NCBI GenBank assembly: GCA_965246985.1 | Contig: OZ251998.1 | Location: 4,191,381-4,255,380 of the forward strand | Direction: 5' to 3' | DNA from: Candidatus Poribacteria bacterium | GTDB lineage: Bacteria > Poribacteria > WGA-4E > WGA-3G | Length of the DNA: 64,000 nt | Shown here: one piece after another, positions 1 to 64,000 of the stretch | Layout: each line of letters opens with the position of its first letter | Position numbering within the stretch: position 1 is the first letter of the stretch | Made by a program: the position numbers and the translations under genes | Notes under the pieces: model-generated | Seen by the model: only the letters and a program-made list of their open reading frames with translations | Told to the model about the DNA's origin: nothing | Database searches by the model: none

Positions 1-15
1 GAACAGATAAAAAAA

Positions 16-1161
16 CGGAATTAGTCGTTTTGGACTTGGAATTTTTCATTTTTTCAGATTTCACCGCTCATACTTTCGGTGAGAAACTTCGCGAAGATAT
101 TTTCATCGCGGTAGTTGTATTTATAGCACGCCTCTGCGAGATACAGGGGCGTGTATTGTGTTGAATAGTGGTGATGCGATCCATACCACGCACGCTTCAC
201 AAAAGACCAAAAACCTTCCATTGTGTTCGTATGTATCCCATCAGGCTCCCATTTCTGACTCCGGTTCATCGTTTCATGCTTCATCTCTTTACCGATAGAG
301 TTATAGCCTTTATATTGGTCGGTATAGAGTTCGGCATCGTCTATTTTCACAAACGTCTTGATAAACTCAGCGATTGTGTTACCCTTGACATTCTCAACAA
401 GTTCAGCGACAACTTTCCCGCCTCTTGCGACGGCACCAAGCACGACATCTTTCGCTGTGCCGCGCCCGCGTTTACGGGGTTCGCCAACCTCTTTATCGTA
501 GTCTTTCTTGCGTTTGCCACCGATATAGGTTTCGTCTGCCTCAACAATTCCTTGTAGTAAGACGTTATCCTTCGCCATCTCTGCGCGTATACTCATCATT
601 AGACGCCAACATGTTTTTTGTGGTAACCCCAAATCGCGTGAGAGTTGACAACTTGAGAGGCTTTTCTTCGCATTCGCCATCAACGAGATAGCGAGAAACC
701 ATTTCTGAAGCGGTATCTTCGTCCCTTGAAAGAGTGTTCCGTGTGTTGCCTTGAACGAGGATCGGCAATCGTGGCAATTCCAGCGTCCAATACGTCCTAT
801 AGCGTGTTCGGTCCGGCGTCTGACGTGTGTAGACTCACAATGTGGACATTCTGGGGATCCCTGCCATCTGAGACGTTCTAAATACGCAATACAAGCCTCT
901 TGCGTTGGAAACATCTCCATAATCTTGATCACATCCATCAGAAAATGCTCCTCTATTATTTTAGGGGTTGCATTTCCTGAGTCAATTCTGATAAAATAAT
1001 CAGATAAGGGGAATCAAGAAAAGCCACCCGCTTTTTTGGGTTCGATAGGGGACTCACAATCCCCTATTTTCTTATCTATATTGTATCACATAAACCCTTT
1101 ATTTACAAGGGTTCATCGCGGTTTCTAACAACTTTTTGCAAGTCCAAAACGACTAATTCCG
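16..1161 (-). mobile_element. IS1595-family insertion sequence, apparently intact
   Basis: 23-bp perfect terminal inverted repeats CGGAATTAGTCGTTTTGGACTTG at 16-38 and the reverse complement at 1139-1161. An 8-bp direct repeat TAAAAAAA flanks both ends (8-15 and 1162-1169), matching the 8-bp TSD typical of IS1595. A single transposase ORF lies inside. Confidence 0.85.
54..938 (-). CDS. IS1595-family (ISXO2-like) transposase
   Basis: 294-aa ORF with an N-terminal C-x2-C...C-x2-C zinc ribbon (CPHCES...CHDCRS) followed by an ISXO2-like DDE domain. It is bounded by the inverted repeats. Confidence 0.85.
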   Translation of the reverse strand: MDVIKIMEMFPTQEACIAYLERLRWQGSPECPHCESTHVRRRTEHAIGRIGRWNCHDCRSSFKATHGTLFQGTKIPLQKWFLAISLMANAKKSLSSCQLSRDLGLPQKTCWRLMMSIRAEMAKDNVLLQGIVEADETYIGGKRKKDYDKEVGEPRKRGRGTAKDVVLGAVARGGKVVAELVENVKGNTIAEFIKTFVKIDDAELYTDQYKGYNSIGKEMKHETMNRSQKWEPDGIHTNTMEGFWSFVKRAWYGSHHHYSTQYTPLYLAEACYKYNYRDENIFAKFLTESMSGEI

Positions 1162-1208
1162 TAAAAAAATATCCGGGTGGATTTGCAGTCAGTGACGAGA
1201 CGTTCTAC

Positions 1209-1784
1209 GTGGAATATAAGCGAAGGCTTTTCCGATGGAAACGCGGTGAACTTGAATGGTTCAATACTGGATTGCTCGATATGGCAGGACTCCCTGATGA
1301 TTTTGATAGTCTGAAAGATAATATGGAAGACCTCAAGCTTGCTGTTTTAGGCGAAACTGTCTATGCAGGCAAACGAGATGGTCATCTATTTCGATCGCTT
1401 GATGGCGGCAACACTTGGAAAGATTTAACGCCAAATCTGCCACTCCGCTTTGATCGCTTCAACGAGATTGTCTTTGCAGATTCAACCGTGTACGTCGCGA
1501 CAGACACAGGTGTTTTAACATTGGAAGATGGCGAACACTGGCGCACAATCACCGATAAGGAAAGCGCACACACTATCATAGACCGAATCGCTGTGGCTGG
1601 CACGGCGGTTTATGGTGTAGGTGATGGTGGCGCATACCGATTGGATAATCGTGGCGAATGGGAAAAAATCTCGCCAGAAGTGCCAGATAGTATCATTTCT
1701 GCCACTATTAATGGTGATAGGCTTTATGTAGCTACTGAACTGCGCGGGATGTTCCACATCTCGCTTGAAAACGAAAACAATTAA
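1209..1784 (+). CDS. BNR/Ycf48-like repeat protein, probably the 3-prime part of a gene interrupted by the IS1595 insertion
   Basis: BNR-type repeats (DGGNTWKDLT, DGEHWRTI). GTG start without a signal peptide. The reading frame stays open upstream through the IS right end and across the empty-site junction. Confidence 0.5.
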   Translation: MEYKRRLFRWKRGELEWFNTGLLDMAGLPDDFDSLKDNMEDLKLAVLGETVYAGKRDGHLFRSLDGGNTWKDLTPNLPLRFDRFNEIVFADSTVYVATDTGVLTLEDGEHWRTITDKESAHTIIDRIAVAGTAVYGVGDGGAYRLDNRGEWEKISPEVPDSIISATINGDRLYVATELRGMFHISLENENN

Positions 1785-1818
1785 TGTTCCATGATATTGA
1801 AGACACAGGAGGTCTCTC

Positions 1819-2958
1819 ATGAAAAATCGTCTGTTTCCTATTAGTATGGGTTTATGCTTCGTCCTTCTTATTGCAGTGGCGTATTTACGCCCACCAAGTC
1901 CTGAAACCGAAGCACCCGTCGAAACGGAATCTGTTCAGGAAAGTGTCAAGCCAACCGATATGCTCCAAACTGAGAACGCAACCCGTTCGCATGGAACTGA
2001 TGCGACCCCTCAAGCATCTATGCCGAACATAGATAACATAGATATGGAGGCGTACAAAGCGGCACTGCGTTCAAAGGACCCTGAACGCATTAAAGAGGCT
2101 TTGGGTCCAGAGATCTCAGCCCGAGTTGAGGCTGGTGTTGAGGCTGGTATAAAATTCATGGAGGAAAAAACGGAAGGTTTAGAGGTAGGCGAATTTCCTG
2201 ATTTCAATCTCCAAGAATACATGAAGGTTCTCATGGGTGAAGATGCTCCCAAAATTGATTGGGAAAAAATTACACAATCGGGTTTCCGCGAACATTTTCC
2301 TGAAGGCGAGCCTGAAGATTATGAAGCGGAAATGGCGGCACGAATTCATGAAATAGTGGCTGCGACACCCGGCGACTTTCAAAAAGTAATGCTTGCTGTT
2401 GTGATGGGCCTCGCCAAGGAGCAGGATTTTCAATTCTGGGCACTTGCCAACTTTAAAGGCGAGATGGGTCAACAGATGGACTGGATGACGCAACAAATCC
2501 TGGTAGCAGGAGAATTAGAAAATATCCAGTATACTATTCCAGAAGATATGTCTACATTTCTACCAACGCTTACGGAAACTGAAACGCAAGGCACAGGAAC
2601 GCCGACACCAAAACTGCAAGCCACAACATCTACTACGGAATCAACTCAACCGCCATCCACCCGTCCAAACGAAAACGGCGTGGCTGCAACAGAGAAACCT
2701 GAAGCGGCTCTACCTTCACCGATGTCAGTAGAGCGAATCAATTCTATCAGAGAACTCTTATCTCAAGACGGGACAGATGCGGGGGTGTTGCGTCTGCTTG
2801 AAACCGATAAGGCGGCAGCAAACTGGCTTCTGGAACGTTTTAACTCACCCACTGAAATAGAAAAATGGCTTTCTAAACAACCGACAGAGGGACCACGATT
2901 GAAACCCAATCCGCGCCAAATCCCTCCACAACCTTTACCGCCGGAGGTCCAACCATGA
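1819..2958 (+). CDS. secreted Pro/Thr/Glu-rich hypothetical protein
   Basis: AGGAGG RBS at 1808-1813. N-terminal hydrophobic signal or anchor. Low-complexity PT-rich C-terminal half. Its stop overlaps the next start (ATGA). Confidence 0.6.
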   Translation: MKNRLFPISMGLCFVLLIAVAYLRPPSPETEAPVETESVQESVKPTDMLQTENATRSHGTDATPQASMPNIDNIDMEAYKAALRSKDPERIKEALGPEISARVEAGVEAGIKFMEEKTEGLEVGEFPDFNLQEYMKVLMGEDAPKIDWEKITQSGFREHFPEGEPEDYEAEMAARIHEIVAATPGDFQKVMLAVVMGLAKEQDFQFWALANFKGEMGQQMDWMTQQILVAGELENIQYTIPEDMSTFLPTLTETETQGTGTPTPKLQATTSTTESTQPPSTRPNENGVAATEKPEAALPSPMSVERINSIRELLSQDGTDAGVLRLLETDKAAANWLLERFNSPTEIEKWLSKQPTEGPRLKPNPRQIPPQPLPPEVQP

Positions 2959-3815
2959 GGCAAAACACAAATGTCCCTTCCATAAAATGCATCACCTTGT
3001 TCCTATTGTTTCTCTTTCTCTGCTTCAATAACGCTCTTGAGAGCGCAGAAGAAAATGAATCTGCAGGGGCGACAGAAAATGAATTAGTAGGTGAAATGAT
3101 GAAGGGAGCGGAAGATGTCATGGCGCACCACAAAAAGCGCGAAAAGGCACTAAAGGCATTAGTTAGCACGCCTTTGACCGAAACACAGCAAGAACTGCTG
3201 AGCGAACTCCTTCAGCACACCGGCACGCTGGATGAGACCTTATCCAACACGCCGTACTTGGCTTATCTGAAAACGGAAGTTGGAAAGGAATACACAGATT
3301 TTCCTGCTTATGTTGCGGCGATGCCGACCCCGAAGCAGAAAACTGCTATGCTGTTTTCTTTTAAAGAAGCATTACCACCAAAAACAAAAGCAGAGACACT
3401 ATCGGCTTGCACAGATTACTACTTCAAACTCCGTTTGCTGTTGGTAAAAGAGCCGAACACTCTTGATAACATGAATTCACTTATCGCATTCCAAACCAAA
3501 CATTTGATGGAACCGCTGATGGCAATCTACCCCCCAGCAGAACTGGTTTCCCACATGTCGGAACTGATGCAGATGGCGATGGTTACCAATCTTAGAGGTC
3601 AGATGCATACTGAAGTTTTTCACGACGCGTGGCGCAAGCGTTTAGAAAAATACGGTTCATTGGAAGGATTGCTGCGGTGTGCAATCACAACACCTGCTGA
3701 ATTTGCCCTCACGCGTTCATTTTTTGAGGACGCAGCAGCATTTGAAAAATGGATTCAGGCACCCTTGAAAACAGAAAAGGAGTCTGACAAGAAAAAAGAA
3801 CAAATAGACAAATAA
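2955..3815 (+). CDS. hypothetical membrane-anchored protein, paralog of 9041-9850
   Basis: N-terminal TM segment. Clear similarity to the ORF at 9041-9850 (shared stretches PYLAYLKTE/PYLTYLKTQ and EGLLRCAITTPAEFALTRSFF/EGLLLCAVASPGEFALMRSFF). Translationally coupled to the upstream gene. Confidence 0.6.
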   Translation: MRQNTNVPSIKCITLFLLFLFLCFNNALESAEENESAGATENELVGEMMKGAEDVMAHHKKREKALKALVSTPLTETQQELLSELLQHTGTLDETLSNTPYLAYLKTEVGKEYTDFPAYVAAMPTPKQKTAMLFSFKEALPPKTKAETLSACTDYYFKLRLLLVKEPNTLDNMNSLIAFQTKHLMEPLMAIYPPAELVSHMSELMQMAMVTNLRGQMHTEVFHDAWRKRLEKYGSLEGLLRCAITTPAEFALTRSFFEDAAAFEKWIQAPLKTEKESDKKKEQIDK

Positions 3816-3823
3816 ATCGGATT

Positions 3824-3943
3824 TATAGTAAAGCCCGAAAACACATTGACATTTTAGGGAATAATACTTCCCTCTTCTTCGCTGGCGGGGTTTGTAACCC
3901 CGCTTTCTGTAGATGTATAGTTAATTGTGGGCTTTACTATAAA
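3824..3943. repeat. MITE-like element family A (TATAGTAAAGCCC...GGGCTTTACTATA ends, internal GCGGGGTTTGTAACCCCGC hairpin)
   Basis: Approximately 120 bp with terminal inverted repeats. A second copy at 38040-38105 plus 39351-39400 is split by an IS630 insertion. Confidence 0.6.
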
Positions 3944-3988
3944 CTGAACCCATGTTAAAATTAACGTCCAAATCCAGAGTGAATACGT

Positions 3989-4264
3989 CCATAAACATTA
4001 CACACCACAGGTGTCAATTTAGTGATTTTTCACGGTATGTAGGAACAGTATCTTTATAGATGCCGCCCCTACGGGGCTTAGGACGCGGTTGCTACAACTT
4101 TCTACACAAATGCCGTCCCTACGGGACTAAAGACAATCCTTTATCTCATATTTTATAGACGATAGGATAGATGTTTCTGTTTGCTAACACTTTTCGCATC
4201 TCAAGAAACAGGTATATTTTTCTTAAATTTACACCTATGACCCATAAGCATTACACACCTAAGG
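3989..4264. repeat. MITE-like element family B, copy 1, with long flanking direct repeats
   Basis: Terminal inverted repeats GGTGTCAATTTAG (4010-) and CTTAAATTTACACC (-4235). Internal paired hairpins ATGCCGCCCCTACGGGGCTTAGG and ATGCCGTCCCTACGGGACTAAAG. Flanked by a direct repeat of about 23 bp, CCATAA(A/G)CATTACACACC..AGG, at 3989-4011 and 4242-4264. Confidence 0.6.
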
Positions 4265-4274
4265 AGAAATCATA

Positions 4275-6107
4275 ATGATAAAGAAACGTTTACCCTTATG
4301 CTGCATCGCATTGACACTCCTAACAACGCTTTTATTCGCCGGTTTTAATGTAGCTGAAGCCGATCTGACAACAGATGCAACGCCGCAAAAATCTGAAACT
4401 TCCGCGATTACTGTTCCCAACAGTAGTGTTCTGCATCTCATTCCGGCAAAGACTTTAGGACTCATTTACTGTCCTAACTTGCTTGAATTGGACAGCAGGA
4501 TTAACTCGTTGGTAGCAGAACTCTCACCTCAAACAGAAGTCCCTGATGTAGTCGCAAAAACTTTGTCAAATGCCTTCAATGCTCAACTTGAGAGCTTAGT
4601 CGATTTTGAAGAAGTCGAATTGGATTTGAGCCAAGATTTTGCAATCATCCTCACCAGTTTAAAGCCGATGCAATTCGCCCTACTCGTGCATCTAACAGAC
4701 CCTGAAGCAATGAAACAGATAATTGGAAAGGTAACGAATGAAGGCGATCTCGCGCAACATAACGATGTAACCTACTGGTACGACAGTGAAGGTGCCGAGA
4801 GTTTCACCATTTTGGAGAACATGTTTGTCTTCTCAAAGCATCGCGAGGTTTGTAAAAATATTATTGATACCTATAAAAGAACAAGGCAGTCTATCATACA
4901 GAACCCAGATTATGTCTCTTTCCTTACCGATATTTCAGAAGATGACGATCAACTGGCGGTTTACTTTGATGTTGAAACCTTCATTGCTACCCTTGACCAA
5001 CCGCTTGAGGAAGAATTGGAATCAATTATAGACAACCTTGAAGATGCCGATGAAGATGTCGATATTGCGCCACTCCTTAAAGGTATATCTGAAGGAGGGA
5101 TCACATTTATCAGGCAGGTGCGATATGCAAATGTCCGATTTCACGTGGACGGAACCGATGTCCAAATCAAGCCGTTCCTGAAATTCAAAAACGGTAGTGA
5201 ATTTCTGGAAGTTTTTGAAGAGGTATCAGACGAACTGGGTTTCCTTGGTGAACTTCCAGACCGAACTATTATAAATGGTGCTTTTCAAGGGAGTCCAAAA
5301 TTTCTAACAGAAATAAGCACATCCTGGTTTAGGTTCTTTCCAAAAGGTAATCCAGAAGGGCAAGCCCAGCGAGAAGAACTCCTTGAACAGGTAAAACATT
5401 TTTATGAATCTCTGGCAGACCGATGGAGTTTCTCGCTCAGTTTCGGGGATACCCTTTTGCCTCAGTATCTGTTCATTTACGAACTGAAAGATGAAGAAAG
5501 CGCGAAAACCTATATGGATGAGACGATTCTTGAAAAACTCAACTATACAGGAGCTTATCCAAGTAAGTCAATAATGCACAACCGTGTTGAAATTAAAAGT
5601 TATATCTTTCCTAATTTCAAAGTAGATCTTCCTGCGGAGTTTCCCGAAGCTACCGATTTGATGCCTACCGATTTGATGCCTACGGAATGGCACTGGTATT
5701 ACGCATTTACCGAAGGTCAACTCCTTTTCACAATGGGAACCAGTCCAGAATCAATTATAATGGCTCTCGATAGGAAAGCAGGGATCGGGAATAGGTTTTC
5801 TGAACACTTGAGTTATCAAAAACTCGTTGAGACCTTGGGGACCGACAATAACGTCCTTCTGGCGATTTCCCCAATTGTCGCATTTAAAAGTATGTTGCAG
5901 TTGATGGGAGAAACCATTCCATCACTGCAACTGTTTTCAACCTTGATCATGTCTTTACCAGATAACTACAGCCTCGGATTTTCTGCTAAAGCGAAAGGCA
6001 ATGGTATTGATGCGAACCTGCTCCTTAACCTCGGCGACTTCAAGCAGCTCGCGGAAATGTTTGGGATAATGTCTCAAATGATGCCTCAAATGGGACAGAT
6101 GCAATAG
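4275..6107 (+). CDS. secreted hypothetical protein (610 aa)
   Basis: RBS AAGGAGAAA. Cleavable-looking signal peptide (LLTTLLFAGFNVAEA). Acidic. Contains an in-frame 15-bp tandem duplication (PTDLMPTDLM). No recognised domain. Confidence 0.6.
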   Translation: MIKKRLPLCCIALTLLTTLLFAGFNVAEADLTTDATPQKSETSAITVPNSSVLHLIPAKTLGLIYCPNLLELDSRINSLVAELSPQTEVPDVVAKTLSNAFNAQLESLVDFEEVELDLSQDFAIILTSLKPMQFALLVHLTDPEAMKQIIGKVTNEGDLAQHNDVTYWYDSEGAESFTILENMFVFSKHREVCKNIIDTYKRTRQSIIQNPDYVSFLTDISEDDDQLAVYFDVETFIATLDQPLEEELESIIDNLEDADEDVDIAPLLKGISEGGITFIRQVRYANVRFHVDGTDVQIKPFLKFKNGSEFLEVFEEVSDELGFLGELPDRTIINGAFQGSPKFLTEISTSWFRFFPKGNPEGQAQREELLEQVKHFYESLADRWSFSLSFGDTLLPQYLFIYELKDEESAKTYMDETILEKLNYTGAYPSKSIMHNRVEIKSYIFPNFKVDLPAEFPEATDLMPTDLMPTEWHWYYAFTEGQLLFTMGTSPESIIMALDRKAGIGNRFSEHLSYQKLVETLGTDNNVLLAISPIVAFKSMLQLMGETIPSLQLFSTLIMSLPDNYSLGFSAKAKGNGIDANLLLNLGDFKQLAEMFGIMSQMMPQMGQMQ

Positions 6108-6122
6108 GCACGTTTTTAACTC

Positions 6123-6159
6123 GTTCACAAGATACTTGTGGGCGAGTTTTTTTGTGAAC
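6123..6159 (+). terminator. possible hairpin/terminator after 4275-6107
   Basis: GTTCACAA...TTGTGAAC 8-bp inverted repeat enclosing CACAAG-ATA-CTTGTG and a T7 run. Confidence 0.3.
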
Positions 6160-6253
6160 ACACTGTTGGAAAATTCAATCATCGTCAACAGAAACATCTA
6201 ATTTAGCGTTAATGCCAATAATTCAAATTCCAAACGGAGGTTGAAACTTCTTC

Positions 6254-8953
6254 ATGATATTCCGTCTATGTCTAATCCTGTTTGTAGTGCTTATGATACC
6301 GCTTTCTGTTTTTGCTGAAACGGATGATACCGAAAAAGATAAGAGTCCTAAAACCAAAAGAAGCATCTGGCAGCGAATTCTCCCACGCACAGGCGATATA
6401 GAAGGCACCGTCTACCAGCACGATACCGACACACCGTTAGTTGAAGCAGAAGTACGCATCGTTGAAGCGGAGCAGCATCAAAAAACAGGTAAAGATGGAA
6501 CATTTCTCTTTACCGAAATCCCTGTCGGAACATATACGCTCTCTATATCTCATCCGTCTTATAATACACCCACAAAAATTCCGATTGAGATTCGCGCCGG
6601 TGAGACGCTCCGTGGAAAATTTTACCCCGGTGCGGAGGCGCCGTTTGTCAATGCCACCGATAGCGGGGATATTGACGGGCACGTCTACAGTCAAACGACA
6701 GGGAAAACTCTCGCTGATGCCGAGGTCCGCTTCATCGAAATCGACGTGTCTGGCAAAACAGATGCCTCGGGAAACTTTCAGTTTATAGGTATCGCCCCTG
6801 GCATTTATACCCTATCAATCACCCATGAAACGTCCAAGACCCCTACGACTACAAAAATACACGTAACAGCAGGCGACACCACACAGGTGAAAATATATCT
6901 CGGTGCAGCGGTCAGACTCGAAACAGTTGTTGTAGAAGGGCAACGCCTTCCACCGACGATTAGCCGCAAGGAGATTCGAGGCAGTGAGTTGATACGGATT
7001 CCGGGGACAGGGCGCGACGCACTCAAGGGTCTAACGACATTGCCGAGCATCGGTATCCCGAACGATCTCTTTGGTATTCTCTATATCCGCGGGAGTGCGC
7101 CAGGAGAAACACTCCTCTATCTGGATAGAACTCCGATCGGCTACCCGTTCCACTATGGCGGACTCTTCTCAACCATTAACTCAGATAGCATTGAGGACAT
7201 CCAGATTTACGCCGGTGGATACGGTGCTGAATTCGGGTTAGATTCACAATCGGTTATTGATATCCATTCGCGCGAGGCGTTGGAAAAGAGGTGGGGAGGT
7301 GTGTTTAACCTGAACATTATATCCCCTTCTGGATTTCTTGAAACCAAAATTGGGGACAAAGGTTACGCATCTGTTGCTGGACGATTTACCATCCATAATC
7401 TAATACTTGGGCTTTTCTTTGACTGGACCTTTCCTACGTGGTCGGACTATCAACTTAAATTTGCTTATCAACTTACGGAAAAGCATCATCTTACACTCAA
7501 CGGTTTGGGAGCGACAGACCATTTCGATTTTTCCAATTTTGGATCAGAAGATGACGAAGAAACCGCTGATTTTTCCTTCTATTTCAAAAACGGGTTTGAG
7601 GCAGAAGGCATCCATCTCCGTTCCGTTTTCACCAACAGACTTACGTCTCACCTTTCACTGACGCGTTCTCATAGTTTTCTCAATATTCATCTCGGTAGCA
7701 CCTCAAGCCAAGACGACAAGCCCGAGAATGAAGGATTCATCTATGATGTCAAGGTTAACACCCCGACGTATACGCTTCGCGAAGATGTGTCCTACAAATT
7801 AACACCGACACTTCAATTGGAGCCGGGATTCCTTCTCAGTATCAGTCCAGCCGAGAGCCTTACACACACCTCTTCTGCAGAAAACATAGATTTTGATGCT
7901 GACGAGGAACCGTCATGGACACAGCAGCCTGACGAATTTAATTACACGTTCCGGCGTGCAGAAGGTTACTTACAGGCGCGCTACGATCCACTATCGTTTC
8001 TCTCTGTCGCGTTGGGGGTGCGGTTTGATTATCTCAACCTGACAGAAGAGCTCTCAATTCAGCCGCGCGGGAGCCTCAGCCTCACACTGCCATCGACTAC
8101 CAAACTTCGGTTCGCTTACGGCAGATACGAACAGAGTCCCTTGGCATATCAGGTGTTAAAGGCAGATGGAAACCGAGCCCTAAAATCAAGTCTGACCGAA
8201 CATTATATCATGGAGTTAGAACACCAACTTTCGCCACAAACGGAACTCAAGTTCGCGCTTTATTACAAAGACATGCGAAAATTAGTCACGCGATCTGTCA
8301 ATCTTGAAACACTCTTTGACGATTCAGATGCTGCGGTTACAACAGGTTATTTCAATCAAGGTATCGGGTTTGTGAATGGTGCGGAGATATTCCTGCGACA
8401 CCGTGTTAGCGAAAAATTCTTTGGATGGCTATCATACACCTATACCCATATAGAGCGACGTGAGACACCGGACGCTATTTATAAGCCGTTTCTCTTTGAT
8501 AACACACATATTGTCAGCATCGTCGCCAACTACAGTCCAACGACGAAAACAGAGATTGGTGCGAAGTGGCAATATTCCAGTGGTACCACCGCAGTTCCCT
8601 TAAGCACCCTCATTACGGTCCAGGACCCTGTGACGGTGGGTATGCATCCACTCATTTCTGATGTTGCAGGTGCGATTTTTCCGACAGAGTTTCCAGCGTA
8701 TCACCGCTTGGATCTCCGTTTTAGTAAGAAAAGAAAGTGGTGGGGACTCCCTGTGACAGCATATACCGAGATTTTGAATGTCTATAATCGGAAAAATAAA
8801 ATAAGATTCCGTTTGGCTGATAGACTTCTGGAGGAACTTGAAAGGTTGGAACTTGAGGCGGACACAGAAGAACTGGGTTTGGAAATCAATGAGTATTTTG
8901 AGATTCCTCAACTTCGTTTTACTATTTCTGCCGGACTCATCTATGAATTTTGA
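6254..8953 (+). CDS. TonB-dependent-receptor-like outer-membrane protein with two N-terminal carboxypeptidase-regulatory-like domains
   Basis: Signal peptide. Two repeats of G(D)I(E/D)G(T/H)VY...GxYTLSI(S/T)H. A plug-like region (IRGS...LYLDRTPIGYPFHYGG). A long beta-barrel part ending in the C-terminal aromatic ...GLIYEF. Confidence 0.7.
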   Translation: MIFRLCLILFVVLMIPLSVFAETDDTEKDKSPKTKRSIWQRILPRTGDIEGTVYQHDTDTPLVEAEVRIVEAEQHQKTGKDGTFLFTEIPVGTYTLSISHPSYNTPTKIPIEIRAGETLRGKFYPGAEAPFVNATDSGDIDGHVYSQTTGKTLADAEVRFIEIDVSGKTDASGNFQFIGIAPGIYTLSITHETSKTPTTTKIHVTAGDTTQVKIYLGAAVRLETVVVEGQRLPPTISRKEIRGSELIRIPGTGRDALKGLTTLPSIGIPNDLFGILYIRGSAPGETLLYLDRTPIGYPFHYGGLFSTINSDSIEDIQIYAGGYGAEFGLDSQSVIDIHSREALEKRWGGVFNLNIISPSGFLETKIGDKGYASVAGRFTIHNLILGLFFDWTFPTWSDYQLKFAYQLTEKHHLTLNGLGATDHFDFSNFGSEDDEETADFSFYFKNGFEAEGIHLRSVFTNRLTSHLSLTRSHSFLNIHLGSTSSQDDKPENEGFIYDVKVNTPTYTLREDVSYKLTPTLQLEPGFLLSISPAESLTHTSSAENIDFDADEEPSWTQQPDEFNYTFRRAEGYLQARYDPLSFLSVALGVRFDYLNLTEELSIQPRGSLSLTLPSTTKLRFAYGRYEQSPLAYQVLKADGNRALKSSLTEHYIMELEHQLSPQTELKFALYYKDMRKLVTRSVNLETLFDDSDAAVTTGYFNQGIGFVNGAEIFLRHRVSEKFFGWLSYTYTHIERRETPDAIYKPFLFDNTHIVSIVANYSPTTKTEIGAKWQYSSGTTAVPLSTLITVQDPVTVGMHPLISDVAGAIFPTEFPAYHRLDLRFSKKRKWWGLPVTAYTEILNVYNRKNKIRFRLADRLLEELERLELEADTEELGLEINEYFEIPQLRFTISAGLIYEF

Positions 8954-9040
8954 TGCAAGTTCCATGCTTATTAAATGGTTGCAATGCAATTCATACAAAT
9001 GCTATTATGTAGTTATAGCATGAAGAAAAAGGAGCATGAG

Positions 9041-9850
9041 ATGAAAAAGCCAATATTTTTGATTCTTATCGGTATAGGCGTTCTGCTTCTCGTCGGCGGG
9101 ATCGTTTTTGTGGTCCCGTGGTTCGGTAAAATGATGGATGAGATGGAACAGATACACGCGCAACAAGCACAACACAGGCGCGCATTGGAAGCGTCCGCCC
9201 GCGAATCGCTGACTGAAGACCAAGAAACACTGCTGTCACAACTTCTTGAAGCCACGGGGGAAACAGACACATCTCAAAGTCCAAACAACTTAGAAAGTCT
9301 CTTATCAAGCGAACCGTATCTCACCTATTTAAAAACGCAAGAAGGACAGGACTACGAAAACTTTATGGCGTACGTTGACGCAATACCGACAGAAAATATG
9401 AGAACCGTTGCGCTTTCCAGAATCAAAGCGACCCTCGGAGCAGATAAAAGCGATGAAGAATTACAAGTGTGGCTGAACTACTACTTTATTGTTCGTGAGT
9501 GGGGGACCACAGTTCAGAACCCGCTTGATAACATGAAGGAACTCAACCAGCTCCAGCAGACACACCTAATTGAACCATTGATGGAAAATGATTCCGAAAT
9601 ATCTGGCTTGTCCACTCAAATCGTACAAATCGGTCTGTCTTCTATATTCATGACAGAGGATAATAATGTGTTTCAAGAGGTTTGGCGCGAACGCTTAGAG
9701 ACACACGGGGAACAAGAGGGACTGCTGCTGTGTGCTGTTGCATCTCCCGGTGAATTCGCGCTTATGCGTTCCTTTTTCGCGGATATGGCAGCATTCCAAA
9801 CATGGATTCTCACACGTCCTGAACCTGAAGTGCAAAACTCAGAACAATAA
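9041..9850 (+). CDS. hypothetical membrane-anchored protein, paralog of 2955-3815
   Basis: RBS AAAAAGGAG precedes the ATG at 9041. The ORF is open from 8975. N-terminal TM segment. Paralogous to 2955-3815. Confidence 0.6.
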   Translation: MKKPIFLILIGIGVLLLVGGIVFVVPWFGKMMDEMEQIHAQQAQHRRALEASARESLTEDQETLLSQLLEATGETDTSQSPNNLESLLSSEPYLTYLKTQEGQDYENFMAYVDAIPTENMRTVALSRIKATLGADKSDEELQVWLNYYFIVREWGTTVQNPLDNMKELNQLQQTHLIEPLMENDSEISGLSTQIVQIGLSSIFMTEDNNVFQEVWRERLETHGEQEGLLLCAVASPGEFALMRSFFADMAAFQTWILTRPEPEVQNSEQ

Positions 9851-9863
9851 AATCTGTTAGAAA

Positions 9864-9911
9864 CTGGCACCCGACGATTCTTGAAAAACGTACTCGGTGC
9901 CAGTTTTTTTT
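9864..9911 (+). terminator. rho-independent terminator candidate
   Basis: CTGGCACCCGA ... TCGGTGCCAG stem followed by a T8 run. Confidence 0.55.
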
Positions 9912-10073
9912 GCAGCACACAACTCATCCATACTGGCAAATTCAATGGTTCATGGATACGCTAACATCATTATTTGGATCTCCACATAATTTATTCTATA
10001 TTTCCCAATTTTAATTGATTTTTTTCAAAGCCTTCGGATTAAACCCCGTAGGCTATTTTTATTGGAGAGAAAA

Positions 10074-11915
10074 ATGGATACCAACAATACACATTCCCCC
10101 AACACAGAATCAGAATCCCGTCCGTCTGCAATAAAGACGCTGCGCCGCTTCTTCTTCGTCGCTTGGCACGCCAGCCGATTCGGAGCGATTGCGCAAGCTC
10201 TTCTGACACTTGTACACGGGTGCATTCCTATAGGGATCCTCTGGGCAAGTCGGGAACTGGTGAATCTCATCGCTGCGATTCTCGACAAGGAAACGGATCC
10301 GAGTTTAGAGACCGCAGCACCATGGGTGATTGCATTGGTTCTTTTGGCAATGTTGCGAAATATAGCAGGCACTTGTGATGGATACCTGCAATGGAAGATG
10401 AAAAACCTTATCGGACTCCACCAGCAGCGCGCCTTACTTGAAGCCACGACGCATATCGACTTTGCCGTTTTTGATCAACCGCAGACGTACGATTTGATAC
10501 AACGGGCGCGACAAGCCTTGGGGCATCGGCTCACTAACCTGCTGCGATTTCTAACGGAGATTGGGCAACTCTGTGTAACACTTGTAGGCTATGGTATCAT
10601 CCTATGGGTAGCGGATCCGTTGCTCGTACTCGTAGTAGTGTTACCCGCTATACCCTCCGCTTGGCTTAAAGTTAGGGCAGCCGAAGGGAGGTACAGCCAC
10701 GATTACGAAGCGACACCTGTACGGCGTATGATGGATTACATGCTGAGTCTACTACTGGGCTCCTCTTCTGGACAGGAAGTGCGACTCTATGGGCTTTTCG
10801 GGACGCTCTTTGGACGCTGGCAAACGAATCATCAAAAATGGAAGAAAGAATCGCTTGCAAAAATCTGGACGGAAGCGAGGGCATCCATCGGTACAACTAT
10901 CGCCGAAGTCGTTGCTTATGCAATAGCGATTGGAATTCTCGCTGCGCGTATTGTGGAAGGCAATCTCACGCTTGGGGATTATGTGATTCTTACCGGCACC
11001 GCTGCATTCTTCCAAGGTGATCTTGAGGGATTGCTTTCCCAAATACAAAACATACTTGAAGACGTACCCTTGCTTCGTGATTTGCATCTCCTCTTAGAAC
11101 GCGCCAAAACAACTCGCACACAGTCAGGAACCGAGATATTTCCGCAGCCTCTACAACATGGCGTAGAGGTCAGCAATTTACGCTTCCGATATCGGGGTGC
11201 AACTGACGATGTACTACAAGACATAAACTTTCATGTACGTCCCGGTGAGATAATTAGCATCGTAGGTGTTAACGGTGCAGGCAAATCAACACTTATCAAA
11301 CTACTGCTCGGATTATACCAGCCTGATGATGGAACAATCCGATATGATGACAAAAATATCGCCGCAATTGCCCCGGAACAGATAGCCCTGAACTGTGCCG
11401 CCGTTTTCCAAGACTTTGCGAGGTTTCGTAGACCTGTGCGAGAAGAATTGGTGCCAGGTCCACCAAACCTCCATATTGACGACGACGCGCTCTGGCGCGT
11501 CATCAATGCGGTTGGCATCGAGGAACGTTTTCAAACCCTTCCGCACGGCTTGGATACTTTCCTTGACCCTTCACTCGGTGAAGAAGGTGAAGGTGCAGAG
11601 TTATCTGGTGGAGAATGGCAAAAAGTCGCACTTGCACGGGCTTTAGTCAGAAATCCGCAAGTCCTTGTTCTTGACGAACCGACTGCAGCGTTGGATCCAC
11701 AGGCTGAAGTCGAACTCTACCAACGTTTCGTTGAACTTGCTGCTGGACGGATGACATTCTTGATTTCACATCGAATCGGATCCGCGCGTCTCGCTGACCG
11801 TATCTTGGTATTAGATTCGGGTCGTATTGTTGAAGACGGCACACATGAAGCGTTACTTGCCCGAAATGGGCTCTACGCCAGATTTTTTCAAGCACAAGCA
11901 CACTGGTACCAATAA
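10074..11915 (+). CDS. ABC transporter, fused permease/ATP-binding protein (type I exporter, MsbA-like)
   Basis: Six-TM N-terminal half. Walker A GVNGAGKST, signature LSGGEWQKVALARAL, Walker B LVLDEPTAALD. ATG at 10074 with a GGAGAG RBS (the ORF is open from TTG at 10062). Confidence 0.9.
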   Translation: MDTNNTHSPNTESESRPSAIKTLRRFFFVAWHASRFGAIAQALLTLVHGCIPIGILWASRELVNLIAAILDKETDPSLETAAPWVIALVLLAMLRNIAGTCDGYLQWKMKNLIGLHQQRALLEATTHIDFAVFDQPQTYDLIQRARQALGHRLTNLLRFLTEIGQLCVTLVGYGIILWVADPLLVLVVVLPAIPSAWLKVRAAEGRYSHDYEATPVRRMMDYMLSLLLGSSSGQEVRLYGLFGTLFGRWQTNHQKWKKESLAKIWTEARASIGTTIAEVVAYAIAIGILAARIVEGNLTLGDYVILTGTAAFFQGDLEGLLSQIQNILEDVPLLRDLHLLLERAKTTRTQSGTEIFPQPLQHGVEVSNLRFRYRGATDDVLQDINFHVRPGEIISIVGVNGAGKSTLIKLLLGLYQPDDGTIRYDDKNIAAIAPEQIALNCAAVFQDFARFRRPVREELVPGPPNLHIDDDALWRVINAVGIEERFQTLPHGLDTFLDPSLGEEGEGAELSGGEWQKVALARALVRNPQVLVLDEPTAALDPQAEVELYQRFVELAAGRMTFLISHRIGSARLADRILVLDSGRIVEDGTHEALLARNGLYARFFQAQAHWYQ

Positions 11916-12456
11916 TACCAAATTAACCCCATTTGTAGCGCGAGGTCCCTGTGCCTCGCAATGCTGACTTGATCAAAAAGATTCTAAGCAAGTTAAGTTG
12001 GTATCATACCAAATTAACCCCATTTGTAGCGCGAGGTCCCTGTGCCTCGCAATGCTGACTTGATCAAAAGACTTCTAAGCAAGTTAAGTTGGTATCATAC
12101 CAAATTAACCCCATTTGTAGCGCGAGGTCCCTGTGCCTCGCAATGCTGACTTGATCAAAAGATTCTAAGCAAGTTAAGTTGGTATCATACCAAATTAACC
12201 CCATTTGTAGCGCGAGGTCCCTGTGCCTCGCAATGCTGACTTGATCAAAAGATTCTAAGCAAGTTAAGTTGGTATCATACCAAATTAACCCCATTTGTAG
12301 CGCGAGGTCCCTGTGCCTCGCAATGCTGACTTGATCAAAAGATTCTAAGCAAGTTAAGTTGGTATCATACCAAATTAACCCCATTTGTAGCGCGAGGTCC
12401 CTGTGCCTCGCAATGCTGACTTGATCAAAAGATTCTAAGCAAGTTAAGTTGGTATA
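11915..12456. repeat. tandem array of six 90-91-bp units of the IS630-related MITE (family M91)
   Basis: Unit ATACCAAATTAACCCCATTTGTAGCGCGAGGTCCCTGTGCCTCGCAATGCTGACTTGATCAAAAGATTCTAAGCAAGTTAAGTTGGTATC repeated head-to-tail six times. It starts at the stop codon of the upstream ABC gene and ends 21 bp before the next ABC start. Confidence 0.9.
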
Positions 12457-12477
12457 AAAAGCAAAGAGGATTCTGGA

Positions 12478-14337
12478 ATGCAGAACGATAATGGAAAATT
12501 GAAGACATGGGGATTGGCTGCCAAAGAAAGTATCATCGCATACTTCCGAACTTTTGCGATCGTCTGGAAGAGTGGTGCACTCGCGCTTGTGGGTATGATG
12601 CTTCTCACGTTATCACTTGGTGTCCTGCCCGCCGGTGATTATTTCGTGACGAAGCACTTAGTCAATGCAATTACCGCTGCTATAGGTGATGCTAACTGGT
12701 GGCGACAAGTTCTCCCGTGGCTTTTAGGTCTCCTCGGTTTACAAATTTATAGTACGCTTGCAGACCAGTTACGAGAACCGCTGCGCTTCTACGTCCGCGA
12801 AAACATTGAAGTTTGGATTAGTGAGGGTATCGTTCGCAAATCCAATACAATGGAGCTGATTGAATTCCAGACACCTGAATTTCAAAACGCGCTTGCGCGC
12901 GCTCGCACCATGTCTGGTGTAGAACTTGAAGAAATTGTTTGGTGGATCGTTGACAGCATTCAACAATTAATCAGTGTCATTGCGCTCGGTATCATACTGT
13001 GGGGTCTCCATCCATTGTTAGCGTTGCTCCCTACGGTGACCGGTTTAGCTTCTTGGTGGAGTGGTTCACGTTTTGCTGCTGACACCTACGATCTTGATGT
13101 CCAACAGACATCAAAACGGCGAGAGCGAGACGCGTTAGAAGGTATTCTAACGGATCGGGGCGCGGGCAAAGAAGTCCGGTTATATCAAGCGCAGGACCTA
13201 TGGATAGACCGCTGGCAAAGGCTATGGAGAGAATTAATACAGGGACAGCAGGCAATTGAACGTCGCAAAGTTTTTGCACATCTCGCGATCGACATCTCAC
13301 GCGGTTTGTTGTTCGCTTGTTCACTTATTCTATTATTGCTACAAGTCTTTCGGGGTGGGTTGACCATCGGTGAGTATATCGCCGCTGCTACCGCCATCGT
13401 CAGCTTGGACGGCATCTGGAACAGTGTCGCGAGTTATTTTCAGTGGATAGCAGACGATATGCGCCGTTTGTCAGGAGATTTGTACGCGTTTTTGGATCAC
13501 GATGCAGACACAGCATCCGGGTTGAAAACGCCTCCGACAAGCGGATCCCCGTCGGAATCTTATAAAAATTCGTCTTTGATAGCCACACAAGAACCGTCGT
13601 ATCTTCAGATAGAAAACGTTTCATTTCTCTATCCAAATGCGCAAGAGCCAGTGCTAAGCCACGTAAACCTCACATTGAAAAAAGGAGAGCGAGTGGCACT
13701 CGTTGGACCCAATGGTGCGGGGAAATCCACATTGGCACGCCTACTTCTTGGGCTATACAGTCCGCAAACAGGTGTAATTCGTGTGGAGAATATACCCTTA
13801 AATGAAGAAAATCGTCAGGAGTGGTTGAAGCATTGTAGTGCGGTGTTTCAGGATTTCACCTGCTACCACCTCACCGCACGCGAGAATATCATCTTTGGCG
13901 ACTTAGAACATCCTGAACGTATGGAAACGGCAGCAACCGCAGGAGGTGCAGTTTCCGTTATAGACGGACTTGCCGCAGGTTACGAGACTGTGTTAGGACC
14001 CACTTTTGGGGGGCGCGACCTCTCCGGCGGCGAATGGCAACGTATCGCGACAGCAAGGGGTTTTATGCGAGAAACGCCATGGCTGGTGGTTCTTGATGAA
14101 CCGACTGCTGCACTGGACCCATTAGCCGAACAGGCGATCTATGAACGATTTATTGAACGGAGTGCTGGACGTACATCAATGATAATTTCGCATCGACTGT
14201 CTTCAGTCCGCACTTGTGATCGGATTCTTGTCCTTGATAACGGAACAATCATTGAGGACGGGGATCATGAAACGTTATTGGCAAAAGATGGACTTTACGC
14301 CAAGTTCTTCAAGGCACAAGCACAATGGTATGTTTAA
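12478..14337 (+). CDS. ABC transporter, fused permease/ATP-binding protein (paralog of 10074-11915)
   Basis: GPNGAGKST, LSGGEWQRIATARGF, VVLDEPTAALD. RBS AAGAGGA. Confidence 0.9.
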   Translation: MQNDNGKLKTWGLAAKESIIAYFRTFAIVWKSGALALVGMMLLTLSLGVLPAGDYFVTKHLVNAITAAIGDANWWRQVLPWLLGLLGLQIYSTLADQLREPLRFYVRENIEVWISEGIVRKSNTMELIEFQTPEFQNALARARTMSGVELEEIVWWIVDSIQQLISVIALGIILWGLHPLLALLPTVTGLASWWSGSRFAADTYDLDVQQTSKRRERDALEGILTDRGAGKEVRLYQAQDLWIDRWQRLWRELIQGQQAIERRKVFAHLAIDISRGLLFACSLILLLLQVFRGGLTIGEYIAAATAIVSLDGIWNSVASYFQWIADDMRRLSGDLYAFLDHDADTASGLKTPPTSGSPSESYKNSSLIATQEPSYLQIENVSFLYPNAQEPVLSHVNLTLKKGERVALVGPNGAGKSTLARLLLGLYSPQTGVIRVENIPLNEENRQEWLKHCSAVFQDFTCYHLTARENIIFGDLEHPERMETAATAGGAVSVIDGLAAGYETVLGPTFGGRDLSGGEWQRIATARGFMRETPWLVVLDEPTAALDPLAEQAIYERFIERSAGRTSMIISHRLSSVRTCDRILVLDNGTIIEDGDHETLLAKDGLYAKFFKAQAQWYV

Positions 14338-14377
14338 GGATATGCCTTTCAGCTTGCAATAGACGAGGTGGGAGCTA

Positions 14378-15259
14378 CTACTTCTGCTTAATATTTTCCG
14401 CCAAGATTTCAATTAACTCTGCCAATGTCGGGAACTCGTCACGTGCCTCCGGTGGAAGGTCTGCAAGGTGGGTGTCACCGATGAAGCGGTACATATCTGC
14501 TGCACCTTTCAAAATATTCGGTGTCAATCCGACGTATGCAAAAGTCGCGGAGATCTCTTCCATCTCACCTATCCAGCGTCTCGCCTTCGGTGGCATACTC
14601 GGCAGCCCTCTTTCCATCCGCTCAAAAAGTGCTGATTGACTCAATTGAAACTCTGCTGTGAGTGCATCCGAAACTCCCAATAGAGATGCCGCAGTGAGCA
14701 ATTCTGTGCAGAGCGCGGTCAACCCTTTTGTCAGGGAGGCATAGCACATCTTAATTGCAGAGGCAAGCCCTATCTCGTCGCCAAGCGTGCGGACATCTAA
14801 CCCGTAATTGTTGAGTTCGGAGAACGTGTCAAGCTGCGGTCCTGATGCATAGAAACGCGTTGTTCCCGGTGTGCGAGGCGGTGGACCGATGATAGACGCA
14901 TCAACAAAAGTCCCGCCTGCAGCAGTGATAATATCCCCCAATTCACGAACCGTCTGTGGTGCGATAGCATTGCAGTCGGCATACGTCAGCGTCGTGTCAA
15001 CCTGTTGCAATGCCTCAGCCACTACTGATGCAGCGGACTTTGCTTGTGCAGGCACCATGATTGAAAGGATAAGGTCGGCTTCAGTAACGAGTTGCGGATA
15101 CGTCCGGACATCTTCAATACCTGCCTTCTCTGCAAGCGCATGGGTGCGTTGACTCCGATCCTTTAGACACGTGATAACGCGTAAACCGTTCTGACAGAGG
15201 ACACCGCCAACGGTATGTCCCATATCGCCAGGGCTTAAAATTCCGACAGTGTTGGGCAT
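14378..15259 (-). CDS. NAD(P)-binding oxidoreductase, 6-phosphogluconate/3-hydroxyisobutyrate dehydrogenase-like (DUF1932-type)
   Basis: N-terminal Rossmann motif GILSPGDMG. Start placed at MPNTVGIL, preceded by AAGGGGAG (the ORF is open further upstream but would overlap the neighbouring gene). Confidence 0.55.
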   Translation of the reverse strand: MPNTVGILSPGDMGHTVGGVLCQNGLRVITCLKDRSQRTHALAEKAGIEDVRTYPQLVTEADLILSIMVPAQAKSAASVVAEALQQVDTTLTYADCNAIAPQTVRELGDIITAAGGTFVDASIIGPPPRTPGTTRFYASGPQLDTFSELNNYGLDVRTLGDEIGLASAIKMCYASLTKGLTALCTELLTAASLLGVSDALTAEFQLSQSALFERMERGLPSMPPKARRWIGEMEEISATFAYVGLTPNILKGAADMYRFIGDTHLADLPPEARDEFPTLAELIEILAENIKQK

Positions 15260-15276
15260 AGATTGTCTCCCCTTTT

Positions 15277-16323
15277 TCAAATATGAGCACCAACAGTGTT
15301 GAGTGCCTTGAATATTAATATTGCACCGAGTAGGATAACGACAGCGGCACTGAAAATCGGTAAGCGTTGTAACCAGATACCTTCGCCTGTAAAACGCTGA
15401 ATCAACGGCTTCGCCATCACCATCAGGATGCCGATAGCAACCAACACGGCGGCAAGTCCCAATGAGAAAGCACATAGGATAATCAGACCCCAGGTAAGTT
15501 TATTGAGGCTGATAGCAAATAAAAGCCCGATGAGTGCATCGACACACGGTACAATGCCACCGGAGATACCGAGCGATAGCAAACCCCAAAAACCGGTCCG
15601 TTCCGGCGGGACATGGCTATGCGTCCGCCCTCCATGACTGTGTGAATGATCATGCCCAGGGTTATGCGCGTGGTCATCATCATGCGGGTGTGCGTGGTCA
15701 TGCCCGTGATCGTGGTCGTGTGGATGTGAATCATCGTGGTCATGTCCATCGTCGTGTCCGTGCGAATGATCGTGACTGTGTGCGCTGCCGCTATAATACT
15801 GTTTCATATTTTTAGTAAGCAGCCACGCGCCAATACCAACAATCAAGACACCAGAGAACAGACTCAACCACGGAACGACATCCTCCGGTGCAAATCCTTG
15901 TGCTACCAGCATGACGATTCCGAGTACAATGACGCTGAAAGTGTGTGTAAAGGTAACGACAATCCCAAGGAAAACTGCGTCAATTACCCTGCCTTTAGAA
16001 CCGACGAGGTAAGCAGCGACTATGGCTTTTCCGTGTCCCGGTGTCAATGCGTGCAAGCCGCCAAGCACGAATGAGATAGCGAGCGCAGCAATTGCAAATC
16101 GGAGGGTAAGGGGTTGGGTCATAAACTCCTTTATCCGGTCACCTGAATGTTCATGACCTTCATCCGCAAAAACCGACACGCACACGACAATACCGATAAA
16201 AATAATTGTGGCTTGCAATACGCGCTTACAAGCTGCACTACCAAAACAAAGATGTTGAAGCATAAAAAATCCAATTGTTCTCAATAACGCACCGGTCTCA
16301 TCAGAAACCGATGATCTGACCAT
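15277..16323 (-). CDS. RcnA-like nickel/cobalt efflux transporter with His/Asp-rich loop
   Basis: HALTPGHGK and GGIVPC motifs align with E. coli RcnA HGLEPGHSK and GGLIPC. A loop of about 55 aa is almost entirely H/D/G (HSHDHSHGHDDGHDHDD...). Start uncertain (alternative Met at 16263). Confidence 0.7.
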   Translation of the reverse strand: MVRSSVSDETGALLRTIGFFMLQHLCFGSAACKRVLQATIIFIGIVVCVSVFADEGHEHSGDRIKEFMTQPLTLRFAIAALAISFVLGGLHALTPGHGKAIVAAYLVGSKGRVIDAVFLGIVVTFTHTFSVIVLGIVMLVAQGFAPEDVVPWLSLFSGVLIVGIGAWLLTKNMKQYYSGSAHSHDHSHGHDDGHDHDDSHPHDHDHGHDHAHPHDDDHAHNPGHDHSHSHGGRTHSHVPPERTGFWGLLSLGISGGIVPCVDALIGLLFAISLNKLTWGLIILCAFSLGLAAVLVAIGILMVMAKPLIQRFTGEGIWLQRLPIFSAAVVILLGAILIFKALNTVGAHI

Positions 16324-16336
16324 CGGTCAGATCATA
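16308..16336. promoter_or_regulatory. 12-bp-arm perfect palindrome overlapping the rcnA-like start codon
   Basis: GATGATCTGACC-ATC-GGTCAGATCATAG. Candidate operator for a metal-responsive repressor. Confidence 0.35.
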
Positions 16337-16368
16337 GCGACATCCAATAATTAAAAAATCAAAACTTA

Positions 16369-17217
16369 TTAAATCCTCGCGAATTTTTGGAAACGCCTAT
16401 CCGCAACGACCTCGCTGACATAGATGTCTCCGCTTGAATCAATCCAAATGCCGTGCGGCGAATCGCTGAATTGTCCGGGAGCATCACCCTTCTCACCCCA
16501 CCGTCCGATAACCTCTCCATCAAGTGTCATGATGCTAATGCGTTGGCCACCTTCGGCAATGTGAATGATATTATCGCTATCAATGAAGAGATCGTTCGGG
16601 GAACGGAGGTCTGTCCACTCGGTCAGGTATTCACCACTGTTATTAAAGATCTGACAGCGCAGGTTCCCACGGTCAAGAATATAGACGCGGTCGTTATGGT
16701 CTACAGTAACATCGTGTGGCAGATTAAATTCACTGGGTCCTGTGCCGGGTGCCCCCCACGAAACGATCACTTCCCCCTCGGCAGTCATCCGGTGTACCCG
16801 TGATTGTCCATAGCCATCAGAGACGTACATCTCCCCAGATACAGAGAGGACAGCGCGTGTCGGCTGGTTAAAGGGAGTTCCCGGTGCACCCGGTTGATCG
16901 ACAGTCCCAAACGTCTGCAATAATTCCCCATCAAGCGAGAACTTTCGCACCGTATGATCAACGGTATCGGTGGTATAGATCTCATCATCTGGACTCATCC
17001 AGATGCCGTGAGGTTTCTGGAAGATATCCTTACCCCATTCGGTAACGAATGTGCCATCAGCCTCGAAAATCAGCATAGCGGGTTGTGGGCTACGGTTGTA
17101 GACATAGACGCGATCGTTTGAATCACACGCCACGCCGGAAACGAGTCCAAGTTGGGGTATCATGCCCCATCCTTCAACGACTTCATACTGATAATTCCCT
17201 GTTCCAAAAGTTGCCAT
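16369..17217 (-). CDS. NHL-repeat beta-propeller protein
   Basis: Six repeats of the NHL type (..DRVYV.., IYV(S/T)D, ..GQF..P.GI). Confidence 0.7.
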   Translation of the reverse strand: MATFGTGNYQYEVVEGWGMIPQLGLVSGVACDSNDRVYVYNRSPQPAMLIFEADGTFVTEWGKDIFQKPHGIWMSPDDEIYTTDTVDHTVRKFSLDGELLQTFGTVDQPGAPGTPFNQPTRAVLSVSGEMYVSDGYGQSRVHRMTAEGEVIVSWGAPGTGPSEFNLPHDVTVDHNDRVYILDRGNLRCQIFNNSGEYLTEWTDLRSPNDLFIDSDNIIHIAEGGQRISIMTLDGEVIGRWGEKGDAPGQFSDSPHGIWIDSSGDIYVSEVVADRRFQKFARI

Positions 17218-17231
17218 GGTAATGCCTCCTG

Positions 17232-17894
17232 TTAATTACTGACGTTTACGTACTTAGCAACAATAGACTTCAGAATCTGGACGATGCATTCTGCTTCCCA
17301 AACGCCGTCGTATCTGGGCGAAAATTCAATGTGGAGGGTCGGTTTTTCGGTTTCAATGTCACCAACGACTCCACGCACAAATGTCCAATCGTCAGTGATA
17401 GTGTAGCATCCAAAAATTTCTTGTTCAGTGTTAGGGCTATTTTCCCAATTGAGCCATGCGGCGGCGAGCATTTCGCCATAGAGCTGGAATTGGGGGTTGG
17501 GTGCATTGATGCCGCGTTTTGCCTCATGCACAATGAGATAAGGCGGTTCAATTCTACCGCCAACGGAGGGAGCAAGTGCGCCATCAGCTTCGCCTTCAAG
17601 TTCAAAAGCGGGGTACGTGGCTTTGAGAGGGACACTTGCCCAGGCTTGAACTTGTCCCTGTTCTGCCAAACGTAACAACGGATAGATCGCCCGTCCCCAA
17701 ATTGTAGCTTCGTTCATAATTGGTAGATGGGACCGGTGCCTGTCTGACTTGAAGTACTCAAGTAGTATCCTCTCTTCTGGTGTCAGGGACATCTGCATTT
17801 TCCCCCATGCTTCCAAGTCCCCATCTGCTTCGTGTAGGGTGACAAGTGCGTTAAGCGTCTCTTCGGTGAGTTGTGAGAAAGCATACGTGCACAT
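17232..17894 (-). CDS. hypothetical protein
   Basis: 220-aa ORF with no recognised motif. Co-directional and closely spaced with the neighbouring NHL genes. Confidence 0.45.
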   Translation of the reverse strand: MCTYAFSQLTEETLNALVTLHEADGDLEAWGKMQMSLTPEERILLEYFKSDRHRSHLPIMNEATIWGRAIYPLLRLAEQGQVQAWASVPLKATYPAFELEGEADGALAPSVGGRIEPPYLIVHEAKRGINAPNPQFQLYGEMLAAAWLNWENSPNTEQEIFGCYTITDDWTFVRGVVGDIETEKPTLHIEFSPRYDGVWEAECIVQILKSIVAKYVNVSN

Positions 17895-17916
17895 AATTCA
17901 AAACCTCCTTCCCAAG

Positions 17917-19719
17917 TTAAAAGACCCCGTTTATGAACAAAGCGGCGCGTGTGAACTTCGCTTTCTGAAACCCGGTCGCATAGAGGACATTCGTCTCGTC
18001 AATATACGTGTATCTGTTCTCACCGAAAAAGTGTGTAATTTCAAAATTCAAGCGGAATGTACGACTTAAATCGTAATGGACACCTGCCCCCCAGTCGGAG
18101 AGATCCGCGTTGAAATCAAAGAGGCGATAGTTGGCTGGATTAAGGGCATCGTTGACGAAATCAAGGCGTATGAGGCTGAAATACGCATAAGCCCGCGCCT
18201 CTCGATAATTATAGAGGCTATGGTCGCGTATCCATGTAAAATCGATCTGGATTCGATCGTCCCAAGAGTTTTCAGTTGCCCTATCGTCTTGATTGAAACT
18301 CCCGCGAAAATCTTCAAAATCCCTTGCGCGATAATAACTCGTATCGGTCATTCGGACGTAAGTGAGCCGATTGGAAAGCGCAAGACGAAACGACTCGTTC
18401 AGATCATAAGAGAGGATTAGATTTGCATGCGCCGTATCCTGAATAATCTGCTCATCAAAATCGGATTTGGTATAGAGATCGGCATCCAAATCATCCTGAT
18501 TGTCGATTTCGATGTCGTGCAGATCGCGCGTATAACGGAGTTTGAGTTCCGTCTGGAACATTGAAGAGAACAACGATGTGGTCGACGCATATTTCCTAAA
18601 CAGTAACGCCGCTGGATTGAGATAGTAAAGGTTTCCTGTGCTGTCGATTCCTTTGAGTTGCAGTGCGACATCGGTTTCGACCTCTCGCCGAAACGGGATA
18701 AGCAGCTTCTGCTTATATACCCCATCTGTGGTAAACCGCTGGATGCGCCGCAGACGGTAACGAAACAGCCGTGTATCACCGCTGTAGCGTCGCGTTGGGT
18801 CGTCAAGCCGATTCGGAAGCGTGGAGACGAAATCTTTTAAGTACTTCGCCGTATCCGCGACAAGGAGTGTGCCATCTGTCAATGCTGTTATCTTGAAGGG
18901 CGCGATAAATTGTCCGGTTGCGTCGCCGTATTTACCAAAAGCACGCAAAAATTTTCCTTCAGTGCTATACTTCAGTACCCTATGTCCTTTTTCATCAACA
19001 ACGTAGAGATTTCCTGCTTCATCTACTGTCATATCCACCGGATGGACGAGGCGTCCTGTTCCCGGTTGAGCGAGCCGATAGCGGGCAACAGGTTCACCTT
19101 CTGAACTGAGTTTGTAAACTGTTCCACTATCGCAAACATAGAGATTTCCATTTGCATCTACTGTTAGAAGGAACCCGCGTTTTGTATCCCCTTGCGGGAT
19201 AATGAGTGCATAATTACCATCAGCATCCAAGCCGGGTGAAGCTGCTTCAAGGGGTGCTATCCGCTGACTAAAATCTTGCATCGGGTAACTTGCGACAAAT
19301 ACGCCTTGCGTGTCAAATTTATGGATACACGGACCGTAGTTAAAGACTTTGGGTCCCAATGTCGTTTGTAAGTTGGGGTCTGAAACCTGAACGAACATCC
19401 AATCCATTACATAGATACTACCATCCGCGCCAACCGCGATAACTGTCGGATTGATAAACCGAAATTCGCTCTCTGTCTCCATCTGGATGTCAAATACAAA
19501 GCCGCCCATTTCATTGAACTTCTGAATTCGGAAGTTATCCGTATCAACGACATAAATGGCACCGTCAGGTCCAAACGCCATGAACAAGGTCTCTGCGAAT
19601 TGTGATTCACCCTCTCCTTTTCCACCAAACTCGGCAACAAATTCAAATTCTTGTGCGGCGTTTACGTGTATCGGAAGCAGCAACAATAGGCAAAGCATTA
19701 AGTATTTTAATTTAAACAT
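17917..19719 (-). CDS. secreted NHL-repeat protein with C-terminal outer-membrane beta-barrel-like domain
   Basis: Signal peptide. NHL-type repeats in the N-terminal 330 aa. The C-terminal 250 aa are rich in alternating aromatic/polar strands and end in ...FINGVF, a C-terminal Phe typical of OM beta-barrels. Confidence 0.6.
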   Translation of the reverse strand: MFKLKYLMLCLLLLLPIHVNAAQEFEFVAEFGGKGEGESQFAETLFMAFGPDGAIYVVDTDNFRIQKFNEMGGFVFDIQMETESEFRFINPTVIAVGADGSIYVMDWMFVQVSDPNLQTTLGPKVFNYGPCIHKFDTQGVFVASYPMQDFSQRIAPLEAASPGLDADGNYALIIPQGDTKRGFLLTVDANGNLYVCDSGTVYKLSSEGEPVARYRLAQPGTGRLVHPVDMTVDEAGNLYVVDEKGHRVLKYSTEGKFLRAFGKYGDATGQFIAPFKITALTDGTLLVADTAKYLKDFVSTLPNRLDDPTRRYSGDTRLFRYRLRRIQRFTTDGVYKQKLLIPFRREVETDVALQLKGIDSTGNLYYLNPAALLFRKYASTTSLFSSMFQTELKLRYTRDLHDIEIDNQDDLDADLYTKSDFDEQIIQDTAHANLILSYDLNESFRLALSNRLTYVRMTDTSYYRARDFEDFRGSFNQDDRATENSWDDRIQIDFTWIRDHSLYNYREARAYAYFSLIRLDFVNDALNPANYRLFDFNADLSDWGAGVHYDLSRTFRLNFEITHFFGENRYTYIDETNVLYATGFQKAKFTRAALFINGVF

Positions 19720-19816
19720 GTGCGATTTTTATATGTGTCCTCGATTTTGACTTCTTGGAATACAGCGTCCATTCCGCAGTCAAATATTTAGCGTTTAGAC
19801 ACATTTATGTGTTTTT

Positions 19817-20215
19817 TTATTTTTTTGGGATGTTATCCAAAACTCCGTTAATAAATTTTGGGGAATCTGGGGTGCTGTAAATTTTCGCGATTTCAATCGC
19901 CTCATTAATTGAAGTTGCCGGATCAATGTCGCTAAGATAAAGAATTTCATAGGCCGCGCATCGTAGGATAGAGAGGTCTACGACAGGCATCCGATGGAGT
20001 TTCCAATTTTTAGAGGTGTTTTGAAGCAATTCATCAATTACTTCCAGATGTGAAGTGGTGCCCTCAACGAGTTCCACGACGAACGGACGGAGTGTTGCAG
20101 ATGTATTATGGCTCTGCCAAAACTGTTCCATGACAACAGGCACAGGCGCGTTGGTGAGTTGAATCTGATATAGCATTTGCATCGCGACGATGCGAGATTG
20201 CCGACGAGGAAACAT
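19817..20215 (-). CDS. nusB: transcription antitermination factor NusB
   Basis: 132 aa. RR.(S/A)R..A.Q.LYQ N-terminus and a conserved NGVLD-type C-terminal motif. GGAGGA RBS. Confidence 0.85.
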   Translation of the reverse strand: MFPRRQSRIVAMQMLYQIQLTNAPVPVVMEQFWQSHNTSATLRPFVVELVEGTTSHLEVIDELLQNTSKNWKLHRMPVVDLSILRCAAYEILYLSDIDPATSINEAIEIAKIYSTPDSPKFINGVLDNIPKK

Positions 20216-20597
20216 TATAGTTCCTGATCCTCCGATTTTTCAGTGTTAAAGCGTGAAGTATTATTCCATTAGATACGCTATCCTGTATTATACATGGTTT
20301 TCGGCGGCATGTCAAACAAAAACACCAGAAGAGGCAGTCAGCAAAATAGCCATCAGCAGTTAGCAGTCAGCAATCAGTGTGGAGTCGCGATCAGGAGATC
20401 GCTCCCACAAGAAAGGGTCCGCGATCGGAAAACCGAAGTTATGGGAAAACTGAATAGCTCTGCAAAAATGCGGGCCGGAGGAGGCAGGATTTAAAGCATA
20501 ATCGCTGGTGAAATTTGAAAACCTACCAAAAAAGACATTTTTAATTACGGATTTTACTATAAGTATAGAACAAAAGCAGATACAATGTCTGAAATAC

Positions 20598-20626
20598 TTG
20601 ACAATTCTGTAAAAAAACCTTAGAAT
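20598..20626 (+). promoter_or_regulatory. sigma70-like promoter candidate upstream of ggt
   Basis: TTGACA (20598-20603), 17-bp spacer, TAGAAT (20621-20626), 35 bp upstream of the ggt start. Confidence 0.4.
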
Positions 20627-20660
20627 TCCGTATATTAGCCTTCAGCGAAAGGAAAAACTG

Positions 20661-22262
20661 GTGAATTTACACAAAAAAGACTACGGTACTGTCGCAGGAC
20701 CACATCCTCGCACCGCGCAAGCGGGGTTCGAGATGCTCCTTGCTGGCGGAAACGCTGTTGATGCTGCTGTCGCCGCAGCATTTGCAGAAGGGGTCGTGGA
20801 ACCCTCGCACAACGGGATTGCGGGGTACGGCGGTTGTGTGCTTATCTATCGTAGCAAAACGCGGGATGTCATCGCAATAGATTACAACTCCGCAGCACCC
20901 GCGGCTGCCTCCGAAGATATGTTTACGATTGAAGAGGCACCGGATACTGTTGCGGGGTACCGCGTGCCGGGACGCGTAAATGTCCATGGTCCACTGTCGA
21001 TTGGCGTACCGGGGGTCGTCGCGGGCTTGTGCTTGGCGTTAGAAGAGTTTGGAAACCTTCCTCTCACCGATGTCCTCCGTCCTGCTATCAATTCCGCACG
21101 CCACGGCTACGCCCCGAACAGTGCGAACCGCGGTGGGATAGCTGGAAACGCAGAACGGTGGAAGCGGGACTTCCCTGAAACTGCACGTGTTTTCCTCAAA
21201 AATGGCAGACCCCCGAAGAAAGGAGAAACGCTTACGAACCCTGAACTCGCCCGGACTTTGGAAGCAGTCGCGGAGGGAGGACATTCCGCATTCTACGAGG
21301 GAACAGTCGCCGAAATAATCGCAAACCACATCCAAAAATTAGGCGGATGCTTAACTTCAAATGATCTGAAGAATTACCGTCCTTTCATCACAGAACCGTA
21401 TCAAATTCAGTACCGAGGCTACTCTGTCTACACAGCACCACTCGGTGCAGGTGGACTGACGACCTTACAGATGCTCCGACTGGTAGAGGAGTTTGATGTG
21501 GCAGAGATGTCTGTTACTGAAAGGTTCCACCTTTTCGCTGAAGCGATGAAGGTTTGCTGGCCCGAAAGACTCCGGCGATTTGGAGATCCGAAGGTTGTTG
21601 GCATAGACATCGAAACAGAAGTCTCAGATAACTTCACCGCTACACTGAGTGAAAAGTTGAAGGCAGGACTGAAATCGCCTCAACCTGGGGAGGTTGTCTA
21701 CCATGAACCGATGAATTGCACAAGCCATATCTCCACTGCGGATGCGCAAGGTAACATGGTGTCCCTGACGCAGACACACGGCGGGGGATTCGGTTCAATG
21801 GTGACAGTCCCGGGGACTGGATTGCTCTTTGGACACGGTGTCGGGCGTTTCGATCCGAGACCAGGGCTCGCGAACTCAGTCGGACCCCGAAAACGTCCAC
21901 TTCACAACATGGCTCCGTTTCTCGCTACGCGGGACAGTATGCCTTTTGCCACCTACGGTATTCCCGGAGGCAGAACTATTCCGAATAATCAGCTTAACAT
22001 CAGTATTAACCTTATGGACTTGCAGGTGCCAATGCAGCAGGCATTAGACGCGCCGCGTTTCCATAGCGACGGTGCTGAACCGATCCAAATTGAATCACGC
22101 GCCGGTGAAGATATTCTCATAGGGTTAAGAAAACTCGGGCATGAAATCACGGCAAGTGCAGGCATTGGCGGTCCTGGGCACGGTGTTCGCGTATCAAGCG
22201 ACGGAAATCACCACGATGGCGGTACGGATCCACGAGGCGAAGGCAAAGTGATGGCGAAATAA
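20661..22262 (+). CDS. ggt: gamma-glutamyltransferase
   Basis: TSHISTADAQGNMVSLTQTHGGGFGS matches the GGT autoprocessing Thr and signature. GTG start with an AAAGGAAAA RBS. Confidence 0.85.
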   Translation: MNLHKKDYGTVAGPHPRTAQAGFEMLLAGGNAVDAAVAAAFAEGVVEPSHNGIAGYGGCVLIYRSKTRDVIAIDYNSAAPAAASEDMFTIEEAPDTVAGYRVPGRVNVHGPLSIGVPGVVAGLCLALEEFGNLPLTDVLRPAINSARHGYAPNSANRGGIAGNAERWKRDFPETARVFLKNGRPPKKGETLTNPELARTLEAVAEGGHSAFYEGTVAEIIANHIQKLGGCLTSNDLKNYRPFITEPYQIQYRGYSVYTAPLGAGGLTTLQMLRLVEEFDVAEMSVTERFHLFAEAMKVCWPERLRRFGDPKVVGIDIETEVSDNFTATLSEKLKAGLKSPQPGEVVYHEPMNCTSHISTADAQGNMVSLTQTHGGGFGSMVTVPGTGLLFGHGVGRFDPRPGLANSVGPRKRPLHNMAPFLATRDSMPFATYGIPGGRTIPNNQLNISINLMDLQVPMQQALDAPRFHSDGAEPIQIESRAGEDILIGLRKLGHEITASAGIGGPGHGVRVSSDGNHHDGGTDPRGEGKVMAK

Positions 22263-22276
22263 CAGGAGATCTGGCA

Positions 22277-23065
22277 ATGGTTTTCCGCAACGATGCACTC
22301 GCAGGGCAACACATCGTTATTTCCGGTGGGTGCGGAGCGATCGGGATTGGCATCGTAAAAAAATTGATGGCACACGGCGCAAACCTAACGGTAAATGATA
22401 TCCTGCTGGATCAACTGGCGATGGACAGACTCAGCCAAAACGGAATTGACATAGAAAAAATTAACTATGTTAAGGCAGACTTGACGGATACTGATGAAAC
22501 TGATATGTTGGTAAATGCTGCGCGCGAACGGTTCGGACCTATCCACGTCGCGCTGTGTCATATCGGTATGGTGATTCCAAAACCGTTGTTAGAATACAAA
22601 GCAGAAGAGTGGGATCAAACAATGGCGGTCAATGTACGAACAGCGTTTTTATTCGGCAGTGCCGCATCCCGTTCAATGCTTGAAGATGGTGTTAAAGGAC
22701 ACCTTATTTTTACCACATCTTGGGTTGCTGATGTGCCGTGGCCCGAGATTGGACCGTATAACGCAAGTAAGGCGGCGATGAAACAGTTAATGCGTTCCTT
22801 TGCACGGGAATTGGCAGATAAAGGCATCCGCGCAAATGCAGTCGCCCCCGGCATCGTGAGTGTTGGACTTGCCAAACAACAGTGGGATACGGATCCAATC
22901 TATCGGGCTCGAGCACAAAAAGCAATCCCACTCGGCGTTATGCAACCGCTTGATTCGGTGGCAAACGCCTTCCTATTTTTGTGTAGTTCCGCCGCAGATT
23001 ATATGACTGGGACAGTGCTACTCGTAGATGGCGGATGTAGCCTGTATCCAATGGATGATGCTTAG
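22277..23065 (+). CDS. SDR-family oxidoreductase
   Basis: GGCGAIGIG Rossmann motif. Catalytic YNASK motif. Confidence 0.8.
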   Translation: MVFRNDALAGQHIVISGGCGAIGIGIVKKLMAHGANLTVNDILLDQLAMDRLSQNGIDIEKINYVKADLTDTDETDMLVNAARERFGPIHVALCHIGMVIPKPLLEYKAEEWDQTMAVNVRTAFLFGSAASRSMLEDGVKGHLIFTTSWVADVPWPEIGPYNASKAAMKQLMRSFARELADKGIRANAVAPGIVSVGLAKQQWDTDPIYRARAQKAIPLGVMQPLDSVANAFLFLCSSAADYMTGTVLLVDGGCSLYPMDDA

Positions 23066-23222
23066 TCCGCACAAGGATGGGTGAAACAATCCTACGTGCA
23101 GTTTAAACCGGTTTGCGTCTATTCGGAGATCCAATTCGTAACTGAATTTTTTAGCAGCAGTGGTATCCATCGGAAAACCAGAGCAAGGTTTTCTGATGCG
23201 GTTTTAATCTTACGTTTCGTAT

Positions 23223-23314
23223 TATGCCAAATTAATCCAATTTGTAGCGCGAGGTCCCTGTGCCTCGCAATGCTGACTTGATAAAAAGACTTCTAATCAC
23301 GTTAAGTTGGTATA
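23223..23314 (+). repeat. M91 MITE, solo copy, 24 bp upstream of the Rieske gene start
   Basis: TATGCCAAATTAATCCAATTTGTAGCGCGAGGTCCCTGTGCCTCGCAATGCTGACTTGATAAAAAGACTTCTAATCACGTTAAGTTGGTATA. Its 3-prime end forms TGGTATAAA. Confidence 0.85.
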
Positions 23315-23337
23315 AAACACGAAAAGACGGAGAAATT

Positions 23338-23664
23338 ATGTCACAATTTGTAAAAGCCGCGACAACCGATCAAATTCAGCCCGGCAGATGTATCGGTGTA
23401 AAAGTTGATGGCGTTTTCATCGGTATCTACAACGTTAAGGGTGAGTATTACGCAATGAACAATATTTGCCCACACCTCGGTGGCGTTTTGAGTTACGGCT
23501 TCTTAGACAATAATTGTGTTACGTGCCCACTCCACATGTGGGAATTTGATGTGACGACAGGGAAATGTGTGTGGCCAGGGGAGGAAAGCATCCCCACCTA
23601 TCCTGTGAAAGTGGAGGGTGACGATATTCTTGTGAACGTGGATACCCCCGTCCAAGCGAGTTAG
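23338..23664 (+). CDS. Rieske [2Fe-2S] domain protein (NirD-like small subunit)
   Basis: CPHLGG ... CPLHMWEF Rieske ligand boxes. True start at MSQF. The annotated upstream extension MPRNADLIKRLL is translation of the MITE. Confidence 0.8.
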   Translation: MSQFVKAATTDQIQPGRCIGVKVDGVFIGIYNVKGEYYAMNNICPHLGGVLSYGFLDNNCVTCPLHMWEFDVTTGKCVWPGEESIPTYPVKVEGDDILVNVDTPVQAS

Positions 23665-23739
23665 GACCTATTTCGTATATAGACTTTGACAGAAGGCGTG
23701 ATCAAGCGATCGCGCCTCTTTAAGAGGAGTAAAAAGATT

Positions 23740-24693
23740 ATGGCATATCTGCTCACCGGTGGCATGGGATGCATCGGTACTTACGTCATCCGCGATCTAT
23801 TAGCCGCCGGTGAAAAGGTAGTAGTTTACGATTTTGCTTACGACCTAACCATTCCAAAGATGGTGCTCACGGATGCACAAATTGAAGGGTTCACCTTCGT
23901 GCAGGGCGACATAACCGACCTGCCACACGTTTTACGTACTATCCAAGAACACGAAATCGATCGGGTGATTCATCTCGCTTCATGGCAGGTGCCAGCGTGC
24001 AATGCGAATCCACCGCAGGCATTAAAAATAGTCTGCGAAGGAACAATCAACATATTGGAAGCTGCGCGTATTTTCAATCTCAAACGCGTTGTCTGGGCAA
24101 GCAGCGTTGCGGTCTTCGGATCCCCAGAAGATTACAATCACCAACAGATACTTAACGATGCGCCACACTATCCAAAGTTTATCTACGGTGCATGTAAATC
24201 CCTGAATGAAAAATATGCGACACACTATTTCGATGCTTACGGTGTTGACTCGATCGGACTTCGGTTCACTGCTGTCTACGGTGTCGGTAGGACACGGGGC
24301 ATGAGTTCGTTCACTACAAAAATGATTGAAGAGATAGCGTTGGGTAAACCGCATGTCTGTCCATTCGGTGACGATGCGGTGGATTGGCAATACGTAGAGG
24401 ACGTTTCCAGTTCAATTGTGCTCGCGTGCACCTGTCCGACGACGCAGACACGCGTCTTCAACGTGAAGGGTGGCATCCGACCCGTTAAAGATGGCGTGGC
24501 ATATCTCAAGACATTGGTACCAGATGCACAGATTACATTGGAACCGGGGGTATTCGGTATCTCGTGGGATTACGACGCAACAACTATCGCTGAGGAGATG
24601 GGATTCACGCCTGCCTATACGATGGAGCAAGGGATTCTGAAAACATTCAATCGTTTTCGCGAGCGCGCGGGATTGGCACCAGTATCATTGTAG
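23740..24693 (+). CDS. NAD-dependent epimerase/dehydratase family protein
   Basis: TGGMGCIGTYVIRDL glycine-rich NAD-binding motif. YxxxK region. RBS AAGAGGAG before the ATG at 23740. Confidence 0.75.
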   Translation: MAYLLTGGMGCIGTYVIRDLLAAGEKVVVYDFAYDLTIPKMVLTDAQIEGFTFVQGDITDLPHVLRTIQEHEIDRVIHLASWQVPACNANPPQALKIVCEGTINILEAARIFNLKRVVWASSVAVFGSPEDYNHQQILNDAPHYPKFIYGACKSLNEKYATHYFDAYGVDSIGLRFTAVYGVGRTRGMSSFTTKMIEEIALGKPHVCPFGDDAVDWQYVEDVSSSIVLACTCPTTQTRVFNVKGGIRPVKDGVAYLKTLVPDAQITLEPGVFGISWDYDATTIAEEMGFTPAYTMEQGILKTFNRFRERAGLAPVSL

Positions 24694-24753
24694 GGGCGGA
24701 ACATGTCCGCCCACTCAACAATGAAAGAATTCTTATGCTGTCTGACTTTCAAA

Positions 24754-25446
24754 CTAATAGTACTTTTTCATCTGTGCCCAAGTGACAGCCAACTTTCCTC
24801 GGGCATCAACAGCCAGCACGCGTTCCCAAGGAATATTTTCGCCTTTGGCATCGGCTTGATGGACATCATCAAAGTTCGGATGTCCCCAACCGCCGCTACT
24901 TTTATCAACAACAACAAGTTGGACGGTTTTGCCTTTCAAATCGGAAACATCCCACTCTTTCCGGGTCATGCTTTCGGTGCTGTTACCGGTCATTGTTCGT
25001 TCAACCTCGTTATTAATCACAAGATTGACACAACATGGCTCAGCAGTATCCCAAGCACGGTTTCCACCTCCCATAAGAAAATTCATCGTTTCGCCAACAA
25101 TGGTGAACTCAATTGAGGTCAAGGTGCCTTGAGGGGCATCCACACCATCTGCAAGATCGCCTGGCTTCTGCCCCAGTTTTGCCCCTTTGTCCGGTCCTTG
25201 GTACTTTTCAGCTAATCCAAGCCACCAATCTCCCTGATGTTGAGAAGGCTGTCCTCGGTTTCGTGCCGTTGGATTATCTCCCCAAGTGGGTTGGAAATCA
25301 AATGCCTCTCCTGTTTTCTCCCAATCGGTGAGGTCGCCTGTCTCGAAATCGTTGTTAAACGCCCGCGCTGAGGCGAGATTGACAGGTAGAACGAGTAATA
25401 TGAGGAGGACAGATGGCATCATGAGTGGAAAAAACACTTTTTTCAT
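24754..25446 (-). CDS. secreted hypothetical protein, possibly a concanavalin-like/DUF1080-type beta-sandwich
   Basis: Signal peptide. No confident motif. Confidence 0.45.
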   Translation of the reverse strand: MKKVFFPLMMPSVLLILLVLPVNLASARAFNNDFETGDLTDWEKTGEAFDFQPTWGDNPTARNRGQPSQHQGDWWLGLAEKYQGPDKGAKLGQKPGDLADGVDAPQGTLTSIEFTIVGETMNFLMGGGNRAWDTAEPCCVNLVINNEVERTMTGNSTESMTRKEWDVSDLKGKTVQLVVVDKSSGGWGHPNFDDVHQADAKGENIPWERVLAVDARGKLAVTWAQMKKYY

Positions 25447-25636
25447 GAGGTTGTCTCCTTCTGTTTCTGAGAGTTGTGTATTTCAAGTGATTTATTGCTA
25501 GCCAAGACTCTACATGAGTCTCCTATTTCATATAATACATCATGCGGGAATTAAGAGAAAGAAAAATTGTGAACTTTGCGGCGCGCCAAGAGAGTGAAAC
25601 TGGACACAGTCTCACGTCTACAACGTTTGGGTTGTT

Positions 25637-25897
25637 GGGTTTCGCTATGTCTACCTCATACGTGTCAATTTAGCGATATTTCGCGGTATTTTGTAGCAGC
25701 GTCTCTACAAATGCCGCCCCTCTGGGGCTTGAGTCTTTGGTGTTGATACATGTTTCTACACAGATGCCGTCCCTTTGGGACTCAAGAGGTTTTTTGGGGT
25801 ATACACAGTTTGTGGATAGAACCCGGCGCGGTTGGAAACCGCGCCTACCGGGCCTGAAGGACCGCTAAATTGACACCTATGGGTTTCGCTATGTCTA
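25637..25897. repeat. MITE-like element family B, copy 2, flanked by a 17-bp perfect direct repeat
   Basis: Direct repeat GGGTTTCGCTATGTCTA at 25637-25653 and 25881-25897. Inverted repeats GTGTCAATTTAGCG (25663-) and CGCTAAATTGACACC (-25877). Internal hairpins ATGCCGCCCCTCTGGGGCTTGAG and ATGCCGTCCCTTTGGGACTCAAG. Confidence 0.65.
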
Positions 25898-25986
25898 TCT
25901 TCACTAAGGTGATGTAACTCAAAATCCATTGTTTCCCATGAAATATTTAGACGTGCTACAAGTCTCTCTGCGAATTGCTTAAACAT
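25879..25986 (-). pseudogene. 5-prime remnant (about 20 codons) of a fourth copy of the 7-TM paralog family, truncated at the MITE-B insertion
   Basis: MFKQFAERLVARLNISWETM matches the N-termini MLKQIAKRLVGHKQVSWETM, VSWQAMQG and FSWDAIRG of the three downstream paralogs. The reading frame then runs into the MITE flank. Confidence 0.55.
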
Positions 25987-26044
25987 TTGTCACCTCTGAT
26001 GTGGGTTCGTCACTACCTATTTGTCATACCATTTCTGAATAAAC

Positions 26045-26110
26045 GTTTCTCATTAACGAAAACCGGTTCGTAGTCGCGCAATTCTGCGGCGTACTCGACC
26101 AAATGCGACG
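26045..26110. repeat. partial copy of repeat family C
   Basis: GGTTCGTAGTCGCGCAATTCTGCGGCGTACTCGACCAAATGCGACGTGCATTATTGCGC resembles 31072-31140. Confidence 0.45.
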
Positions 26111-26440
26111 TGCATTATTGCGCCTCTTACATGCGGAAACCTCCTATGAGTTTCAAAATCTCTGAAATGCGAATTTATTTTTCAGATTTGGTATCATAAA
26201 CGCCTTGTGTTAGTTAACAGTTAGTATGTTTTGGTTTCACATATTCATCTTATTTACTGTTCAAATTTGGAAACTTTCGCTTTTTGATTCCTTTTTAGAA
26301 CACGAATATTCCAATGCAGGAGCAGCAGAAGGATTAAACTCCTATTTGTCCAGACAATATCCAGATATATGTAAAATTGAAAATAACAAAGAGTTAACTG
26401 GCACAAGTCGTATCATAAGAAAAGATATAGAAGTCCACCA

Positions 26441-27139
26441 TTAGGGGAACACTAATGCCATGGTTAGCACAATTCCTATTCCGATGTATACGACACCTAA
26501 AAATACGAAAAGAGGGACAATAGACTTGACTTTGACATCGGCAATTTTCCGCACGATCAAAAGCATCCACGCAATTATGGCAGATCCATTCAAAACATAA
26601 GCTATTCCCTGATCCCAATATACCTCTACATAAGACATATCAGAAACGATTGCATTTATCACCACTTGCGCATTGCAGATGAGTGCGTACCCGCTCGCGA
26701 GGACAAAGAAAGCAACACCAATAAGGAGCGAGCGAGTTATAGGCGCTACCTTTAGCAGCACGAAGACCCATACAAAAATTGCGAGGCTATAAAAAATTCC
26801 CGCCAACCTCGGCATCCAACTAACATCTGCATCCAGTGATATAATCATGCCAATACCGAGTCCAATAATACAGCAGCCTGACACAATGATAACCCCAGAA
26901 CCGATTGTCACCGATGTAGGTCGATTCTCAAGAAACAGCGGATGGTTGCCGAGAAAAACCCACATTGTACCAAATAGGATCAGCATCCCTCCTGTCAAAG
27001 CTATCAAAGGTGAATAGACTGCGCTATTCCAAAGCGCGGCCTGGAATATTAGTGCGAGGCAAATCGACAAATCGCCTGCCATCGTTTCCCATGAAACCTG
27101 CTTATGCCCTACCAATCTTTTTGCAATTTGTTTCAACAT
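26441..27139 (-). CDS. uncharacterised 7-TM integral membrane protein, paralog 1 of 3
   Basis: 232 aa, mostly hydrophobic helices. Conserved N-terminal K(R)xxxVSWETM, mid FLENRPTSV and C-terminal LNGSAIIAWMLLIVRK motifs are shared with the two neighbours. Confidence 0.6.
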   Translation of the reverse strand: MLKQIAKRLVGHKQVSWETMAGDLSICLALIFQAALWNSAVYSPLIALTGGMLILFGTMWVFLGNHPLFLENRPTSVTIGSGVIIVSGCCIIGLGIGMIISLDADVSWMPRLAGIFYSLAIFVWVFVLLKVAPITRSLLIGVAFFVLASGYALICNAQVVINAIVSDMSYVEVYWDQGIAYVLNGSAIIAWMLLIVRKIADVKVKSIVPLFVFLGVVYIGIGIVLTMALVFP

Positions 27140-27173
27140 GTTCCCTCCTACTCCGGTTTAAGCCTGTTTCCCA

Positions 27174-27869
27174 CTAAAAGATAGCATCCAAAATATGTGT
27201 AATGCCGACTGCAACAATCCCCACTCCAGCAATCATTAAACATATTACGAATACCTTACGATTTGTAATAGACGTTTTCCGCGTAACGAGGTGCGTCCAC
27301 CCAACCATTGCACCACCATTTAAAATATGGGCTATCCCTTCTCCCCACGTCAATGTTATCTGAGTTTGATCAAAAAGGACTGTTTTTACTGACAGGATAC
27401 CCAAAATTAGAGAGTATACACCTGCAAGAGCAAAGAGAACGATAGCAATAAGCGGTGGACGGGTTAGTGGCGATATTTTCACAACCACGAATGTCCACGC
27501 CAAAACCCCAAGACTTGCACAAACCAAAGTGACACCCGCTACCCAGCTATCTCCAATTGCTGTTGGGGTTTCAGCAAATAGTCTTTCCAAAAGTGTACCA
27601 ATTGTCAACCCTCCAACGCCACCTCCTAAAGCGACCATGATTATGGAAGCAGTAAACACAGAAGTCGGCTTATTCTTAACGTATAGTGGACTGATGCCGA
27701 GACAAATTAACATCGTACCGATGCCAATCAAGGTGAATATGCTATTTATATCCGGACGCGATACGAAAAATATGAAAACCGAAATCCCTTGCATCGCCTG
27801 CCATGAAACTCCGTTGTTTTTTGTAGATTCATTAGTCATTTTGACTCCTTTTCTAAGGGAAGACAGCAC
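27174..27869 (-). CDS. uncharacterised 7-TM integral membrane protein, paralog 2 of 3
   Basis: 231 aa. VSWQAMQG, YVKNKPTSVF, LNGGAMVGWTHLVTRK. Confidence 0.6.
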   Translation of the reverse strand: MLSSLRKGVKMTNESTKNNGVSWQAMQGISVFIFFVSRPDINSIFTLIGIGTMLICLGISPLYVKNKPTSVFTASIIMVALGGGVGGLTIGTLLERLFAETPTAIGDSWVAGVTLVCASLGVLAWTFVVVKISPLTRPPLIAIVLFALAGVYSLILGILSVKTVLFDQTQITLTWGEGIAHILNGGAMVGWTHLVTRKTSITNRKVFVICLMIAGVGIVAVGITHILDAIF

Positions 27870-27991
27870 TTGTGAGTTTCATTTTCAAGTTCATCGAAAA
27901 TTGATATTCCCCGGGCAAACTGTAGGGTTCTCGGTCCTTTACCGCTCTACCCAACCTACGACCACATACGCATTTTATTATCGAACTCACG

Positions 27992-28681
27992 TTATATAGC
28001 ATCTATAATATACGAAATTCCTATGCCGATGAAACCGATTCCACAGATGACCAGAACTGGTACGACTAACCTAACTTTACCATGAACCACTTTCCGTGTG
28101 ATTAAAAGCGTCCACGCAATGATTGCACCACCGTTCAAAATTGCTGCCATCGCTTGTCCGGAACTGGTGAATATTTGAGGATCATTCTGACCAATCGACA
28201 GTATAATTGAGCAAACTCCATAGCCGACAGGGTACCCACTCGCCATAGCAAGGAAAATCACGCCAATACGCAACGAGAGAGTATCATGCGATACTTTCAG
28301 AATCACAATACCCCATATCAAGACTGCCAGATTTGCTAACACTGATGCCACTCCAAGCATCCAGTCATTTGCTATAGACATCTTGTTCCCGGAGAACAGA
28401 ACCTCTATGATTGTCGCGACCCCCAATCCGCCAATGCCACTTCCTACTGCAACTAAGATAACGCTCGCAACAAACACAAGTGTGGTCCTGTTTTCACCGA
28501 ACAGGGGTAAAATACTGAAACCAATCCATGCACTGCTGATAAAAATCAATCCTAATGCTGTCGTTACCCCGCCTTCTGTTCCAAGAGTGGTCGGAAGGAA
28601 CGCGAAAGCAAGGAGAACTACGGTGTATCCCCGTATTGCATCCCATGAAAACTGAGTATTCTTTGAAGGCTGATTAGACAT
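27992..28681 (-). CDS. uncharacterised 7-TM integral membrane protein, paralog 3 of 3
   Basis: 229 aa. FSWDAIRG, FGENRTTLVF, LNGGAIIAWTLLITRK. Confidence 0.6.
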   Translation of the reverse strand: MSNQPSKNTQFSWDAIRGYTVVLLAFAFLPTTLGTEGGVTTALGLIFISSAWIGFSILPLFGENRTTLVFVASVILVAVGSGIGGLGVATIIEVLFSGNKMSIANDWMLGVASVLANLAVLIWGIVILKVSHDTLSLRIGVIFLAMASGYPVGYGVCSIILSIGQNDPQIFTSSGQAMAAILNGGAIIAWTLLITRKVVHGKVRLVVPVLVICGIGFIGIGISYIIDAI

Positions 28682-29239
28682 GCTGACTCCTTTCTCGAAG
28701 ATATTATATCACAAACTTTAGCAGCCAAACAGAAAAGTCTGCATGATTAGGATTATTTAGCACGAATCCTACACAGGTATGGAGACCACATCCAACAAAA
28801 CCATATTTATGGGACATGTTCTATAAAACCAAATCACACTGTAATTTTGTTAGCAAGTTTTGTGCCAATGCTGGTAAGAAAACGCAATATCTGCATCCAA
28901 ACCCCTGAAATCCGAAGGTGCCTTCACTGTGCCTCACCTTAAACACAGAGATACACTCAACTTCTCGAAAGAAGCTGCTGCATTCACCGCTTTCCAAAGA
29001 ATTACGACACTAAAAATATAAAACTCGCTTGCAGTCTACCTATTACTGTGCACACGCAAAAATTGTAAGATATACTGCAATAATTGTAGGCAATTTGCAA
29101 AAAATGAAGTATCAAGTGATGTTCGCTATCGGCATTTCTGTTTGGGTCATGAATCAAGAAAAAATGGGAGGGAATGCAACATGCGAACAGTTTTCCTATT
29201 ACAACGTTTCGCGGTTCACCAGCAATCCATAGCGAATGC

Positions 29240-29821
29240 CTATAACGGATTGACAAACTGTCTCACGAATATTAATCCGATGACGCAGACAATTGCTGTC
29301 AAGGTACGTTTTTCACTTTTGAGAGCGCGTGCGAAAGAAAAATCGTGGGTAGATGGATCAGGATAGGGACGGAACTGTGGAAGGAAACGAGGCACCTGCT
29401 CTCGGTATGTCTGATACACCGAACCGCAAGACTCTAACAGATACGCCTCTTCCACCGCAATAATGGGAAGGTATTGAAAAAAATAGCCGACAATCAGAAC
29501 TGCGACGAGCCAATAGACGTTTGCAACAAGACAGATCCCGATACTGAGCAGGAAATTGCCGAGATAGAGTGGGTTCCGGACGTAACTATACGGACCCGTC
29601 GTGACGAGGTCGCGTGCGGCACCGAGGGTTCTTGCACGCGTGGATGCCCCGGCATATCCGACTGCCCAGATCCTGAGAAATTCACCCGCAACAATAAACG
29701 GCACCCCCATAACTACCGTATGCCATGCAGGTTCAGCGAAATAGAACAGTGCCAAGATGAACGGAATCGGGGTAAAACTACGGATTTTGAAGAAGAAGTT
29801 ACCAATTTTTGAGGAGGTCAT
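29240..29821 (-). CDS. isoprenylcysteine carboxyl methyltransferase (ICMT/PEMT) family membrane protein
   Basis: VRNPLYLGNFLL signature and multiple TM helices. Confidence 0.7.
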   Translation of the reverse strand: MTSSKIGNFFFKIRSFTPIPFILALFYFAEPAWHTVVMGVPFIVAGEFLRIWAVGYAGASTRARTLGAARDLVTTGPYSYVRNPLYLGNFLLSIGICLVANVYWLVAVLIVGYFFQYLPIIAVEEAYLLESCGSVYQTYREQVPRFLPQFRPYPDPSTHDFSFARALKSEKRTLTAIVCVIGLIFVRQFVNPL

Positions 29822-29869
29822 GTTTTCCGCAACACGAAAGCGGCATATCTTGGCTGAAGGACGTTGATC

Positions 29870-30940
29870 CTATTTAGGCGTGCGCCAGATCAGGATGCTT
29901 CCCACGAGGGCGTACAAGATGTTCGCACCCCAACAGGCGAGAAACGGGTGGAGTTTGCCGTTTTCACTCAGCCCTTCAAGCGTCGCGAAGGAGAGTGCCC
30001 AGTAGATGAAAGAGAGGAAAAAGGCGATTACCAACCCAGCAAAAAATCCTGCCCTACCAAAGCGGATGGCAATTGGCGCGCCGAGCATCACGACGACAAC
30101 AGCCGCGAACGGGTAAGCCGTCTTATGATGCAACTTTACCTCCTCCTTGCGTGAAATTTGCCCCGCTTCCCGTTTATACGCGATTTGTTCACGGAGTTCC
30201 TTGATAGTCATTGCCCTTGGGTCCTTCTCACTCCCGATAAAACGGGCGGGGTCCTCATGACGTTCAATCGTATAGGTATCGAAAGTTTCGTAATCAACCT
30301 CAACGCTTTCCTCAAAGTGACGGATGTATCCATCGGTGAGTTCCCAGTGTGTGGGTGTCCACGTCGCAGATTTCGCAAAAGTTATGCGATCAAGCCTGTC
30401 TTCTGCATCATATTCATAAATCGTCAGCTGGCTGATTTTCTTGGCATCTAAGGCAATTCGCTGTGAGTAAAAGACGCGGTTGTTTTTGCCTCTGAAGACC
30501 ACGTTCCTGCCGCGCTTAGGTCTCACCTTATTTTGTAAGAGGTGTGCTTCATGGAAGGCAGGAGACGCAACCCGATTGTAAAAAACCGCGAAGAGTCCAC
30601 AGATAATGAGTGTCACGATTAGGATAGGGGCAAGGAGTCGGTAAACGCTTATGCCACCTGCCTTCATCGCTGTGAATTCGTTTCTTCTCACCATCTGTCC
30701 GAGGGTGAAAAAGACAGCGACAAAACCGGCAATTGGCACCATTTCCATAATCCGGCGGGGCGCTTGATACAAGACAATCTTGACAGCGGTGATGTAAGAG
30801 ATGTCGTCTTCAAATTTCTTGAGGTCGTAATCTAACAACCGCACGATGATAATCAGCGCAATAAAGAACAAAAGACCGACAACAAAAGCTTTGAGGTATT
30901 CGCGAAGCAGGTACCGGTCAAGAATATTCAAGGCGTGCAT
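29870..30940 (-). CDS. LptF/LptG-family (YjgP/YjgQ) LPS export permease
   Basis: 356 aa with an N-terminal 3-TM bundle, a periplasmic beta-jellyroll-like middle region and C-terminal TM helices. Adjacent to a second family member. Confidence 0.7.
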   Translation of the reverse strand: MHALNILDRYLLREYLKAFVVGLLFFIALIIIVRLLDYDLKKFEDDISYITAVKIVLYQAPRRIMEMVPIAGFVAVFFTLGQMVRRNEFTAMKAGGISVYRLLAPILIVTLIICGLFAVFYNRVASPAFHEAHLLQNKVRPKRGRNVVFRGKNNRVFYSQRIALDAKKISQLTIYEYDAEDRLDRITFAKSATWTPTHWELTDGYIRHFEESVEVDYETFDTYTIERHEDPARFIGSEKDPRAMTIKELREQIAYKREAGQISRKEEVKLHHKTAYPFAAVVVVMLGAPIAIRFGRAGFFAGLVIAFFLSFIYWALSFATLEGLSENGKLHPFLACWGANILYALVGSILIWRTPK

Positions 30941-31071
30941 CCTATATCAATATTTTTACAGTCTTGTGAGGTTGAAAGCTTCCGGTGCATATAGTGTGAT
31001 AACTCAGTTAAGATTCAGCTTTTCTACTAACGACCAGTGACAGACTACTGCTTAGTCAACTTTGAACTTGA

Positions 31072-31190
31072 GGGTAGGTTCGTAGTAGTGCGATTTTGCG
31101 GCGTACTCGCCCAAATGCGAAGTGCATTATCGCACTGCTTCGCAGTGAGAAAAACGGGCAATGAATGGTTTCCCTACTACGAACAGGATC
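31072..31190. repeat. repeat family C element with 11-bp terminal inverted repeats
   Basis: GTTCGTAGTAG ... CTACTACGAAC. The core GCGATTTTGCGGCGTACTCGCCCAAATGCGAAGTGCATTATCGCAC is shared with 26045-26110. It abuts the stop codon of the gene at 31193. Confidence 0.5.
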
Positions 31191-31192
31191 AC

Positions 31193-32428
31193 CTATAAAC
31201 TGAAACTTGACGAAGCACTACTGTCTCGGTCCCACCACGCATGGATCTTCCCTTCGGCAATGACCCAAAAGTTGAAGCCAATTCCGAACACACCGATCAC
31301 AATATTGGGTAGCCACATAGCAAATGCCGGCGGCAACATACCGTTCATGCCTGCGTTCTGACCAACTTGGAGCAGCAAATAGTACACCACAATTACGGCT
31401 AAACCGAGTCCAAAACCGAGCATTCTACCGCCCTTGTTCACCATCAACCCCAGTGGGATACCTATTACACCGAGTGCGAAGCATGCAAAAGGGATAGAAA
31501 ACTTTTTGTGGTATTCAACCTCGGCAGAGCGAATTTTCTGGAGAATGTATTCCGGGTTTTTACTGTTTGGGACAGTGGACCTCAATGTTCCGATGAACGC
31601 CTTGAGTTGCGAAATGTACATTGAACGCGGGTTCTGGTTCTGAAATGCACTCCGTTCAAGATCTTCGGTCAACTGGAGGGCAAGTTGTTGTTGTTGAAAT
31701 TTTGTTACACGAAACCCGTCTAAATCACTGGTTGCGGGTTCATAAGTGAGCCCATCGTAAAGCGTGAGCATCGCCCTACCATTTTCAAAACCGAGGCTGG
31801 CTTCTTGTGCATCGCTGAATCGCGGGCGTCCACTCCAGATATTATCCCAGATTCTGACATTCAGCATGCGACCACTTTTTTTATCTGTAGATTCGTACAT
31901 CCAGAGTTTACCTTCAGTTTCCAACTCTTTCATGACGGTGGCTTCCTCTAAGACGAACGCGGGTTTGTGTCTGCGAATATCACGTTGGAGGGAAGCGTAA
32001 GCGAGGTTTGCCCGTGGTAGCGCATAGTCTATCAACCCAAGATCAACAACGCTCAGCACCACTGCGATCCCTAAAAGAGGGAGCATGAGTTGATGGAAAG
32101 CGATGCCGTGTGCCTTCATCGCGACAATCTCATTATCGGTAGAGAGCCTTCCGAGTGCAAGCAAAATCGCCACTAAAACCGCCATCGGCAGAGATAACAC
32201 AACCGTCGCTGGCATCACATAGATGAGCAGCTCAACAAGGTAGAGCGGACTGACCCCTTTCTGCACAAACAATTTCGTTAACCGAAACAGGTCATTGAAG
32301 ATGAGCATGAGGGTGAAGCAAATGAGTGCTACTATGAAAGGTGGAAAAAATTCTTTGAGTATATACCGTGCTAATATTCTCATATTTCTGATGTAGCCGT
32401 AAAGTTTTACTGTAAGATGCCTCAACAA
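31193..32428 (-). CDS. LptF/LptG-family (YjgP/YjgQ) LPS export permease
   Basis: 411 aa, same architecture as 29870-30940. The Ser-rich C-terminus ends exactly at the family-C repeat. Confidence 0.7.
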   Translation of the reverse strand: MLRHLTVKLYGYIRNMRILARYILKEFFPPFIVALICFTLMLIFNDLFRLTKLFVQKGVSPLYLVELLIYVMPATVVLSLPMAVLVAILLALGRLSTDNEIVAMKAHGIAFHQLMLPLLGIAVVLSVVDLGLIDYALPRANLAYASLQRDIRRHKPAFVLEEATVMKELETEGKLWMYESTDKKSGRMLNVRIWDNIWSGRPRFSDAQEASLGFENGRAMLTLYDGLTYEPATSDLDGFRVTKFQQQQLALQLTEDLERSAFQNQNPRSMYISQLKAFIGTLRSTVPNSKNPEYILQKIRSAEVEYHKKFSIPFACFALGVIGIPLGLMVNKGGRMLGFGLGLAVIVVYYLLLQVGQNAGMNGMLPPAFAMWLPNIVIGVFGIGFNFWVIAEGKIHAWWDRDSSASSSFSL

Positions 32429-32467
32429 TTTTATTGGCTTTACTATTATGGTACCGTAATCCTGCTT

Positions 32468-32538
32468 CTATTAGTTGATTTGTGCCGAAAAAACCTTCAC
32501 TGTTTTATTAGTTGATTTGCGCCGAAAAACCTTCATTT
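32468..32538. promoter_or_regulatory. two imperfect 32-bp direct repeats in a divergent promoter region
   Basis: CTATTAGTTGATTTGTGCCGAAAAAACCTTCAC and TTATTAGTTGATTTGCGCCGAAAAACCTTCAT separated by 5 bp, between the divergent genes 31193-32428 (-) and 32714-33217 (+). Confidence 0.35.
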
Positions 32539-32713
32539 TTTCGTAAGGTCCATAATTACGATACATTAGCACTCACGAAGACATCATGCTATCAAAGTAG
32601 AATCGTCGTTACATTACATTGCACGTATGGCTTTCCACAGAAGTTACAATCCCATCAGCAACCGAAATATAGGATTGCAAGTTAGTAGAAAACACTATAT
32701 TTAATTTGAAATT

Positions 32714-33217
32714 ATGTCTCAGAGATGTTATTATATCACTATGACACTTACGCTTGAATCAATTCAACTTACAGCCGACGATCTGAAGGATGTAGCGGCA
32801 CGCCATGCTTCTGCGCAAGAGCTCTATTCCCCAACAGCCCCAAAACCGCCTGTTGCACAATTCGGTCGGCGCGACAGATGGTGGTTAAACCATACGGCGG
32901 CGCAGCAGGTCGCTATTCATTACTGGTTCTTCGAGTCCCATGACGAAGCATGCACAGCAGCTGATGAAGGTAGACCTCGACTCTCAACAAAGACCGTGTC
33001 GAAATTTGGCGGACATGAATCTATCTATCAACCACCACCCAATGACGAACATGGACTTGGAAATGTGGTATGGCAGGCTGGTGCGAATTTCCTGTTCGTT
33101 CAACAGACCGTCGTTGTGCTGGTAGCGGAAATTGGAGGGCGAGTTTCTGAAGAAACGACCCTCCGCATTGCCCAAATGATCCATGAGAAAATCAACAGCG
33201 CAGTGCTATCAGGCTAA
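32714..33217 (+). CDS. hypothetical protein
   Basis: 167-aa ORF with no recognised motif. Start uncertain (alternative Met at MTLTLESI). Confidence 0.4.
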   Translation: MSQRCYYITMTLTLESIQLTADDLKDVAARHASAQELYSPTAPKPPVAQFGRRDRWWLNHTAAQQVAIHYWFFESHDEACTAADEGRPRLSTKTVSKFGGHESIYQPPPNDEHGLGNVVWQAGANFLFVQQTVVVLVAEIGGRVSEETTLRIAQMIHEKINSAVLSG

Positions 33218-33239
33218 GGGTTCGCAAATCCGACCCAAC

Positions 33240-34304
33240 CTAATAGTCTTGATACCATGTTGCGGACTGCTTGGCAACTTGAACGTTTTCGGGACCACCG
33301 AATTGGCGATGTTCAAACCACGGTAGCGCGTTTTCCGCTGCAGCGTTTGCGTTCTTGAAGTTCGTCGTCGCTTCGTTGTCAAGGAATTTCTGAACTGCGC
33401 CGGTATCAGGATAGTATTGGACAGCGTCTTTCCAGATGGCTCGCCCACAGAGGAAACCACTTGCCCCCGCACCGGCGGCGAGGTTGACGTTCTCAATGAA
33501 TTCCTCAATATCTACACCAGCACTTAAAATCACCCACGGTAACGTTGAAGCCTCGTCTAATTTCTGGCAGATTTCCTTCACCTCGGCGAGTTCATACGCT
33601 GATTCCCCTGCATAAAAACTGGCATTTCGATAATCCTCGGTGTATTTTAGGTCGGCGGGGAATTCCAATTTCAGGATGTCCACTTTGTAACTCGGATCTA
33701 TGAACTCCTCAACACTCCTAATAACAAGGTCAGGTTTCTGCTTTGCGAACCCAACACTTTTCGCCGTACCTTCGAGGGCGTAACTCACCAATTCTAACAG
33801 AAACGGCAGATCCTGTTTTTCACACTCGGCGCCAACATGGCGAACAAAGGCTTGCTGATGCTTGAGAGTTTCCGGGGAGGCATCGGGATGGTAGTAGGCA
33901 AGAAGTTTAATAGCATCTGCCCCAGCACGTTGTGCCTTCGCGATGGTCCAGTTTTCAATCGGATTGGAGAGACGTTCGTTCTCGCCAACGCCTTCGCTGA
34001 CATAGCCTGATTCTTCATACGCCAACAGCACAGCAACATCCCGCGGGATTTCGGTAATGGAATAGGGATGCCCGTAAATCGGATCGGTGAGAACCGCGGT
34101 GGCATTTGGGGAAAGGACTCGAGTAATTAAAGTTTTGAGTGCAGCGACATCTTCATATTGGACATCTGTTTTGTCCTTGTTCAACGCATCTGCGAGTGCT
34201 TGTACCATGGAGCCACGCTGATCAATCGCCATCATTTTAAAGCGCCCATTGGCATCAGCGAGTTTCATGATACCTCGCAATTTTCCAGAAGAAATATCGT
34301 TCAT
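33240..34304 (-). CDS. class I aldolase of the LacD/YihT family (tagatose-1,6-bisphosphate / sulfofructose-phosphate aldolase-like)
   Basis: MMAIDQRGSM motif typical of LacD-family Schiff-base aldolases. Confidence 0.6.
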   Translation of the reverse strand: MNDISSGKLRGIMKLADANGRFKMMAIDQRGSMVQALADALNKDKTDVQYEDVAALKTLITRVLSPNATAVLTDPIYGHPYSITEIPRDVAVLLAYEESGYVSEGVGENERLSNPIENWTIAKAQRAGADAIKLLAYYHPDASPETLKHQQAFVRHVGAECEKQDLPFLLELVSYALEGTAKSVGFAKQKPDLVIRSVEEFIDPSYKVDILKLEFPADLKYTEDYRNASFYAGESAYELAEVKEICQKLDEASTLPWVILSAGVDIEEFIENVNLAAGAGASGFLCGRAIWKDAVQYYPDTGAVQKFLDNEATTNFKNANAAAENALPWFEHRQFGGPENVQVAKQSATWYQDY

Positions 34305-34469
34305 TAACTGCTCCTTTTCAGTGGTTATCGGAAGAACGGTTGTCAGTCGTCGGTTGTCGGTTTTCAGTTAAGAGCAATATTGTGGTAGGTATGTTTGTTA
34401 TACCCGCCACAAGTCCGGCTACCGACAACTGTTAACTGATAACTGATAACCATTCCCTCTGACAACTAT

Positions 34470-35534
34470 TTAGTATTCACGTTCAACAAAAAAATGGATT
34501 AAAGATAAAAATACCTGCTTCGCCTGTCCATCACGGATGTGAGCAAAGTTATTTTTAAACCTTCCAGCGGCTTCGCGTAACAGTGCTTGAGACCGCTGCT
34601 GTGCGTACATAATAGATTTATATTTTCGCATCAACTGGAGTACACTCTCAACCTCTGCCTCCGTTTTCTCATCACGGGAACGTGCCATAATGTCAGTCAC
34701 ATGTTGTGCTTCGGCAGCGGTACAGGCGTTGATAAGGTGGATGAGAACGAGGGTGCGTTTGCCTTCACTAATATCACCAGCGATCTCTTTTCCATACCTA
34801 CCGACATCACCGATTAGATTCAGGACATCATCTTGAATCTGGAAAGCGACTCCGAGTTCTTTACCGAGTTCGACGAGTCCGTCTATTTCTACCTCACTCG
34901 CGCCGCCGATGATTGCACCGACACGGCATGGCGTGATGCAGGTATACCAAGCGGTCTTTTGTATACACATCGTCAGGTAGTCATCTTCGTCAAGATCCCA
35001 TCGATTATCGCTGACCCAACTCAATTCAATGTGTTGACCCTCAACGACTTGGTTACTGAGTTGTATGAATTCAGATAAAATTCGGAAGGCGAGTTCGTGT
35101 CCGAGAATCTCGGTGTTTCGGTGCAGCATTTCCCACATCTTGCAGTGAAGCGCATCACCGACGTTGATGGCCATCGGAATTCCGTGCTTTTGATGAAGGC
35201 ACGGCTCACCTCTACGGAGTTCGGATCCGTCTTCAATATCATCATGGATGAGGAGCCAATTCTGGAGGAGTTCAAGTGAAGCAGCAGTATTGACGGCGCG
35301 CTGTGGATCACCACCGAACGCCTCACACATAAGCATGCAGAGCGCAGGACGCAACCCTTTCGCGGCGCGGCGTGGGTAGTCTAACATCATCTGGTATAAT
35401 TGATGCACATCCGGGTGCTCATGAGCAGTCGGGAGAAAATCAAAGATACAGGCATCAACCTTACTTTTAATATCGCTGAGGTATGTAGTGACAAGGTGCT
35501 TTGTTGGTGAGAGGTCTTGTCCGGTTTTCTGCAT
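34470..35534 (-). CDS. polyprenyl diphosphate synthase (trans-isoprenyl diphosphate synthase family)
   Basis: First and second aspartate-rich motifs LIHDDIED and IQDDVLNLIGD. Confidence 0.85.
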   Translation of the reverse strand: MQKTGQDLSPTKHLVTTYLSDIKSKVDACIFDFLPTAHEHPDVHQLYQMMLDYPRRAAKGLRPALCMLMCEAFGGDPQRAVNTAASLELLQNWLLIHDDIEDGSELRRGEPCLHQKHGIPMAINVGDALHCKMWEMLHRNTEILGHELAFRILSEFIQLSNQVVEGQHIELSWVSDNRWDLDEDDYLTMCIQKTAWYTCITPCRVGAIIGGASEVEIDGLVELGKELGVAFQIQDDVLNLIGDVGRYGKEIAGDISEGKRTLVLIHLINACTAAEAQHVTDIMARSRDEKTEAEVESVLQLMRKYKSIMYAQQRSQALLREAAGRFKNNFAHIRDGQAKQVFLSLIHFFVEREY

Positions 35535-35722
35535 TGCTTCCCTTACATTTTGCGCCGTTCTCTTGGTTTACTCAGCCCTCCCTGTTTCCTCGGGTCCTTG
35601 AGCACAAACGCCAGACTTTATCAAGCGTCGGTTTACGGATCTTGCTTTAAAATTATACCACACGCTGCAGTGAAAATCAAATTTTTCAGTAAGCATTCCA
35701 ACCTTCTTCGTTCGCAACGCCT

Positions 35723-35959
35723 CTATGTTTCATCTAAATCGATCGCGACGAATCGGTATCCGAGGGGTTTTATCCGTTCAACCAAGGTTTCTCGCAATTG
35801 AAGGGCACGCGCAAATTGGGCATCCGAGACCTGTATCCGTAAGACAGGATCGTGGTCAAAGAGGGAAACATCTTTAATTTGGAATTCGTGGAGGATCTGT
35901 TCGATTTGCGTTAATGCTGCAGAACTGTCGTCTTGCAGCGGAGTGTTATCTTTTTCCAT
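35723..35959 (-). CDS. small hypothetical protein (79 aa), possibly a remnant resembling the C-terminal region of PP-loop (LarE/TIGR00268-type) ATPases
   Basis: ORF directly downstream of the SDR gene stop. The ...RIQVSDAQFARALQLRETLVERIKPLGYRFVAIDLDE resemblance is from memory only. Confidence 0.25.
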   Translation of the reverse strand: MEKDNTPLQDDSSAALTQIEQILHEFQIKDVSLFDHDPVLRIQVSDAQFARALQLRETLVERIKPLGYRFVAIDLDET

Positions 35960-35960
35960 C

Positions 35961-36767
35961 TTAAGAACGCCGCCTCCAGTCGCTACCCGCCATGAACCCA
36001 CCATCAACAAAGACCATCTGCCCCGTAACAAAGTCCGAAGCATTAGATGCGAAGAAGATTGTCAAGCCTGCCAAGTCTTCAGGCTCGCCCCACCGATAGG
36101 CGGGTGTCCGATTGAGAATCCATTCATTTCGATTGTCCTCACGTGCCGGAGCAGTCATCTCTGTTCTGATGAAACCGGGTGCGATGCCATTCACTTGAAT
36201 GTTGTGTTCCGCCCATTCTACGGCGAGAAGTTTTGTTAATTGGAGCAGCCCACCCTTCGCTGCTGTGTAGGCGACACTCGTCGGCAGCCCGATCGCTGAG
36301 GTAAGCGACAAAGTATTGATGACCTTGCCTGACTTCTGCTCTTTCATAACATTGCCACAGGCTTTTGCGAGAAAGAACGCGCCTTTTAGATTGACATCTG
36401 TGACGAAATCCCAATCCGCTTCGGTGAATTCCAGTGCTTCGTTGCGGACATTGACCCCGGCGTTGTTGACGAGTACATCCAGTCTACCGAAAGTTTCCAC
36501 AGTCTGTGCAACAAGTGCATCAATTTCTGAAAGATTGCTGACATCCGCTTGAATTGGGAGGATCGTCCTACCGGTTTCGTTAGCAATCCGTTCAGCGATG
36601 GGTGTCAGCGTCTCTATTTCTCTACCTGCAATGACGAGTTCGGAACCTGCGCCTGCAAGCCCCTCCGCCATGGCAAGCCCAATGCCACGACTTGCCCCAC
36701 TAACGAGGCTCACCTTACCGTCCAATTGAAATTGCTGGATCATCCCAGTAGCAGATTTCTGATTCAT
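35961..36767 (-). CDS. SDR-family oxidoreductase (gluconate 5-dehydrogenase-like)
   Basis: GASRGIGLAMAEGLAGAG Rossmann motif and YTAAK catalytic motif. Confidence 0.8.
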   Translation of the reverse strand: MNQKSATGMIQQFQLDGKVSLVSGASRGIGLAMAEGLAGAGSELVIAGREIETLTPIAERIANETGRTILPIQADVSNLSEIDALVAQTVETFGRLDVLVNNAGVNVRNEALEFTEADWDFVTDVNLKGAFFLAKACGNVMKEQKSGKVINTLSLTSAIGLPTSVAYTAAKGGLLQLTKLLAVEWAEHNIQVNGIAPGFIRTEMTAPAREDNRNEWILNRTPAYRWGEPEDLAGLTIFFASNASDFVTGQMVFVDGGFMAGSDWRRRS

Positions 36768-36792
36768 ATTTCGACTCCAATCTCAAGATTGA

Positions 36793-37992
36793 TTACTCGG
36801 TTGGACTATCTTGTTTTACATATTGGTGCAATAGGTCCGTACCAATCACCTTTATTTTCCCGTTGTGCTCCTCTGCAAGAGAAACAAGTAGTTTCGCACC
36901 AGGTGAACGTTTTATGTCAATCTCAAGCGCAACGACATAGATAATAGCGTTATTGACATTCTTTTCCCGCACTCTTTCAAGAATTACGTCTTTATTGACT
37001 TCAATAGCGGAACCGGCATGGGCAGTGGGGAGTCCATCTGTTATTAAAACAATAATAGAGGGATCCAGGTCTAACGCGACTTCAAGTGCGGTGAGAACAT
37101 TCGTGTTCTTATTTCCGATAATGCTCTCAGGTGTGAATTTATCAAGGTATTTCAAGGTGCGTTCCATACTTGCAGCATTCGCGGGTAGCATCTTCTGGCT
37201 CATTGCTCTTGCCGTTTTAGAGAACGTTACCAAGTTCAAGGTGTCTTCACTTCCAAGCATTAACACAGAATCTTTGAGAGAATTAACAGCAAGAAAAAGT
37301 TTTCTCAGTCCCGCTGCCTGCATACTTGCTGAAACATCAAGACAGTACACAACATCTTTGGGACCGCCGAATTCATTGAGGAAATCGATCATACCGAGTC
37401 GGTCAGAGATACCAGACTTTCCACCACCACCGAGGAGTCCATCACCGCCACCCTGTCCGTCTCCACGGAATCGCCCCATTCCGTCACCCTTTGCACGGAC
37501 TCTGCCGGTAACGATACCACGTCCATCGGTTCGTCCGGGTTGTGCAATTAACCTGCTGAGGTTTGAGGCTTCCGCATCGCGCAATTTGGCATCTGTCATG
37601 ACATCAGGGACAATCTCACTCAAGGGGGCTTTGTTGGCTTCCACGTCTTCAAGGACAACGCGCGGGCTAAGCTTGATCACTTCATCCATCTTGTTCCGAG
37701 CAGTTTCAATCTTCTTGTCCATTGCATCTCTGGCGAGTTGCTGGCTGGGATCATACATTTTTTTCGTGAGCGGCGGTTTAGGTTTCTGCTTTCGCTTCTT
37801 AGGTGCCTCCGGATCGTTAAGCAAATCAACCGCAAGCGCATCCGTATCTTCCTGGACAAGTTGATTCATCGGAAGAAAGAGGTAGACGATAACAATAATC
37901 AAGTGTAAAATAAGGGATAGCAAAATGACAGACCGCATCCGATTTTTACGGCGTTGTGTATCAATCCGCCAATTAATGAGTTGATTTAACAC
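36793..37992 (-). CDS. membrane-anchored von Willebrand factor A domain protein
   Basis: N-terminal TM. Lys/Pro-rich and Gly-rich linkers. C-terminal vWA domain with a MIDAS-like DVSASM ... ITDG. Confidence 0.65.
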   Translation of the reverse strand: MLNQLINWRIDTQRRKNRMRSVILLSLILHLIIVIVYLFLPMNQLVQEDTDALAVDLLNDPEAPKKRKQKPKPPLTKKMYDPSQQLARDAMDKKIETARNKMDEVIKLSPRVVLEDVEANKAPLSEIVPDVMTDAKLRDAEASNLSRLIAQPGRTDGRGIVTGRVRAKGDGMGRFRGDGQGGGDGLLGGGGKSGISDRLGMIDFLNEFGGPKDVVYCLDVSASMQAAGLRKLFLAVNSLKDSVLMLGSEDTLNLVTFSKTARAMSQKMLPANAASMERTLKYLDKFTPESIIGNKNTNVLTALEVALDLDPSIIVLITDGLPTAHAGSAIEVNKDVILERVREKNVNNAIIYVVALEIDIKRSPGAKLLVSLAEEHNGKIKVIGTDLLHQYVKQDSPTE

Positions 37993-38039
37993 GGTTAAGT
38001 CCTCCCCATTTCGTTTCGCTTTTCACAGATATGTCCTAA

Positions 38040-38105
38040 TATAGTAAAGCCCGAAAATATGTTGACACTTTAGGAAACAACAACCCCTCCCTCGCTGGCG
38101 GGGTT
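38040..38105. repeat. MITE family A copy 2, left half (split by the IS630 insertion)
   Basis: TATAGTAAAGCCCGAAAATATGTTGACACTTTAGG...CGCTGGCGGGGTT. The matching right half is at 39351-39400 (AACCCCGCC...GTGCTTTACTATAATA). Confidence 0.6.
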
Positions 38106-39350
38106 TCATGAAGATTAAAATATTAATTCGGTAATATTGTTATTCGTGTTATCCTATTGCCAAAGGAGGTATTCTCTGATGGCAAAACACCATAAGTTGG
38201 AGTTAACTGAAGGCGAAATACAAGCCCTCGTTGATCTTCGGGATAAAGGCGAACCGGCTTATCTTCGAGAGCGTGCGACAGCGTTGTTGAAAATCCATGA
38301 AGGCTTTTCTCCACATGAAGTCGCCCGCAGAGGTTTGTTGAAAAAACGCGACCCCGATACCGTTTATGCTTGGCTGCGTCGGTATCGCGAACACGGTATT
38401 AGCGGGTTGTCTAATAAACCTGGTCGAGGTCGCAAACCTGCTTTTTCACCTAAGTCGCCCGAAGAAGCCGGGTCGGAACTCTTAGTGGCAATCGGTCAGG
38501 ATCCGGGAAGCGTCAATGAGCATCAAACGCGCTGGACGCTCCGCAGTCTCGGTCAGGTCGTGCCGTGGCTTGAGGGTCTATCGCTCCCCGGCATTCATCA
38601 GATCTTCTCACGCTTGGGTCTCAGCTATAAGCGTGCCAGAGAATATCTGCGGAGTCCTGATACCGATTATGCTGAAAAACTTTCTCGCATCAAGCAAGCG
38701 TTAGAAGAAGCCCGTGAAAACCCAGAAACTTGCGTTGTCGTTTACCAAGACGAGTTTAGTTTCAATCTACAACCGAGAGTCGCAAAAGACTGGGCGGAGA
38801 CAGGGACGAAATGTCCTTTGGCACGCCAGAGTTATCTCCCAGAGGAGACCTGCTATGGCATCGGGGCGCTCAACCCACACACCGGAGATGTTGTTTATCA
38901 GCAAGTCAAAAGCTGCACGGTTGTCGCACTCCATACATTTTACACCCAGATTTGCCAACGCTACCCAAACGCTGAACGCATCTATTTGATCCAGGACAAT
39001 CGGGCGATCCACTTTCACGCGAATCTTATGGCAGCACTTCTGCCACAGACGACGAGGTTTGTTAGACCGACCCCACCGAATTGGAGCGAGAAACCGTCAA
39101 AGAAAATAGGCAAACTTGAGAAACTCCCTATTGAGATATTGCAGCTCCCAACGTATGCCTGTTGGACGAATCCGATTGAGAAGTTGTGGCGCTGGGCGCG
39201 TCAAGCTGTCATACATCTGCATCGTCTCAGCAATGACTGGACAGCCCTTCAGGAGAAAGTCAGCGACTTCATGGAACAGTTCAAAGGCGGGTCACAGGAG
39301 TTGCTACACTATGTCGGATTATTACCGAATTAATTATTTAATCTTCATCT
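38106..39350 (+). mobile_element. IS630-family insertion sequence #1 inserted into the loop of the MITE-A hairpin
   Basis: AT-rich terminal inverted repeats of about 30 bp ((T/A)(C/G)ATGAAGATTAAA(A)TA(T)TTAATTCGGTAAT at both ends). A single DDE transposase lies inside. Confidence 0.75.
38179..39333 (+). CDS. IS630-family transposase
   Basis: N-terminal HTH. DDE region with IYLIQDNRAIH and LQLPTYACWTNPIEKLW (the DD..E block with the P..P.E..W motif of IS630/Tc1). RBS AAGGAGG before the ATG at 38179. Confidence 0.8.
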   Translation: MAKHHKLELTEGEIQALVDLRDKGEPAYLRERATALLKIHEGFSPHEVARRGLLKKRDPDTVYAWLRRYREHGISGLSNKPGRGRKPAFSPKSPEEAGSELLVAIGQDPGSVNEHQTRWTLRSLGQVVPWLEGLSLPGIHQIFSRLGLSYKRAREYLRSPDTDYAEKLSRIKQALEEARENPETCVVVYQDEFSFNLQPRVAKDWAETGTKCPLARQSYLPEETCYGIGALNPHTGDVVYQQVKSCTVVALHTFYTQICQRYPNAERIYLIQDNRAIHFHANLMAALLPQTTRFVRPTPPNWSEKPSKKIGKLEKLPIEILQLPTYACWTNPIEKLWRWARQAVIHLHRLSNDWTALQEKVSDFMEQFKGGSQELLHYVGLLPN

Positions 39351-39436
39351 AACCCCGCCATTCCGTTGATGTCCAAGTAATTATGTGCTTTACTATAATA
39401 TACGTTTAGGCTCACAGATTTGTCTATTTGAGGTGT

Positions 39437-39955
39437 CTATGTTTCTGATGAAGTTTGTTGGTCTTCAAAAGCCTGAATCCACGTTTTGCCTTCCGGTGTA
39501 AGTTCGTAGTAGGTATGATTGCGGTGCTTGATCCATTTGCCTTTGACGATATTTTTACGATAATGGATAATGCGTCCTTCAACACGTTTCAAGCCGCCGA
39601 ATTCTCTCAATTTGCGGTGCCGTTGGTGCATCTCCTCAAGCGGGATTCTTAAGGCTTCAGCGACAACAATAGAGTAATCCATTCCGAATTCTTGATGGTG
39701 CTTCAGAATAAAATAATCAGTTTCATCAAGTTCAGCGAATTCAGGTGCAAGCGCGACTGGCTCCGCCGCAATCTCGGTCGTCCGAACCTCATCCCACGTT
39801 ACCGCCAATAACCGCTCCGGTCGTAAACCTTGCACTGCGCCACATGTAGCGTGATGGACAGCAATAGTGCCATCTTCCTTGAAATAGCCGGTAATCGGGT
39901 CATTCTCTTGAGGGTGGCAGCATTTGGCGATTTTATAGGTGAGTTCAGCCGTCAT
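39437..39955 (-). CDS. hypothetical protein, possible winged-helix regulator
   Basis: 172 aa with a Cys/His cluster (CCHP...HHATCG) and a basic C-terminal half. No confident family assignment. Confidence 0.4.
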   Translation of the reverse strand: MTAELTYKIAKCCHPQENDPITGYFKEDGTIAVHHATCGAVQGLRPERLLAVTWDEVRTTEIAAEPVALAPEFAELDETDYFILKHHQEFGMDYSIVVAEALRIPLEEMHQRHRKLREFGGLKRVEGRIIHYRKNIVKGKWIKHRNHTYYELTPEGKTWIQAFEDQQTSSET

Positions 39956-39975
39956 ATCTCTATCTCATTACATGA

Positions 39976-41256
39976 TCACTTTTGTAATTTTTCTAATGCC
40001 CGATACCCGATGTCGCTCCGTGCATGTGCCTTATCAAAGTGAATAGCAGAAACACCTTGATACGCCTGTTGAATCGCATCGTGTAATCCACCAGCGACAG
40101 CCGTGACCCCCAACACTCTACCGCCAGCCGTGACAACGTTTTCACCATCCCGCTTTGTGCCCGCATGAAAGACGGTAACGCCTTCAATTGCATCAGCATC
40201 TTCAAGTCCCGTGATAACCTCACCTGTTTCGTACGGGTTGGGATACCCACCAGAAGCCATAACGACACACGCTGCTGCCTCATCATGCCATTGCACGTCA
40301 GCATGCTGTTCAAGGGTTCCATCAATGCAGGCGATGAGCAGCGGGACCAAGTCGCTTTTGAGGCGCGGTAAAAGGACTTGTGCCTCTGGATCCCCAAAGC
40401 GGCAGTTGAATTCCACCACTTTCGGACCAGCATCTGTAATCATCAATCCAACATATAACACACCCCGGAAGAGTCTTCCGATATCCGCCATACCGTTGAC
40501 AGTAGGGTAAACGATGCGCTTCATCACATAGTCGTGCAATTCTGGCGTGATAACAGGTGCAGGCGAGTATGCCCCCATCCCACCGGTATTCTTGCCAGTA
40601 TCACCATCGTGTGACATTTTGTGGTCCTGTGAACTGACAAAAGGGAGACAGTAGGAGCCATCGGTAAGGACGGTAAAGGAGGCTTCTTCGCCGATTAATT
40701 CTTCTTCAATCACGACACTATCACCAGCGTCTCCGAATGCCCTATCCACCAGAATCGTTTTAACAGCCTGTATCGCCTCAGCGACGGTGCGTCCGGGGAT
40801 CACCCCTTTACCTGCGGCAAGTCCGTTTGCTTTGACAAAAACAGGGGCGTTGCGAGTTTTGATGTAGGTTATTGCGTCATCCGCGTCTTCAAACGTCTGG
40901 TGTTCGGCTGTCGGTATTTCATTTTTGAGCATCAGCTGCTTGGCGAAATCTTTGCTTGCTTCGAGACGTGCTGCGCGTTTATCCGGTCCAAAGATTTTCA
41001 GCCCACGCTCAATAAACACATCAACAATTCCTTCAGCTAACGGTGCTTCGGGACCAACAACGGTGAGTGCGATTTTTTCGGATTCCGCCCAGTCTGCCAA
41101 GTCGGAAAACTGATCCGGCATGGGAATAGTTTCTGCGATTTGTGCGATGCCGGGATTACCGGGGGTGCAATATATTTTTTCGACGAATTGGCTCTGGGCA
41201 AGCTTCCAGACGAGTGTGTGTTCGCGCCCGCCTTGCCCGATAACCAGAATTTTCAT
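39976..41256 (-). CDS. purD: phosphoribosylamine--glycine ligase
   Basis: MKILVIGQGGREHTLVWKL N-terminus and ATP-grasp motifs. Start at the ATG at 41256 with an AAAAAGGA RBS (the ORF is open to 41307). Confidence 0.9.
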   Translation of the reverse strand: MKILVIGQGGREHTLVWKLAQSQFVEKIYCTPGNPGIAQIAETIPMPDQFSDLADWAESEKIALTVVGPEAPLAEGIVDVFIERGLKIFGPDKRAARLEASKDFAKQLMLKNEIPTAEHQTFEDADDAITYIKTRNAPVFVKANGLAAGKGVIPGRTVAEAIQAVKTILVDRAFGDAGDSVVIEEELIGEEASFTVLTDGSYCLPFVSSQDHKMSHDGDTGKNTGGMGAYSPAPVITPELHDYVMKRIVYPTVNGMADIGRLFRGVLYVGLMITDAGPKVVEFNCRFGDPEAQVLLPRLKSDLVPLLIACIDGTLEQHADVQWHDEAAACVVMASGGYPNPYETGEVITGLEDADAIEGVTVFHAGTKRDGENVVTAGGRVLGVTAVAGGLHDAIQQAYQGVSAIHFDKAHARSDIGYRALEKLQK

Positions 41257-41400
41257 GCCACGTATCCTTTTTGATTGCATTGTATCATATAATGTTCGGA
41301 AAATCAAGAGTTTTAAGTTAGGTTCAAAAATAACTCCAGATGTGTTATACTTAATTCATCTATTTCAAATTGTTGGTCATGGAGAAACAATAAATCGGCA

Positions 41401-41739
41401 ATGCACAACATACAGCCTCGAGAAATAGAAGTTTACGAGACCCCAAACGGTCAAACACCGTTCATCGAATGGTTTGCATCCATTCAAGATACAAGAACAC
41501 AAACGAGAATTCGAGGACGACTTGATCGGCTTGAAAACGGAAATTACGGAGATTGCCAATCTGTTGGTAGCGGTGTCTTTGAGCTGCGCCTCCATTTTGG
41601 ACCAGGCTATCGCATCTACTTTGGTGAAATGGACAAAACGATCGTCCTTTTGCTCTATGGTGGGGATAAGTCAACGCAGACAGCGGACATCCAACTTGCA
41701 AGAACCTATTGGTTAGAATATAAGGAGGAACAGCAATGA
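41401..41739 (+). CDS. addiction-module killer protein (HigB/RelE-superfamily toxin, TIGR02683-like), copy 1
   Basis: 112 aa. GVFELRLHFGPGYRIYFGEMDKTIVLLLYGGDKSTQTADI matches the putative killer-protein family signature. Confidence 0.75.
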   Translation: MHNIQPREIEVYETPNGQTPFIEWFASIQDTRTQTRIRGRLDRLENGNYGDCQSVGSGVFELRLHFGPGYRIYFGEMDKTIVLLLYGGDKSTQTADIQLARTYWLEYKEEQQ

Positions 41740-42140
41740 GAAAGTACCGAAAATGGCGAGAGATCGTAATAGAGCAACTTGCTGCCAATTGGGATGAAGC
41801 ACTTGACTATATCCAATTCGCAATGGAAGGATACCAAGTTGACGGTGACACCGCTGTACTGCTGTTATCACTCGAAACGTTTATAGAATCGCAAGGTGGA
41901 GCTACCGAGGTTGCTAAGCGAACTACCATATCACCAGAAACCCTGTCGAAAATCCTTTCAAGTGAAGAAGCACCGCATCTTGATACCTTTGCAACTATTC
42001 TCAAGGCATTTGGGTGCCGATTTTCGATCGAACCCCTAAAAGCCGAGGGCTGTAGTGCAGATCGCGCGGGCGTGGATACTTCGGTTGCGCCGATAGAGGG
42101 CATCAAATCTGAAATGGTATTGTCCAGGGATAATAAATAA
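41736..42140 (+). CDS. addiction-module antidote protein (HigA-like HTH antitoxin, TIGR02684-like), copy 1
   Basis: 134 aa. VAKRTTISPETLSKILS...TFATILKAFGCRFSI HTH region. Its start overlaps the toxin stop (ATGA). Confidence 0.7.
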   Translation: MRKYRKWREIVIEQLAANWDEALDYIQFAMEGYQVDGDTAVLLLSLETFIESQGGATEVAKRTTISPETLSKILSSEEAPHLDTFATILKAFGCRFSIEPLKAEGCSADRAGVDTSVAPIEGIKSEMVLSRDNK

Positions 42141-42187
42141 GGAGGCTTTGGTCATCATACAAAGCCGCGGCCCGAAAGAAAGCATTC

Positions 42188-42526
42188 ATGCGCGACATAC
42201 AGCCACGAAAAATAGAAGCCTATCGGAGGCAAAATGGACATGTGCCTTTCACTGAATGGTTTGATTCAATTCGGGATAAAAGAGCACAGACTCGAATCGA
42301 GGCACGGCTTATTTTGGTTGAGCAGGGCAATTTTGGTGATTACCGCTCTGTCGGTAACGGTGTTTTTGAACTCCGTATCCATGTCGGGGCAGGCTATCGT
42401 GTCTATTTTAGTGAGGTAGATAACACAATTGTGCTTCTGCTCTGCGGTGGCGACAAGTCAACGCAGACGCGCGATATTGCACGTGCAAAAACCTACTGGC
42501 GCGAATACAAGGAGACACAACAATGA
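42188..42526 (+). CDS. addiction-module killer protein (HigB/RelE-superfamily toxin), copy 2
   Basis: 112 aa, paralog of 41401-41739 (GVFELRIHVGAGYRVYFSEVDNTIVLLLCGGDKSTQTRDI). Confidence 0.75.
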   Translation: MRDIQPRKIEAYRRQNGHVPFTEWFDSIRDKRAQTRIEARLILVEQGNFGDYRSVGNGVFELRIHVGAGYRVYFSEVDNTIVLLLCGGDKSTQTRDIARAKTYWREYKETQQ

Positions 42527-42930
42527 GAGAAATGAGAAACTGGCGAGAGTACTTAATCGAACGACTTGCCGCTGACCGAGAGGAAGCAATTGGATTTCTC
42601 CAAGCAGTCATGGAAGATTATCAAGTATTCAGGAATCCTGCCGCTGTGGTGAGTGCAGTCCAGGCAGTTATAGAATCGCAAGGCGGGATTGCCGAGGTTG
42701 CCAAACGCACCAGCACGGATCCGCAAACCCTTACGGAAGTGCTATCCAGCGAAGACGCGCCGCGGGTTGATACACTTACGACTATTCTTACTGCGCTGGG
42801 GTGTCGGCTTTCTATTGAACCTTTAGTGGAAGAGGCCCCTCAACCTGACGTTGAACCCGCTGCCGAACAAGAAGGCACACAATTGGACAACTTACAGAGG
42901 CACTTATCTGAGTCGCATTCATCTCAATAA
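42523..42930 (+). CDS. addiction-module antidote protein (HigA-like), copy 2
   Basis: 135 aa, paralog of 41736-42140. Overlapping ATGA junction. Confidence 0.7.
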   Translation: MREMRNWREYLIERLAADREEAIGFLQAVMEDYQVFRNPAAVVSAVQAVIESQGGIAEVAKRTSTDPQTLTEVLSSEDAPRVDTLTTILTALGCRLSIEPLVEEAPQPDVEPAAEQEGTQLDNLQRHLSESHSSQ

Positions 42931-42938
42931 GGAAGGTA

Positions 42939-44954
42939 TTGATAATGGCTGAACAACATCACGAACTCGCACACGTTTTTACTGAGGCTTCGCAGGGTGT
43001 TAACGACGCACGCGGCGGCACCCCTCGTGATCTCAACACACCTTATACTTTTCCGGGCTATACCAAAGCAGAATGGACCGAAAAAGCTGTGGCACTGCGT
43101 CAGCAGATCCGCGTCGCCAACGGCTTAGTCCCAACACATGAACCGACTCCGCTAAATGCCGAGATCTTCGGAAGAATCGAGCGGGAAGATTACAGCGTGG
43201 AAAAGGTCTATTTTGAACCGTTTCCGGGCTTCTTCACAACCGGAAATCTCTACCGCCCGCTTGGAAAATCCGGTCCGTTTCCGGGCATTGTGAGTCCACA
43301 TGGACATTGGGGGCGCGGTAGACTTGAAAATATTGAACGTGGTTCAATCCCGGGTCGCTGTATCAACTTCGCCAAGCAAGGTTATGTCATCTTTGCCTAC
43401 GACATGCTCGGTTATAACGATAGTGGTAAACAGATTGATCACCGCTATGGTGGCGCGCGCGAAGGTCTCTGGGGACTGAGCACGATGGGACTCCAACTTC
43501 AGAATAGCATTCGCTCCATTGATTTCTTAGAGAGTTTACCGGACGTGGATAAAGAACGTATCGGTTGCACAGGCGCGTCAGGGGGTGGAACACAAACCTT
43601 TATCTTGACAGCAGTTGACGAACGCATCAAAGTCTCGGCACCCGTCAATATGATCTCTGCGACGATGCAAGGCGGCTGCCTCTGTGAAAATGCCCCGAAC
43701 CTCCGCTTAGATGCCAGCAACATTGAAATCGGTGCTCTGATGGCACCGCGCCCACTTTTGATGGTATCTGCGACAGGCGACTGGACAGTGAAGACACCGA
43801 CCGTTGAATATCCCGCCATCCGAAGCATCTATGCCCACTTTGACGCAGAAGACAAGGTGCATCAGGTCCAGGTAGACGCTGAACATAACTACAATCAGGA
43901 GAGCCGCGAGGCGGTATATGCATGGTTTGCAAAATGGTTTTTGGGTGCAGAGGATGCTTCGGCGTTTAAAGAGGTTGCATTTCAGGTTGAGCCAGACGAT
44001 GCTTTGTTAGCCTTCTCGGAACGCGAGATGCCAGCACACGCGTTGAAACAGGAGGAGTTTCTACCGGCTTGGGTGAACCGTTCTCAGCAAGAACTTGAAA
44101 AACGGAAACCTACAAATGAAGCAGAACTCCAGACCTTCAGCGAAGAATTGGGCAGCGGGTTGCAATATGCGTTAGGATTACAGATTCCAAAAATCACAGA
44201 TGTGGTGCTTGTTGAGCCTGAAGGTGCGTTCCCAACAACCTATCAGACGAATTTATCTGCCAAACATCTCGTTATCGGGAGAAAGGGGATCGGCGATGCT
44301 ATTCCTGCTATCCTATTTAGCCCAGAACCGCAGGTCGGCCACGATCCGATAGCGCTTATCGTTCATCCAGAAGGCAAGGCGGCGTTAATCGATTCAGAGA
44401 CAGGTGAACCGTCTCCGCTCATCACGGACTTACTCGCTGCTGACCGGAAAGTGCTGCTCATAGATGTTTTTGACGTAGGGGAACATCAGAATTATGAGAG
44501 GCCGGAAGACACCTCCTTTTTCACCACCTACAACCGCACAGCCGCAGCACTACGCGTGCAAGATATTGTTACGGCACTGCGTTGCTTTACAGGTAGAGGT
44601 GATGTCTCGGAGGTGAATCTGATCGGGATAGGTGAGGCAGGCTTATGGGGTTTATTGGCGGCGGGATTCACAGATGTTAAGAATGTTGTTATAGATGCGG
44701 CAGCATTTGATAACAATAGCGATGATGCCTTTTTGAAGACCGTACCGATACCGAGTATCCGTCGAGTTGGAGATTTTCGGACAGCCGGTGCGCTCATCGC
44801 ACCCCGATCGTTGATTATCCACAACACCGGTGATGCGTTTGATACAGCATGGATTGCCGAGGTTTACGGAAATATCGGCGTAAGCCAGCAGTTGCTTGTA
44901 GAGAAAGATAGGATGCCTGATGCGGAGATAGTTGCGAGGGTAACGACAGCGTAA
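42939..44954 (+). CDS. alpha/beta hydrolase family protein (acetyl-xylan-esterase/dienelactone-hydrolase-like) with additional C-terminal domain
   Basis: GCTGASGGG nucleophile elbow. HGHWGRG oxyanion region. 671 aa. Confidence 0.6.
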   Translation: MIMAEQHHELAHVFTEASQGVNDARGGTPRDLNTPYTFPGYTKAEWTEKAVALRQQIRVANGLVPTHEPTPLNAEIFGRIEREDYSVEKVYFEPFPGFFTTGNLYRPLGKSGPFPGIVSPHGHWGRGRLENIERGSIPGRCINFAKQGYVIFAYDMLGYNDSGKQIDHRYGGAREGLWGLSTMGLQLQNSIRSIDFLESLPDVDKERIGCTGASGGGTQTFILTAVDERIKVSAPVNMISATMQGGCLCENAPNLRLDASNIEIGALMAPRPLLMVSATGDWTVKTPTVEYPAIRSIYAHFDAEDKVHQVQVDAEHNYNQESREAVYAWFAKWFLGAEDASAFKEVAFQVEPDDALLAFSEREMPAHALKQEEFLPAWVNRSQQELEKRKPTNEAELQTFSEELGSGLQYALGLQIPKITDVVLVEPEGAFPTTYQTNLSAKHLVIGRKGIGDAIPAILFSPEPQVGHDPIALIVHPEGKAALIDSETGEPSPLITDLLAADRKVLLIDVFDVGEHQNYERPEDTSFFTTYNRTAAALRVQDIVTALRCFTGRGDVSEVNLIGIGEAGLWGLLAAGFTDVKNVVIDAAAFDNNSDDAFLKTVPIPSIRRVGDFRTAGALIAPRSLIIHNTGDAFDTAWIAEVYGNIGVSQQLLVEKDRMPDAEIVARVTTA

Positions 44955-45024
44955 TTAGGCAAAAAATTGGGCGGACACTTCGGTCCGCCCTTACATTTGT
45001 AGTACGGTTGTAACCTATCCGTTG

Positions 45025-46434
45025 CTATGAAAGGTTGTATCCACGTTCGTTGTGTTGTGAGAGGTCAAGCCCCTGCCGCTCCTCATCCTCTTCAACGCGT
45101 AAGCCGACTGTAGCATCAACAATTTTGAGAATAATAAACGAAAGCACACCACTCCAAGCAATAGTAATGATAATGCTGAGCAGCTGCGCCAAGACCTGTT
45201 TACCTATTGTCATACCTTCAGCTAACCCATTACCACCTAAGCCCTTAGCGACAAAAACGCCGGTCAATAAGGCACCGACAATCCCACCAATACCGTGAAC
45301 ACCGAAAGCATCTAAGGAATCGTCATATCCGAGTTGCGATTTCAGGGTAGTCGCGCCCCAGAAACAGACAGCACCAGCGACGAGCCCGATAACGAGTGCG
45401 CCAATCGGTCCGACAGAACCAGAAGCAGGCGTAATAGCGACTAAGCCAGCAACAGCACCTGTTACAATGCCCAATGCACTCGGTTTACCGTGTTTTCCCC
45501 ACTCAATAAACATCCATGTAATAGCGGCGGTGGCAGTTGAAATCTGCGTGACAAGCATCGCCATACCAGCGGTACCATTAGCGGCAACAGCACTACCAGC
45601 ATTGAAACCGAACCAACCGACCCAGAGCATTGATGCACCGACGACAGTTAGTGTCAAACTATGCGGTGGCATTGCTGTTGTCTGGTAACCGAGTCGTTTG
45701 CCGACCAAGATGGCAGCAACCAGTGCCGCGATGCCTGCATTAATATGCACAACATTCCCACCTGCGAAATCAAGCGCACCGATAATATCACCAAAGAGTG
45801 AACCGTCACCAGACCATGCCATGTGGCAGATAGGCGCGTAAACAATCAACGACCAGATCACAGAGAATACCAGCATCGCCGAGAACTTCATTCGTTCTGC
45901 GAATGCGCCAGCGATCAATGCAGGTGTAATAATCGCAAATGTCATTTGGAAAACGACAAAAACGGTTTCGGGGATAGTTCCGCTTAAACTCTCCACCTCA
46001 ACCCCACGCAGGAACATGGTGCCCAGACCACCGACAAAAGAAGTAAGCGTGATCTTCCCTGCCTCCATGCCAGCGGTGTTAAAGGCGAGACTATAGCCAC
46101 AGATAATCCATAAGATCGTAATCAACCCTGTCAATGCAAAACATTGCATCAGCACAGAGAGCACATTCTGGACGCGCACTAACCCGCCATAAAAGAGGGC
46201 AAGTCCAGGGATCGTCATAAAGAGAACGAGGGCAGTTGCAGTAAGCATCCAAGCGGTGTCGCCGGAATCAGGTGTTGTTGCGTCTTGTGCCATCGCCAAA
46301 CTCGGCACACCACATACCAACAAAATAACAATTAGCGTTCCAATTCGCGTGTAAGCAGATCGCTTTTTTGGCACAGCTTGTGAGCCAAAACTTGCTGTGA
46401 AAAGCGCAAATAGTGATGCACATCGTTGTTGCAT
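45025..46434 (-). CDS. amt: ammonium transporter (Amt family)
   Basis: ALDFAGGNVVHINAG Amt signature and 11 TM helices. ATG at 46434 with a GGAGGA RBS (the ORF is open to TTG at 46458). N-terminal signal-like segment. Confidence 0.9.
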   Translation of the reverse strand: MQQRCASLFALFTASFGSQAVPKKRSAYTRIGTLIVILLVCGVPSLAMAQDATTPDSGDTAWMLTATALVLFMTIPGLALFYGGLVRVQNVLSVLMQCFALTGLITILWIICGYSLAFNTAGMEAGKITLTSFVGGLGTMFLRGVEVESLSGTIPETVFVVFQMTFAIITPALIAGAFAERMKFSAMLVFSVIWSLIVYAPICHMAWSGDGSLFGDIIGALDFAGGNVVHINAGIAALVAAILVGKRLGYQTTAMPPHSLTLTVVGASMLWVGWFGFNAGSAVAANGTAGMAMLVTQISTATAAITWMFIEWGKHGKPSALGIVTGAVAGLVAITPASGSVGPIGALVIGLVAGAVCFWGATTLKSQLGYDDSLDAFGVHGIGGIVGALLTGVFVAKGLGGNGLAEGMTIGKQVLAQLLSIIITIAWSGVLSFIILKIVDATVGLRVEEDEERQGLDLSQHNERGYNLS

Positions 46435-46489
46435 CGGAATCCTCCATAATATTGACAAGCAGATGTTGCTTGTTTTGTTGTTTCTGTAA

Positions 46490-46509
46490 GGTAGACAGCT
46501 TTGTCTACC
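46490..46509. promoter_or_regulatory. perfect 8-bp-arm palindrome upstream of amt (45025-46434)
   Basis: GGTAGACA-GCTT-TGTCTACC, about 56 bp upstream of the amt start. Candidate regulator site or RNA hairpin. Confidence 0.3.
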
Positions 46510-46607
46510 GTTTCAATTAAGAATACACTTTTGCTGGTGAAGTTTTAACCTCGCCAACAAAAGTGGTGCGTCGGTCATATATCCAAATATTTTCGGTTTT
46601 ACTATCA

Positions 46608-46694
46608 GGACTTACGCAAAATTGGTTCGCGCACCGATAAACCGCTGGCGAGGTTTCAAACCTCGCCAGCAAATATGGGGAATTTGCGTAAGTC
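46608..46694. repeat. MITE-like element family D (GGACTTACGCAAA ... TTTGCGTAAGTC ends)
   Basis: 12-bp terminal inverted repeats. Internal GCTGGCGAGGTTTCAAACCTCGCCAGC hairpin. Other copies at 55548-55675 and partial at 63238-63300. Confidence 0.6.
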
Positions 46695-46704
46695 TTAACT
46701 ATAA

Positions 46705-46792
46705 TACCAAATTAACCCCATTTGTAGCGCGAGGTCCCTGTGCCTCGCAATGCTGACTTGATCAAAAGACTTCTAATCAAGTTAATTTGGTA
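46705..46792. repeat. M91 MITE, solo copy with perfect TA...TA flanks, lying 11 bp from the family-D element
   Basis: TA-CCAAATTAACCCC...GTTAATTTGG-TA. The right end gives TTTGGTATAAT. Confidence 0.85.
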
Positions 46793-47000
46793 TAATAAGG
46801 CGTTGATTCGCTATTTTAGCAGCATATCACAATGGTATCAAGTGATAATTTCGGTTCAAAAAGATCGTGAGATTCAAACAGCAAAAAAGGGAACGCCCAC
46901 AAGCGGTGAAGTAAAACTCAGGGATATAAGTGAAACTTCTTGTGGACGGTCCCTATTAGGTTTGTAGCCCGAAGGCTATCTGGATAATACGTTTAACGTA

Positions 47001-48356
47001 TTAACGTATTGAGGAAACGTTAAAGTCAGGATAGGCACTTGCGCCGTGTTCTTCGTAGTCAAGTCCAGCTTGTTCTTCTTCTTCCGTAACTCGCAAGCCT
47101 GTAACGGCTTTGATGCCGTAGAAGAGAGCAAAGCCAGTAATGAGACACCATACGAAAACAGCGAGGACACCGACGATCTGTGCCCAAAGGAAGCCGAATC
47201 CTCCACCGTAGAAAACGCCGAGAGCCGGCTCGCCCAATTCATGGAAGAATCCAAGGAGGATCGTGCCTAATGCACCGCACGTACCGTGAACGGAGATTGC
47301 ACCAACTGGATCGTCAATTTTCAGACGTTCTAAGAGGAGCACACTCAGGACAACCACAACGCCGCCGATAGCGCCGATAATAGCAGCGGATCTCGGACTC
47401 ACAAATGCACAACCGGCGGTAATAGCGACCAAGCCAGCGAGCGCACCGTTGAGTGACATACCGGCATCAGGTTTGCCGAGGAATATCCACGCAGTAATCA
47501 TAGCCGTGATAGCACCTGCAGCGGCTGCAAGGTTCGTTGTTACAGCAATGTGAGAAATTGGGGCGGCATCTGCCCCCATCTGGCTACCGGGGTTAAATCC
47601 GAACCAACCGAGCCACAAGATAAAGACACCGAGCGCAGCAAGTGGGAGGTTATGTCCGGCAATCGGCCGGGGTTTCCCTTCACCATCGTATTTGCCAATG
47701 CGGGGACCTAAAACGATGGCACCTGTGAGTGCAAGCCAACCACCTGTTGAATGGACAACTGTTGAACCGGCAAAATCAAGCATACCAGCACCGAAACTTG
47801 CCAACCAACCGCCACCCCAAATCCAGTGTCCAACAACCGGATAGATGATACCGGTGATAAAAACGCTGTAAATCAGATAACTTTTGAACTGTGTACGCTC
47901 AGCCATTGCACCAGAGACGATCGTCGCGGCGGTAGCGGCGAATACAAGCTGGAAGAGCCATGCGGCGTGCGTCGGCACGGAACTCCACTCCAATGAAGCA
48001 AACGCTGTGGAATCCGTTGGAACAAACCATCCACTCGTTCCCATGAATAAGTTGCCGGTACCAAACATAATGGCAAAACCGATCGCCCAATAAGCGATCG
48101 AACCCAGTGAGAAGTCCATCAAGTTTTTCATGAGAATGTTGACAGCGTTCTTAGCACGTGTGAATCCAGCTTCCACCATAGCGAACCCTGCTTGCATAAA
48201 GAAAACGAGAAATGCAGCAACCAGTACCCACAATGTATCCGCCATATACTTTGCATCAGAAACCTTCTCACCCTCAACCGATCCATTTAGGGCAAAAACG
48301 TTCAGGCTCAGCAGACAAGTGAGCACAAAAACTGTTATGATAACCTTTTTCTTCAT
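47001..48356 (-). CDS. amt: ammonium transporter (Amt family), second paralog
   Basis: MLDFAGSTVVHSTGG signature. Signal peptide MKKKVIITVFVLTCLLSLNVFA. RBS AAGGAGAT. Confidence 0.9.
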   Translation of the reverse strand: MKKKVIITVFVLTCLLSLNVFALNGSVEGEKVSDAKYMADTLWVLVAAFLVFFMQAGFAMVEAGFTRAKNAVNILMKNLMDFSLGSIAYWAIGFAIMFGTGNLFMGTSGWFVPTDSTAFASLEWSSVPTHAAWLFQLVFAATAATIVSGAMAERTQFKSYLIYSVFITGIIYPVVGHWIWGGGWLASFGAGMLDFAGSTVVHSTGGWLALTGAIVLGPRIGKYDGEGKPRPIAGHNLPLAALGVFILWLGWFGFNPGSQMGADAAPISHIAVTTNLAAAAGAITAMITAWIFLGKPDAGMSLNGALAGLVAITAGCAFVSPRSAAIIGAIGGVVVVLSVLLLERLKIDDPVGAISVHGTCGALGTILLGFFHELGEPALGVFYGGGFGFLWAQIVGVLAVFVWCLITGFALFYGIKAVTGLRVTEEEEQAGLDYEEHGASAYPDFNVSSIR

Positions 48357-48540
48357 TTGAAATATCTCCTTTGTGTCAATTCATCCTTAAAACTGTCGCT
48401 TTGCGAACGGCGGAGGCAGGATTTGGACATTCACGAGATCCGCCTGAATCTACCGTTGAGGGATAGGGATGTTCATCGCGAACCACAAGCATTTGCGCTG
48501 CTCTCGGTTCGCGACAATAGCGACCTGTCTTATAGACCTC

Positions 48541-49269
48541 TTACCACGTACGGACGAAAGTCATTCTGCCAGTAAGTCCTGTTTCGTCGTCACCCTTTTG
48601 GGTTTCAAATCCGACAAAGACACCGAGGGTGTTATTCTCGCCGTAGCCGACATTTGCGCGGCCACCGACAACCATACTCCCTAATCCACCATCATCGCCT
48701 AAATCAAGCGTCACTTCGACCTGTGGACCAACAGAAAGTGTATCATTCAGCGATAGGAGCACAAAATTACGAGTGTAGAGCGAATCACCTGCTTCTTCAT
48801 CAAACATAGAATTGAAGAAACCCTGTATCCATGACTCAAAATAGATGGAACCCGCGGTGAGATAGGTAAACAGCTGCGGCGCAATCAAAGAAGAGGGACC
48901 GTTCGCAGCGGCGTAGTCAAACCCAATACCTACCATAGGAAGGAAACTAAGGGACAATGAATCACTATCAACGACTGGAATGCCAAGACCGATGTCTAAC
49001 TCACCGAAAGTATCAACAACATAAATATCGGTATCCAAAGAGATACCACCGAGGAAACTTGGGGAATGGCTCGCACCAACCCAAATCTGCGTTCCCAAAC
49101 TATCTGTATCCGTACGGAACCATCCGGAAGCTCCTGATGACTCTTCTTCTGCCATCTCCATCTCTTCACCCATCTCATGCGAATCTGCGTAAACCATGGG
49201 GATACTGCCAACTGCAAAAATACAGACCATTACTAACAAACGAACCAACCAAAATGTATGCGTCTTCAT
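48541..49269 (-). CDS. small secreted outer-membrane beta-barrel-like protein
   Basis: Signal peptide. Acidic N-terminal segment. Alternating amphipathic beta-strand pattern. Ends with the aromatic ...FVRTW. Lies upstream of the two amt genes on the same strand. Confidence 0.5.
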   Translation of the reverse strand: MKTHTFWLVRLLVMVCIFAVGSIPMVYADSHEMGEEMEMAEEESSGASGWFRTDTDSLGTQIWVGASHSPSFLGGISLDTDIYVVDTFGELDIGLGIPVVDSDSLSLSFLPMVGIGFDYAAANGPSSLIAPQLFTYLTAGSIYFESWIQGFFNSMFDEEAGDSLYTRNFVLLSLNDTLSVGPQVEVTLDLGDDGGLGSMVVGGRANVGYGENNTLGVFVGFETQKGDDETGLTGRMTFVRTW

Positions 49270-49620
49270 TATTTTACCTCTTGGGGTTTTACTCCGATTT
49301 TTCCGTTTTGATCAGCAACTCGTGCCTTTCTCTATTATGTTCGGTGTCGAGTTGCTGGTTAAAAAATCGGATTTCGGGTTAATTCTAACGTTGCACCTGC
49401 TAATTAAGATTTAAAGTGCCGGTAAGGAATGTCCGTCGGACATTCCGACTGCTAATTGAGGATTGTTGTTAAAAGCACTCTGATTATTTAACACTTGGTG
49501 CCCCGTTCAAAAGCCTTATGCGCGTCTAAAACGCGCCTACGGGTTTACGTAAAATTTAAGCAACGTACAATCACGGTGCAATAATGCCAATCTGAAGCTT
49601 TCATAGAGTAAAGAGGTCGC

Positions 49621-49649
49621 TTGACTCTGACATCAACTTGTGATATAGT
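49621..49649 (+). promoter_or_regulatory. sigma70-like promoter candidate with about 300-nt leader toward 49948
   Basis: TTGACT, 17-bp spacer, TATAGT. Preceded by the palindromes GGAATGTCCGTCGGACATTCC (49427-49447) and GCGCGTCTAAAACGCGC (49519-49535). Confidence 0.3.
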
Positions 49650-49947
49650 GATTTCCGCCTGCAAACGGCAGACTTTCACCAATGCTTACTTCGCACCTGT
49701 TTTCGTTTAAAGCAAGACGCGTGCCAATTGCGTTTTCATGCAGATATTACTGCGACTACAAGCTGATGAGAGAAAATCCAATACTATCTTGCAAGAGGAG
49801 CATAAAACCCATAAGTGCTGGACAAATACACGGTTTCACCAACCGAAAAAAGGATCCATGTTATAAAATTATTTATAGGTGATTGTGGAGAGAGCAGACA
49901 CAATCGATAGATGTTCGCGATATCGAAGAGACAGGTTTGTAATAAAA

Positions 49948-51354
49948 ATGCTGAAATTTTCAACAAAAGATTGCCCAAAAAAGAGGCAAATCGTGCTTTT
50001 GAGTGTCGTTGCGATATTTGGAACAGCACTTCGCTTTTGGAACTTGGGACAATGGAGTTTCTGGATTGATGAGGTCTTTACAGTCAGAGATGCACAAAGC
50101 CTCTCGCTTAACAATTGGCAGTCTATCCCGAACCCTATCCCTTACCTTGCGGTGAAGTTATCAATTCTGATCGCTGGAAATAGCGAATGGGGAAGTCGCC
50201 TAATTCCTTGCATAGCTGGGATTGCCTCTATTCCCGCTGTTTTTGGGTTAGGGCGGACACTGTTCAATTGGCGGGTTGGACTTCTCAGCAGTACATTTGT
50301 GGCATGCGCAAGTTGGCATCTGTTTTGGGCACAGAATGCGCGTTATCCCGTCTTCACCTTTCTGTTTGCGGTCCTGACAGCCTGGTTTTTCTATTTGTCT
50401 ATTGAACGCGATTCGATACTTTTGGCAATAGGGGCACTCGTCTGTTGCTTCTGTCTAATTCTCTCGCATACGCTTTCGGTTGTAATTGTTCCGGCGTTAG
50501 CTGCTTATGCTGTGATCTGCCTCTTAGAAAAATCGGATCGGAAACGGTGGATAAATCTGCTTATCTTCTTTATTCCGTTTGCGATGCCGGTGTTGGCACT
50601 GATGCTTCCACAAGTTCGTGATTATATCTTCTCTGGCTGGGGACGCAACGAATGGCAGCGGAGTCCGCTCTATATCGTGCTAACGCTTGTCGACGGGGTA
50701 AGTGTTCCCATAGCCGTTGCTGCGTTTTTCGGCTTTGTTGCGATGTCATCCAACAAATCGACACGCTTTTTACTCTGCTACGCGGGTGTCCCGCTGGCAC
50801 TCTTTCTCGTGGCATCGCAGTTTCAAAACGTCGCTGGTTATTACTTATTCTGGACAACTCCTGCCTATTTCATTCTCGCGGGCGTTGCATGCGAACAAGT
50901 GTGGAAGGCAATAAACGATAGATATAGCAGAATGCTCGGTATACTCGTGCCGTGTGTATTAGTGGTAACGCTACTCTCACAGAATTATCTCTACTTTAGC
51001 ATCGAAAACGGTGGGCGACCGAAATGGCGGGAAGCGTTTGAAACTATCAAGGCAGAGAAACAACCTAACGACAAAGTGGTACTTTCCGAACCTGAGATGG
51101 GTAAGTACTATCTTCCAGAATCAACACCTATTTACATCGGTGAGTTGCTAGACAATCCGGAAGCGTTTGAAAAAGCGTGGGAAAATTCGGGGAAAGATCG
51201 GTTATGGTTCGTAGTGGATGTGGCGAGTTTTAACGTCTTCGACGGAAATGAAAATGTCCGCAGTTGGATTCGCCAACGCGGACATCTCATAAAAACACTG
51301 CCTGCCTTTTCACGTGCAAAAGACAGGACAATTCACGTTTATCTATTGCAGTAG
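49948..51354 (+). CDS. GT39/GT83-type (ArnT/PMT-like) membrane glycosyltransferase
   Basis: FWIDE motif in the first periplasmic loop and more than 10 TM helices. Start uncertain (the ORF is open from 49879). Confidence 0.65.
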   Translation: MLKFSTKDCPKKRQIVLLSVVAIFGTALRFWNLGQWSFWIDEVFTVRDAQSLSLNNWQSIPNPIPYLAVKLSILIAGNSEWGSRLIPCIAGIASIPAVFGLGRTLFNWRVGLLSSTFVACASWHLFWAQNARYPVFTFLFAVLTAWFFYLSIERDSILLAIGALVCCFCLILSHTLSVVIVPALAAYAVICLLEKSDRKRWINLLIFFIPFAMPVLALMLPQVRDYIFSGWGRNEWQRSPLYIVLTLVDGVSVPIAVAAFFGFVAMSSNKSTRFLLCYAGVPLALFLVASQFQNVAGYYLFWTTPAYFILAGVACEQVWKAINDRYSRMLGILVPCVLVVTLLSQNYLYFSIENGGRPKWREAFETIKAEKQPNDKVVLSEPEMGKYYLPESTPIYIGELLDNPEAFEKAWENSGKDRLWFVVDVASFNVFDGNENVRSWIRQRGHLIKTLPAFSRAKDRTIHVYLLQ

Positions 51355-51412
51355 AATACAGCAAACAGGCAGATACATTTCTACCATAAATGAAACGGCT
51401 ATGGGACCCGCA

Positions 51413-53617
51413 TTATATGCCAAACGTATTCGTATACTTTAGTAACACTGTGCGTCCCCTCGTCAGCAATTTTCTTGGTACTTTATCTTCTCTGTCCGTG
51501 TTGAGATTTTCATTGTAAACCAGCCATAGGTCATTCCCCTCACGGAAGTTATATCGAAACCGAATATTTGTTGAGAACCGATCATTAGCACTATTGTATT
51601 GCACAAATGCATTCAGAGAGACTTGCGTGTTAAATGCGACCCGTGTACGCAGCCGCATCACATGTGCGTTAAACCTCTGATTTCGGTTGGGGAAACGTAC
51701 GACGTTGACTTCATACTCACTATTCACCTCCAAATGTCGGGACACATTCCAGGTTGGTTTAACCTTGTATTCAAGTCGCCATCCATCAAAAAACCCGCCG
51801 ACAGACCAATCGAAATCAGTCCGGAATAATTTCCTATTGGGCATCTCAAATCCACCCTTAATCTCGAAAGAGGTGTAGCTGCCTGCTGGAACCACCGTAT
51901 CCTTCGGAAAATCTTCATCTTCGGTGAGATCTTCGTAGTCCATTTGAAAGTCCATTGACACGGCTGCCCCAGACTTCCACTCCAGATCGATATCATAGTC
52001 AAGCTGCGCGGATTCCACAGATTGATCTTCATTACGGAAGACAATGAATCCTGCAAACTGTAACGGACTGACCTGTCTAATAGAGGTTCCTTTTTTCATG
52101 AGCCAATCATAACGAGCACTCCACTGCAGTTGCGTGAAATCTTTCCGACTTGTATATCCAATTCCGGGCAAAAAGTCTTTGCCCCTCCGAGCTGCGAGGA
52201 GTTCATAATCAAATCCAACATCGGTGCGTCGGGTGAGTTCTGCGAGAAACATCGCTGTATCCAAAAAATTGAGTGCCTGCTTTTGAATGACTTGATCCTC
52301 AAAAGTTTGCCCCCATTTAAGGGTTAAATATTCTTTCCCAAAAAGCCGAAAAATACCGTCAAGTCCGTATGCGAAGTTGTAATTTCCTTCCTCGTCAATA
52401 CGGTTTGTTACCATAACACCGGCGTAGGAATATGGATTCAGAACTTGCCGACGTAGCCGTAGTACTCCGAAGTTTTCTCTCAGGATGTCTTCCTTACGTG
52501 CGGTTTGCATGTCAAGAAAACCAAGATCCCAATTTCCAATACGTCCGACGAGTCTCGTCCCGCCAATGATGGGAATTTGTTCACCGTCCTCGATACCGAT
52601 TCGGCGACTATGAAAAAGTCGAGCGCGACCAATGAAATTGAAGGCGAAAATCCCAGAACGTTCTTGAAAAAATTGCCGTTTCTCTGGAAAGAAGAGCGAG
52701 AATCGGCTTAAATTAACTTGCTGCTCATCAGCTTCTGCTTGAGCAAAGTCAGGGTTTAGTGTTGTATCCAAGGTGAGGTTGCTGGTGACATTATATTTAA
52801 TGTCAAGCCCAGCATTTCTCGTCAACGCATTTTCGAGATGATAGGCGGTCTTAGCATCGTTTAACGTAGGTGTTTGTTCGAGGCCCGCAATGGCATAAGG
52901 CGTAAAGTAAATTGGTTTTTGACTGTAAACCTGATTTAAAACGATAGGATGCGCTCGAGATGGCGTATCAATACCGCGTTCCGGAGACAAGTCTGGAAAA
53001 ACAATTCGCTCATTTTTTCGGGCAATATTTCGATAAGCGATTAATCCCATGGTCACCCGACCTTCTTTATCCTGAAAACCCAAGCTGGAGAACGGAATTC
53101 GCATCTCAACGAACCAACCCTTTTCATCCTGAACCGTGGCGACATCCCAATAGGTATCCCAGTTCTTATTATCGGATTTGCCATCATTATAGACAGCTTC
53201 ATCGCCGCGAATACCAGCTGGTGTCGTCCAAAATGACAGGGCACTTTTCTTGTCATTGAAGGTATCAAGAATGATTCCAAATTTATCATCCTTGCTCGAC
53301 CTATCCCTATAGAGAGAGTTCACACGAATCTCGGAAGGGTCAGTATCATAACACCGCGCTGAGCAGTAAAGATAATCCTTATCATAAGCAATTCTGATCT
53401 CAGTTCTCTCGGTGGGTTCACCTTGATAAGTGGGTTTGTACATGATCACGGGGAGTGGTTCAATCCTCTGCCATCCCGGTTCATCGCTCAGACCATCAAT
53501 TTGGATAGGCTCTGTCAAGTAGGTTAATGAGAGGGGTTCTTGGGCGTTTGTGGCATTCACAGAGAAAGCAAGGATTAAGATCACACATGCTATAGCAGAC
53601 TTTAACGGGTATATCAT
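51413..53617 (-). CDS. secreted protein with N-terminal CBM9-like domain and DUF5916-like beta-barrel
   Basis: Signal peptide. PIQIDGLSDEPGWQRIEPLPV resembles a CBM9-like module. Long beta-rich C-terminal region. Confidence 0.5.
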   Translation of the reverse strand: MIYPLKSAIACVILILAFSVNATNAQEPLSLTYLTEPIQIDGLSDEPGWQRIEPLPVIMYKPTYQGEPTERTEIRIAYDKDYLYCSARCYDTDPSEIRVNSLYRDRSSKDDKFGIILDTFNDKKSALSFWTTPAGIRGDEAVYNDGKSDNKNWDTYWDVATVQDEKGWFVEMRIPFSSLGFQDKEGRVTMGLIAYRNIARKNERIVFPDLSPERGIDTPSRAHPIVLNQVYSQKPIYFTPYAIAGLEQTPTLNDAKTAYHLENALTRNAGLDIKYNVTSNLTLDTTLNPDFAQAEADEQQVNLSRFSLFFPEKRQFFQERSGIFAFNFIGRARLFHSRRIGIEDGEQIPIIGGTRLVGRIGNWDLGFLDMQTARKEDILRENFGVLRLRRQVLNPYSYAGVMVTNRIDEEGNYNFAYGLDGIFRLFGKEYLTLKWGQTFEDQVIQKQALNFLDTAMFLAELTRRTDVGFDYELLAARRGKDFLPGIGYTSRKDFTQLQWSARYDWLMKKGTSIRQVSPLQFAGFIVFRNEDQSVESAQLDYDIDLEWKSGAAVSMDFQMDYEDLTEDEDFPKDTVVPAGSYTSFEIKGGFEMPNRKLFRTDFDWSVGGFFDGWRLEYKVKPTWNVSRHLEVNSEYEVNVVRFPNRNQRFNAHVMRLRTRVAFNTQVSLNAFVQYNSANDRFSTNIRFRYNFREGNDLWLVYNENLNTDREDKVPRKLLTRGRTVLLKYTNTFGI

Positions 53618-53684
53618 TTTTCCTTTCAACGCATTGAGATTTACCGCTGTGATAAACCTATAGAAATCCGCATATCCTAAGTAT

Positions 53685-53974
53685 CTAAGCGAAGTTTAGG
53701 ATAAGTAAGTTGGTTAGGTTCGGTCTTCTTGCTTCCACGATTCCAACCTTCCATTGGAGGATGGTGCTGGGTGAAGCGCGAAGGATTTTTGCAATCGCAT
53801 TCATGGGAAAGCCCATGGCAATAGAGAAAAACAGCGAGTGCCTGCTCAGTGATCGGTCTCCCTCGGTGTGTTTTCTCTCCATTGATCGTGGCATTCTTTA
53901 CACTTATAACGCTGTTTTTCGTTGACGAACCCATTTTTGACGAAGTGTACGTGTTGACATTTTGGACAACTCAT
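53685..53974 (-). pseudogene. IS1-family insA-like remnant (zinc finger plus HTH) with frameshifts, no insB
   Basis: MSCPKCQHVHFVKNGFVNEKQRYKCKECHDQW is a C-x2-C...C-x2-C zinc ribbon. In shifted frames it is followed by GRPITEQALAVFLYCHGLS and MNAIAKILRASPSTILQW, an HTH as in IS1 InsA. Confidence 0.55.
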
Positions 53975-53997
53975 CGTGCGTTCCTTGTGAAGTTATA

Positions 53998-55146
53998 CCA
54001 TATTAACGCGACTATTCTTGTGTATATTTTTTAGATATGTTATTGTGAAGAGATGAAAAAGCAAAAACATGAGGTTTTCCCCCACTTTTCAGTAGAAGTT
54101 GTTAAACAAAGGTATCTTGAATGTGAATGTCTTCGGGAACGGACGCACTGGCATATTATTTGGCTCCTTGCGGATACCAGAGATTCACGCACCCCCCGGC
54201 AAGTCGCTGAGATTGTAGGATGCACGCCGGACTGGGTTCGCAAGTTGCTCAAACGCTATAATGCTGAAGGCGAAGCCGCTTTGCGAGATAAACGCAAAAA
54301 TAATACAGGTGTGCGTTTTTTGGATGAAACACAGCAAGCCGCCCTTGCAGCTGCCCTTTCTGCGCCTCCTGGTGATGGGGGTCTTTGGACGGGTCCGAAA
54401 GTGGCTGCGTGGATATCTGAGACACTCCAGCGTCGTGTCAGTGACGTGTCAGGTTGGAAATATCTCAAACGTCTCGGTTATACTTTACAAACACCTCGTC
54501 CGCAACATCAGGCAGCCGCAACACCCGAGGCACAGCAAACATTTAAAAAAAAACTCAAGGAGCGGGTAGCTACGCTTGAAAGTCAGCACCCAGAGAAACC
54601 GGTAGAGATCTGGGCAGAAGACGAGACGCGCTTGGGATTATTGCCGGTTCATCGGCGTGTCTGGGCGAAGCGAGGTGAAAGACCGATAGCCCCCGTGTGT
54701 CCGGCATATAAGTGGTTTTATGGTTTCGGTTTTGTCCGTCCACAGACAGGTGAGACCTATTGGCTGCTGATGCCGAGTGTGAGTGTTGAAGTCATGAACC
54801 TTGCCTTGGCAGAGTTTGCGCGTGATGTGAACCCGGAAGGCAAGAAACAGATAATCCTTTTGTTAGATCGTGCCGGTTTTCACACGGGTAAGGATTTAGA
54901 AGTCCCAGAAGGGATTGAGTTATTTCATTTGCCCCCGTACACACCAGAACTTCAACCTGCCGAACGGCTCTGGCCTTTGTTGCGAGAGGTGGTTGTGAAT
55001 AAAGTTTTTACAACGCTCTCAGCACTTGAAGAAGCCGTTGTGAAAAGGTGTCAATGGTTCTCTGAAAACACAAAGAAGGTGCAGGCACATGTCGGTTTTC
55101 TGTGGATTTGCAAAATGGAAAAATAATACAAATCACGTTAATTTGG
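53998..55146 (+). mobile_element. IS630-family insertion sequence #2, the probable parent of the M91 MITEs
   Basis: Termini CCATATTAACG... and ...CGTTAATTTGG flanked by TA on both sides. The ends ATACCA(T/A)ATTAAC are the same as the MITE ends ATACCAAATTAAC / GTTAATTTGGTAT. Confidence 0.75.
54053..55126 (+). CDS. IS630-family transposase
   Basis: HTH N-terminus and DDE domain (WAEDETRLGL, LLLDRAGFH, LPPYTPELQPAERLW). Confidence 0.85.
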   Translation: MKKQKHEVFPHFSVEVVKQRYLECECLRERTHWHIIWLLADTRDSRTPRQVAEIVGCTPDWVRKLLKRYNAEGEAALRDKRKNNTGVRFLDETQQAALAAALSAPPGDGGLWTGPKVAAWISETLQRRVSDVSGWKYLKRLGYTLQTPRPQHQAAATPEAQQTFKKKLKERVATLESQHPEKPVEIWAEDETRLGLLPVHRRVWAKRGERPIAPVCPAYKWFYGFGFVRPQTGETYWLLMPSVSVEVMNLALAEFARDVNPEGKKQIILLLDRAGFHTGKDLEVPEGIELFHLPPYTPELQPAERLWPLLREVVVNKVFTTLSALEEAVVKRCQWFSENTKKVQAHVGFLWICKMEK

Positions 55147-55547
55147 TATTAGATAAACTTTTGATAAGGATACCGTATCTATCTCTGTTCGTCAAGGAAA
55201 ATCAGTCTGATTCTCCCTGACAGTTTTCGCAAACGTGTGATACTTTTGAAAACTGAACAATGATGGGACAGTATCGTTAGGATGGATTGTCAAACCATCA
55301 TTATTTAACCGAAAACCCTCTTTTATTAGCTGTGATCCTTCTGATTGGTTGGTTTTTCTATCGGGCTGGCAGCGTTTGTTTCTACACTGACAACTCGAGA
55401 AGAAGATACTTTTGTGTAGATGCAGCTTTCTGGGTCCCATCTATCCTCGTCTCTATTGTGGATATTCTACTGATTGCTATGTGTATCTCAACTTCGTAAT
55501 AGCAGGCATTTTCAAACCTTCCTATCCTGAAAATTCTTTAATCCTCA

Positions 55548-55675
55548 GGACTTACGCAATGGACGTTCGTCTCGACTATGTTCCGCAGGGACCCCGTGCC
55601 CTGCGTGCGTTCATGTCTGGATGGGCACGAAAGCCGAAGCCATCCATCCCAACAGCGTTTTGATGCGTAAGTCCT
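55548..55675. repeat. MITE-like element family D, copy 2
   Basis: Perfect 12-bp terminal inverted repeats AGGACTTACGCA / TGCGTAAGTCCT. Internal GCAGGGACCCCGTGCCCTGC hairpin. Confidence 0.55.
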
Positions 55676-55857
55676 AATCCTATAAATCCTGATTCAGACA
55701 GATTAGCCATCAGCAGTCAGTCATCGGCAATCAGCACTCAAAGGTTTCCGTGTATCAGTCACCGCTGACAACTGATAACTGAATTCCGCTGTCAATTTCC
55801 TTATTGCCGTTTTCTTGACAATCAATTATACTTAATCTAAGTTTGATATAAGGTCTA

Positions 55858-55948
55858 ATACCAAATTAACCCAATTTGTAGCGCGAGGTCCCTGTGCCTC
55901 GCAATGCTGACTTGATCAAAAGACTTCTAATCACGTTAATTGGGTATA
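55858..55948 (+). repeat. M91 MITE, solo copy 54 bp upstream of the sulfatase start
   Basis: ATACCAAATTAACCCAATTTGTAGCGCGAGGTCCCTGTGCCTCGCAATGCTGACTTGATCAAAAGACTTCTAATCACGTTAATTGGGTATA. Confidence 0.85.
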
Positions 55949-56001
55949 AGTTATACATAAGTTTCCGGACCTACCGGACTAAGAAACTGATAAGGAATAA
56001 T

Positions 56002-57438
56002 ATGGCACGACAACCCAATATTCTCTTTCTGCTCACCGACCAGCAACGTTTCGATTCCCTGGGCTGCAATGGTGCTCCAATTTGCAGAACACCTGCCGTT
56101 GACGAAATCGCTACGACAGGCATGCGATTCACAAATGCTTATACTCCTATCGCTCTCTGTTCACCGGCGCGTGGCTCTCTGCTCACCGGACTCTATCCCC
56201 ATAATCATGGACAACTCTCAAATATGGGCAACTTCAACGGCGTATTTGCAAACCAAATTCTCGACAAACCGGCATATCCAAAACTTCTAACAGAGGCAGG
56301 TTATCGCGTAAGTTGCATCGGTAAATGGCATCTCGCTAAGCAAGGGGACACGGAGTTCTGGGGGTACGACAAATGGCACCCGTATAGTGAGTGGCATCAG
56401 TGGCTCCGCGACGACGGCATCGACTTCCGAATTGATAGAGATGCAGTCCAACCCTTTGAGTGGGGAGGCGAAGCACCTTTCTATGGCAGACTTCCGCTCC
56501 CTGTTGAACGGACGATGGAAGCCTGGACCGCAGATAAAACAATCGAATTAATCGACGGTTATTCGGATTCCGAGCAACCGTTTATGATTGCCGCGAATTT
56601 CTTCGGACCGCATTTCCCGTATGCCGTACCGGCACCTTACGATACGATGTACGATCCGGACACCGTTGAACGGTGGGGCAACTTCGATGAACAGTTTATC
56701 AACAAACCTCTCATCCAGCAGAAGGAGATGCTCCGATGGAACGCCAGCCACCTGACATGGCCCGATTGGCAGAAGGTCATCGCCGCCTATTGGGGGTTCT
56801 GCACCTTCATTGACGATCAGGTGCGACGGATTCTCGACAGCCTTAAAGCGAGCGGTATGGCGGAGAATACTGTTGTCGTCTTTTCAACCGACCACGGCGA
56901 TATGCTCGGCAGCCATCGACTTTTCAATAAGGGATTTCACATGTATGAAGAGACGCACCATATTCCGCTCGTTATCCGGTGGCCAGGTGCTATATCACCA
57001 GGGACGACGTGCGATGAATTTGTGAATCTTGTCGATTTGATGCCCACTTTTTTGCAACTCGGTGGGGCAGCGATGCCTGATAATATTGATGGTAGGTCGA
57101 TTGTGCCACTGTTACAAGGGGAGACCGTAGATGATTGGCCAGATGATGTGTTCGCCGAATTTCACGGATACGAACCGACGCTTGCCTCTGTCAGAATGGT
57201 GCGGACAGATTCATGGAAATACGTCTACAATCCCTACAGTGAGGATGAACTCTACGATATGAAAAGCGACCCGCACGAACTCCATAACTTGGCGAATCAT
57301 CTCGGTTACAAGCACGTCCTCCGTCGTATGAAAGCACGCATGGTCAATCGCTTACGCGAGACGAAGGACAACATCGCCATGGACGGCGGATGGCAGAGCA
57401 ATTCCTTTGACCTGCTCATTTCAGGACGGGAGCGGTAG
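56002..57438 (+). CDS. arylsulfatase (formylglycine-dependent sulfatase family)
   Basis: N-terminal LFLLTDQQRFD plus the CSPARGSLLTG FGly motif (C-x-P-x-R). GKWHL. True start at MARQPN. The upstream extension is MITE translation. Confidence 0.85.
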   Translation: MARQPNILFLLTDQQRFDSLGCNGAPICRTPAVDEIATTGMRFTNAYTPIALCSPARGSLLTGLYPHNHGQLSNMGNFNGVFANQILDKPAYPKLLTEAGYRVSCIGKWHLAKQGDTEFWGYDKWHPYSEWHQWLRDDGIDFRIDRDAVQPFEWGGEAPFYGRLPLPVERTMEAWTADKTIELIDGYSDSEQPFMIAANFFGPHFPYAVPAPYDTMYDPDTVERWGNFDEQFINKPLIQQKEMLRWNASHLTWPDWQKVIAAYWGFCTFIDDQVRRILDSLKASGMAENTVVVFSTDHGDMLGSHRLFNKGFHMYEETHHIPLVIRWPGAISPGTTCDEFVNLVDLMPTFLQLGGAAMPDNIDGRSIVPLLQGETVDDWPDDVFAEFHGYEPTLASVRMVRTDSWKYVYNPYSEDELYDMKSDPHELHNLANHLGYKHVLRRMKARMVNRLRETKDNIAMDGGWQSNSFDLLISGRER

Positions 57439-57904
57439 TGCTATGCAGACACCGCTGGAGACTATAATCGCCCAAATTCGGATTTGCCCAAGCCGGTAGG
57501 CACGGTGTGTAACCGCGCCGGACCTTAGCATCGTAGGCCCCATACGCTATTCGCTATGGGGACCCCGGGTTGAACGGATACCATCAAAACCGTGAAAAGT
57601 CAGGGTCTGTAAAGTTTTTGGCATTAAGTCCCCTAAACTGTTCCAACGCCTTCTAAGAGCGGTTTGTAACCCCGATTGATGACAGAAACCTGTTTATAGC
57701 AGGACGGTTCCTTTCTTGAAAATTAATTTGACATCGCCATAAAACTATAGTATACTTATAATAAGTATATCAAAGATGATTCTCAGACCTTGCGTCCTCC
57801 AAAGGTTCACATCCGACCCACGTAGAAGCGGAAAACAGAAGCCGACATGCAGAACCCTAATAAAAACACGACAACGGACGGCATTAGAAGAAATGAATAA
57901 CATA

Positions 57905-58050
57905 TCTCGTCTCAAACGCAAAAAGGGTCTCAAACGCAAAATAACGCAAAACGCAATCAGAAGAACCGCGGAACCACACGCTTTACAACGCACACATTTT
58001 GCGTTGAGAGCCGAAAAAAGGGGCAAAACGCAAACGCAAACGCAATCCGT
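57905..58050. repeat. array of about 9 AACGCAA-type short motifs
   Basis: CTCAAACGCAAAAAGGGTCTCAAACGCAAAATAACGCAAAACGCAATCAG ... GGCAAAACGCAAACGCAAACGCAATCCG. Confidence 0.5.
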
Positions 58051-58223
58051 ACCGCTTCATTGCTGATGAGAAACTTGTAGGCGTCGATCTGTCCGCCGCT
58101 TCGCAACCCGTGAGGAAGTCATTAGAGAAAGCTCCCAAACAAGCAGACAGATAGCACAACCCGTAACGCTTTTCAGTCCGCGTCATTCATATCATCCATG
58201 ATAATCTTCTGCGATTCAGATTC

Positions 58224-58407
58224 GTTTGGAAAAGGTGTGTAAAGTTTTTGACATGAGGTGTTCATTTTGGCTTGTGGGAGGGGTTTGTAACCCCGATTTT
58301 GCAACGCATCTAAGTTTCCCCAGAGGGGCGGCCATCTATGTAGAAAGCGCATCAACCAAACACCTAAGTCCCAGAGGGGCGGAAACCTCTGTGTGGCATT
58401 TTGACAA
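58224..58407. repeat. degenerate MITE-B-like element in inverse orientation
   Basis: Terminal inverted repeats GGTGTGTAAAGTTTTTG / CAAAATATTTACACACC. Internal CCCCAGAGGGGCGGC and GTCCCAGAGGGGCGG are the reverse complements of the MITE-B hairpins. Also contains GGGGTTTGTAACCCCG as in family A. A related fragment is at 57447-57680. Confidence 0.45.
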
Positions 58408-58502
58408 AATATTTACACACCCGAAAAGTCATAGAAATTTGAAAAAAATGTGAAAGTGTGATAAGATGTCTATCAAATTCCTATCCTCACAGGAGGGCGT
58501 TG

Positions 58503-60689
58503 ATGATTATCACAGTTGACGAAAGCTATCAACATAAGCGGGATCGCACCGAGCAACAACTCTTCGCTGTTGTTGAGCAAAATACGCCGGATTCCATCAA
58601 AATACCCCTTTTTCCACAAGACGAACCAGAAGCGTTTACTTTTCATCTTGATAAGGCGTTGATTGAGCGTTTGAATCTCTGGGAATGGTTCCGTAACTAT
58701 GCGAAGGAAGCACAGGTCTCGACCGCCGGCATCCGGGGTCCACAAAATATTTTATACCCATGGGACACCCGGTTTCCGATCAATCAGATCGGGATTGTCT
58801 TGGCAACGCTTGGAAAGAGCCTCGTGGCAAACGAAACCACAGATGGCAGGTTGGTTGAGAAACTCGCAGGATGCGAGGTACGCTACAATTCGCAGAAATA
58901 TGTCGAACATATCGCTCGGATCCAAGCCGCACAGGGAATTCGCACGTATGTACCGAAAGGGTTCGGCACACTGCCTATCTGGATGGCATCGTTTCTGATT
59001 TTCATGCTTGACTTGGACGGTGGTGAGCATGTCACATCCAGCCACTCTGTCAGCACCAAAAACGCGACCAAAGACCTCAACAATCAAGGCAGTCAATACC
59101 TACCCGAAGAATCCATGCGTTTCGTCAACAAGATTGAAGATATTCTCAAAACCGCTGAAACGGAAGGATATCCAATTCAATTCAGCGCAGCCACCGATGT
59201 GCATATTGATTTTGAACGACTCGATGAACTCCACGACGGCGTGCAGCTATATGTCGGCTATCTCAAAAGCAGTGTCGCCACAGATGCGAATCTTAACCTC
59301 ATCCGAGAAGTAAAACCGCCAATCGTTGTCGATTGTGTCGGGGGATGTATGTATCGTCCGATGCGCGCCATCTTTGAGCGATTGGGGATTGCTCACTCTG
59401 TTCGTTGGCTCCACGTTGAGGCTGATCCGCTCTATCACAACATCGGAAAACTCGACCGCAATCCAAAAACAGGTGAGGCTGAATTTTATGATCTCGGTTG
59501 CGACTTTAGTATCCTTGATGTCGTCAAATCGGTAGACTATGCAACAAAACTCAGGGCACAACCCGTCGGGACCATTATTGAAGCGACCGACCCAGATGGC
59601 GATCGGCTCATCGTTTGTGAAATAGAGGAAGTCTCGCGCGCAGAAACACTACAAGACCTTGGGATTGATTTTCTAACACTTGACGATGAACGTCTACTGA
59701 CGATTTACACGCCGAACCAAGCGTTCCTCATGTTGATGGACTTCTATGCCAAGCAGCTCAAAACCGCTGGACTTTGGGAAAATCATCCGCGGTTCATGAT
59801 TAAGACGACGCCTTCCGCACTCGCTTGGGATCAGTGGGGTGCCGCAAACGGTATTAAGGTTATTAACGTGCCGGTCGGTTTCAAAGAGATCGCCGCAATT
59901 ATGAAAAAGATTGAGCGGCAGCTTTCCGATGCACCAGACACGCCGGTCGTTATCCAAGATGTCTATGGCGAGACAATTTCACTCGGTGTGCAGCCACGAC
60001 TCATCTTCGCGGGCGAAGAGAGCGGCGGAATGATTACCGGTCCCGAAGCACTTATTCAAAGTCAAGGCGGTCGCACTGCTATTGCGATGCGTGAAAAGTC
60101 GGCGGGTGAGTCTATGGTACTGGTCACTGCACTCGCAGCGCATTGCAAACAGGCGGATATACCCCTTTCTGATTACCTCGCTGCTGTTTTTGGGGAGAGT
60201 CAAATCACCGCTACGTGCGACGTGAGAGAGGACATCACCTATTACAACGAATCTGAGCCAAATCCAGAAAAACTTCGCGAGGCGAAGCGTGAAGGTGAAG
60301 CGAAACGTGACAAAAACGACCTGTTTTTCCTCGGCATTGCCATTGCACTCCGCGACGGAAAAATAGACATGGAACACGCACGTGCTATCCTTTCGGATGC
60401 CCTGCCGATCCTTGATTTCGCAACGCTTGAAGATGTCCGGTTTGTCGGTGACGGGAGTTATCTCAAGTTTCAGGATATGTGCGTTGAAGTCCGAAAATCT
60501 GGCACAGATGCGAAGACCAAAGCCTACGCCTCTGGCGGCGATAAGCAGGAGTGTCGGAAGTTCGCCAAAGCCTTCGGTGAAGCAAGTGGTGAATTGACCG
60601 AACTTTACGAGGAACGGATAGGTCAAACCTACTTAAGGGATGTTGAAAGCAGAGCACGGCAGATTTATAACGCATTTCAGTCGGCTTAA
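58503..60689 (+). CDS. alpha-D-phosphohexomutase family protein (phosphoglucomutase/phosphomannomutase-like, large form)
   Basis: Active-site Ser loop GGEHVTSSHS, metal-binding DPDGDR, sugar-binding GEESGG. AGGAGGG RBS before the ATG at 58503. Confidence 0.7.
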   Translation: MIITVDESYQHKRDRTEQQLFAVVEQNTPDSIKIPLFPQDEPEAFTFHLDKALIERLNLWEWFRNYAKEAQVSTAGIRGPQNILYPWDTRFPINQIGIVLATLGKSLVANETTDGRLVEKLAGCEVRYNSQKYVEHIARIQAAQGIRTYVPKGFGTLPIWMASFLIFMLDLDGGEHVTSSHSVSTKNATKDLNNQGSQYLPEESMRFVNKIEDILKTAETEGYPIQFSAATDVHIDFERLDELHDGVQLYVGYLKSSVATDANLNLIREVKPPIVVDCVGGCMYRPMRAIFERLGIAHSVRWLHVEADPLYHNIGKLDRNPKTGEAEFYDLGCDFSILDVVKSVDYATKLRAQPVGTIIEATDPDGDRLIVCEIEEVSRAETLQDLGIDFLTLDDERLLTIYTPNQAFLMLMDFYAKQLKTAGLWENHPRFMIKTTPSALAWDQWGAANGIKVINVPVGFKEIAAIMKKIERQLSDAPDTPVVIQDVYGETISLGVQPRLIFAGEESGGMITGPEALIQSQGGRTAIAMREKSAGESMVLVTALAAHCKQADIPLSDYLAAVFGESQITATCDVREDITYYNESEPNPEKLREAKREGEAKRDKNDLFFLGIAIALRDGKIDMEHARAILSDALPILDFATLEDVRFVGDGSYLKFQDMCVEVRKSGTDAKTKAYASGGDKQECRKFAKAFGEASGELTELYEERIGQTYLRDVESRARQIYNAFQSA

Positions 60690-60786
60690 AGGTAGGCACG
60701 CGCCGCCGTGCCGTACACTCAAAAATCGGTTTAGAAAGTAGAGGGCACGCGCTATCGTGTCGTACACCTATAAAAAGGAGATTATC

Positions 60787-61884
60787 ATGGTCAGAACAAT
60801 TATCAGTCTTTTCGGAGTGTTTATTGGACTTGCACTCCTCTTTTCTTTTCTCCCAGTATCCGATGCAAATTGGACCGTCCTGCGTGAAGATGATATCTTC
60901 CGTGGCGACGGCATTGACGGGATGTTACAGGATGTCTATTTCATGGATAATCAGAACGGTTTGGTCGTTGGGGATGGCGGTCTAATGTTGAAGACATCGG
61001 ATGGTGGCAAGACGTGGGAGAAAATGGAAATTGATATGCGTCCCCCCGGCACCGGTCAAAGACCTGGTGGACCTCCGGGTGCTGGTGGTGGCGGACCTCC
61101 TCCGGGCTTCGGTCGCGGCGGTCCCGCACCGCTCTATAATATCTACTTTGTAGATGAAAATGTCGGGTTTATCATAGGCGGTAGAGGCACGATCCTGAAG
61201 ACCGAGGACGGTGGTAAGACTTGGGCACGTAAAATGGCGATGAGTAGTGCTGGCATTGGACGCGGTGGGAACCCACGCGGAATGCGTGCCAATTTGATGG
61301 GTATCCAGATGATTAGCGAAACAACCGGTTTTATCGCCGGAACGGAGAATACCATTCTTAAAACAACAGATGGCGGTGAAACTTGGGTCGGCAGCTCAGA
61401 ACGGGCAAGAGTTGGAGAAACCCGAAACAATCTTGAAGGGATTTGGTTCGTTTCACCTACAACAGGTTGGGTTATCGGCTCATTCGGAATACTTCTTCAT
61501 ACCGCTGATGGTGGCGAAAACTGGGAGAAACGCGACCCGGGCTTTGATAATAACCTGTTCGGTATCCACTTTCTTGACGAAAACACAGGATGGATTAGTG
61601 GGCAGGAAGGTTTGATCCTGCATACCACTGATGGCGGTGCTACATGGAATCAGCAGAAAACCGAATCCTATGACGATCTCCACGATATTACCTTCGTTGA
61701 TGCGATGGTCGGTTGGGCAGTCGGTGGTTATAACTCTATTTTGCATACCACCGATGGCGGTAAAACATGGGCAGTATCGAATATACCCGGAGGCGCGACC
61801 TTCAAGGGCGTTCATGCGACAGATCAGAACCACTGTTGGACAATTAACGATTGGGGCGTAATCGCACGATACAAAGCACAATAG
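60787..61884 (+). CDS. Ycf48-like/BNR-repeat beta-propeller protein with Gly/Pro-rich insertion
   Basis: Six or seven repeats of T(S/T/E/A)DGG(K/E/A)(T/N)W. A 45-aa segment between blades, RPPGTGQRPGGPPGAGGGGPPPGFGRGGPAP. RBS AAGGAG before the ATG at 60787. Confidence 0.7.
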   Translation: MVRTIISLFGVFIGLALLFSFLPVSDANWTVLREDDIFRGDGIDGMLQDVYFMDNQNGLVVGDGGLMLKTSDGGKTWEKMEIDMRPPGTGQRPGGPPGAGGGGPPPGFGRGGPAPLYNIYFVDENVGFIIGGRGTILKTEDGGKTWARKMAMSSAGIGRGGNPRGMRANLMGIQMISETTGFIAGTENTILKTTDGGETWVGSSERARVGETRNNLEGIWFVSPTTGWVIGSFGILLHTADGGENWEKRDPGFDNNLFGIHFLDENTGWISGQEGLILHTTDGGATWNQQKTESYDDLHDITFVDAMVGWAVGGYNSILHTTDGGKTWAVSNIPGGATFKGVHATDQNHCWTINDWGVIARYKAQ

Positions 61885-61890
61885 TTGTTG

Positions 61891-61993
61891 GCTATCGGTC
61901 TTCAGCAGTCGGCAGTCAGCAAGAGAGTCTTGTGGCAGACACAAGGGTTTTGCATGCCACAATCCCTACTGATAGCCAATAGCCGACTGCCGA
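61891..61993. repeat. structured inverted-repeat element of the CAGTCAGC-rich family E
   Basis: GGCTATCGGTCTTCAGCAGTCGGCAGTCAGC ... CTGATAGCCAATAGCCGACTGCCGATAGCC enclosing the hairpin CTTGTGGCAGACACAAG. Related tracts at 20330-20400, 34331-34440 and 55690-55790. Confidence 0.45.
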
Positions 61994-62020
61994 TAGCCAT
62001 ACGAAGAGAAAGGGAAAAGA

Positions 62021-63232
62021 ATGTCAGAACTGAAAAGTCATAAAGTTACAATGCTCGGCACCGGGCTCATCGGAATGTTCTATACGATGACGCTCCATAA
62101 CCAGCGTGGTGCAGACCGTGTCCATGCTGTCTACTCCCGGCGCGAAGAACGCGCAACCGCATTCGCCGAAGAGTGGAACATCCCGCACGCAACAACCGAT
62201 TTGGCAGCAGCTATCAACCACCCTGAGACGGATACTGTCGTCATTGGATTGCCCAATAACTTGCACCTGAAAGCCGTTGAACTTGCCGCGGAAGCAGGCA
62301 AAGACATCCTCTGTACGAAACCCCTTGGACGCACCGCCGAAGAAGCGAAAGCGATGTTAGACATCGTTGAAAACGCAGGCGTATTTGGAGGTTATCTCGA
62401 AGATTTGGTGTATCCTCCGAAAACCCTCAAGGCGTTAGAATCGGTTCAAAACGGCGCACTCGGCAAGATTCTATGGGTGCGTTCTCGCGAGACGCATCCG
62501 GGTCCCCATAGCGATTGGTTCTGGGATCTGGAGCAAGCAGGCGGGGGTGCCATTGTTGATATGGGATGCCACTGTATCGAGATTATCCGGAACTTCGTTG
62601 GCAAGAACAACAGACCGCTTGAGGTAATGTGTTGGGCGGATACCCTTGTGCACCCAATTGATGCGGAGGACCACGGCATCGCACTCATCCGATTTGAAAG
62701 CGGCGCGATGGGGCAGTTTGAGGTCAGTTGGGCGTTCCGTGGTGGTATGGACTTGCGCGATGAAGTCTCCGGTAGTGAAGGGACTATCTGGCTCAATCAC
62801 TGGCTCCGCACAGGCTTTGAGATGTTCACAGCTGTCGGACAGGGTGGTTATGTCGCTGAAAAAGCGGAGAGCGATACTGGTTGGCTCTTCCCTGTCGGCG
62901 ATGAAGTCGCGGAACTCGGCTACCGAGATATGTTCCTCGATATGTTCAACGCAATCGACGAGGGACGAGAACCGATGGAAACCTTCTACGATGGCTACGT
63001 CGTCAACGCTGTCATTGATGCTTGTTATAAATCCGCCAAATCCAAGCAGTGGGAAGCCGTTGAGATTCAGGATTGGCGAGGCACGATGGAAACCACTGAC
63101 GCACAAGCAAGCCAGTCAGATGCCGATGAACGATATGCACACCTCAAAGATGAACGGATGCCCGATGGCAGGTTGAAACGTATCTTCAGAGATCGCCAGA
63201 CCGGGGAGATTATTGAGAGAGTGGAAGATTAA
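62021..63232 (+). CDS. Gfo/Idh/MocA-family NAD(P)-dependent oxidoreductase
   Basis: N-terminal Rossmann fold ([13 protein letters not shown]). Conserved EKP-like motif. C-terminal alpha/beta domain. Confidence 0.75.
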
Positions 63233-63348
63233 CAGAACTTACGCAAACACCTTTGCTGGCGAGGTTGGGAAACCTCGCCAACGGTACGCAATACATCCAG
63301 TCTCGTGGAAAAATTGCGTCCGTCCTACATAAAAAGGAGGACTCTCAA

Positions 63349-64000
63349 ATGACTCGAATGCTAACAGTCGTTGCGATCTTGCTCAGTCTTGGACTGAGTT
63401 GTTTCGCCGCGTTTGAAGAAGAGACAGTGTTATTATACCTCTTTGATGAAGAGACAGCCGATGAAGCGACAGACCTTTCCGAGTTTGAGAATCATGGAGA
63501 GATTACCGATGCCGAATGGACAGAGAATGGAAAGATTGGTGGTGCATTGGTCTTTGATGGTGTAAGTAGCCTTATTGAGGTGCCACATCACGATAGTCTC
63601 TTTCCCGGCGGCGATGAACTGACAATTGAGGCGTGGTTCAAGCCGACTACATTTCCAGCCGGACATCCAGCGATTGCAAGAAAAGGTGCTGTGGCAGAAA
63701 GTGGTTGGGGTTTTGATACACCGGGCGGCAGAATTCGTGGATTCGTCTATACCGCACCGGGTGCTGCTGCTGTTGCAGAAGGCGCGACACAGATGACATT
63801 AGACACATGGCATCATCTCGCTATGGTCTACGACGGCGAAGCAGTGCTCCTCTATCTCGACGGTGAATTGGACAGAGAAGTTGCACGAGAAGGAGACATC
63901 AATGAAAACGAAGCCTCAGTCTGGATCGGCAAGAAAGCAAATGAAAATATCTGGCTTGATGGCATCCTTGACGAACTCCGTATTCTCAACATCGCGATCA
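63349..64000 (+). CDS. secreted LamG/concanavalin-A-like domain protein (partial, runs off the window end)
   Basis: RBS AAAAAGGAGG. Signal peptide. LDGELDELRILN-type LamG C-terminal motif (WHHLAMVYDG ... LYLDGEL ... LDELRILN). Confidence 0.6.
   Translation, partial: MTRMLTVVAILLSLGLSCFAAFEEETVLLYLFDEETADEATDLSEFENHGEITDAEWTENGKIGGALVFDGVSSLIEVPHHDSLFPGGDELTIEAWFKPTTFPAGHPAIARKGAVAESGWGFDTPGGRIRGFVYTAPGAAAVAEGATQMTLDTWHHLAMVYDGEAVLLYLDGELDREVAREGDINENEASVWIGKKANENIWLDGILDELRILNIAI

Follow-up and report, generated by a model that had tools for sequence, protein, structure and literature searches.

In transposition by DDE enzymes, the length of the target-site duplication equals the stagger between the two sites of strand transfer. 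Casposons leave duplications of ~14 to 15 bp, and the target of IS231A is GGG(N)5CCC. Members of the IS4 family duplicate about one helical turn of target DNA, 7 to 13 bp (PMC2266710, Table 1). In the family review, this one-turn duplication, a consequence of transpososome geometry, counts as a hallmark of IS4 elements (Tn5, Tn10, and IS231; PMC2266710). The IS231 subgroup has ends of the form CAT-------AA--TAA and direct repeats of 10 to 12 bp (PMC2266710, Table 1), and the ISH8 subgroup has CAT… ends and 10-bp repeats (PMC2266710). Longer repeats have been described for other DDE elements. The IS1202 family makes fixed duplications of 16 to 17 and 27 to 28 bp (bioRxiv 10.1101/2022.12.17.520857), and direct repeats of 8 to 514 bp flank IS1634 and IS1549 (PMC2266710). 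Insertion sequences that target REP sequences include IS1397, ISKpn1, ISPsy8, ISPa11, ISPpu9/10, and ISRm22, and such elements are known in five families (Tobes and Pareja 2006, PMC1525189).

Here, we compare with these systems two short elements, copy 1 and copy 2, that lie in a 64,000-nt stretch of DNA from a Candidatus Poribacteria bacterium (the window). We put the probability at roughly 90% that both are non-autonomous MITEs of an IS4-family insertion sequence with IS231-like CAT ends, whose DDE transposase would duplicate 19 to 20 bp of target DNA.

Results

Both elements end in 17-nt inverted repeats and are flanked by 19-bp direct repeats

The original prediction described both elements as MITE-like, a description that our analysis supports. 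They are short (234 and 225 bp), non-coding, and multicopy, with inverted ends, and these ends and the 19- to 20-bp duplications match those of autonomous elements of 1.46 to 1.47 kb (see below). Comparison of the four element ends (CACAGGTGTCAATTTAG, CATACGTGTCAATTTAG, CATAGGTGTCAATTTAG, and CATAGGTGTAAATTTAA) gave the common sequence CAYA(G/C)GTGT(C/A)AATTTA(G/A). The terminal inverted repeat is thus 17 nt long with CA at its outer tip, and this sets the limits of both elements (Table 1). The inverted repeats had been reported as GGTGTCAATTTAG; that sequence is indeed present, but the repeat extends 4 nt farther out, as CAYAG-GTGTCAATTTAG, on 4/4 ends. The TAT(GA) spacer that had been placed between the right inverted repeat and the direct repeat is the outer tip of the inverted repeat, and CA...TG ends leave a spacer of zero. 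On the left, "ACA" and "CCTCATAC" are likewise element or target sequence and not a spacer.

Long direct repeats flank both copies where they had first been located. Their length had been given as a variable 17 to 23 bp; with the CA...TG ends, it is exactly 19 bp at both loci. The two 19-bp flanks abut each element in exact register, with 16/19 identical positions for copy 1 and 18/19 for copy 2, and the chance of such an in-register match is 1e-7 for ≥16/19 and 2e-10 for ≥18/19. When the 50-nt flanks were matched locally without bias, the result was CCATAA(A/G)CATTACACACC for copy 1 (3989-4006 versus 4242-4259, 17/18) and TGGGTTTCGCTATGTCTA for copy 2 (25636-25653 versus 25880-25897, 18/18). 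When 50-nt flanks were drawn from the window in 20,000 random pairs, scores of this size came only from tandem arrays or from these two loci. The target sites of both window insertions are non-palindromic.

Table 1. Positions of the two MITEs, their flanking duplications and internal hairpins, and the member of a second MITE family in the window
Feature	Position	Strand	Sequence or remark
Copy 1, left 19-bp duplication	3987..4005	+	GTCCATAAACATTACACAC; abuts CA end
MITE copy 1	4006..4239	+	234 bp, non-coding, 5'-CA to TG-3'
Copy 1, left inverted repeat	4006-4022		CACAGGTGTCAATTTAG
Copy 1, hairpin 1	4065..4077	+	GCCCCTACGGGGC; within first unit of ~50-bp tandem module
Copy 1, hairpin 2	4115..4127	+	GTCCCTACGGGAC
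Copy 1, right inverted repeat	4223-4239		TTAAATTTACACCTATG
Copy 1, right 19-bp duplication	4240..4258	+	ACCCATAAGCATTACACAC
Copy 2, left 19-bp duplication	25638..25656	+	GGTTTCGCTATGTCTACCT
MITE copy 2	25657..25881	+	225 bp, 5'-CA to TG-3'
Copy 2, left inverted repeat	25657-25673		CATACGTGTCAATTTAG
Copy 2, hairpins	25716-25728 and 25769-25781
Copy 2, REP-like hairpin	25825..25847	+	GGCGCGGTTGGAAACCGCGCC; palindrome type favored as target by the IS family
Copy 2, right inverted repeat	25865-25881		CTAAATTGACACCTATG
Copy 2, right 19-bp duplication	25882..25900	+	GGTTTCGCTATGTCTATCT
"Third copy"	58234..58421	-	ends GGTGTGTAAAGTTTTTGACA / TGACAAAATATTTACACACC; second MITE family

Related genomes carry a single 19-mer at both loci

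For copy 2, we used the flanking 230-aa protein to find contigs encoding close homologs. In L115 and L116 (flank protein 97% identical), copy 2 is absent and colinear flanks surround a single 19-mer, CTTAGTGA-AGGTAGACATAGCGAAACC-CAACAACCC. The central AGGTAGACATAGCGAAACC is the reverse complement of the 19-mer duplicated around copy 2, and the L115/L116 version is identical to the left copy in the window. When the window was reconstructed without copy 2 and one repeat, it was colinear with L115/L116 across the junction. For copy 1, an exact-sequence lookup of the flanking 610-aa DUF3352 protein gave no match, and homologs were used instead (orthologs of 83% identity; L127 and L128). Their intergenic region reads GAGTGAATAA-GTCCATAGGCTTAATATAC-CTAAGGAGAAATC (right flank at another extent, CTAAGGAGAAATCATAATG), with one 19-mer, both flanks conserved, and copy 1 absent. 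Contigs L117 to L124 and L125 to L126 were too diverged or rearranged and were left out as empty sites. A search for empty sites had been proposed together with the original prediction, and its outcome, one 19-mer at both loci in related Poribacteria genomes, identifies the repeats as true target-site duplications.

We also considered whether the copy 1 target (…ATTACACACC) is the end of a second MITE family (…ATTTACACACC). The empty site reads CTTAATATACC, with no element there, and this candidate was rejected.

In L114, which is ~99% identical to the window, a 70-bp deletion at the left tip of copy 2 takes the last 9 nt of the inverted repeat, the adjoining 19-bp repeat, and 42 bp of flank. 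The copy 2 locus is therefore known in three states: empty, full, and end-deleted. This comparison aligns L114 2790-2900 with window 25560-25720; window 26200-26409 is also missing from L114. Beside copy 2, 61 nt at window 25926-25986 (minus strand) are what is left of the 5' end of a gene paralogous to three ~230-aa membrane-protein genes (26441-28681), and a 76-aa ORF (25756-25986) continues this remnant into the MITE.

Autonomous elements with the same ends encode a single IS4-family transposase

The window is without a transposase of this IS4 lineage; an autonomous copy sits in a genome ~99% identical to it. This copy is an intact 1,461-bp element (L132 1374-2834) that encodes the protein P0347. 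Its ends are perfect, and the duplicated target, GTGCGGTTAGGAAACCGCAC, matches at 20/20. By BLAST, L114 and L132 match the window at 98.5 to 99.7% identity plus indels and, judged on this basis, are from a close relative of the window genome and not the same sequence. Two identical 1,470-bp elements, with ends as in the MITEs, lie in one MAG (L003 3268-4737 and L023 5286-6755). They occupy different sites, have 19/19 duplications, and contain one ORF of 472 aa. In the autonomous elements, we found no second gene, no hairpin modules, and no integrase or Cas1.

The L003 transposase matches Pfam DDE_Tnp_1 (PF01609, 6.3e-21) and the NCBIfam model of the IS4 family (NF033592) at 195 bits, with a cutoff of 115. 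The IS1634 model (NF033559) reached 38.9 bits against a cutoff of 100. In the NCBIfam scan at E<=0.01, IS4 and this sub-threshold IS1634 match were the only results, and IS1202 gave no match. The transposase has >450 homologs, of which the best 120 of >450 are 441 to 475 aa long; among the matches listed, the sole name given for homologs is "IS4 family transposase [Candidatus Poribacteria bacterium]".

We aligned six transposases (L003, P0347, L130, L131, L134, and L133). The catalytic residues D121, D193, and E327 are invariant, and their spacers of ~71 and 133 residues agree with the D(60-110)D(100-150)E spacing of the IS4 family. In the YREK motif, Y(2)R(3)E(6)K, the R, E, and K are conserved with the right spacing; the tyrosine position is V in the poribacterial proteins, L in Herpetosiphon, and Y in Chlorohelix and the IS231-like proteins. 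The clade with long duplications is without the 16-aa and 5-aa segments found in IS231-like proteins. Sequence identity is 27 to 28% to IS231-like proteins of Bacillus/Clostridium and 32 to 35% to plasmid-borne IS4-family transposases of Herpetosiphon and Ca. Chlorohelix. A PDB profile search with the transposase reached Tn5 transposase at no better than E = 0.33, in the YREK region. Structure prediction for P0347 (37 sequences) had a pLDDT of 57 with meaningless Foldseek hits, and a Tn5-like fold was not confirmed.

Duplications of 19 or 20 bp are family-wide and often take in a REP-like palindrome

An end-motif scan of one genome per GTDB species found at least 113 loci. Among the matches listed (80 titles), all are from Candidatus Poribacteria MAGs except for three contigs of one "uncultured bacterium" MAG, and the fetched loci include 69 copies of <700 bp. 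We identified 46 distinct copies with a recognizable duplication in the fetched loci. The duplication is 19 bp in 25 of these and 20 bp in 18 (19 or 20 bp in 43/46), with 18, 21, and 23 bp found once each; it is perfect in 22/46 and non-palindromic in 24/46. The original prediction had recommended a survey of genome copies, and the flank structure proved consistent. Its description of the repeats as locus specific was also borne out, the duplicated sequence being different from locus to locus. A clean duplication is missing in 35/74 simple poribacterial elements, several of which are visibly decayed or have indels and others of which have unrelated flanks; decay, nesting, or recombination accounts for these copies.

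In about half of the cases, the target is a REP-like palindrome that is duplicated whole, with the symmetric consensus 5'-G|GTGCGGTT-N3-4-AACCGCAC|C-3'. Its usual context is …CCGGTAG-hairpin-CGGA…, with GTAG ahead. The 24 non-palindromic targets mostly have GT at the start and C at the end. The same REP-like hairpin is found on its own as well (91 solo copies in the fetched loci), and also inside many MITEs, copy 2 included, and this double occurrence explains the nested and tandem arrays in L010, L039, and L059. In these arrays (L010 3140-5159, L039 4683-5249, and L059 914-4230), copies of the REP-like hairpin stand in alternation with MITEs and a frameshifted autonomous copy, and the two hairpins that border the insertion sequence in L010 point in opposite directions. 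This pattern would be consistent with recombination and re-insertion into duplicated hairpins. Tandem REP doublets, sought as footprints of excision, were not found; the search returned generic small tandem repeats only.

Internal hairpins and other repeats of the window

Both copies contain the paired internal hairpins GCCCCnnnGGGGC and GTCCCnnnGGGAC, as had been reported. The ~50-bp hairpin module is present in ~46% of poribacterial MITEs with these ends and in 0 autonomous elements. The hairpins had nothing significant in Rfam, with one hairpin giving a sub-threshold match, and a promoter/terminator scan returned background level only.

What had been taken for a degenerate third copy is not a member of this family. 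It has different ends (GGTGTGTAAAGTTTTTG...), and the internal hairpin module is the only feature in common. It belongs to a second MITE family whose copies in other genomes have ~11-bp duplications (11- to 12-bp repeats in L006 and L075), and the missing long repeat in the window is thus expected. A further left end of this second family (ends GGTGTGTAAAGTTTTTGGCA) lies at 57604, and the flank there shares GAAAAGTCA with the flank after 58421, which suggests that 57604-58421 is an 818-bp composite or nested pair with an ~9- to 11-bp duplication.

Relative to L127/L128, the window has a further ~120-bp insertion at 3818-3945, with inverted ends TAGTAAAGCCC…GGGCTTTACTA and the internal hairpin GGCGGGGTTTGTAACCCCGCC. 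It resembles a member of another, third MITE family and adjoins copy 1; a partial relative lies at 39354-39398. A separate repeat family consists of a 90-bp unit, present as ~seven tandem repeats and solo units (11892-12522, 23216-23317, 46696-46797, and 55850-55951; families D1, D2, and D4) and also found beside genes in L114.

Long duplications also occur in distant relatives

The IS231 end consensus is fitted by both the poribacterial CATAGGTGTCAATTTA(A/G) and the CATAGGCATCAAGCTAAG of environmental relatives. We applied one end-and-repeat finder to all relatives and to a control. The positive control, an IS231-like Clostridium element (L134), gave 11 bp with the same script; on Chloroflexota plasmids, the insertion sequence of Herpetosiphon pHAU01 gave 19 to 21 bp and that of the Ca. 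Chlorohelix plasmid 20 bp. A metagenome scan yielded 80 relatives with CATAGGCATCAAGCTAAG ends (L135 to L214; soil and sediment). Among the 57 of these with enough flank, direct duplications of 19 to 21 bp are present in 16, several of them non-palindromic, and the flanks are inverted repeats of each other in 11. The remaining 30/57 have unmatched flanks, often two different ~20-bp GGGC…GCCC hairpins in a GTAG/CTAC context. Because these are short-read contigs that run across a repeat, chimeric flanks are likely; either chimeric assembly or frequent recombination between copies may explain the unmatched flanks.

Discussion

The elements described here resemble those of the IS231 and ISH8 subgroups in having a single-ORF DDE_Tnp_1 transposase with an NCBIfam IS4 match, a length of ~1.45 kb, 5'-CAT ends, and a symmetric target with defined ends. 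They differ in the duplication, which is 19 to 20 bp (~two helical turns, roughly double the usual IS4 length) here and 10 to 12 bp there, and which falls outside the IS4 norm of 7 to 13 bp as well as the IS231 norm. They also differ in the target, which here is a 19- to 20-bp REP-like palindrome, and in their hosts, which here are Poribacteria, Chloroflexota, and environmental bacteria. The main DDE precedent is IS1202 (ISTde1 and IS1202 subgroups), whose ~1.5-kb DDE elements also make fixed, unusually long duplications. However, the IS1202 transposase is unrelated, its ends are different, and it favors XerCD/dif-like sites rather than REP hairpins. IS1634 and IS1549 are IS4 related and have long repeats, but theirs vary from copy to copy, whereas those described here are fixed at 19 to 20 bp. 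REP-targeting insertion sequences share the landing site, and one of them, ISRm22, is a member of the IS4 family. Those elements break the REP and make a 0- to 6-bp duplication; here, cutting at the outer edges leaves a complete stem-loop on both sides. Casposons likewise have inverted ends and a longer-than-usual duplication, but they span several kb and encode Cas1 and a polymerase, and nothing alike is tied to these ends.

In the MITEs, nothing of the insertion sequence is left but the 17-bp terminal inverted repeats (CATAGGTGTCAATTTAG); hairpin modules, and no transposase-gene remnants, make up the interior. In the mechanism that we propose, the MITEs would be moved in trans by the 441- to 472-aa DDE transposase of the 1.46- to 1.47-kb autonomous copies. 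The two transposon 3'-OH ends would attack the two target strands at a distance of 19 bp (19 or 20 across the family), a stagger of ~two helical turns as opposed to ~one in other IS4 members, and gap repair would then produce the 19-bp duplication. A stagger fixed at 19 to 20 bp would place the attacked phosphates ~one helical turn farther apart than in Tn5, Tn10, and IS231. The enzyme would prefer the symmetric REP-like palindrome and cut at its outer edges, with duplication of the complete hairpin as the result. The symmetry of the GT…AC consensus points to recognition of one edge by each protomer. Because the length is equal at non-palindromic insertions, the spacing is probably dictated by the protein complex and not by extrusion of a cruciform; the palindrome preference may still stem from the formation of a cruciform or hairpin. 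The support for this model is wholly comparative, and no transposition was observed.

The original prediction saw the repeats as too long for common DDE transposases, which it limited to 2 to 14 bp, and turned to site-specific recombinases or Cas1/casposase-like integration. That limit is too strong, given the lengths known from the IS1202 family (16 to 17 and 27 to 28 bp) and from IS1634/IS1549 (8 to 514 bp). The proposed origin also fails to fit the autonomous elements, which share the 17-bp ends and the 19- to 20-bp duplications and whose only ORF is a DDE transposase. We therefore consider it very unlikely that the repeats are att cores duplicated by a tyrosine or serine recombinase or are products of casposon-like integration by Cas1, even though 19 bp is above the usual DDE range and casposon duplications are also long. 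Each locus has its own duplicated sequence and no att core is common to them, while the core of a recombinase would be constant; the CA...TG ends are DDE-like; and every observation is explicable without an integrase or Cas1. A further possibility is that the mobilizing enzyme comes from IS1202 or IS1634/IS1549 and not from IS4 proper. Those families do make long repeats, and the transposase has a weak match to the IS1634 HMM. That match is far under its cutoff, though, while the IS4 model scores well over its own, and no further NCBIfam family appears at E<=0.01. The duplication length is fixed rather than variable, and the ends agree with the IS231 consensus. Such an enzyme is very improbable.

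Two other explanations concern the repeats themselves. The element might be longer than we have drawn it, with the halves of the palindrome belonging to an inverted repeat of 25 to 28 nt and the loop alone (4 to 12 bp) duplicated, which is a normal IS4 length. At palindromic targets, this arrangement is indistinguishable from ours, and the inverted repeat of the L132 element can be extended to 28 nt with a 4- to 12-bp "duplication" left over. It becomes highly improbable in light of the 24/46 duplications that are non-palindromic and yet still 19 to 20 bp long and abut CAT...ATG, and of the two window copies, which are non-palindromic and whose empty sites show exactly 19 bp duplicated. Alternatively, the direct repeats could have existed beforehand, and the "empty" alleles could have arisen by repeat-mediated deletion, as occurs at 10- to 19-bp repeats in Haloquadratum (PMC3119063). 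Presence and absence alleles alone give no direction of the event. However, the bracketed DNA belongs to a multicopy family whose inverted ends are conserved, a different 19- to 20-bp repeat abuts these ends in exact register at each of >40 unrelated loci, and identical autonomous copies lie at different sites with perfect repeats, all of which makes pre-existing repeats extremely unlikely.

With both elements read as MITEs of an IS4-family insertion sequence, part of what we describe is known already, namely, long DDE duplications (IS1202 and IS1634/IS1549) and REP targeting. What is new is an IS4 lineage with a fixed duplication of ~two turns. A literature search, with ISfinder outside its scope, found no report of IS4-family elements with 19- to 21-bp duplications. 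We give even odds to the broader proposal that these elements form a new IS4 subgroup across Poribacteria, Chloroflexota, and many soil and sediment bacteria. Such a subgroup would be defined by two-turn attack and fixed duplications of 19 to 21 bp, would prefer GTAG-headed REP hairpins and copy the entire REP, and would use the hairpins of its own MITEs as self-made targets, giving rise to nested and tandem arrays. Many MITEs carry a hairpin of the target type, so the family would, if this proposal is true, create its own targets.

The combination of IS4 membership, IS231-type ends, and a duplication of ~two turns offers a natural experiment on the spacing of strand-transfer sites. Annotation pipelines that search only for duplications of 2 to 14 bp will mis-delimit elements of this kind. 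Duplication of the hairpin entire, and not split, is a new mode of REP targeting, and the lineage accounts for a large class of repeats in the genomes of sponge symbionts.

Follow-up and report, generated by a model that had tools for sequence, protein, structure and literature searches.

A head-to-tail MITE array with an IS630-family partner at the stop codon of a Poribacteria ABC exporter gene

Six units of a MITE stand head to tail between two ABC exporter genes, here ABC1 and ABC2, in a 64,000-nucleotide stretch of a Candidatus Poribacteria genome (contig OZ251998.1), which we call the window. The array is likely to be a chain of an IS630-family MITE that entered ABC1 at its TAA stop, dimerised in its own duplicated target, expanded by exchange and has been tolerated as selfish DNA. 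The arguments come from empty sites in relatives, from the junctions between abutting elements and from the distribution of variants within and between arrays. The positions of all features are collected in Table 1.

Table 1. Features of the window, all given on the forward strand.
Feature	Positions	Strand	Remarks
Site B, empty TTA target	9013..9015	+	between TonB-dependent receptor gene and next gene
ABC1, upstream ABC exporter gene	10074..11915	+	613 aa, fused permease/ATPase
TAA stop codon of ABC1	11913..11915	+	target trinucleotide; left target-site duplication
Array of six MITE units, head to tail	11916..12454	+	TACC...GGTA, 87-88 bp each
Array units 1-3	11916-12003, 12007-12094, 12098-12184	+
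Array units 4-6	12188-12274, 12278-12364, 12368-12454	+
Right TAA target-site duplication	12455..12457	+
Ribosome-binding site AGAGGA of ABC2	12464..12469	+	read from sequence; within the original 19-nt intercistronic spacer
ABC2, downstream ABC exporter gene	12478..14337	+	619 aa, intact
Solo MITE	23225..23312	+	flanks TTA/TAA; 25 nt upstream of Rieske-protein gene; also in L003 and L013
Solo MITE	46705..46792	+	duplication TAA/TAA; between two minus-strand ammonium-transporter genes
Putative autonomous IS	53996..55148	+	1153 bp; termini TACCATATTAAC ... GTTAATTTGGTA as in the MITE; duplication TTA/TTA
IS630-family DDE transposase gene	54053..55126	+	357 aa, intact
Solo MITE	55859..55946	+	duplication TAA/TAA; 55 nt upstream of sulfatase gene

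The array and its insertion site

The six-copy head-to-tail array described in an earlier note on this DNA was recovered by Tandem Repeats Finder at 11915-12455 with a period of 90, 6.0 copies and 99% matches (score 1064). A repeat search gave start-to-start spacings of 90/91/90/90/90; units 3-6 are identical and each one base shorter than units 1 and 2, and five TCA trinucleotides link the six units. Each unit has terminal inverted repeats of 12-13 nt (TACCAAATTAAC / GTTAAKTTGGTA, 92-100% complementary) and a central stem-loop, GCGAGG-TCCCTGTG-CCTCGC, both present as previously described, and the central 33 nt of the element are more highly conserved than its arms. On direct reading all three plus-strand frames of the unit hold stops, and no plus-strand ORF was listed in the array. 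A CRISPR array is ruled out by the absence of unique spacers and by the constant 3-nt TCA joint via which the units abut, in agreement with the contrast to CRISPR drawn before.

The two flanking genes had been taken for paralogous fused ABC permease/ATPase genes, and their 31% identity over the full length bears this out. Pfam ABC_tran and ABC_membrane were matched in ABC1, for which we adopted the start used in relatives (orthologues called at 613 aa) while the mechanical ORF begins at 10062. Relatives with no units keep the same ABC1-ABC2 operon with an intercistronic spacer of 19 nt, and the insertion point, site A, lies 19 nt upstream of the start codon of ABC2. In array-bearing strains, ABC2 is intact and evolves under purifying selection, with a dN/dS between them of ~0.07-0.09 at a dS of up to 0.105.

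Site A is empty in L010 and L015 (ccaaTAAaaagc, ccaaTAAaaag) and reads ccaaTAA-TACC...GGTA-TAAaaagc when filled. A second locus, site B, is empty in the window and in L003 (gtagTTAtagc) and filled in L004 and L012. Both filled sites carry the target trinucleotide on either side, and TAA/TAA or TTA/TTA flanks were found at 9/9 IS copies sampled. The ends of the element are TACC...GGTA, and its insertion duplicates 3 bp, TAA or TTA, at a T-W-A target. The IS630 family is described as inserting into TA with a 2-bp TA duplication (PMC2170065). This canonical duplication was not found here, the TA-only flanks that it predicts were not observed, and a TA duplication with element ends CC...GG is ruled out by both empty sites. 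Insertion between T and A without any duplication fails at site B, and could hold at site A only if a homopolymer had been miscounted. Among 21 insertions, T occupies position -2 in 13 and A position +4 in 16, giving T-N-[TWA]-N-A as the preferred target context, although the measured preference is modest.

With these ends, some details of the earlier description change. The terminal inverted repeats are real, but the TA thought to flank them is the end of the element itself, and the true duplication is the 3-bp TAA. The array had been placed on the stop codon of ABC1; the TAA stop is indeed the left target duplication, with the array proper starting at 11916, and this position is accounted for by the T-W-A target of the element (TAA) rather than by a designed placement. 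The right edge was said to lie 21 bp before the ribosome-binding site, whereas it actually lies ~9 nt before AGAGGA and 22 nt before the ATG at 12478.

The MITE family, its IS partner and chains of elements

The 33-nt core has nine matches in the window, six in the array and three in solo copies (at 23224, 46704 and 55858), compared with 0 expected from shuffles, and the MITE thereby occupies four loci. More copies are present in several Poribacteria contigs, and presence or absence of the MITE differs between strains. A scan of genome contigs for the MITE yielded at least one locus, a metagenome scan for the array junction matched one contig, and no match to the hairpin was obtained in the viral contigs scanned. 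Stand-alone hairpins in L001 (145-225) align to positions 7-47 of the MITE and look like relics of it. The transposase encoded by the putative autonomous IS matches Pfam DDE_3 together with HTH_33, HTH_29 and HTH_23, and NCBIfam NF033545 'IS630 family transposase' with 221.5 bits (cut-off 100); the predicted protein thus combines the DDE domain and the N-terminal helix-turn-helix domains that characterise the IS630 family. Together, the terminal inverted repeats, the duplication proven by empty sites, the dispersed solo copies and the autonomous IS630-family partner in the window uphold the claim that the unit is a genuine MITE, a small non-autonomous element without coding capacity.

Copies of this family frequently abut each other. 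We found 27 abutting junctions, all but one of them (26/27) with a 3-nt T[A/T/C]A spacer, and the pairs include MITE-IS, IS-MITE, inverted MITE and diverged MITE combinations. At least 8 of 21 insertions went into the duplication of a resident element (chance P ~5e-10), and chains make up about half of the occupied sites examined, so that a tandem arrangement, previously considered unusual for a MITE, is not so in this family. Mixed, inverted and diverged pairs joined by T-N-A can be created only by transposition, and these junctions therefore indicate a preference of new copies for the target duplication next to a resident one. The modest target preference alone probably cannot explain the size of this enrichment; a tethering of the transposase to resident ends would be a further assumption.

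At site B (TTA) and in most chains of L016-L019 (TAA/TTA), the junction equals the flanking duplication. The same holds for the dimer in L001, in which both are TTA on the strand of the element and the plus strand reads TAA. At site A, the TCA junction and the TAA flanks are one base apart. One site-B junction in L004 is GTTA, which looks like the product of a microhomology-mediated duplication rather than of an insertion and implies that more than one route leads to a first dimer.

The number of units varies between strains at both sites, with 6 (window), 5, 5, 4, 2 and 0 at site A and 3, 2, 2, 1 and 0 at site B, where the window has 0. The check for copy-number variation between strains suggested earlier thus gave a positive result for the array.

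The question of a regulatory role

The operon position had led to the proposal that the array decouples or tunes the expression of the two exporter genes, with its hairpins acting as attenuators or RNase barriers. Judged from the sequence data, the array is most likely tolerated selfish DNA rather than a regulator. It would be co-transcribed in the ABC1-ABC2 message, with ABC2 expressed by read-through, as the sequence and the selection on ABC2 suggest, and any effect on the ABC1:ABC2 ratio would be a side effect rather than a selected function.

We regard it as unlikely that the array is a selected module that decouples or tunes ABC1 and ABC2, be it by stabilising the mRNA or blocking RNases, by attenuation or as a spacer that acts on Rho polarity, with copy number as the knob. 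Such a module would fit the location inside the former 19-nt intercistronic spacer, the persistence of the array across a strain divergence of dS ~0.1 and the known stabilisation of upstream mRNA by intercistronic REP elements (as cited in PMC3184786). It would also fit the folding of the unit (z = -3.7) and of the whole array (z = -6.4), which is better than that of shuffles, and the fact that elements are mostly co-oriented with neighbouring genes, about 11/14 by our own reading of cases that are not independent. This bias or the conserved 33-nt centre could hint at a constraint at the RNA level or by protein binding. However, no terminator-like site was detected on either strand of 11916-12454 in a scan of 11700-12700, and the hairpin is followed by AAUGCUGACUUG instead of forming the GC stem and U tract of an intrinsic terminator. 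Rfam gave no match, neither for the window at the gathering threshold nor for the array at E <= 10 except for one noise hit. Among 23 diverse copies, the covariation of the central hairpin and of the stem formed by the terminal inverted repeats did not exceed that of shuffles; the hairpin is conserved as sequence, and structural selection is not supported by covariation. Close relatives with no units have the same operon, arrays and chains of the family also occur at unrelated sites, some of them beside IS copies, and the position on the stop codon is explained by the T-W-A target. For a heterodimeric exporter, there would moreover be no obvious reason for an unequal expression of the subunits. 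In the absence of terminator- or promoter-like sites, an Rfam match or excess covariation, an attenuator or RNase-barrier role finds no backing, nor does a decoupling of the two genes, given that ABC2 is intact and under the purifying selection described above.

Slightly more doubtful still is a combined idea, according to which the transposase of this clade actively homes to the duplicated target beside residents, for example by pairing with end-bound transposase, so that chain building would be a designed property of the family, and operon arrays serve as contingency loci that tune the ABC ratio via a copy number set by unequal exchange.

Very unlikely, in our view, is an outward promoter in each unit, or in the last unit plus its flank, that drives ABC2 independently of ABC1. 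A candidate extended -10 element can be read at the array end (TGGTATAAA) and at the junctions (TGGTATCAT), the four MITE loci of the window show TGGTATAAA, TGGTATAAT or TGGTATAAG as right end plus flank, three of these loci precede a start codon in the same orientation by 22-55 nt, and promoters are known from Correia-type MITEs (PMC3184786). On the other hand, a consensus scan of 11700-12700 revealed no sigma-70-like promoter on either strand of the array, with a consensus that may not fit Poribacteria, and a usable -35 element is absent. Transcription starting ~7 nt past TATAAA would hit or enter the ribosome-binding site of ABC2, and TATAA is simply the element tip (TA) followed by the TAA duplication.

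Origin of the array and relation to known systems

According to the reading that we favour, a chain of selfish MITE copies, the element would be mobilised in trans by transposases such as the putative product of 54053-55126. It entered the TAA stop of ABC1, where the 3-bp duplication regenerates the stop codon. A second copy would then have entered the duplicated target beside the first, with the terminal TA of the resident recreating the preferred context, and one early substitution would have turned the TAA junction into TCA. Between copies of the same orientation, unequal homologous exchange or replication slippage could make the array grow and shrink in the manner of a minisatellite. Because TCA at the junction does not match TAA in the flanks, a simple model of insertion into the same TAA needs either this extra substitution or another route to the dimer; the first step may alternatively have been the transposition of a pre-formed dimer, for example.

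The near-identity of the units had been ascribed to recent amplification or concerted evolution. All junctions at site A are TCA, whatever the strain, and this array is common to lineages whose ABC2 genes differ at dS ~0.1, so that a recent amplification finds no support. Concerted evolution explains the near-identity, since strain-specific variants are common to the units of an array: a GTGGGTA variant specific to L013 is present in all five L013 units, and a GATTC variant specific to the window in 5/6 of its units. Such array-specific variants are absent from solo copies. From strain to strain, the units at the two edges stay conserved and those in between are mosaic.

That six independent transpositions into successive duplicated targets produced the array without unequal exchange is highly improbable. 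The family clearly re-uses resident target duplications, as this scenario demands, but the non-consensus TCA recurs at all five junctions, units 3-6 do not differ from each other, the variants common within arrays are missing from solo copies, and copy number varies between near-identical strains with constant edge units. On the minus strand, one frame stays open through units 3-6 as a 106-aa ORF (12064-12384); a coding repeat is ruled out here by the 91-bp units in L004 and L013 that break the frame. An assembly artefact or another kind of repeat locus, be it a CRISPR, a tandem small-RNA gene array or that coding repeat, has a negligible probability even though short-read assemblies break here (five short-read contigs begin exactly at the right edge of the array), because five independent long-read contigs of close relatives, from different samples, hold 2-6 units with consistent edges, and not the single copy that the earlier note had named as grounds for refutation, and because neither spacers nor a promoter or terminator per unit were found.

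Neither MITEs nor IS630-family elements nor tandem arrays derived from transposons are new, and no new kind of system is described here. What the data add is a bacterial IS630-family clade that duplicates T-W-A instead of TA, which makes TAA stop codons natural targets, and a strong tendency to insert again into the target duplication beside a resident copy, which results in chains of MITE and IS copies. The series of 0-6 copies documents, in a bacterium, the path from double insertion via a dimer to an array by unequal exchange, the same route by which eukaryotic satellite DNA has been proposed to arise from transposons. In practice, short-read assemblies break at arrays of this kind, which might be used to tell strains apart in Poribacteria metagenomes. 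In the literature consulted, which did not include ISfinder, we found no bacterial IS630 element with a TNA or TWA duplication; likewise, the literature contained nothing relevant on MITEs of Poribacteria, and the word 'tandem' is absent from two recent surveys of prokaryotic MITEs (PMC10969869, PMC11602168).

The closest relatives in kind are RUP (the repeat unit of pneumococcus) with IS630-Spn1 and the Stowaway-type MITEs of the IS630/Tc1/mariner superfamily, which are likewise non-coding, intergenic elements of ~90-107 bp whose terminal inverted repeats match an IS630-family IS in the genome; RUP is also presumed to be mobilised in trans by IS630-Spn1, as is the Poribacteria MITE, and is reported to favour insertion sites within IS elements or close to them (PMC3049150). 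In contrast to these families, the Poribacteria family has a duplication of 3 bp (TWA) instead of TA, and forms head-to-tail arrays as well as mixed chains that share one duplication. A duplication of TAA instead of TA is also known from Fot/pogo transposons of the wider IS630-Tc1-mariner group (PMC7386202), which, however, belong to the fungal pogo superfamily, whereas the element described here is bacterial.

Comparable, too, are MIRU and other intergenic VNTRs. MIRU are tandem units of 40-100 bp in the intergenic regions of operons with a copy number that varies between strains; they have no terminal inverted repeats, target duplications or transposase partner, and their short ORFs overlap the stop and start codons of the neighbours. 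Tandem unit size, operon location and copy-number variation are shared with our array, but the sense frames of the Poribacteria unit are all closed, which sets it apart from a MIRU-type VNTR. The name MIRU stands for mycobacterial interspersed repetitive units (Supply et al. 1997, as cited in PMC3184786). BOX, a MITE-like element of Streptococcus pneumoniae, contains a tandem repeat whose copy number differs between strains (PMC3049150); there, only the internal boxB is repeated between a single boxA and a single boxC, while here the whole element is repeated together with the target trinucleotide. REP and BIME repeats are likewise intergenic, also intercistronic, with a short GC-rich hairpin after GTAG. 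BIMEs, however, alternate in REP orientation and have neither terminal inverted repeats nor target duplications, whereas the units of the array are all direct and have both. In a second genome, the left end of the IS matches the first ~25 nt of the MITE, a stretch that ends in GTAG. With the GTAG carried by the IS left end and direct units that have inverted repeats and target duplications, a REP/RAYT reading of GTAG plus hairpin was rejected; the GTAG is probably a legacy of the IS, not the recognition head of a RAYT.

The arrays most similar in their formation are those of Drosophila transposons, for which double insertion followed by unequal exchange was described by McGurk and Barbash 2018 (PMC5932611). 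There, too, the junction retains the target-site duplication, and an insertion-site preference generates the dimers (PMC5932611). Bari1, a Tc1-like element of the same superfamily, also forms head-to-tail arrays (PMC8834629). These arrays are eukaryotic, mostly composed of full-length elements and heterochromatic, whereas the array described here consists of a bacterial MITE inside an operon and is accompanied by a full series of 0, 1, 2, 3, 4, 5 and 6 copies over two sites.

The array and its element

The six-unit array that the earlier note described between two fused ABC permease/ATPase genes (ABC1 upstream, ABC2 downstream; 31% protein identity across the whole length) was confirmed with small corrections. 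It is the one strong array found by Tandem Repeats Finder in the window, and a repeat search gave start-to-start distances of 90/91/90/90/90 for its units. Units 1 and 2 each contain one extra base, units 3-6 are identical, the left edge is the TAA stop codon of ABC1 (11913-11915), and the ATG of ABC2 (12478) stands 22 nt beyond the array end. The antisense ORF through the array owes its existence solely to the exact 90-bp length of units 3-6 and to one minus-strand frame free of stops; it is absent in strains with 91-bp units. An assembly artefact, named previously as a possible refutation, is countered by contigs from different samples, long-read assemblies judging by their names, which carry 2-6 units, and by five short-read contigs that open precisely on GGTATAAAAAGC, where the array ends on the right.

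The interpretation of the unit as a MITE also held, given its dispersed solo copies and an insertion sequence (IS) with matching terminal repeats. The window contains nine copies of the 33-nt MITE core, with zero expected: six in the array and solo copies at 23224, 46704 and 55858. Using a terminal-repeat search of the window, we identified a further inverted pair of the 13-nt terminal repeat at 53995 and 55149, surrounding an ORF that matches NCBIfam NF033545 ("IS630 family transposase") with 221.5 bits at a cut-off of 100. This IS and the MITE have 12 of 13 terminal nucleotides in common at the left end and approximately 18 nt at the right end, and the left-end identity extends to approximately 25 nt in another genome. 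The repeated unit is a true MITE, with a putative autonomous partner inside the window. The matches listed for the repeat core include a Candidatus Poribacteria bacterium chromosome (L001), and among dozens of ABC2 orthologues, those named by source (6 of 120 listed) all carry the label Candidatus Poribacteria.

The second IS630-type transposase ORF of the window is flanked by inverted repeats unlike those of the MITE, yet with a TTAATTCGGTA motif resembling the MITE terminal repeat. On L001 (145-225), two free-standing TGTAG-GCGAGGTCCCCGTGCCTCG copies, 49 nt apart and without terminal repeats, correspond to positions 7-47 of the MITE in an alignment and probably represent its decayed remnants. 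The strong hairpin CTGGCGAGGTTTCAAACCTCGCCAG, 30 nt upstream of a solo MITE, stands between two paralogous minus-strand ammonium-transporter genes, and a MITE copy at L019 7100-7221 carries a 33-nt palindromic insertion in its central-hairpin loop, a nested small element.

Features, unit counts and junctions at the loci compared
Feature	Locus	Position	Detail
Tandem array	window	11915-12455	period 90, 6.0 copies, 99% matches
Antisense ORF	window	12064-12384	minus strand, 106 aa
Transposase ORF of the IS	window	54053-55126	Pfam DDE_3 + HTH_33/29/23
Second IS630-type transposase ORF	window	38137-39333	398 aa; Pfam DDE_3 + HTH domains
Inverted repeats flanking it	window	38098-38136, 39319-39358	~39 bp; span with ORF 38098-39358
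Hairpin near solo MITE	window	46640-46672	
Units at site A	window; L004; L013; L003; L014; L010, L015, L012		6; 5; 5; 4; 2; 0
Units at site B	L004; L013; L014; L012; window, L003		3; 2; 2; 1; 0
MITE next to IS	L016, L018		only transposition can make
IS next to MITE	L019		only transposition can make
Inverted MITE pair, different subfamilies	L018	8677/8769	only transposition can make
Diverged MITE pairs	L017, L002		only transposition can make
Differing flanks	window	23222-23315	
Differing flanks	L017	9801-9895	
Differing flanks	L018	5721-5819	
Differing flanks	L002	1533-1627	
Differing flanks	window		array junctions

Element ends and target duplication

Orthologous loci for the ABC1-ABC2 spacer (site A) and for a position behind a TonB-dependent receptor gene (site B) were reached via ABC2 homologues. 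Site A is empty in L010 and L015 (ABC2 97% identical) and in L012 (ABC2 88% identical); it reads ...ggtaccaaTAAaaagcaaagagg...ATG in L010, with a spacer of 19 nt, and ...ccaaTAA-TACC...GGTA-TAAaaagc when filled in the window. Site B is empty in the window and L003 (gtagTTAtagc) and holds a single copy in L012 (gtagTTA-TACC...GGTA-TTAtagc). Both sites fit one reading only: the element ends are TACC...GGTA, and three base pairs, TAA or TTA, are duplicated. A 2-bp TA duplication was rejected, as its predicted flanks are absent. Perfect TAA/TAA or TTA/TTA flanks were present in nine of nine IS copies sampled (the window copy and eight from other contigs, two of the eight at one insertion site).

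Given this duplication, TAA stop codons are natural targets, and a second MITE was found on a TAA stop codon at L017 9804. Another copy (L018 11591-11678) has a TGA/TGA duplication at a point where gene calling gives truD as two ORFs of 298 and 87 aa. The duplication demonstrates that targets extend beyond strict T-W-A to T-N-A, and its place suggests insertion into coding sequence. Unequal flanking trinucleotides differ at the middle base only (TTA/TAA, TAA/TTA, TAA/TCA) in all five clean cases, a pattern explained by no simple insertion model; the sole exception is a decayed copy at L016 3841 (TTA/TTG).

Chain formation and probable local exchange

Searching all loci for abutting element ends yielded 27 junctions, 26 of them with a 3-nt spacer of TCA, TTA or TAA. 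A 78.5-kb portion of one genome contains 21 elements with eight T-N-A junctions among them, a number with a probability of approximately 5e-10 if T-W-A sites were chosen uniformly. Reconstructed targets have T at -2 (13/21) and A at +4 (16/21), resulting in T-N-[TWA]-N-A. A resident element, through its terminal TA, restores this context at one side of its duplication. We infer a preference of new copies for the duplication next to a resident one, with the caveats that the site-A junction TCA is one base apart from the TAA flanks and that a microhomology duplication seems to underlie one site-B junction (GTTA). A 159-bp element at L018 4280-4438 has two hairpin cores within one pair of ends, as if a tandem dimer had lost its internal junction by deletion.

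The array itself would have grown by local exchange. Six separate insertions are argued against by the identity of units 3-6, by the same non-consensus TCA at every site-A junction in all five strains, by the private variants GTGGGTA (5/5 L013 units) and GATTC (5/6 window units), and by interior units that are mosaic between strains while edge units are conserved. The TCA-junction array is common to lineages with an ABC2 dS of 0.07-0.105 and is therefore not recent, so that of the two origins offered by the earlier note for the near-identical units, recent amplification fell away; their near-identity reflects concerted evolution, with strain-private variants homogenised.

In L003, the first site-A unit is internally deleted. 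Just 5' of the ABC1 stop codon, a 4-nt deletion shifts the frame in L003 (9600-9700) and L004 (9500-9580), where ABC1 runs 16-20 codons into the first unit, stops inside it and is called as 633 and 629 aa versus 613. In L011 (ABC2 90% identical), ABC1 and ABC2 are separated by 192 nt of unrelated sequence without MITE (9809-10000).

Function and comparison with known systems

Folding is better than in shuffles both for individual units and for the array as a whole, which is expected of inverted repeats. Nothing here supports the proposed regulatory role of the hairpins or a promoter role: consensus scans of the array revealed no terminator-like or sigma-70-like site, Rfam gave no match, and central-hairpin covariation over 23 diverse copies (one compensatory change, two G-U pairs, three disruptions) was no better than in shuffles. 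All array-bearing strains keep an intact ABC2 (dN/dS 0.07-0.09; ~0.09-0.11 in comparisons with empty-site strains). Since the empty spacer measures only 19 nt, ABC2 is most likely transcribed from upstream of ABC1, and the array would then have to permit read-through. We conclude that the array is most likely tolerated selfish DNA.

A 2024 review of prokaryotic MITEs and a large survey of them from the same year do not use the word "tandem". The closest bacterial systems are RUP/IS630-Spn1, BOX and MIRU, and the closest in Drosophila are double-insertion arrays and Bari1 clusters. In the "double insertion" route of Drosophila transposons, the target duplication stays in the junction and unequal exchange expands the dimer (PMC5932611), matching the proposed entry of new MITE copies beside a resident one. 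By homology the window transposase is assigned to the IS630 family, although it departs from the TA rule: while characterised members such as ISY100 duplicate TA (PMC2170065), the Poribacteria IS duplicates TAA or TTA, and in this the IS and MITE resemble the fungal Fot/pogo elements, for which TAA duplication has been described (PMC7386202).

Follow-up and report, generated by a model that had tools for sequence, protein, structure and literature searches.

Promoter-like junctions of an 88-bp MITE of an IS630-family element upstream of a Rieske gene in Candidatus Poribacteria are a by-product of the element ends

Does a small mobile repeat donate a promoter to the gene that follows it? The question is raised by a gene for a Rieske [2Fe-2S] ferredoxin of 108 aa (23338..23664, plus strand; Shine-Dalgarno GGAG at 23329-23332) in the window, a 64,000-nt stretch of Candidatus Poribacteria DNA to which all plain coordinates refer; coordinates with an L prefix refer to related loci. 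A MITE ends 25 nt before the ATG of this gene, with a leader of 22 nt behind the target duplication, and its last bases, the duplicated TAA and one flanking A form TGgTATAAA (TGGTATAAA, 23308..23316, plus strand), a -10-like sequence with A at -7 that lies 21 nt before the same ATG. The initial annotation had described solo copies and an array end directly upstream of co-oriented genes and had proposed either that the MITE donates promoters or that insertion sites are selected because they create them. The extended -10 resemblance proved to be a structural by-product of the element ends, and promoter activity of TGGTATAAA at 23308-23316 appears unlikely.

The element is 88 bp long (TACCAAATTAAC...GTTAAGTTGGTA) and is small, noncoding and TIR-bounded, as expected of a MITE; its 12-nt TIRs (TACCAAATTAAC/GTTAAGTTGGTA) pair with one to two mismatches, and it has no coding capacity. 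The window contains nine copies, all on the plus strand. Six form a tandem array with 3-bp TCA spacers and TAA/TAA flanks (11916..12454; period 90-91), and three are solos, named here after their positions: the 23k copy at the Rieske locus (23225..23312; left TIR TGCCAAATTAAT, right TIR GTTAAGTTGGTA), the 46k copy between two minus-strand genes for ammonium transporters, here amt (46705..46792; TSD TAA/TAA), and the 55k copy upstream of a sulfatase gene (55859..55946; TSD TAA/TAA). The left TIR TGCCAAATTAAT of the 23k copy reads TACC in sister strains. A pattern search of the window returned 9 matches to the 42-nt core (0 expected), all on the plus strand, and 23 matches to the TIR pattern (1.4 expected). 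A second repeat that resembles a MITE (TIR GACTTACGCAAA..., core hairpin CTGGCGAGGTTTCAAACCTCGCCAG) was observed at 46609-46694 and about 63240-63300, as well as at L021:3725, L022:6538 and L024:13185; one of its copies lies 10 bp left of the 46k MITE.

The core forms a hairpin, GTAG-GCGAGG-TCCCTGTG-CCTCGC (e.g. 23244-23272), and the predicted MITE RNA is more stable than shuffled sequences (-25.1 kcal/mol, z = -3.5). A core of 43 nt is invariant across 23 distinct copies, the arms and TIRs vary, and one copy carries a compensatory stem extension. Assignment to a known RNA family was rejected, as Rfam returned zero matches at gathering or E<=1 thresholds. The hairpin is also rejected as an intrinsic terminator, because no T-run follows it in either orientation. 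With its GTAG tag and short GC-rich palindrome (GTAG-C-GCGAGG-N8-CCTCGC), dispersed in many copies, the core has the features of REP/REPIN elements. Contigs of other Poribacteria and of sponge metagenomes hold the core as well, there lacking the IS630 TIRs and often in inverted doublets in which it is paired with a second hairpin, GGGCGGG-CACAGGGA-CCCGCCC-CTAC. Such TIR-less cores are located at L002:6147-6179 and 7184-7219 and in L030, L032, L033, L037, L039-L041, L044 and L049; the LXNJ01 contigs contain TIR-less cores and inverted doublets as well. The MITE has the appearance of a captured REP enclosed by IS630 termini. The core pattern matches Candidatus Poribacteria chromosomes at at least 2 loci, and homologues of the neighbouring genes in the window are all poribacterial, which assigns the window to a sponge symbiont and rejects an origin from a cyanobacterium. 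A 31-mer scan for the MITE across metagenomes gave zero matches, as did exact-protein look-ups for ABC2, the sulfatase, amt and the window transposase.

The autonomous partner is an IS630-family IS of 1153 bp (53996..55148, plus strand; TIR TACCATATTAAC.../...GTTAATTTGGTA, TSD TTA/TTA) in the same genome, which has 12 nt in common with the left and 18 nt in common with the right end of the MITE. It encodes a transposase of 357 aa (54053-55126) with the Pfam domains DDE_3 and HTH_29/33/23/32, which scores 221.5 bits against NCBIfam NF033545 (IS630 family transposase; cutoff 100). Because the termini match and the transposase carries NF033545 and DDE_3, the 88-bp repeat is identified as a MITE of this IS. 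The 12 IS copies identified are 99% identical. A second, different IS630-family IS is located at about 38085-39380 (ORF 38137-39333, NF033545 169 bits); its inverted ends of about 45 bp hold TTAATTCGGTAATA, which resembles the MITE terminus.

The IS630 family inserts at TA and produces a 2-bp TA duplication, and the initial annotation had presumed a duplicated TA for this MITE. The duplication is instead a 3-bp TNA, as established by a pair of filled and empty sites and by exact repeats (TTA, TAA, TCA, TGA) at 11 of the 12 IS copies (the window IS and L018-L028); a 2-bp TA duplication fits the 23k copy only and was rejected, so that the family trait is not seen in this IS/MITE pair. The empty site is strain-polymorphic and is located at 8979..9015 (plus strand), where the window and L010 read ...TGCTATTATGTAG-TTA-TAGCATG...; it comprises the promoter-like TTGCAA-N18-TGcTATTAT (8979-9008) followed by GTAG and TTA (9013-9015). 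In L011, and only there, a 3-unit array occupies the TTA equivalent to 9013-9015, 25 nt before the ATG at 9041, and the filled site reads GTAG-TTA[unit]GTTA[unit]TTA[unit]TTA-TAGCATG. At the Rieske locus the MITE is present in the window, L003, L004, L005 and L010 and absent from L006, L007 and L017, and removal of the MITE and 3 bp gives the spacer length of the empty L006 and L017. The target copies at this locus are imperfect, with TTA on the left (23222..23224) and TAA on the right (23313..23315). Both a target duplication and presence/absence polymorphism at orthologous sites, as expected of a MITE, are thus observed.

The IS/MITE pair is recently active, because the 3-unit array occurs in L011 only and the array between the two ABC genes has 6 units in the window, 5 in L011 and 4 in L010, strains in which the ABC2 proteins are 99-100% identical. 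Of the 12 MITE clusters, eight are runs in which MITEs, the IS or both follow one another head-to-tail or head-to-head with only 3-4 bp (TSD) in between (window 11916-12454; L011:6358-6627; L001:2501-2679; L018:9853-11096; L020:4420-5754; L023:9948-11187; L028:11-1254 and 1438-1616). The units inside one array differ from each other, and new copies seem to insert at the duplicated target beside a resident copy. Two of 12 insertions hit the TAA within a perfect TATAAT and two hit stop codons; together with the eight clusters that adjoin a resident copy, this makes target choice clearly non-random. Where the TAA of a perfect TATAAT is the target, both junctions regenerate the hexamer.

Extended -10 promoters (TGnTATAAT) of the sigma-70 type carry TG one base before a hexamer that begins with TA and can dispense with a -35 element; T at -7 is nearly invariant in functional -10 elements. 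These rules are of the E. coli type and were assumed for Poribacteria. Because the MITE begins with T, ends in ...TTGGTA and duplicates TNA, every junction, on both sides, reads TGGTA+TNA+N, and the flank supplies only position -7 of the hexamer. The right junctions are TTGGTATAAAAC (23k), TTGGTATAAAAAG (array end), TTTGGTATAATAAG (46k) and TTGGGTATAAGTT (55k). The left junctions, as reverse complements, are TTTGGTATTATTGG, TTTGGCATAATACG, TTTGGTATTATAG and TTTGGTATTAGACC; they carry the motif in mirror image, in agreement with the initial annotation. Its outward TGnTATAAT-like motif is likewise borne out in so far as TGg-TA-TNA-N occurs at every end, but the hexamers that face the three genes are TATAAA, TATAAA and TATAAG and lack T at -7. 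The array-end junction (12450..12458, plus strand) is again TGgTATAAA (TGGTATAAA) with A at -7 and lies 19 nt before the ABC2 ATG. At 55k the right junction that faces the sulfatase gene (TTGGGTATAAG) has the hexamer TATAAG with G at -7, and in TGGGTATAAG its TG is one base out of register (TGGG-TATAAG).

The only perfect TATAAT quoted in the initial annotation belongs to the 46k copy: its right junction TGGTATAAT (46788-46796) faces the 3' end of the convergent amt gene, 208 bp away, and its left junction TGGTATTAT (46709-46701, minus strand; TATTAT) is 245 bp or more from the amt start that it faces. The reconstructed empty site of this copy, aacTATAATaagg, already contains a perfect TATAAT. 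As reverse complements, the remaining left junctions are TATTAT at the array, pointing into the 3' end of ABC1, CATAAT at 23k (TATAAT in sister strains), pointing to the terminator-like hairpin of the upstream gene, and TATTAG at 55k, pointing to the upstream spacer. The best hexamers of the window (TATAAT, TATTAT) thus point away from nearby starts. The full extended -10 pattern (TG at -15/-14, A at -11, T at -7) is absent from the 23k, array-end and 55k junctions, and among family members it is matched only by the 46k right junction TGGTATAAT, L011b, L020b and L023. T at -7 is no commoner at gene-facing junctions (2 of 5 to 6) than at the others (6 of 11), so that selection for good promoters towards the gene is not apparent. 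A -35 element supplied by the MITE arm was searched for and rejected: the arm reads GACTTC 17 nt upstream, and a consensus scanner flagged no junction. Of the 37 occurrences of TGNTATWA in the window, only 8 are at MITE/IS junctions.

Native signals were counted in 15.4 kb of MITE-free co-directional spacers from the window and the related loci. TGnTAnnnT occurs 34 times in sense and 19 times in antisense orientation (p = 0.053), and TGnTATWAT five times in sense and never in antisense. TAnnnT without TG has no sense bias (250:275), nor have the motifs without T at -7 (42:49 and 2:3). Since TGnTAnnnT is sense-biased and plain TAnnnT is not, the counts suggest that these Poribacteria make common use of extended -10 promoters. 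Junction activity is plausible only where the flank happens to supply T at -7, that is at the right side of the 46k copy, at TGGTATTAT of L011 and at TGGTATAAT of L020. In L011 the ATG follows 24 nt after the new junction TGGTATTAT, which takes the place of the native TGcTATTAT, now 270 bp further off. In L020 a native TTGTCA-N18-TATGTT is interrupted by the MITE, whose junction TGGTATAAT comes to lie 5 nt before the old -10 and 35 nt before the ATG, an arrangement that looks like a functional replacement.

The described position of the copies upstream of genes applies to the array end and to two of the three solos but not to the 46k copy between the amt genes; the starts at 23338, 12478 and 56002 are plausible by homologue lengths and Pfam coverage. 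In a sample of 12 MITE-bearing clusters and seven IS-only insertions, fetched around dispersed transposase copies and orthologues, six of the clusters and three of the IS-only insertions lie no more than 61 bp upstream of a co-oriented start. As the null, 24-28% of the intergenic bases, TNA or TWA sites of the window (mobile DNA removed) have a start no more than 60 bp downstream; with it, P(>=3 of 4) is 0.04-0.07, P(>=6 of 12) is 0.04-0.08 and P(>=9 of 19) is 0.02-0.05, a marginal enrichment of about twofold. Insertions are also found in the convergent spacers of L001, L020a and L023, and one in L026 lies within a HEAT-repeat gene. The right end faces the gene in the four gene-proximal cases of the window and L011, and L020b is inverted.

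At the Rieske locus, a 12-bp terminator-like hairpin followed by CGGTTTTAAT (23168..23198, plus strand) covaries and is kept in MITE-free relatives. Two conserved hairpins precede the gene whether GGT or SDR is the upstream neighbour (window 23168-23224 and 23313-23337; L006:1915-2000; L017:20712-20795; L007:2030-2082). The first has a stem of 10-12 bp followed by a T-run, and the smaller second one covaries as well (CGTGTTTC/GAAACGCG, TTGCG/CGCAA, TTTCGT/ACGAAA); the two gave zero matches in Rfam. It is the loop of this second hairpin into which the 23k MITE is inserted. In the window lineage and L017 an SDR gene (22277-23065) separates GGT from the Rieske gene; L006 and L007 lack it, and GGT is there the immediate upstream neighbour of the Rieske gene. 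No conserved canonical promoter was seen in the MITE-free Rieske spacers of L006, L007 and L017 (35-45 bp from hairpin to ATG), and the 407-bp spacer of L008 contains TTGAGG-17-TACAAT. Upstream of the co-oriented row GGT-SDR-Rieske-epimerase, a canonical promoter-like TTGACA-17-TAGAAT is present (20598..20626, plus strand) and is a candidate source of read-through transcription. Because the spacers of the relatives are short and promoter-less and this canonical site is present, read-through would be the simplest source of Rieske transcription. If the hairpin at 23168-23198 terminates efficiently, the gene would need a promoter in the last 130 bp, where the only -10-like candidate is the MITE junction; the hairpin thus speaks against the read-through account and leaves room for promoter donation.

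At the ABC locus, the left TAA of the array (11913-11915) is the stop codon of ABC1, and 23 nt separate the array from the ABC2 ATG (12478), compared with a native ABC1-ABC2 spacer of 20 nt. The array is necessarily directly upstream of ABC2, because the insertion struck the narrow gap within a two-gene operon. Five contigs from short-read metagenomes (L012-L016) share a first base 27 bp upstream of the ABC2 ATG, an assembly break at the array. Relative to the window (11880-11915), L010 (9600-9640) and L011 (9490-9530) carry a 4-bp deletion (ACAC) before the ABC1 stop; the frameshifted ABC1 ORF runs into the array in both and has 633 and 629 aa, compared with 617 aa. In L017 the ABC1-ABC2 spacer (9808-10000) holds a different 192-bp sequence bounded by a direct repeat of about 28 bp (CTTGACCGAACCGYAAGGAAYMATTAA), for which reason L017 was rejected as a clean empty site for the array; the spacer may represent another insertion or a rearrangement. 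At the sulfatase locus, 55 nt lie between the 55k MITE and the ATG (56002). Two promoter-like sites on the plus strand, TTGCCG-17-TATACT (55804-55832) and TTGACA-17-TAAGTT (55815-55843), are located 15-40 bp upstream of the insertion point, and the MITE is probably part of the sulfatase 5' UTR.

For the Rieske, ABC2 and sulfatase genes, the reading that we favour, as reasonably probable, combines junctions that are by-products of the element ends, a preference for AT-rich targets, and read-through transcription. The MITE carries the termini of the IS at 53996-55148 around a REP-like GTAG hairpin core, and the IS transposase moves it in trans, with duplication of TNA at each insertion. Copies near starts would result from the survival of intergenic insertions only and, as the about twofold enrichment suggests, from a preference for AT-rich TNA sites, which abound near -10 boxes, transcription starts and stop codons. 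The three genes would most likely still be transcribed from upstream native or operon promoters and carry the MITE as a hairpin in a 5' UTR or inter-cistronic RNA. The proposed selection of promoter-creating sites fits better as this preference for AT-rich TNA, since the motif is fixed by TTGGTA + TNA and is not chosen per site. Promoter donation, in which TGgTATAAA and TATAAG act as -35-less extended -10 promoters of the three genes and copies are kept for expression, is an unlikely alternative that would place transcription starts 13-45 nt before the start codons. It draws on the 23k and array junctions, in which the TG is in register and -11 is A, on the native use of apparent extended -10 elements (e.g. 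TGcTATTAT at 9000-9008), on the terminator-like hairpin upstream of the Rieske MITE, on the start-proximal enrichment and on the precedent of Correia and other MITEs (PMC10969869, PMC3184786). Sequence potential is present in the perfect TGGTATTAT of L011 and TGGTATAAT of L020, 24-35 nt from start codons, but the window copies that face genes lack both T at -7 and a -35, and the TG of the 55k junction is out of register. Motifs without T at -7 are unbiased in native spacers, the better hexamers point away from genes, and the motif arises at every insertion, those in the convergent spacers of L001, L020a and L023 included. Moreover, the predicted leaders of 13-15 nt would begin at or inside the ABC2 Shine-Dalgarno region, and the same genes are presumably expressed in MITE-free relatives, whose spacers are just as short.

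A role at the RNA level is quite improbable. It holds that the core hairpin and the TIR stem, once co-transcribed, act in cis on the mRNA by stabilisation, processing, translation control or partial termination, and that copies are kept for this effect. The stable fold, the invariant core with its one compensatory change, the positions of copies in operon spacers and 5' UTRs, and the recurrence of the core alone, in GTAG-tagged REP-like doublets, in contigs of other Poribacteria and of sponge metagenomes would agree with such a role. The lack of a U-tract in either orientation and of any Rfam match argues against it, as does the fact that copies may point either way with respect to the genes beside them (46k, L020); the array length of 4-6 units in near-identical strains suggests tolerance rather than constraint, and the invariance of the core may reflect recent expansion. 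More speculative, and decidedly doubtful, is a reading of the IS and MITE termini as built for promoter handling, with arrays of variable length, such as the 4-6 units before ABC2, serving sponge symbionts as tunable promoter or insulator cassettes. On this view a TATNAT box hit by an insertion would be restored as a -10 on both sides, every outward end would bring TG plus TA-TNA, abutted copies would create perfect extended -10 elements (TGGTATAAT between IS and MITE in L023, TGGTATCAT or TGGTATGAT between units), and a MITE upstream of the IS could drive its transposase. Pure coincidence, by which the copies are neutral junk and their positions uninformative beyond exclusion from coding sequence, is very improbable: the marginal start enrichment (p 0.02-0.08), the commonness of TGNTATWA in the window and the insertions in convergent spacers and the HEAT-repeat gene are in its favour, but the two insertions in the TAA of a perfect TATAAT, the two at stop codons and the eight of 12 clusters that immediately adjoin a resident copy are not.

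Transposon junctions that look like a -10 are, with such ends, expected by construction and hence are no evidence of promoter donation. The value of the locus lies in a well-defined IS630-family IS/MITE pair of Poribacteria that has moved recently, duplicates TNA, contains a REP-like core and strongly tends to insert beside itself; its arrays also account for breaks in short-read assemblies at these loci. If the junctions were active promoters, a mobile element of 88 bp would rewire metabolic and transporter genes in uncultivated sponge symbionts, and strain differences in presence and array length would translate into expression polymorphism.

Among known systems, the junctions share with extended -10 promoters the TG one base upstream of a hexamer that begins with TA, but those facing genes in the window have A or G at -7. 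With REP/REPIN elements, as outlined in PMC3733652, the MITE shares the GTAG tag and the GC-rich palindromic core, and the hairpin is found alone or in inverted doublets in other Poribacteria; in contrast to them, the MITE hairpin sits between IS630-type TIRs and moves with TNA duplication. RUP, which is mobilised by IS630-Spn1, has the same noncoding size of about 100 bp and TIRs that match a resident IS630-family IS (PMC2229807). It is likewise intergenic and multi-copy, uses AT-rich targets that contain TA, and lands in or next to mobile elements (PMC2229807). RUP/IS630-Spn1 inserts at TA with a TA duplication (PMC2229807), whereas the MITE of the window duplicates TNA (3 bp), has a REP-like GTAG core, forms head-to-tail arrays with 3-bp spacers and resides in the candidate phylum Poribacteria. 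Correia elements (CREE/NEMIS) of Neisseria often lie just upstream of genes and are co-transcribed as hairpins, and their ends together with an AT-rich target yield outward sigma-70-like promoter sequences (PMC10969869, PMC3184786). That MITEs can carry promoters is well documented, for Correia as for other elements (PMC10969869, PMC3184786). Correia promoters have measured activity and, in some subtypes, both -35 and -10, whereas the MITE described here lacks a -35 and has a putative -10 that hinges on one flanking base; conversely, its transposase partner is known, and that of Correia is not. The closest known system is thus RUP by origin and Correia by proposed function.

Follow-up and report, generated by a model that had tools for sequence, protein, structure and literature searches.

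An IS630-family insertion sequence of Candidatus Poribacteria and an 88-bp MITE with the same type of ends share a 3-bp T-N-A target-site duplication

The window analysed here, a 64-kb stretch of Candidatus Poribacteria DNA, very probably holds an autonomous IS630-family insertion sequence (IS) at 53996–55148 together with a family of 87–88-bp MITEs that have the same ends, insert at T-N-A and are mobilised in trans. Poribacteria are an uncultivated phylum of sponge symbionts in which, to our knowledge, mobile elements have hardly been described. The features required for the argument are given below in window coordinates.

53993–53995, no strand: left copy of the IS target-site duplication, TTA, read from the flanking triplets
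53996–55148, plus strand: IS630-family insertion sequence, 1153 bp, TACC...GGTA, with the same ends in the L049 copy and in 41 Poribacteria copies
53996–54017, plus strand: left terminal inverted repeat (IRL), TACCATATTAACGCGACTATTC, from alignment of the ends (IRL versus IRR, 18/25)
54053–55126, plus strand: transposase gene, 357 aa, HTH domains and DDE_3, from NCBIfam, Pfam and alignment
55127–55148, minus strand: right terminal inverted repeat (IRR), reverse complement TACCAAATTAACGTGATTTGTA, from alignment of the ends
55149–55151, no strand: right copy of the IS target-site duplication, TTA, read from the flanking triplets
11916–12454, plus strand: tandem array of six MITE units of 87–88 bp with TCA between units; TAA flanks at 11913–11915 and 12455–12457
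23225–23312, plus strand: solo MITE whose left end, TGCC, is degenerate and whose flanks, TTA and TAA, disagree
46705–46792, plus strand: solo MITE with perfect 12-bp termini; TAA flanks at 46702–46704 and 46793–46795
55859–55946, plus strand: solo MITE; TAA flanks at 55856–55858 and 55947–55949
about 38040–39397, strand not given: second IS630-type element, encoding a 398-aa protein with DDE_3 and HTH domains

The element at 53996–55148 starts with TACCATATTAACGCG, ends with CGTTAATTTGGTA and contains a single ORF. The encoded transposase (54053–55126) scores 221.5 bits against the NCBIfam model NF033545 transpos_IS630 (cut-off 100) and carries the Pfam domains HTH_23, HTH_29, HTH_33 and DDE_3, which bears out its original assignment to the IS630 family. 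Alignment with 12–13 homologues of 41–99% identity shows that the DDE triad, D190, D272 and E304, is invariant and sits in the usual motifs (WAEDE, LLLDRAG and PELQPAERLW); the transposase therefore looks intact. Its nearest public relative is 99% identical (P0001), while an exact-protein look-up in a public collection returned no record for the transposase or for the products of two MITE-adjacent genes. IS630-family elements were taken to measure about 1.0–1.4 kb, to end in short terminal inverted repeats and to insert at, and duplicate, TA. With 1153 bp and inverted repeats alike at 18 of their first 25 positions, the element agrees in size and termini and departs in its target. The window contains one copy of this IS, distinguished from its closest relative by four private substitutions. 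The surroundings of the IS and of the neighbouring MITE were also scanned for promoters and terminators, with about as many matches as in shuffled sequence (5 versus 3.4; 4 versus 2.3).

Where does the element end? Copies of the IS were collected in a scan that took one genome per species and yielded 48 loci, all in Candidatus Poribacteria MAGs. About 20 of the 48 came from OZ244616, and several complete genomes carry many copies, up to about 20 in each of the related Poribacteria genomes. The transposase clade in the sampled Poribacteria spans 66–100% identity among its members. Both ends could be read in 41 IS copies, which lie in differing contexts in at least eight Poribacteria genomes. 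When flanks were compared between contexts, similarity extended as far as the terminal TACC (left) and GGTA (right) and no further. The copy in L049, with a transposase 99% identical to that in the window, is in an unrelated context and has IRL TACCATATTAACGCGACTATTC, as far as shown, and the same right end. Since similarity stops at the same two tetranucleotides across contexts, 53996 and 55148 are taken as the real ends of the element, and the 41 copies together with L049 uphold the placement first proposed for it.

The MITE unit of 87–88 bp has the sequence TACCAAATTAACCCCATTTGTAGCGCGAGGTCCCTGTGCCTCGCAATGCTGACTTGATCAAAAGACTTCTAATCAAGTTAATTTGGTA and is without coding capacity. Its copies in the window had been located correctly to within 1–2 nt in the original prediction; the size of 91 bp given there is that of the array period, which includes a 3-bp spacer in addition to the element. 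The array repeats with a period of 90–91 and 99% matches. It is situated between two ABC-transporter genes, the upstream of which uses the left TAA of the array (11913–11915) as its stop codon. The copy at 55859–55946 lies 710 bp downstream of the IS; a sulfatase gene probably starts 55 bp beyond it, at 56002. Sulfatase genes are of central importance to the way of life of Poribacteria. The best orthologues of this downstream sulfatase (83–87% identical) are in non-syntenic contexts and so offer no empty counterpart to the IS or MITE of the window. Beyond the window, about 1 Mb of Poribacteria DNA contains about 30 full-length MITEs and about 50 hits when fragments are included; a search of the JGI metagenome collection with the left half of the full MITE gave 0 matches.

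The link between the IS and the MITE lies in their ends. Chance predicts 0.29 copies of the 10-mer CCAWATTAAC in the window; there are 11, all of them located at ends of the IS or of MITEs. Alignment of the ends reveals a motif of ~22 nt common to both elements, TACCAAATTAAC-nnn-ATT-n-GTA. MITE ends agree with IS ends at 16–20 of 25 positions, and the right IS end is the closest to both MITE ends (19–20/25); the 12-bp termini are identical in the MITE at 46705. The proposal that the two elements share 13-bp termini was thus right about the sharing and too short about the length.

Would another element account for the MITE better? The second IS630-type element in the window (about 38040–39397) has the ends TATAGTAAAGCCC, which match at only 5–10 of 25 positions, and flanks that fit plain TA. 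It has a MITE of its own, a 118-bp element at 3824–3941 that has 41–45 bp in common with each of its ends and fits the shape that a deletion derivative of it would have. The unrelated ends and separate MITE of the second element indicate that each IS pairs with its own MITE, which supports the link between the 88-bp MITE and the IS at 53996–55148. Given the shared terminal inverted repeats, an unusual duplication common to both (see below) and the lack of relationship to the other IS, the transposase that would move the 88-bp MITE most likely comes from the family of the IS at 53996–55148.

Sequence comparisons outside the phylum suggest that the terminus is not recent. A Chroococcidiopsis relative with 44% protein identity has similar termini, TACCAAATCCG...CGGATTTGGTA. 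ISAva6, a 47%-identical element of an Anabaena plasmid examined in a single copy, has different ends. Similar termini at 44% identity make the terminus appear to be an old trait that tracks part of the transposase lineage, ISAva6 excepted. The Chroococcidiopsis element is cyanobacterial, and its termini are of the form TACCAAAT.

The original prediction had both elements duplicating TA, as IS630 and Tc1 elements do. The flanking triplets argue otherwise. Outside TACC...GGTA, the triplets on the two sides of the 41 IS copies are TTA/TTA in 22, TAA/TAA in 12, TCA/TCA in one and discordant in six (about 15%). Concordance is therefore 35/41, and the copies in L049 and L050 contribute two more TAA/TAA pairs (Fisher P = 2e-6 with both added). 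A profile search of about 1 Mb of DNA supplied 41 full-length MITEs, among which TAA/TAA occurs 13 times, TTA/TTA 12 times and TCA/TCA six times, four of these inside the array; the remaining ten (about 25%) are discordant, so that 31/41 agree (Fisher P = 1.5e-5). The window conforms to this pattern: the IS is flanked by TTA/TTA, the MITEs at 46705 and 55859 and the whole array are flanked by TAA/TAA, and the only discordant copy is the degenerate one at 23225.

Empty sites, retrieved by BLAST of flanks and all belonging to insertions in related genomes, provide a second and decisive line of evidence. The filled site CATGTG-TAA-[IS]-TAA-GTTGACC in L018 corresponds to the empty orthologous site CATGTG-TAA-GTTGACC in L039, from another genome, and a 2.1-kb alignment, colinear and 96.5% identical, runs across the junction. 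In L011, the IS has inserted into a MITE, and the TTA at the point of interruption is present once in other copies of that MITE; for a MITE in L044, L020 supplies an empty paralogue with a single TAA. Insertion polymorphism is thus seen among related Poribacteria genomes; at the level of genome comparison, mobility is shown on an evolutionary scale and in these related genomes only. Because empty sites hold a single triplet and filled sites are flanked by concordant ones, we assign the outermost TA to the inverted repeat and infer a stagger of 3 bp. Read in this way, the duplication is 3 bp, T-N-A, in both the IS and the MITE.

Three other readings of the same junctions were considered and rejected. 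An element CC...GG that duplicates TA predicts empty sites of the form TWA-TA-TWA, which in L039 would be TAA-TA-TAA; a single TAA was found. Duplication of TA with one extra base on one side leaves TCA/TCA unexplained and demands that the sequence of the element vary between insertions. For TTA and TAA, the model with one extra base yields the same empty sites. Finally, a palindromic 8-bp target, TWA-TA-TWA, does not accommodate left and right triplets that are direct and not inverted repeats. Among 45 non-redundant sites, C precedes the triplet (position -1) in 21 and G follows it (+1) in 21, a weak preference for C-TWA-G. The target of IS630 is CTAG, and C-TWA-G resembles this sequence widened by one base.

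How might the pair work? The transposase would bind the ~22-bp repeats through its N-terminal helix-turn-helix domains and excise whatever sits between two such ends, presumably by cut-and-paste. Insertion would take place at T-N-A, usually TTA or TAA, with the weak C-TWA-G preference, and a target cut staggered by 3 bp would lead to duplication of the triplet. Since the MITE encodes nothing, its movement would depend on transposase supplied in trans by the IS at 53996–55148 or its paralogues. Trans-mobilisation of the 88-bp MITE by the IS transposase is what we infer from the shared ends and duplication. New insertions would often land on the triplet beside a resident end, and the six-unit array may have arisen from such an end-to-end junction followed by unequal recombination or slippage.

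The structure of the array is consistent with this last step. All six units carry the right-end variant GCAAGTTAAGTTGG, while solo copies have TCAAGTTAATTTGG; the units share private substitutions, and units 3–6 are identical. Shared private substitutions and four identical units point to local amplification, and the array looks like the product of one or two insertions that unequal recombination or slippage later multiplied, not of six transpositions. The earlier count of at least nine non-autonomous derivatives is accordingly accurate for copies, of which there are nine, and too high for independent insertions, as the copies occupy four loci and the array was probably amplified in place. Insertion next to a resident end is frequent elsewhere. 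In a sample biased towards IS neighbourhoods, 19 of 64 concordant insertions abut another element end as GGTA-TWA-TACC, and about 9 of the 41 IS copies lie directly beside a MITE or within one. Insertions of this kind could seed arrays.

What lies between the shared ends? The MITE core, TTGTAG-C-GCGAGG-tccctgtg-CCTCGC, consists of GTAG followed by a GC-rich stem of 6–7 bp. The central 44 bp show no significant similarity to the interior of the IS, and only about 22 bp at each end are IS-like. Consequently, as far as alignment can tell, the MITE is not a deletion derivative of the IS at 53996–55148. The idea of the IS as the mobilising parent of the MITE thus survives in its first half, on the strength of the shared terminal inverted repeats and type of duplication, and finds no support for its second, that of descent.

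Every core in the window is enclosed by IS630-type terminal inverted repeats, with a target-site duplication on the outside. In the sampled DNA, 38 of 50 cores are within full-length MITEs, and the rest are truncated or stand-alone, some of them in tandem. GTAG-hairpin cores without the termini were found in L021, L006, L015, L033 and L055, and a search of the JGI metagenome collection with the core alone gave one match, again a stand-alone core without terminal inverted repeats. Conversely, in the element at L010:7893–7981 the same termini enclose another hairpin core. Together with the stand-alone cores, this element suggests that ends and core act as separate modules.

These observations invite two alternative histories. 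In the first, descent runs the other way, with MITE-type ends existing earlier as a small palindromic mobile element and the IS forming once two of them enclosed a transposase gene; or else the MITE formed de novo when IS-like ends came together around a REP-like hairpin that already existed. Either way, the IS is a partner of the MITE and not its parent. A core unlike the IS interior, cores that exist without termini and, in L010, termini around another core all speak for such a history. We nevertheless consider it improbable, since a cyanobacterial IS with a similar terminus at 44% identity suggests that the ends are old in the transposase lineage; moreover, mobilisation would depend on the IS transposase whatever the origin of the MITE. 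In the second, the 88-bp repeats are REP-type sequences spread by a RAYT tyrosine transposase or by recombination, and their likeness to the IS ends is incidental. GTAG-tagged REPs do have GTAG beside a short GC-rich stem (PMC3733652). The MITE core has the same format, with GTAG and a 6–7-bp stem-loop, and likewise occurs in stand-alone and clustered form. The resemblance to GTAG-tagged REPs rests on the format of the core, whereas the cores in the window all lie within IS630-type terminal inverted repeats and a target-site duplication. A match of both termini to the IS ends at 16–20/25, a T-N-A duplication like that of the IS with precise empty sites, and the location of 38 of 50 cores inside full-length MITEs leave this second history very little room, and we regard it as highly implausible; nor did a RAYT gene come up among the sequences examined for other purposes.

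A selected RNA structure is not claimed for the MITE. Folding z-scores range from -3.7 to -4.9, values that any inverted-repeat element gives, and covariation in the hairpin and in the pairing of the terminal inverted repeats was no better than in shuffled controls. A search of the whole window against Rfam found no family at the gathering threshold.

Is the family still mobile? The copies in the window could be ancestral fossils of an extinct family that were kept by vertical descent and local recombination. The solo MITE copies differ from one another at 3–7 positions per 88, the copy at 23225 has a degenerate end and discordant flanks, and the array appears to have grown by local duplication and not by transposition, all of which suit extinction. 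A full-length transposase ORF with intact catalytic residues, a 99%-identical IS copy in another context, and related genomes with up to about 20 IS copies and insertion polymorphism do not. On balance, we judge extinction unlikely. The original prediction of ongoing trans-mobilisation in this genome is nevertheless overstated, as the comparisons place mobility on an evolutionary scale in related Poribacteria.

The pair itself adds one Poribacteria example to textbook biology. The target has wider consequences. Software that annotates IS630-type elements or detects MITEs on the assumption of TA would draw the boundaries 2 bp inside the true ends and report the wrong target. T-N-A duplication may be new for a bacterial IS630 element; a search of the published literature turned up no such member with a duplication of 3 bp. 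If none has been described, the Poribacteria clade would be a natural variant on how IS630/Tc1-mariner transposases set stagger and specificity, and the presence of TA- and TWA-type elements in one 64-kb window would offer, if the target is new, a natural comparison for the features that govern stagger. We would put forward only tentatively, as somewhat less probable than its opposite, the general proposition that a Poribacteria IS630 clade makes a 3-bp staggered cut at T-N-A, prefers C-TWA-G, and carries MITEs with its own ends and REP-like hairpins. The insertions also touch genes, with the array at the stop codon of an ABC-transporter gene and a MITE just upstream of a sulfatase gene.

A pair consisting of an IS and a MITE with shared ends is of a known and well-described kind. 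RUP of Streptococcus pneumoniae is paired with IS630-Spn1 and duplicates TA. RUP has been classed as a MITE (PMC3184786, PMC3733652), and in Anabaena and Nostoc, Nezha and ISNpu3-like elements share terminal inverted repeats and direct repeats, with empty and filled sites in related genomes (PMC3184786). Both are, like the Poribacteria MITE, short and non-coding (about 100–170 bp), have the terminal inverted repeats and direct-repeat type of a resident IS, and are regarded as mobilised in trans. Compared with RUP and Nezha, the Poribacteria MITE is shorter (87–88 bp), has a 3-bp T-N-A duplication with the TA inside the repeat, and is distinguished by a GTAG-tagged hairpin core and a six-unit tandem array.

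Among autonomous elements, IS630 and ISY100 likewise have a single ORF for a DDE transposase with an N-terminal HTH, a length of about 1.1 kb, short terminal inverted repeats and a strict AT-rich target. A strong preference for TA is described for ISY100 (PMC6400869). The Poribacteria element differs from canonical IS630/Tc1-mariner elements in that T-N-A takes the place of the TA duplication that defines them. Most Fot elements, which are mainly fungal and belong to the pogo superfamily, duplicate TAA (PMC7386202). As eukaryotic relatives in the IS630-Tc1-mariner group, they depart from TA as the Poribacteria element does; in contrast to Fot elements, which are longer and form another clade, the Poribacteria element is bacterial, uses TTA, TAA and, in rare cases, TCA, and has a transposase that scores with the bacterial IS630 family. 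The eukaryotic PIF/Harbinger elements and Tourist-like MITEs, which are related to IS5, have a 3-bp TWA duplication. There, too, a TWA duplication is common to the autonomous element and its MITEs, but the Poribacteria protein matches DDE_3/IS630 models and not DDE_Tnp_4 or IS5-type ones.

Two IS630-type elements reside in the window. The second is unrelated to the 1153-bp IS at 53996-55148 with its 357-aa transposase; its protein is 398 aa long and contains DDE_3 and HTH domains. This second element has a MITE of its own, which shares 41-45 bp with each end of the element:
38040-39397, second IS630-type element, ends TATAGTAAAGCCC
3824-3941, 118-bp MITE belonging to it
A plain TA duplication fits the flanks of this pair, and therefore IS630-MITE pairs of the TA type and the TWA type coexist within 64 kb. 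A repeat scan of the window also returned two more families of dispersed repeats (D6 and D7), unrelated to these elements, whose copies are 64-74 bp long and 78-84% identical:
4006-4079 and 25657-25730, dispersed repeat pair
26065-26128 and 31077-31140, dispersed repeat pair

Where do TWA-type MITEs (87-88 bp, with IS-like ends) insert? In the window, six units in tandem (11913-12457 with flanks) fill the intergenic space that separates two neighbouring, co-oriented genes:
10062-11915, ABC-transporter gene upstream of the array
12478-14337, ABC-transporter gene downstream of the array
The left TAA duplication of the array doubles as the upstream gene's stop codon. The array has TAA at its outer flanks and TCA at its inner spacers. 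Among the scanned Poribacteria loci carrying the IS transposase, MITEs abut IS ends, occupying both sides of the IS in some cases, with exactly one T-W-A triplet between MITE and IS end in L009, L014, L015, L016, L038 and L044 (around 9780-11190). The IS interrupts a MITE in L011 (region 11097-11335) and L020, and in L011 a few MITE units also stand in tandem, repeating about every 93 bp.

The left neighbour of the IS in the window is a gene relic with a zinc-ribbon (MSCPKCQHVHFVKNG...) followed by an HTH-like segment in a different frame; its Pfam matches are weak, below the gathering score:
53630-53977, minus strand, frameshifted IS1/IS1595-type InsA gene relic
The IS itself varies in length in the complete Poribacteria genome OZ244616 (L005-L021), measuring 1153, 1186 or 1219 bp; the transposase ORF opens with a 33-bp segment (ATGAAAAACCCTAAACACGGAGTTTCACCACAC) that occurs once, twice or three times in tandem, in frame:
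about 9878-10033 in each of L005-L021, 33-bp in-frame tandem repeat at the ORF start

Ends and cores combine modularly in MITE-type elements. The element at L010:7893-7981 has the termini of the TWA-type MITE (TACCAAATTAAC) and TAA/TAA flanks around a different core, a GGGGCGGTTTCCCAACCGCACC-type hairpin similar to hairpins elsewhere in these Poribacteria genomes. Conversely, the hairpin of the TWA-type core occurs without IS-type termini, in some cases in tandem:
L021:11189-11261, stand-alone core hairpin
L006:15903-15990, stand-alone core hairpin
L055:3339-3360, stand-alone core hairpin
This core (for example, 46724-46752 in the window) is a GTAG-tagged, GC-rich hairpin of the type found in REP palindromic repeats.
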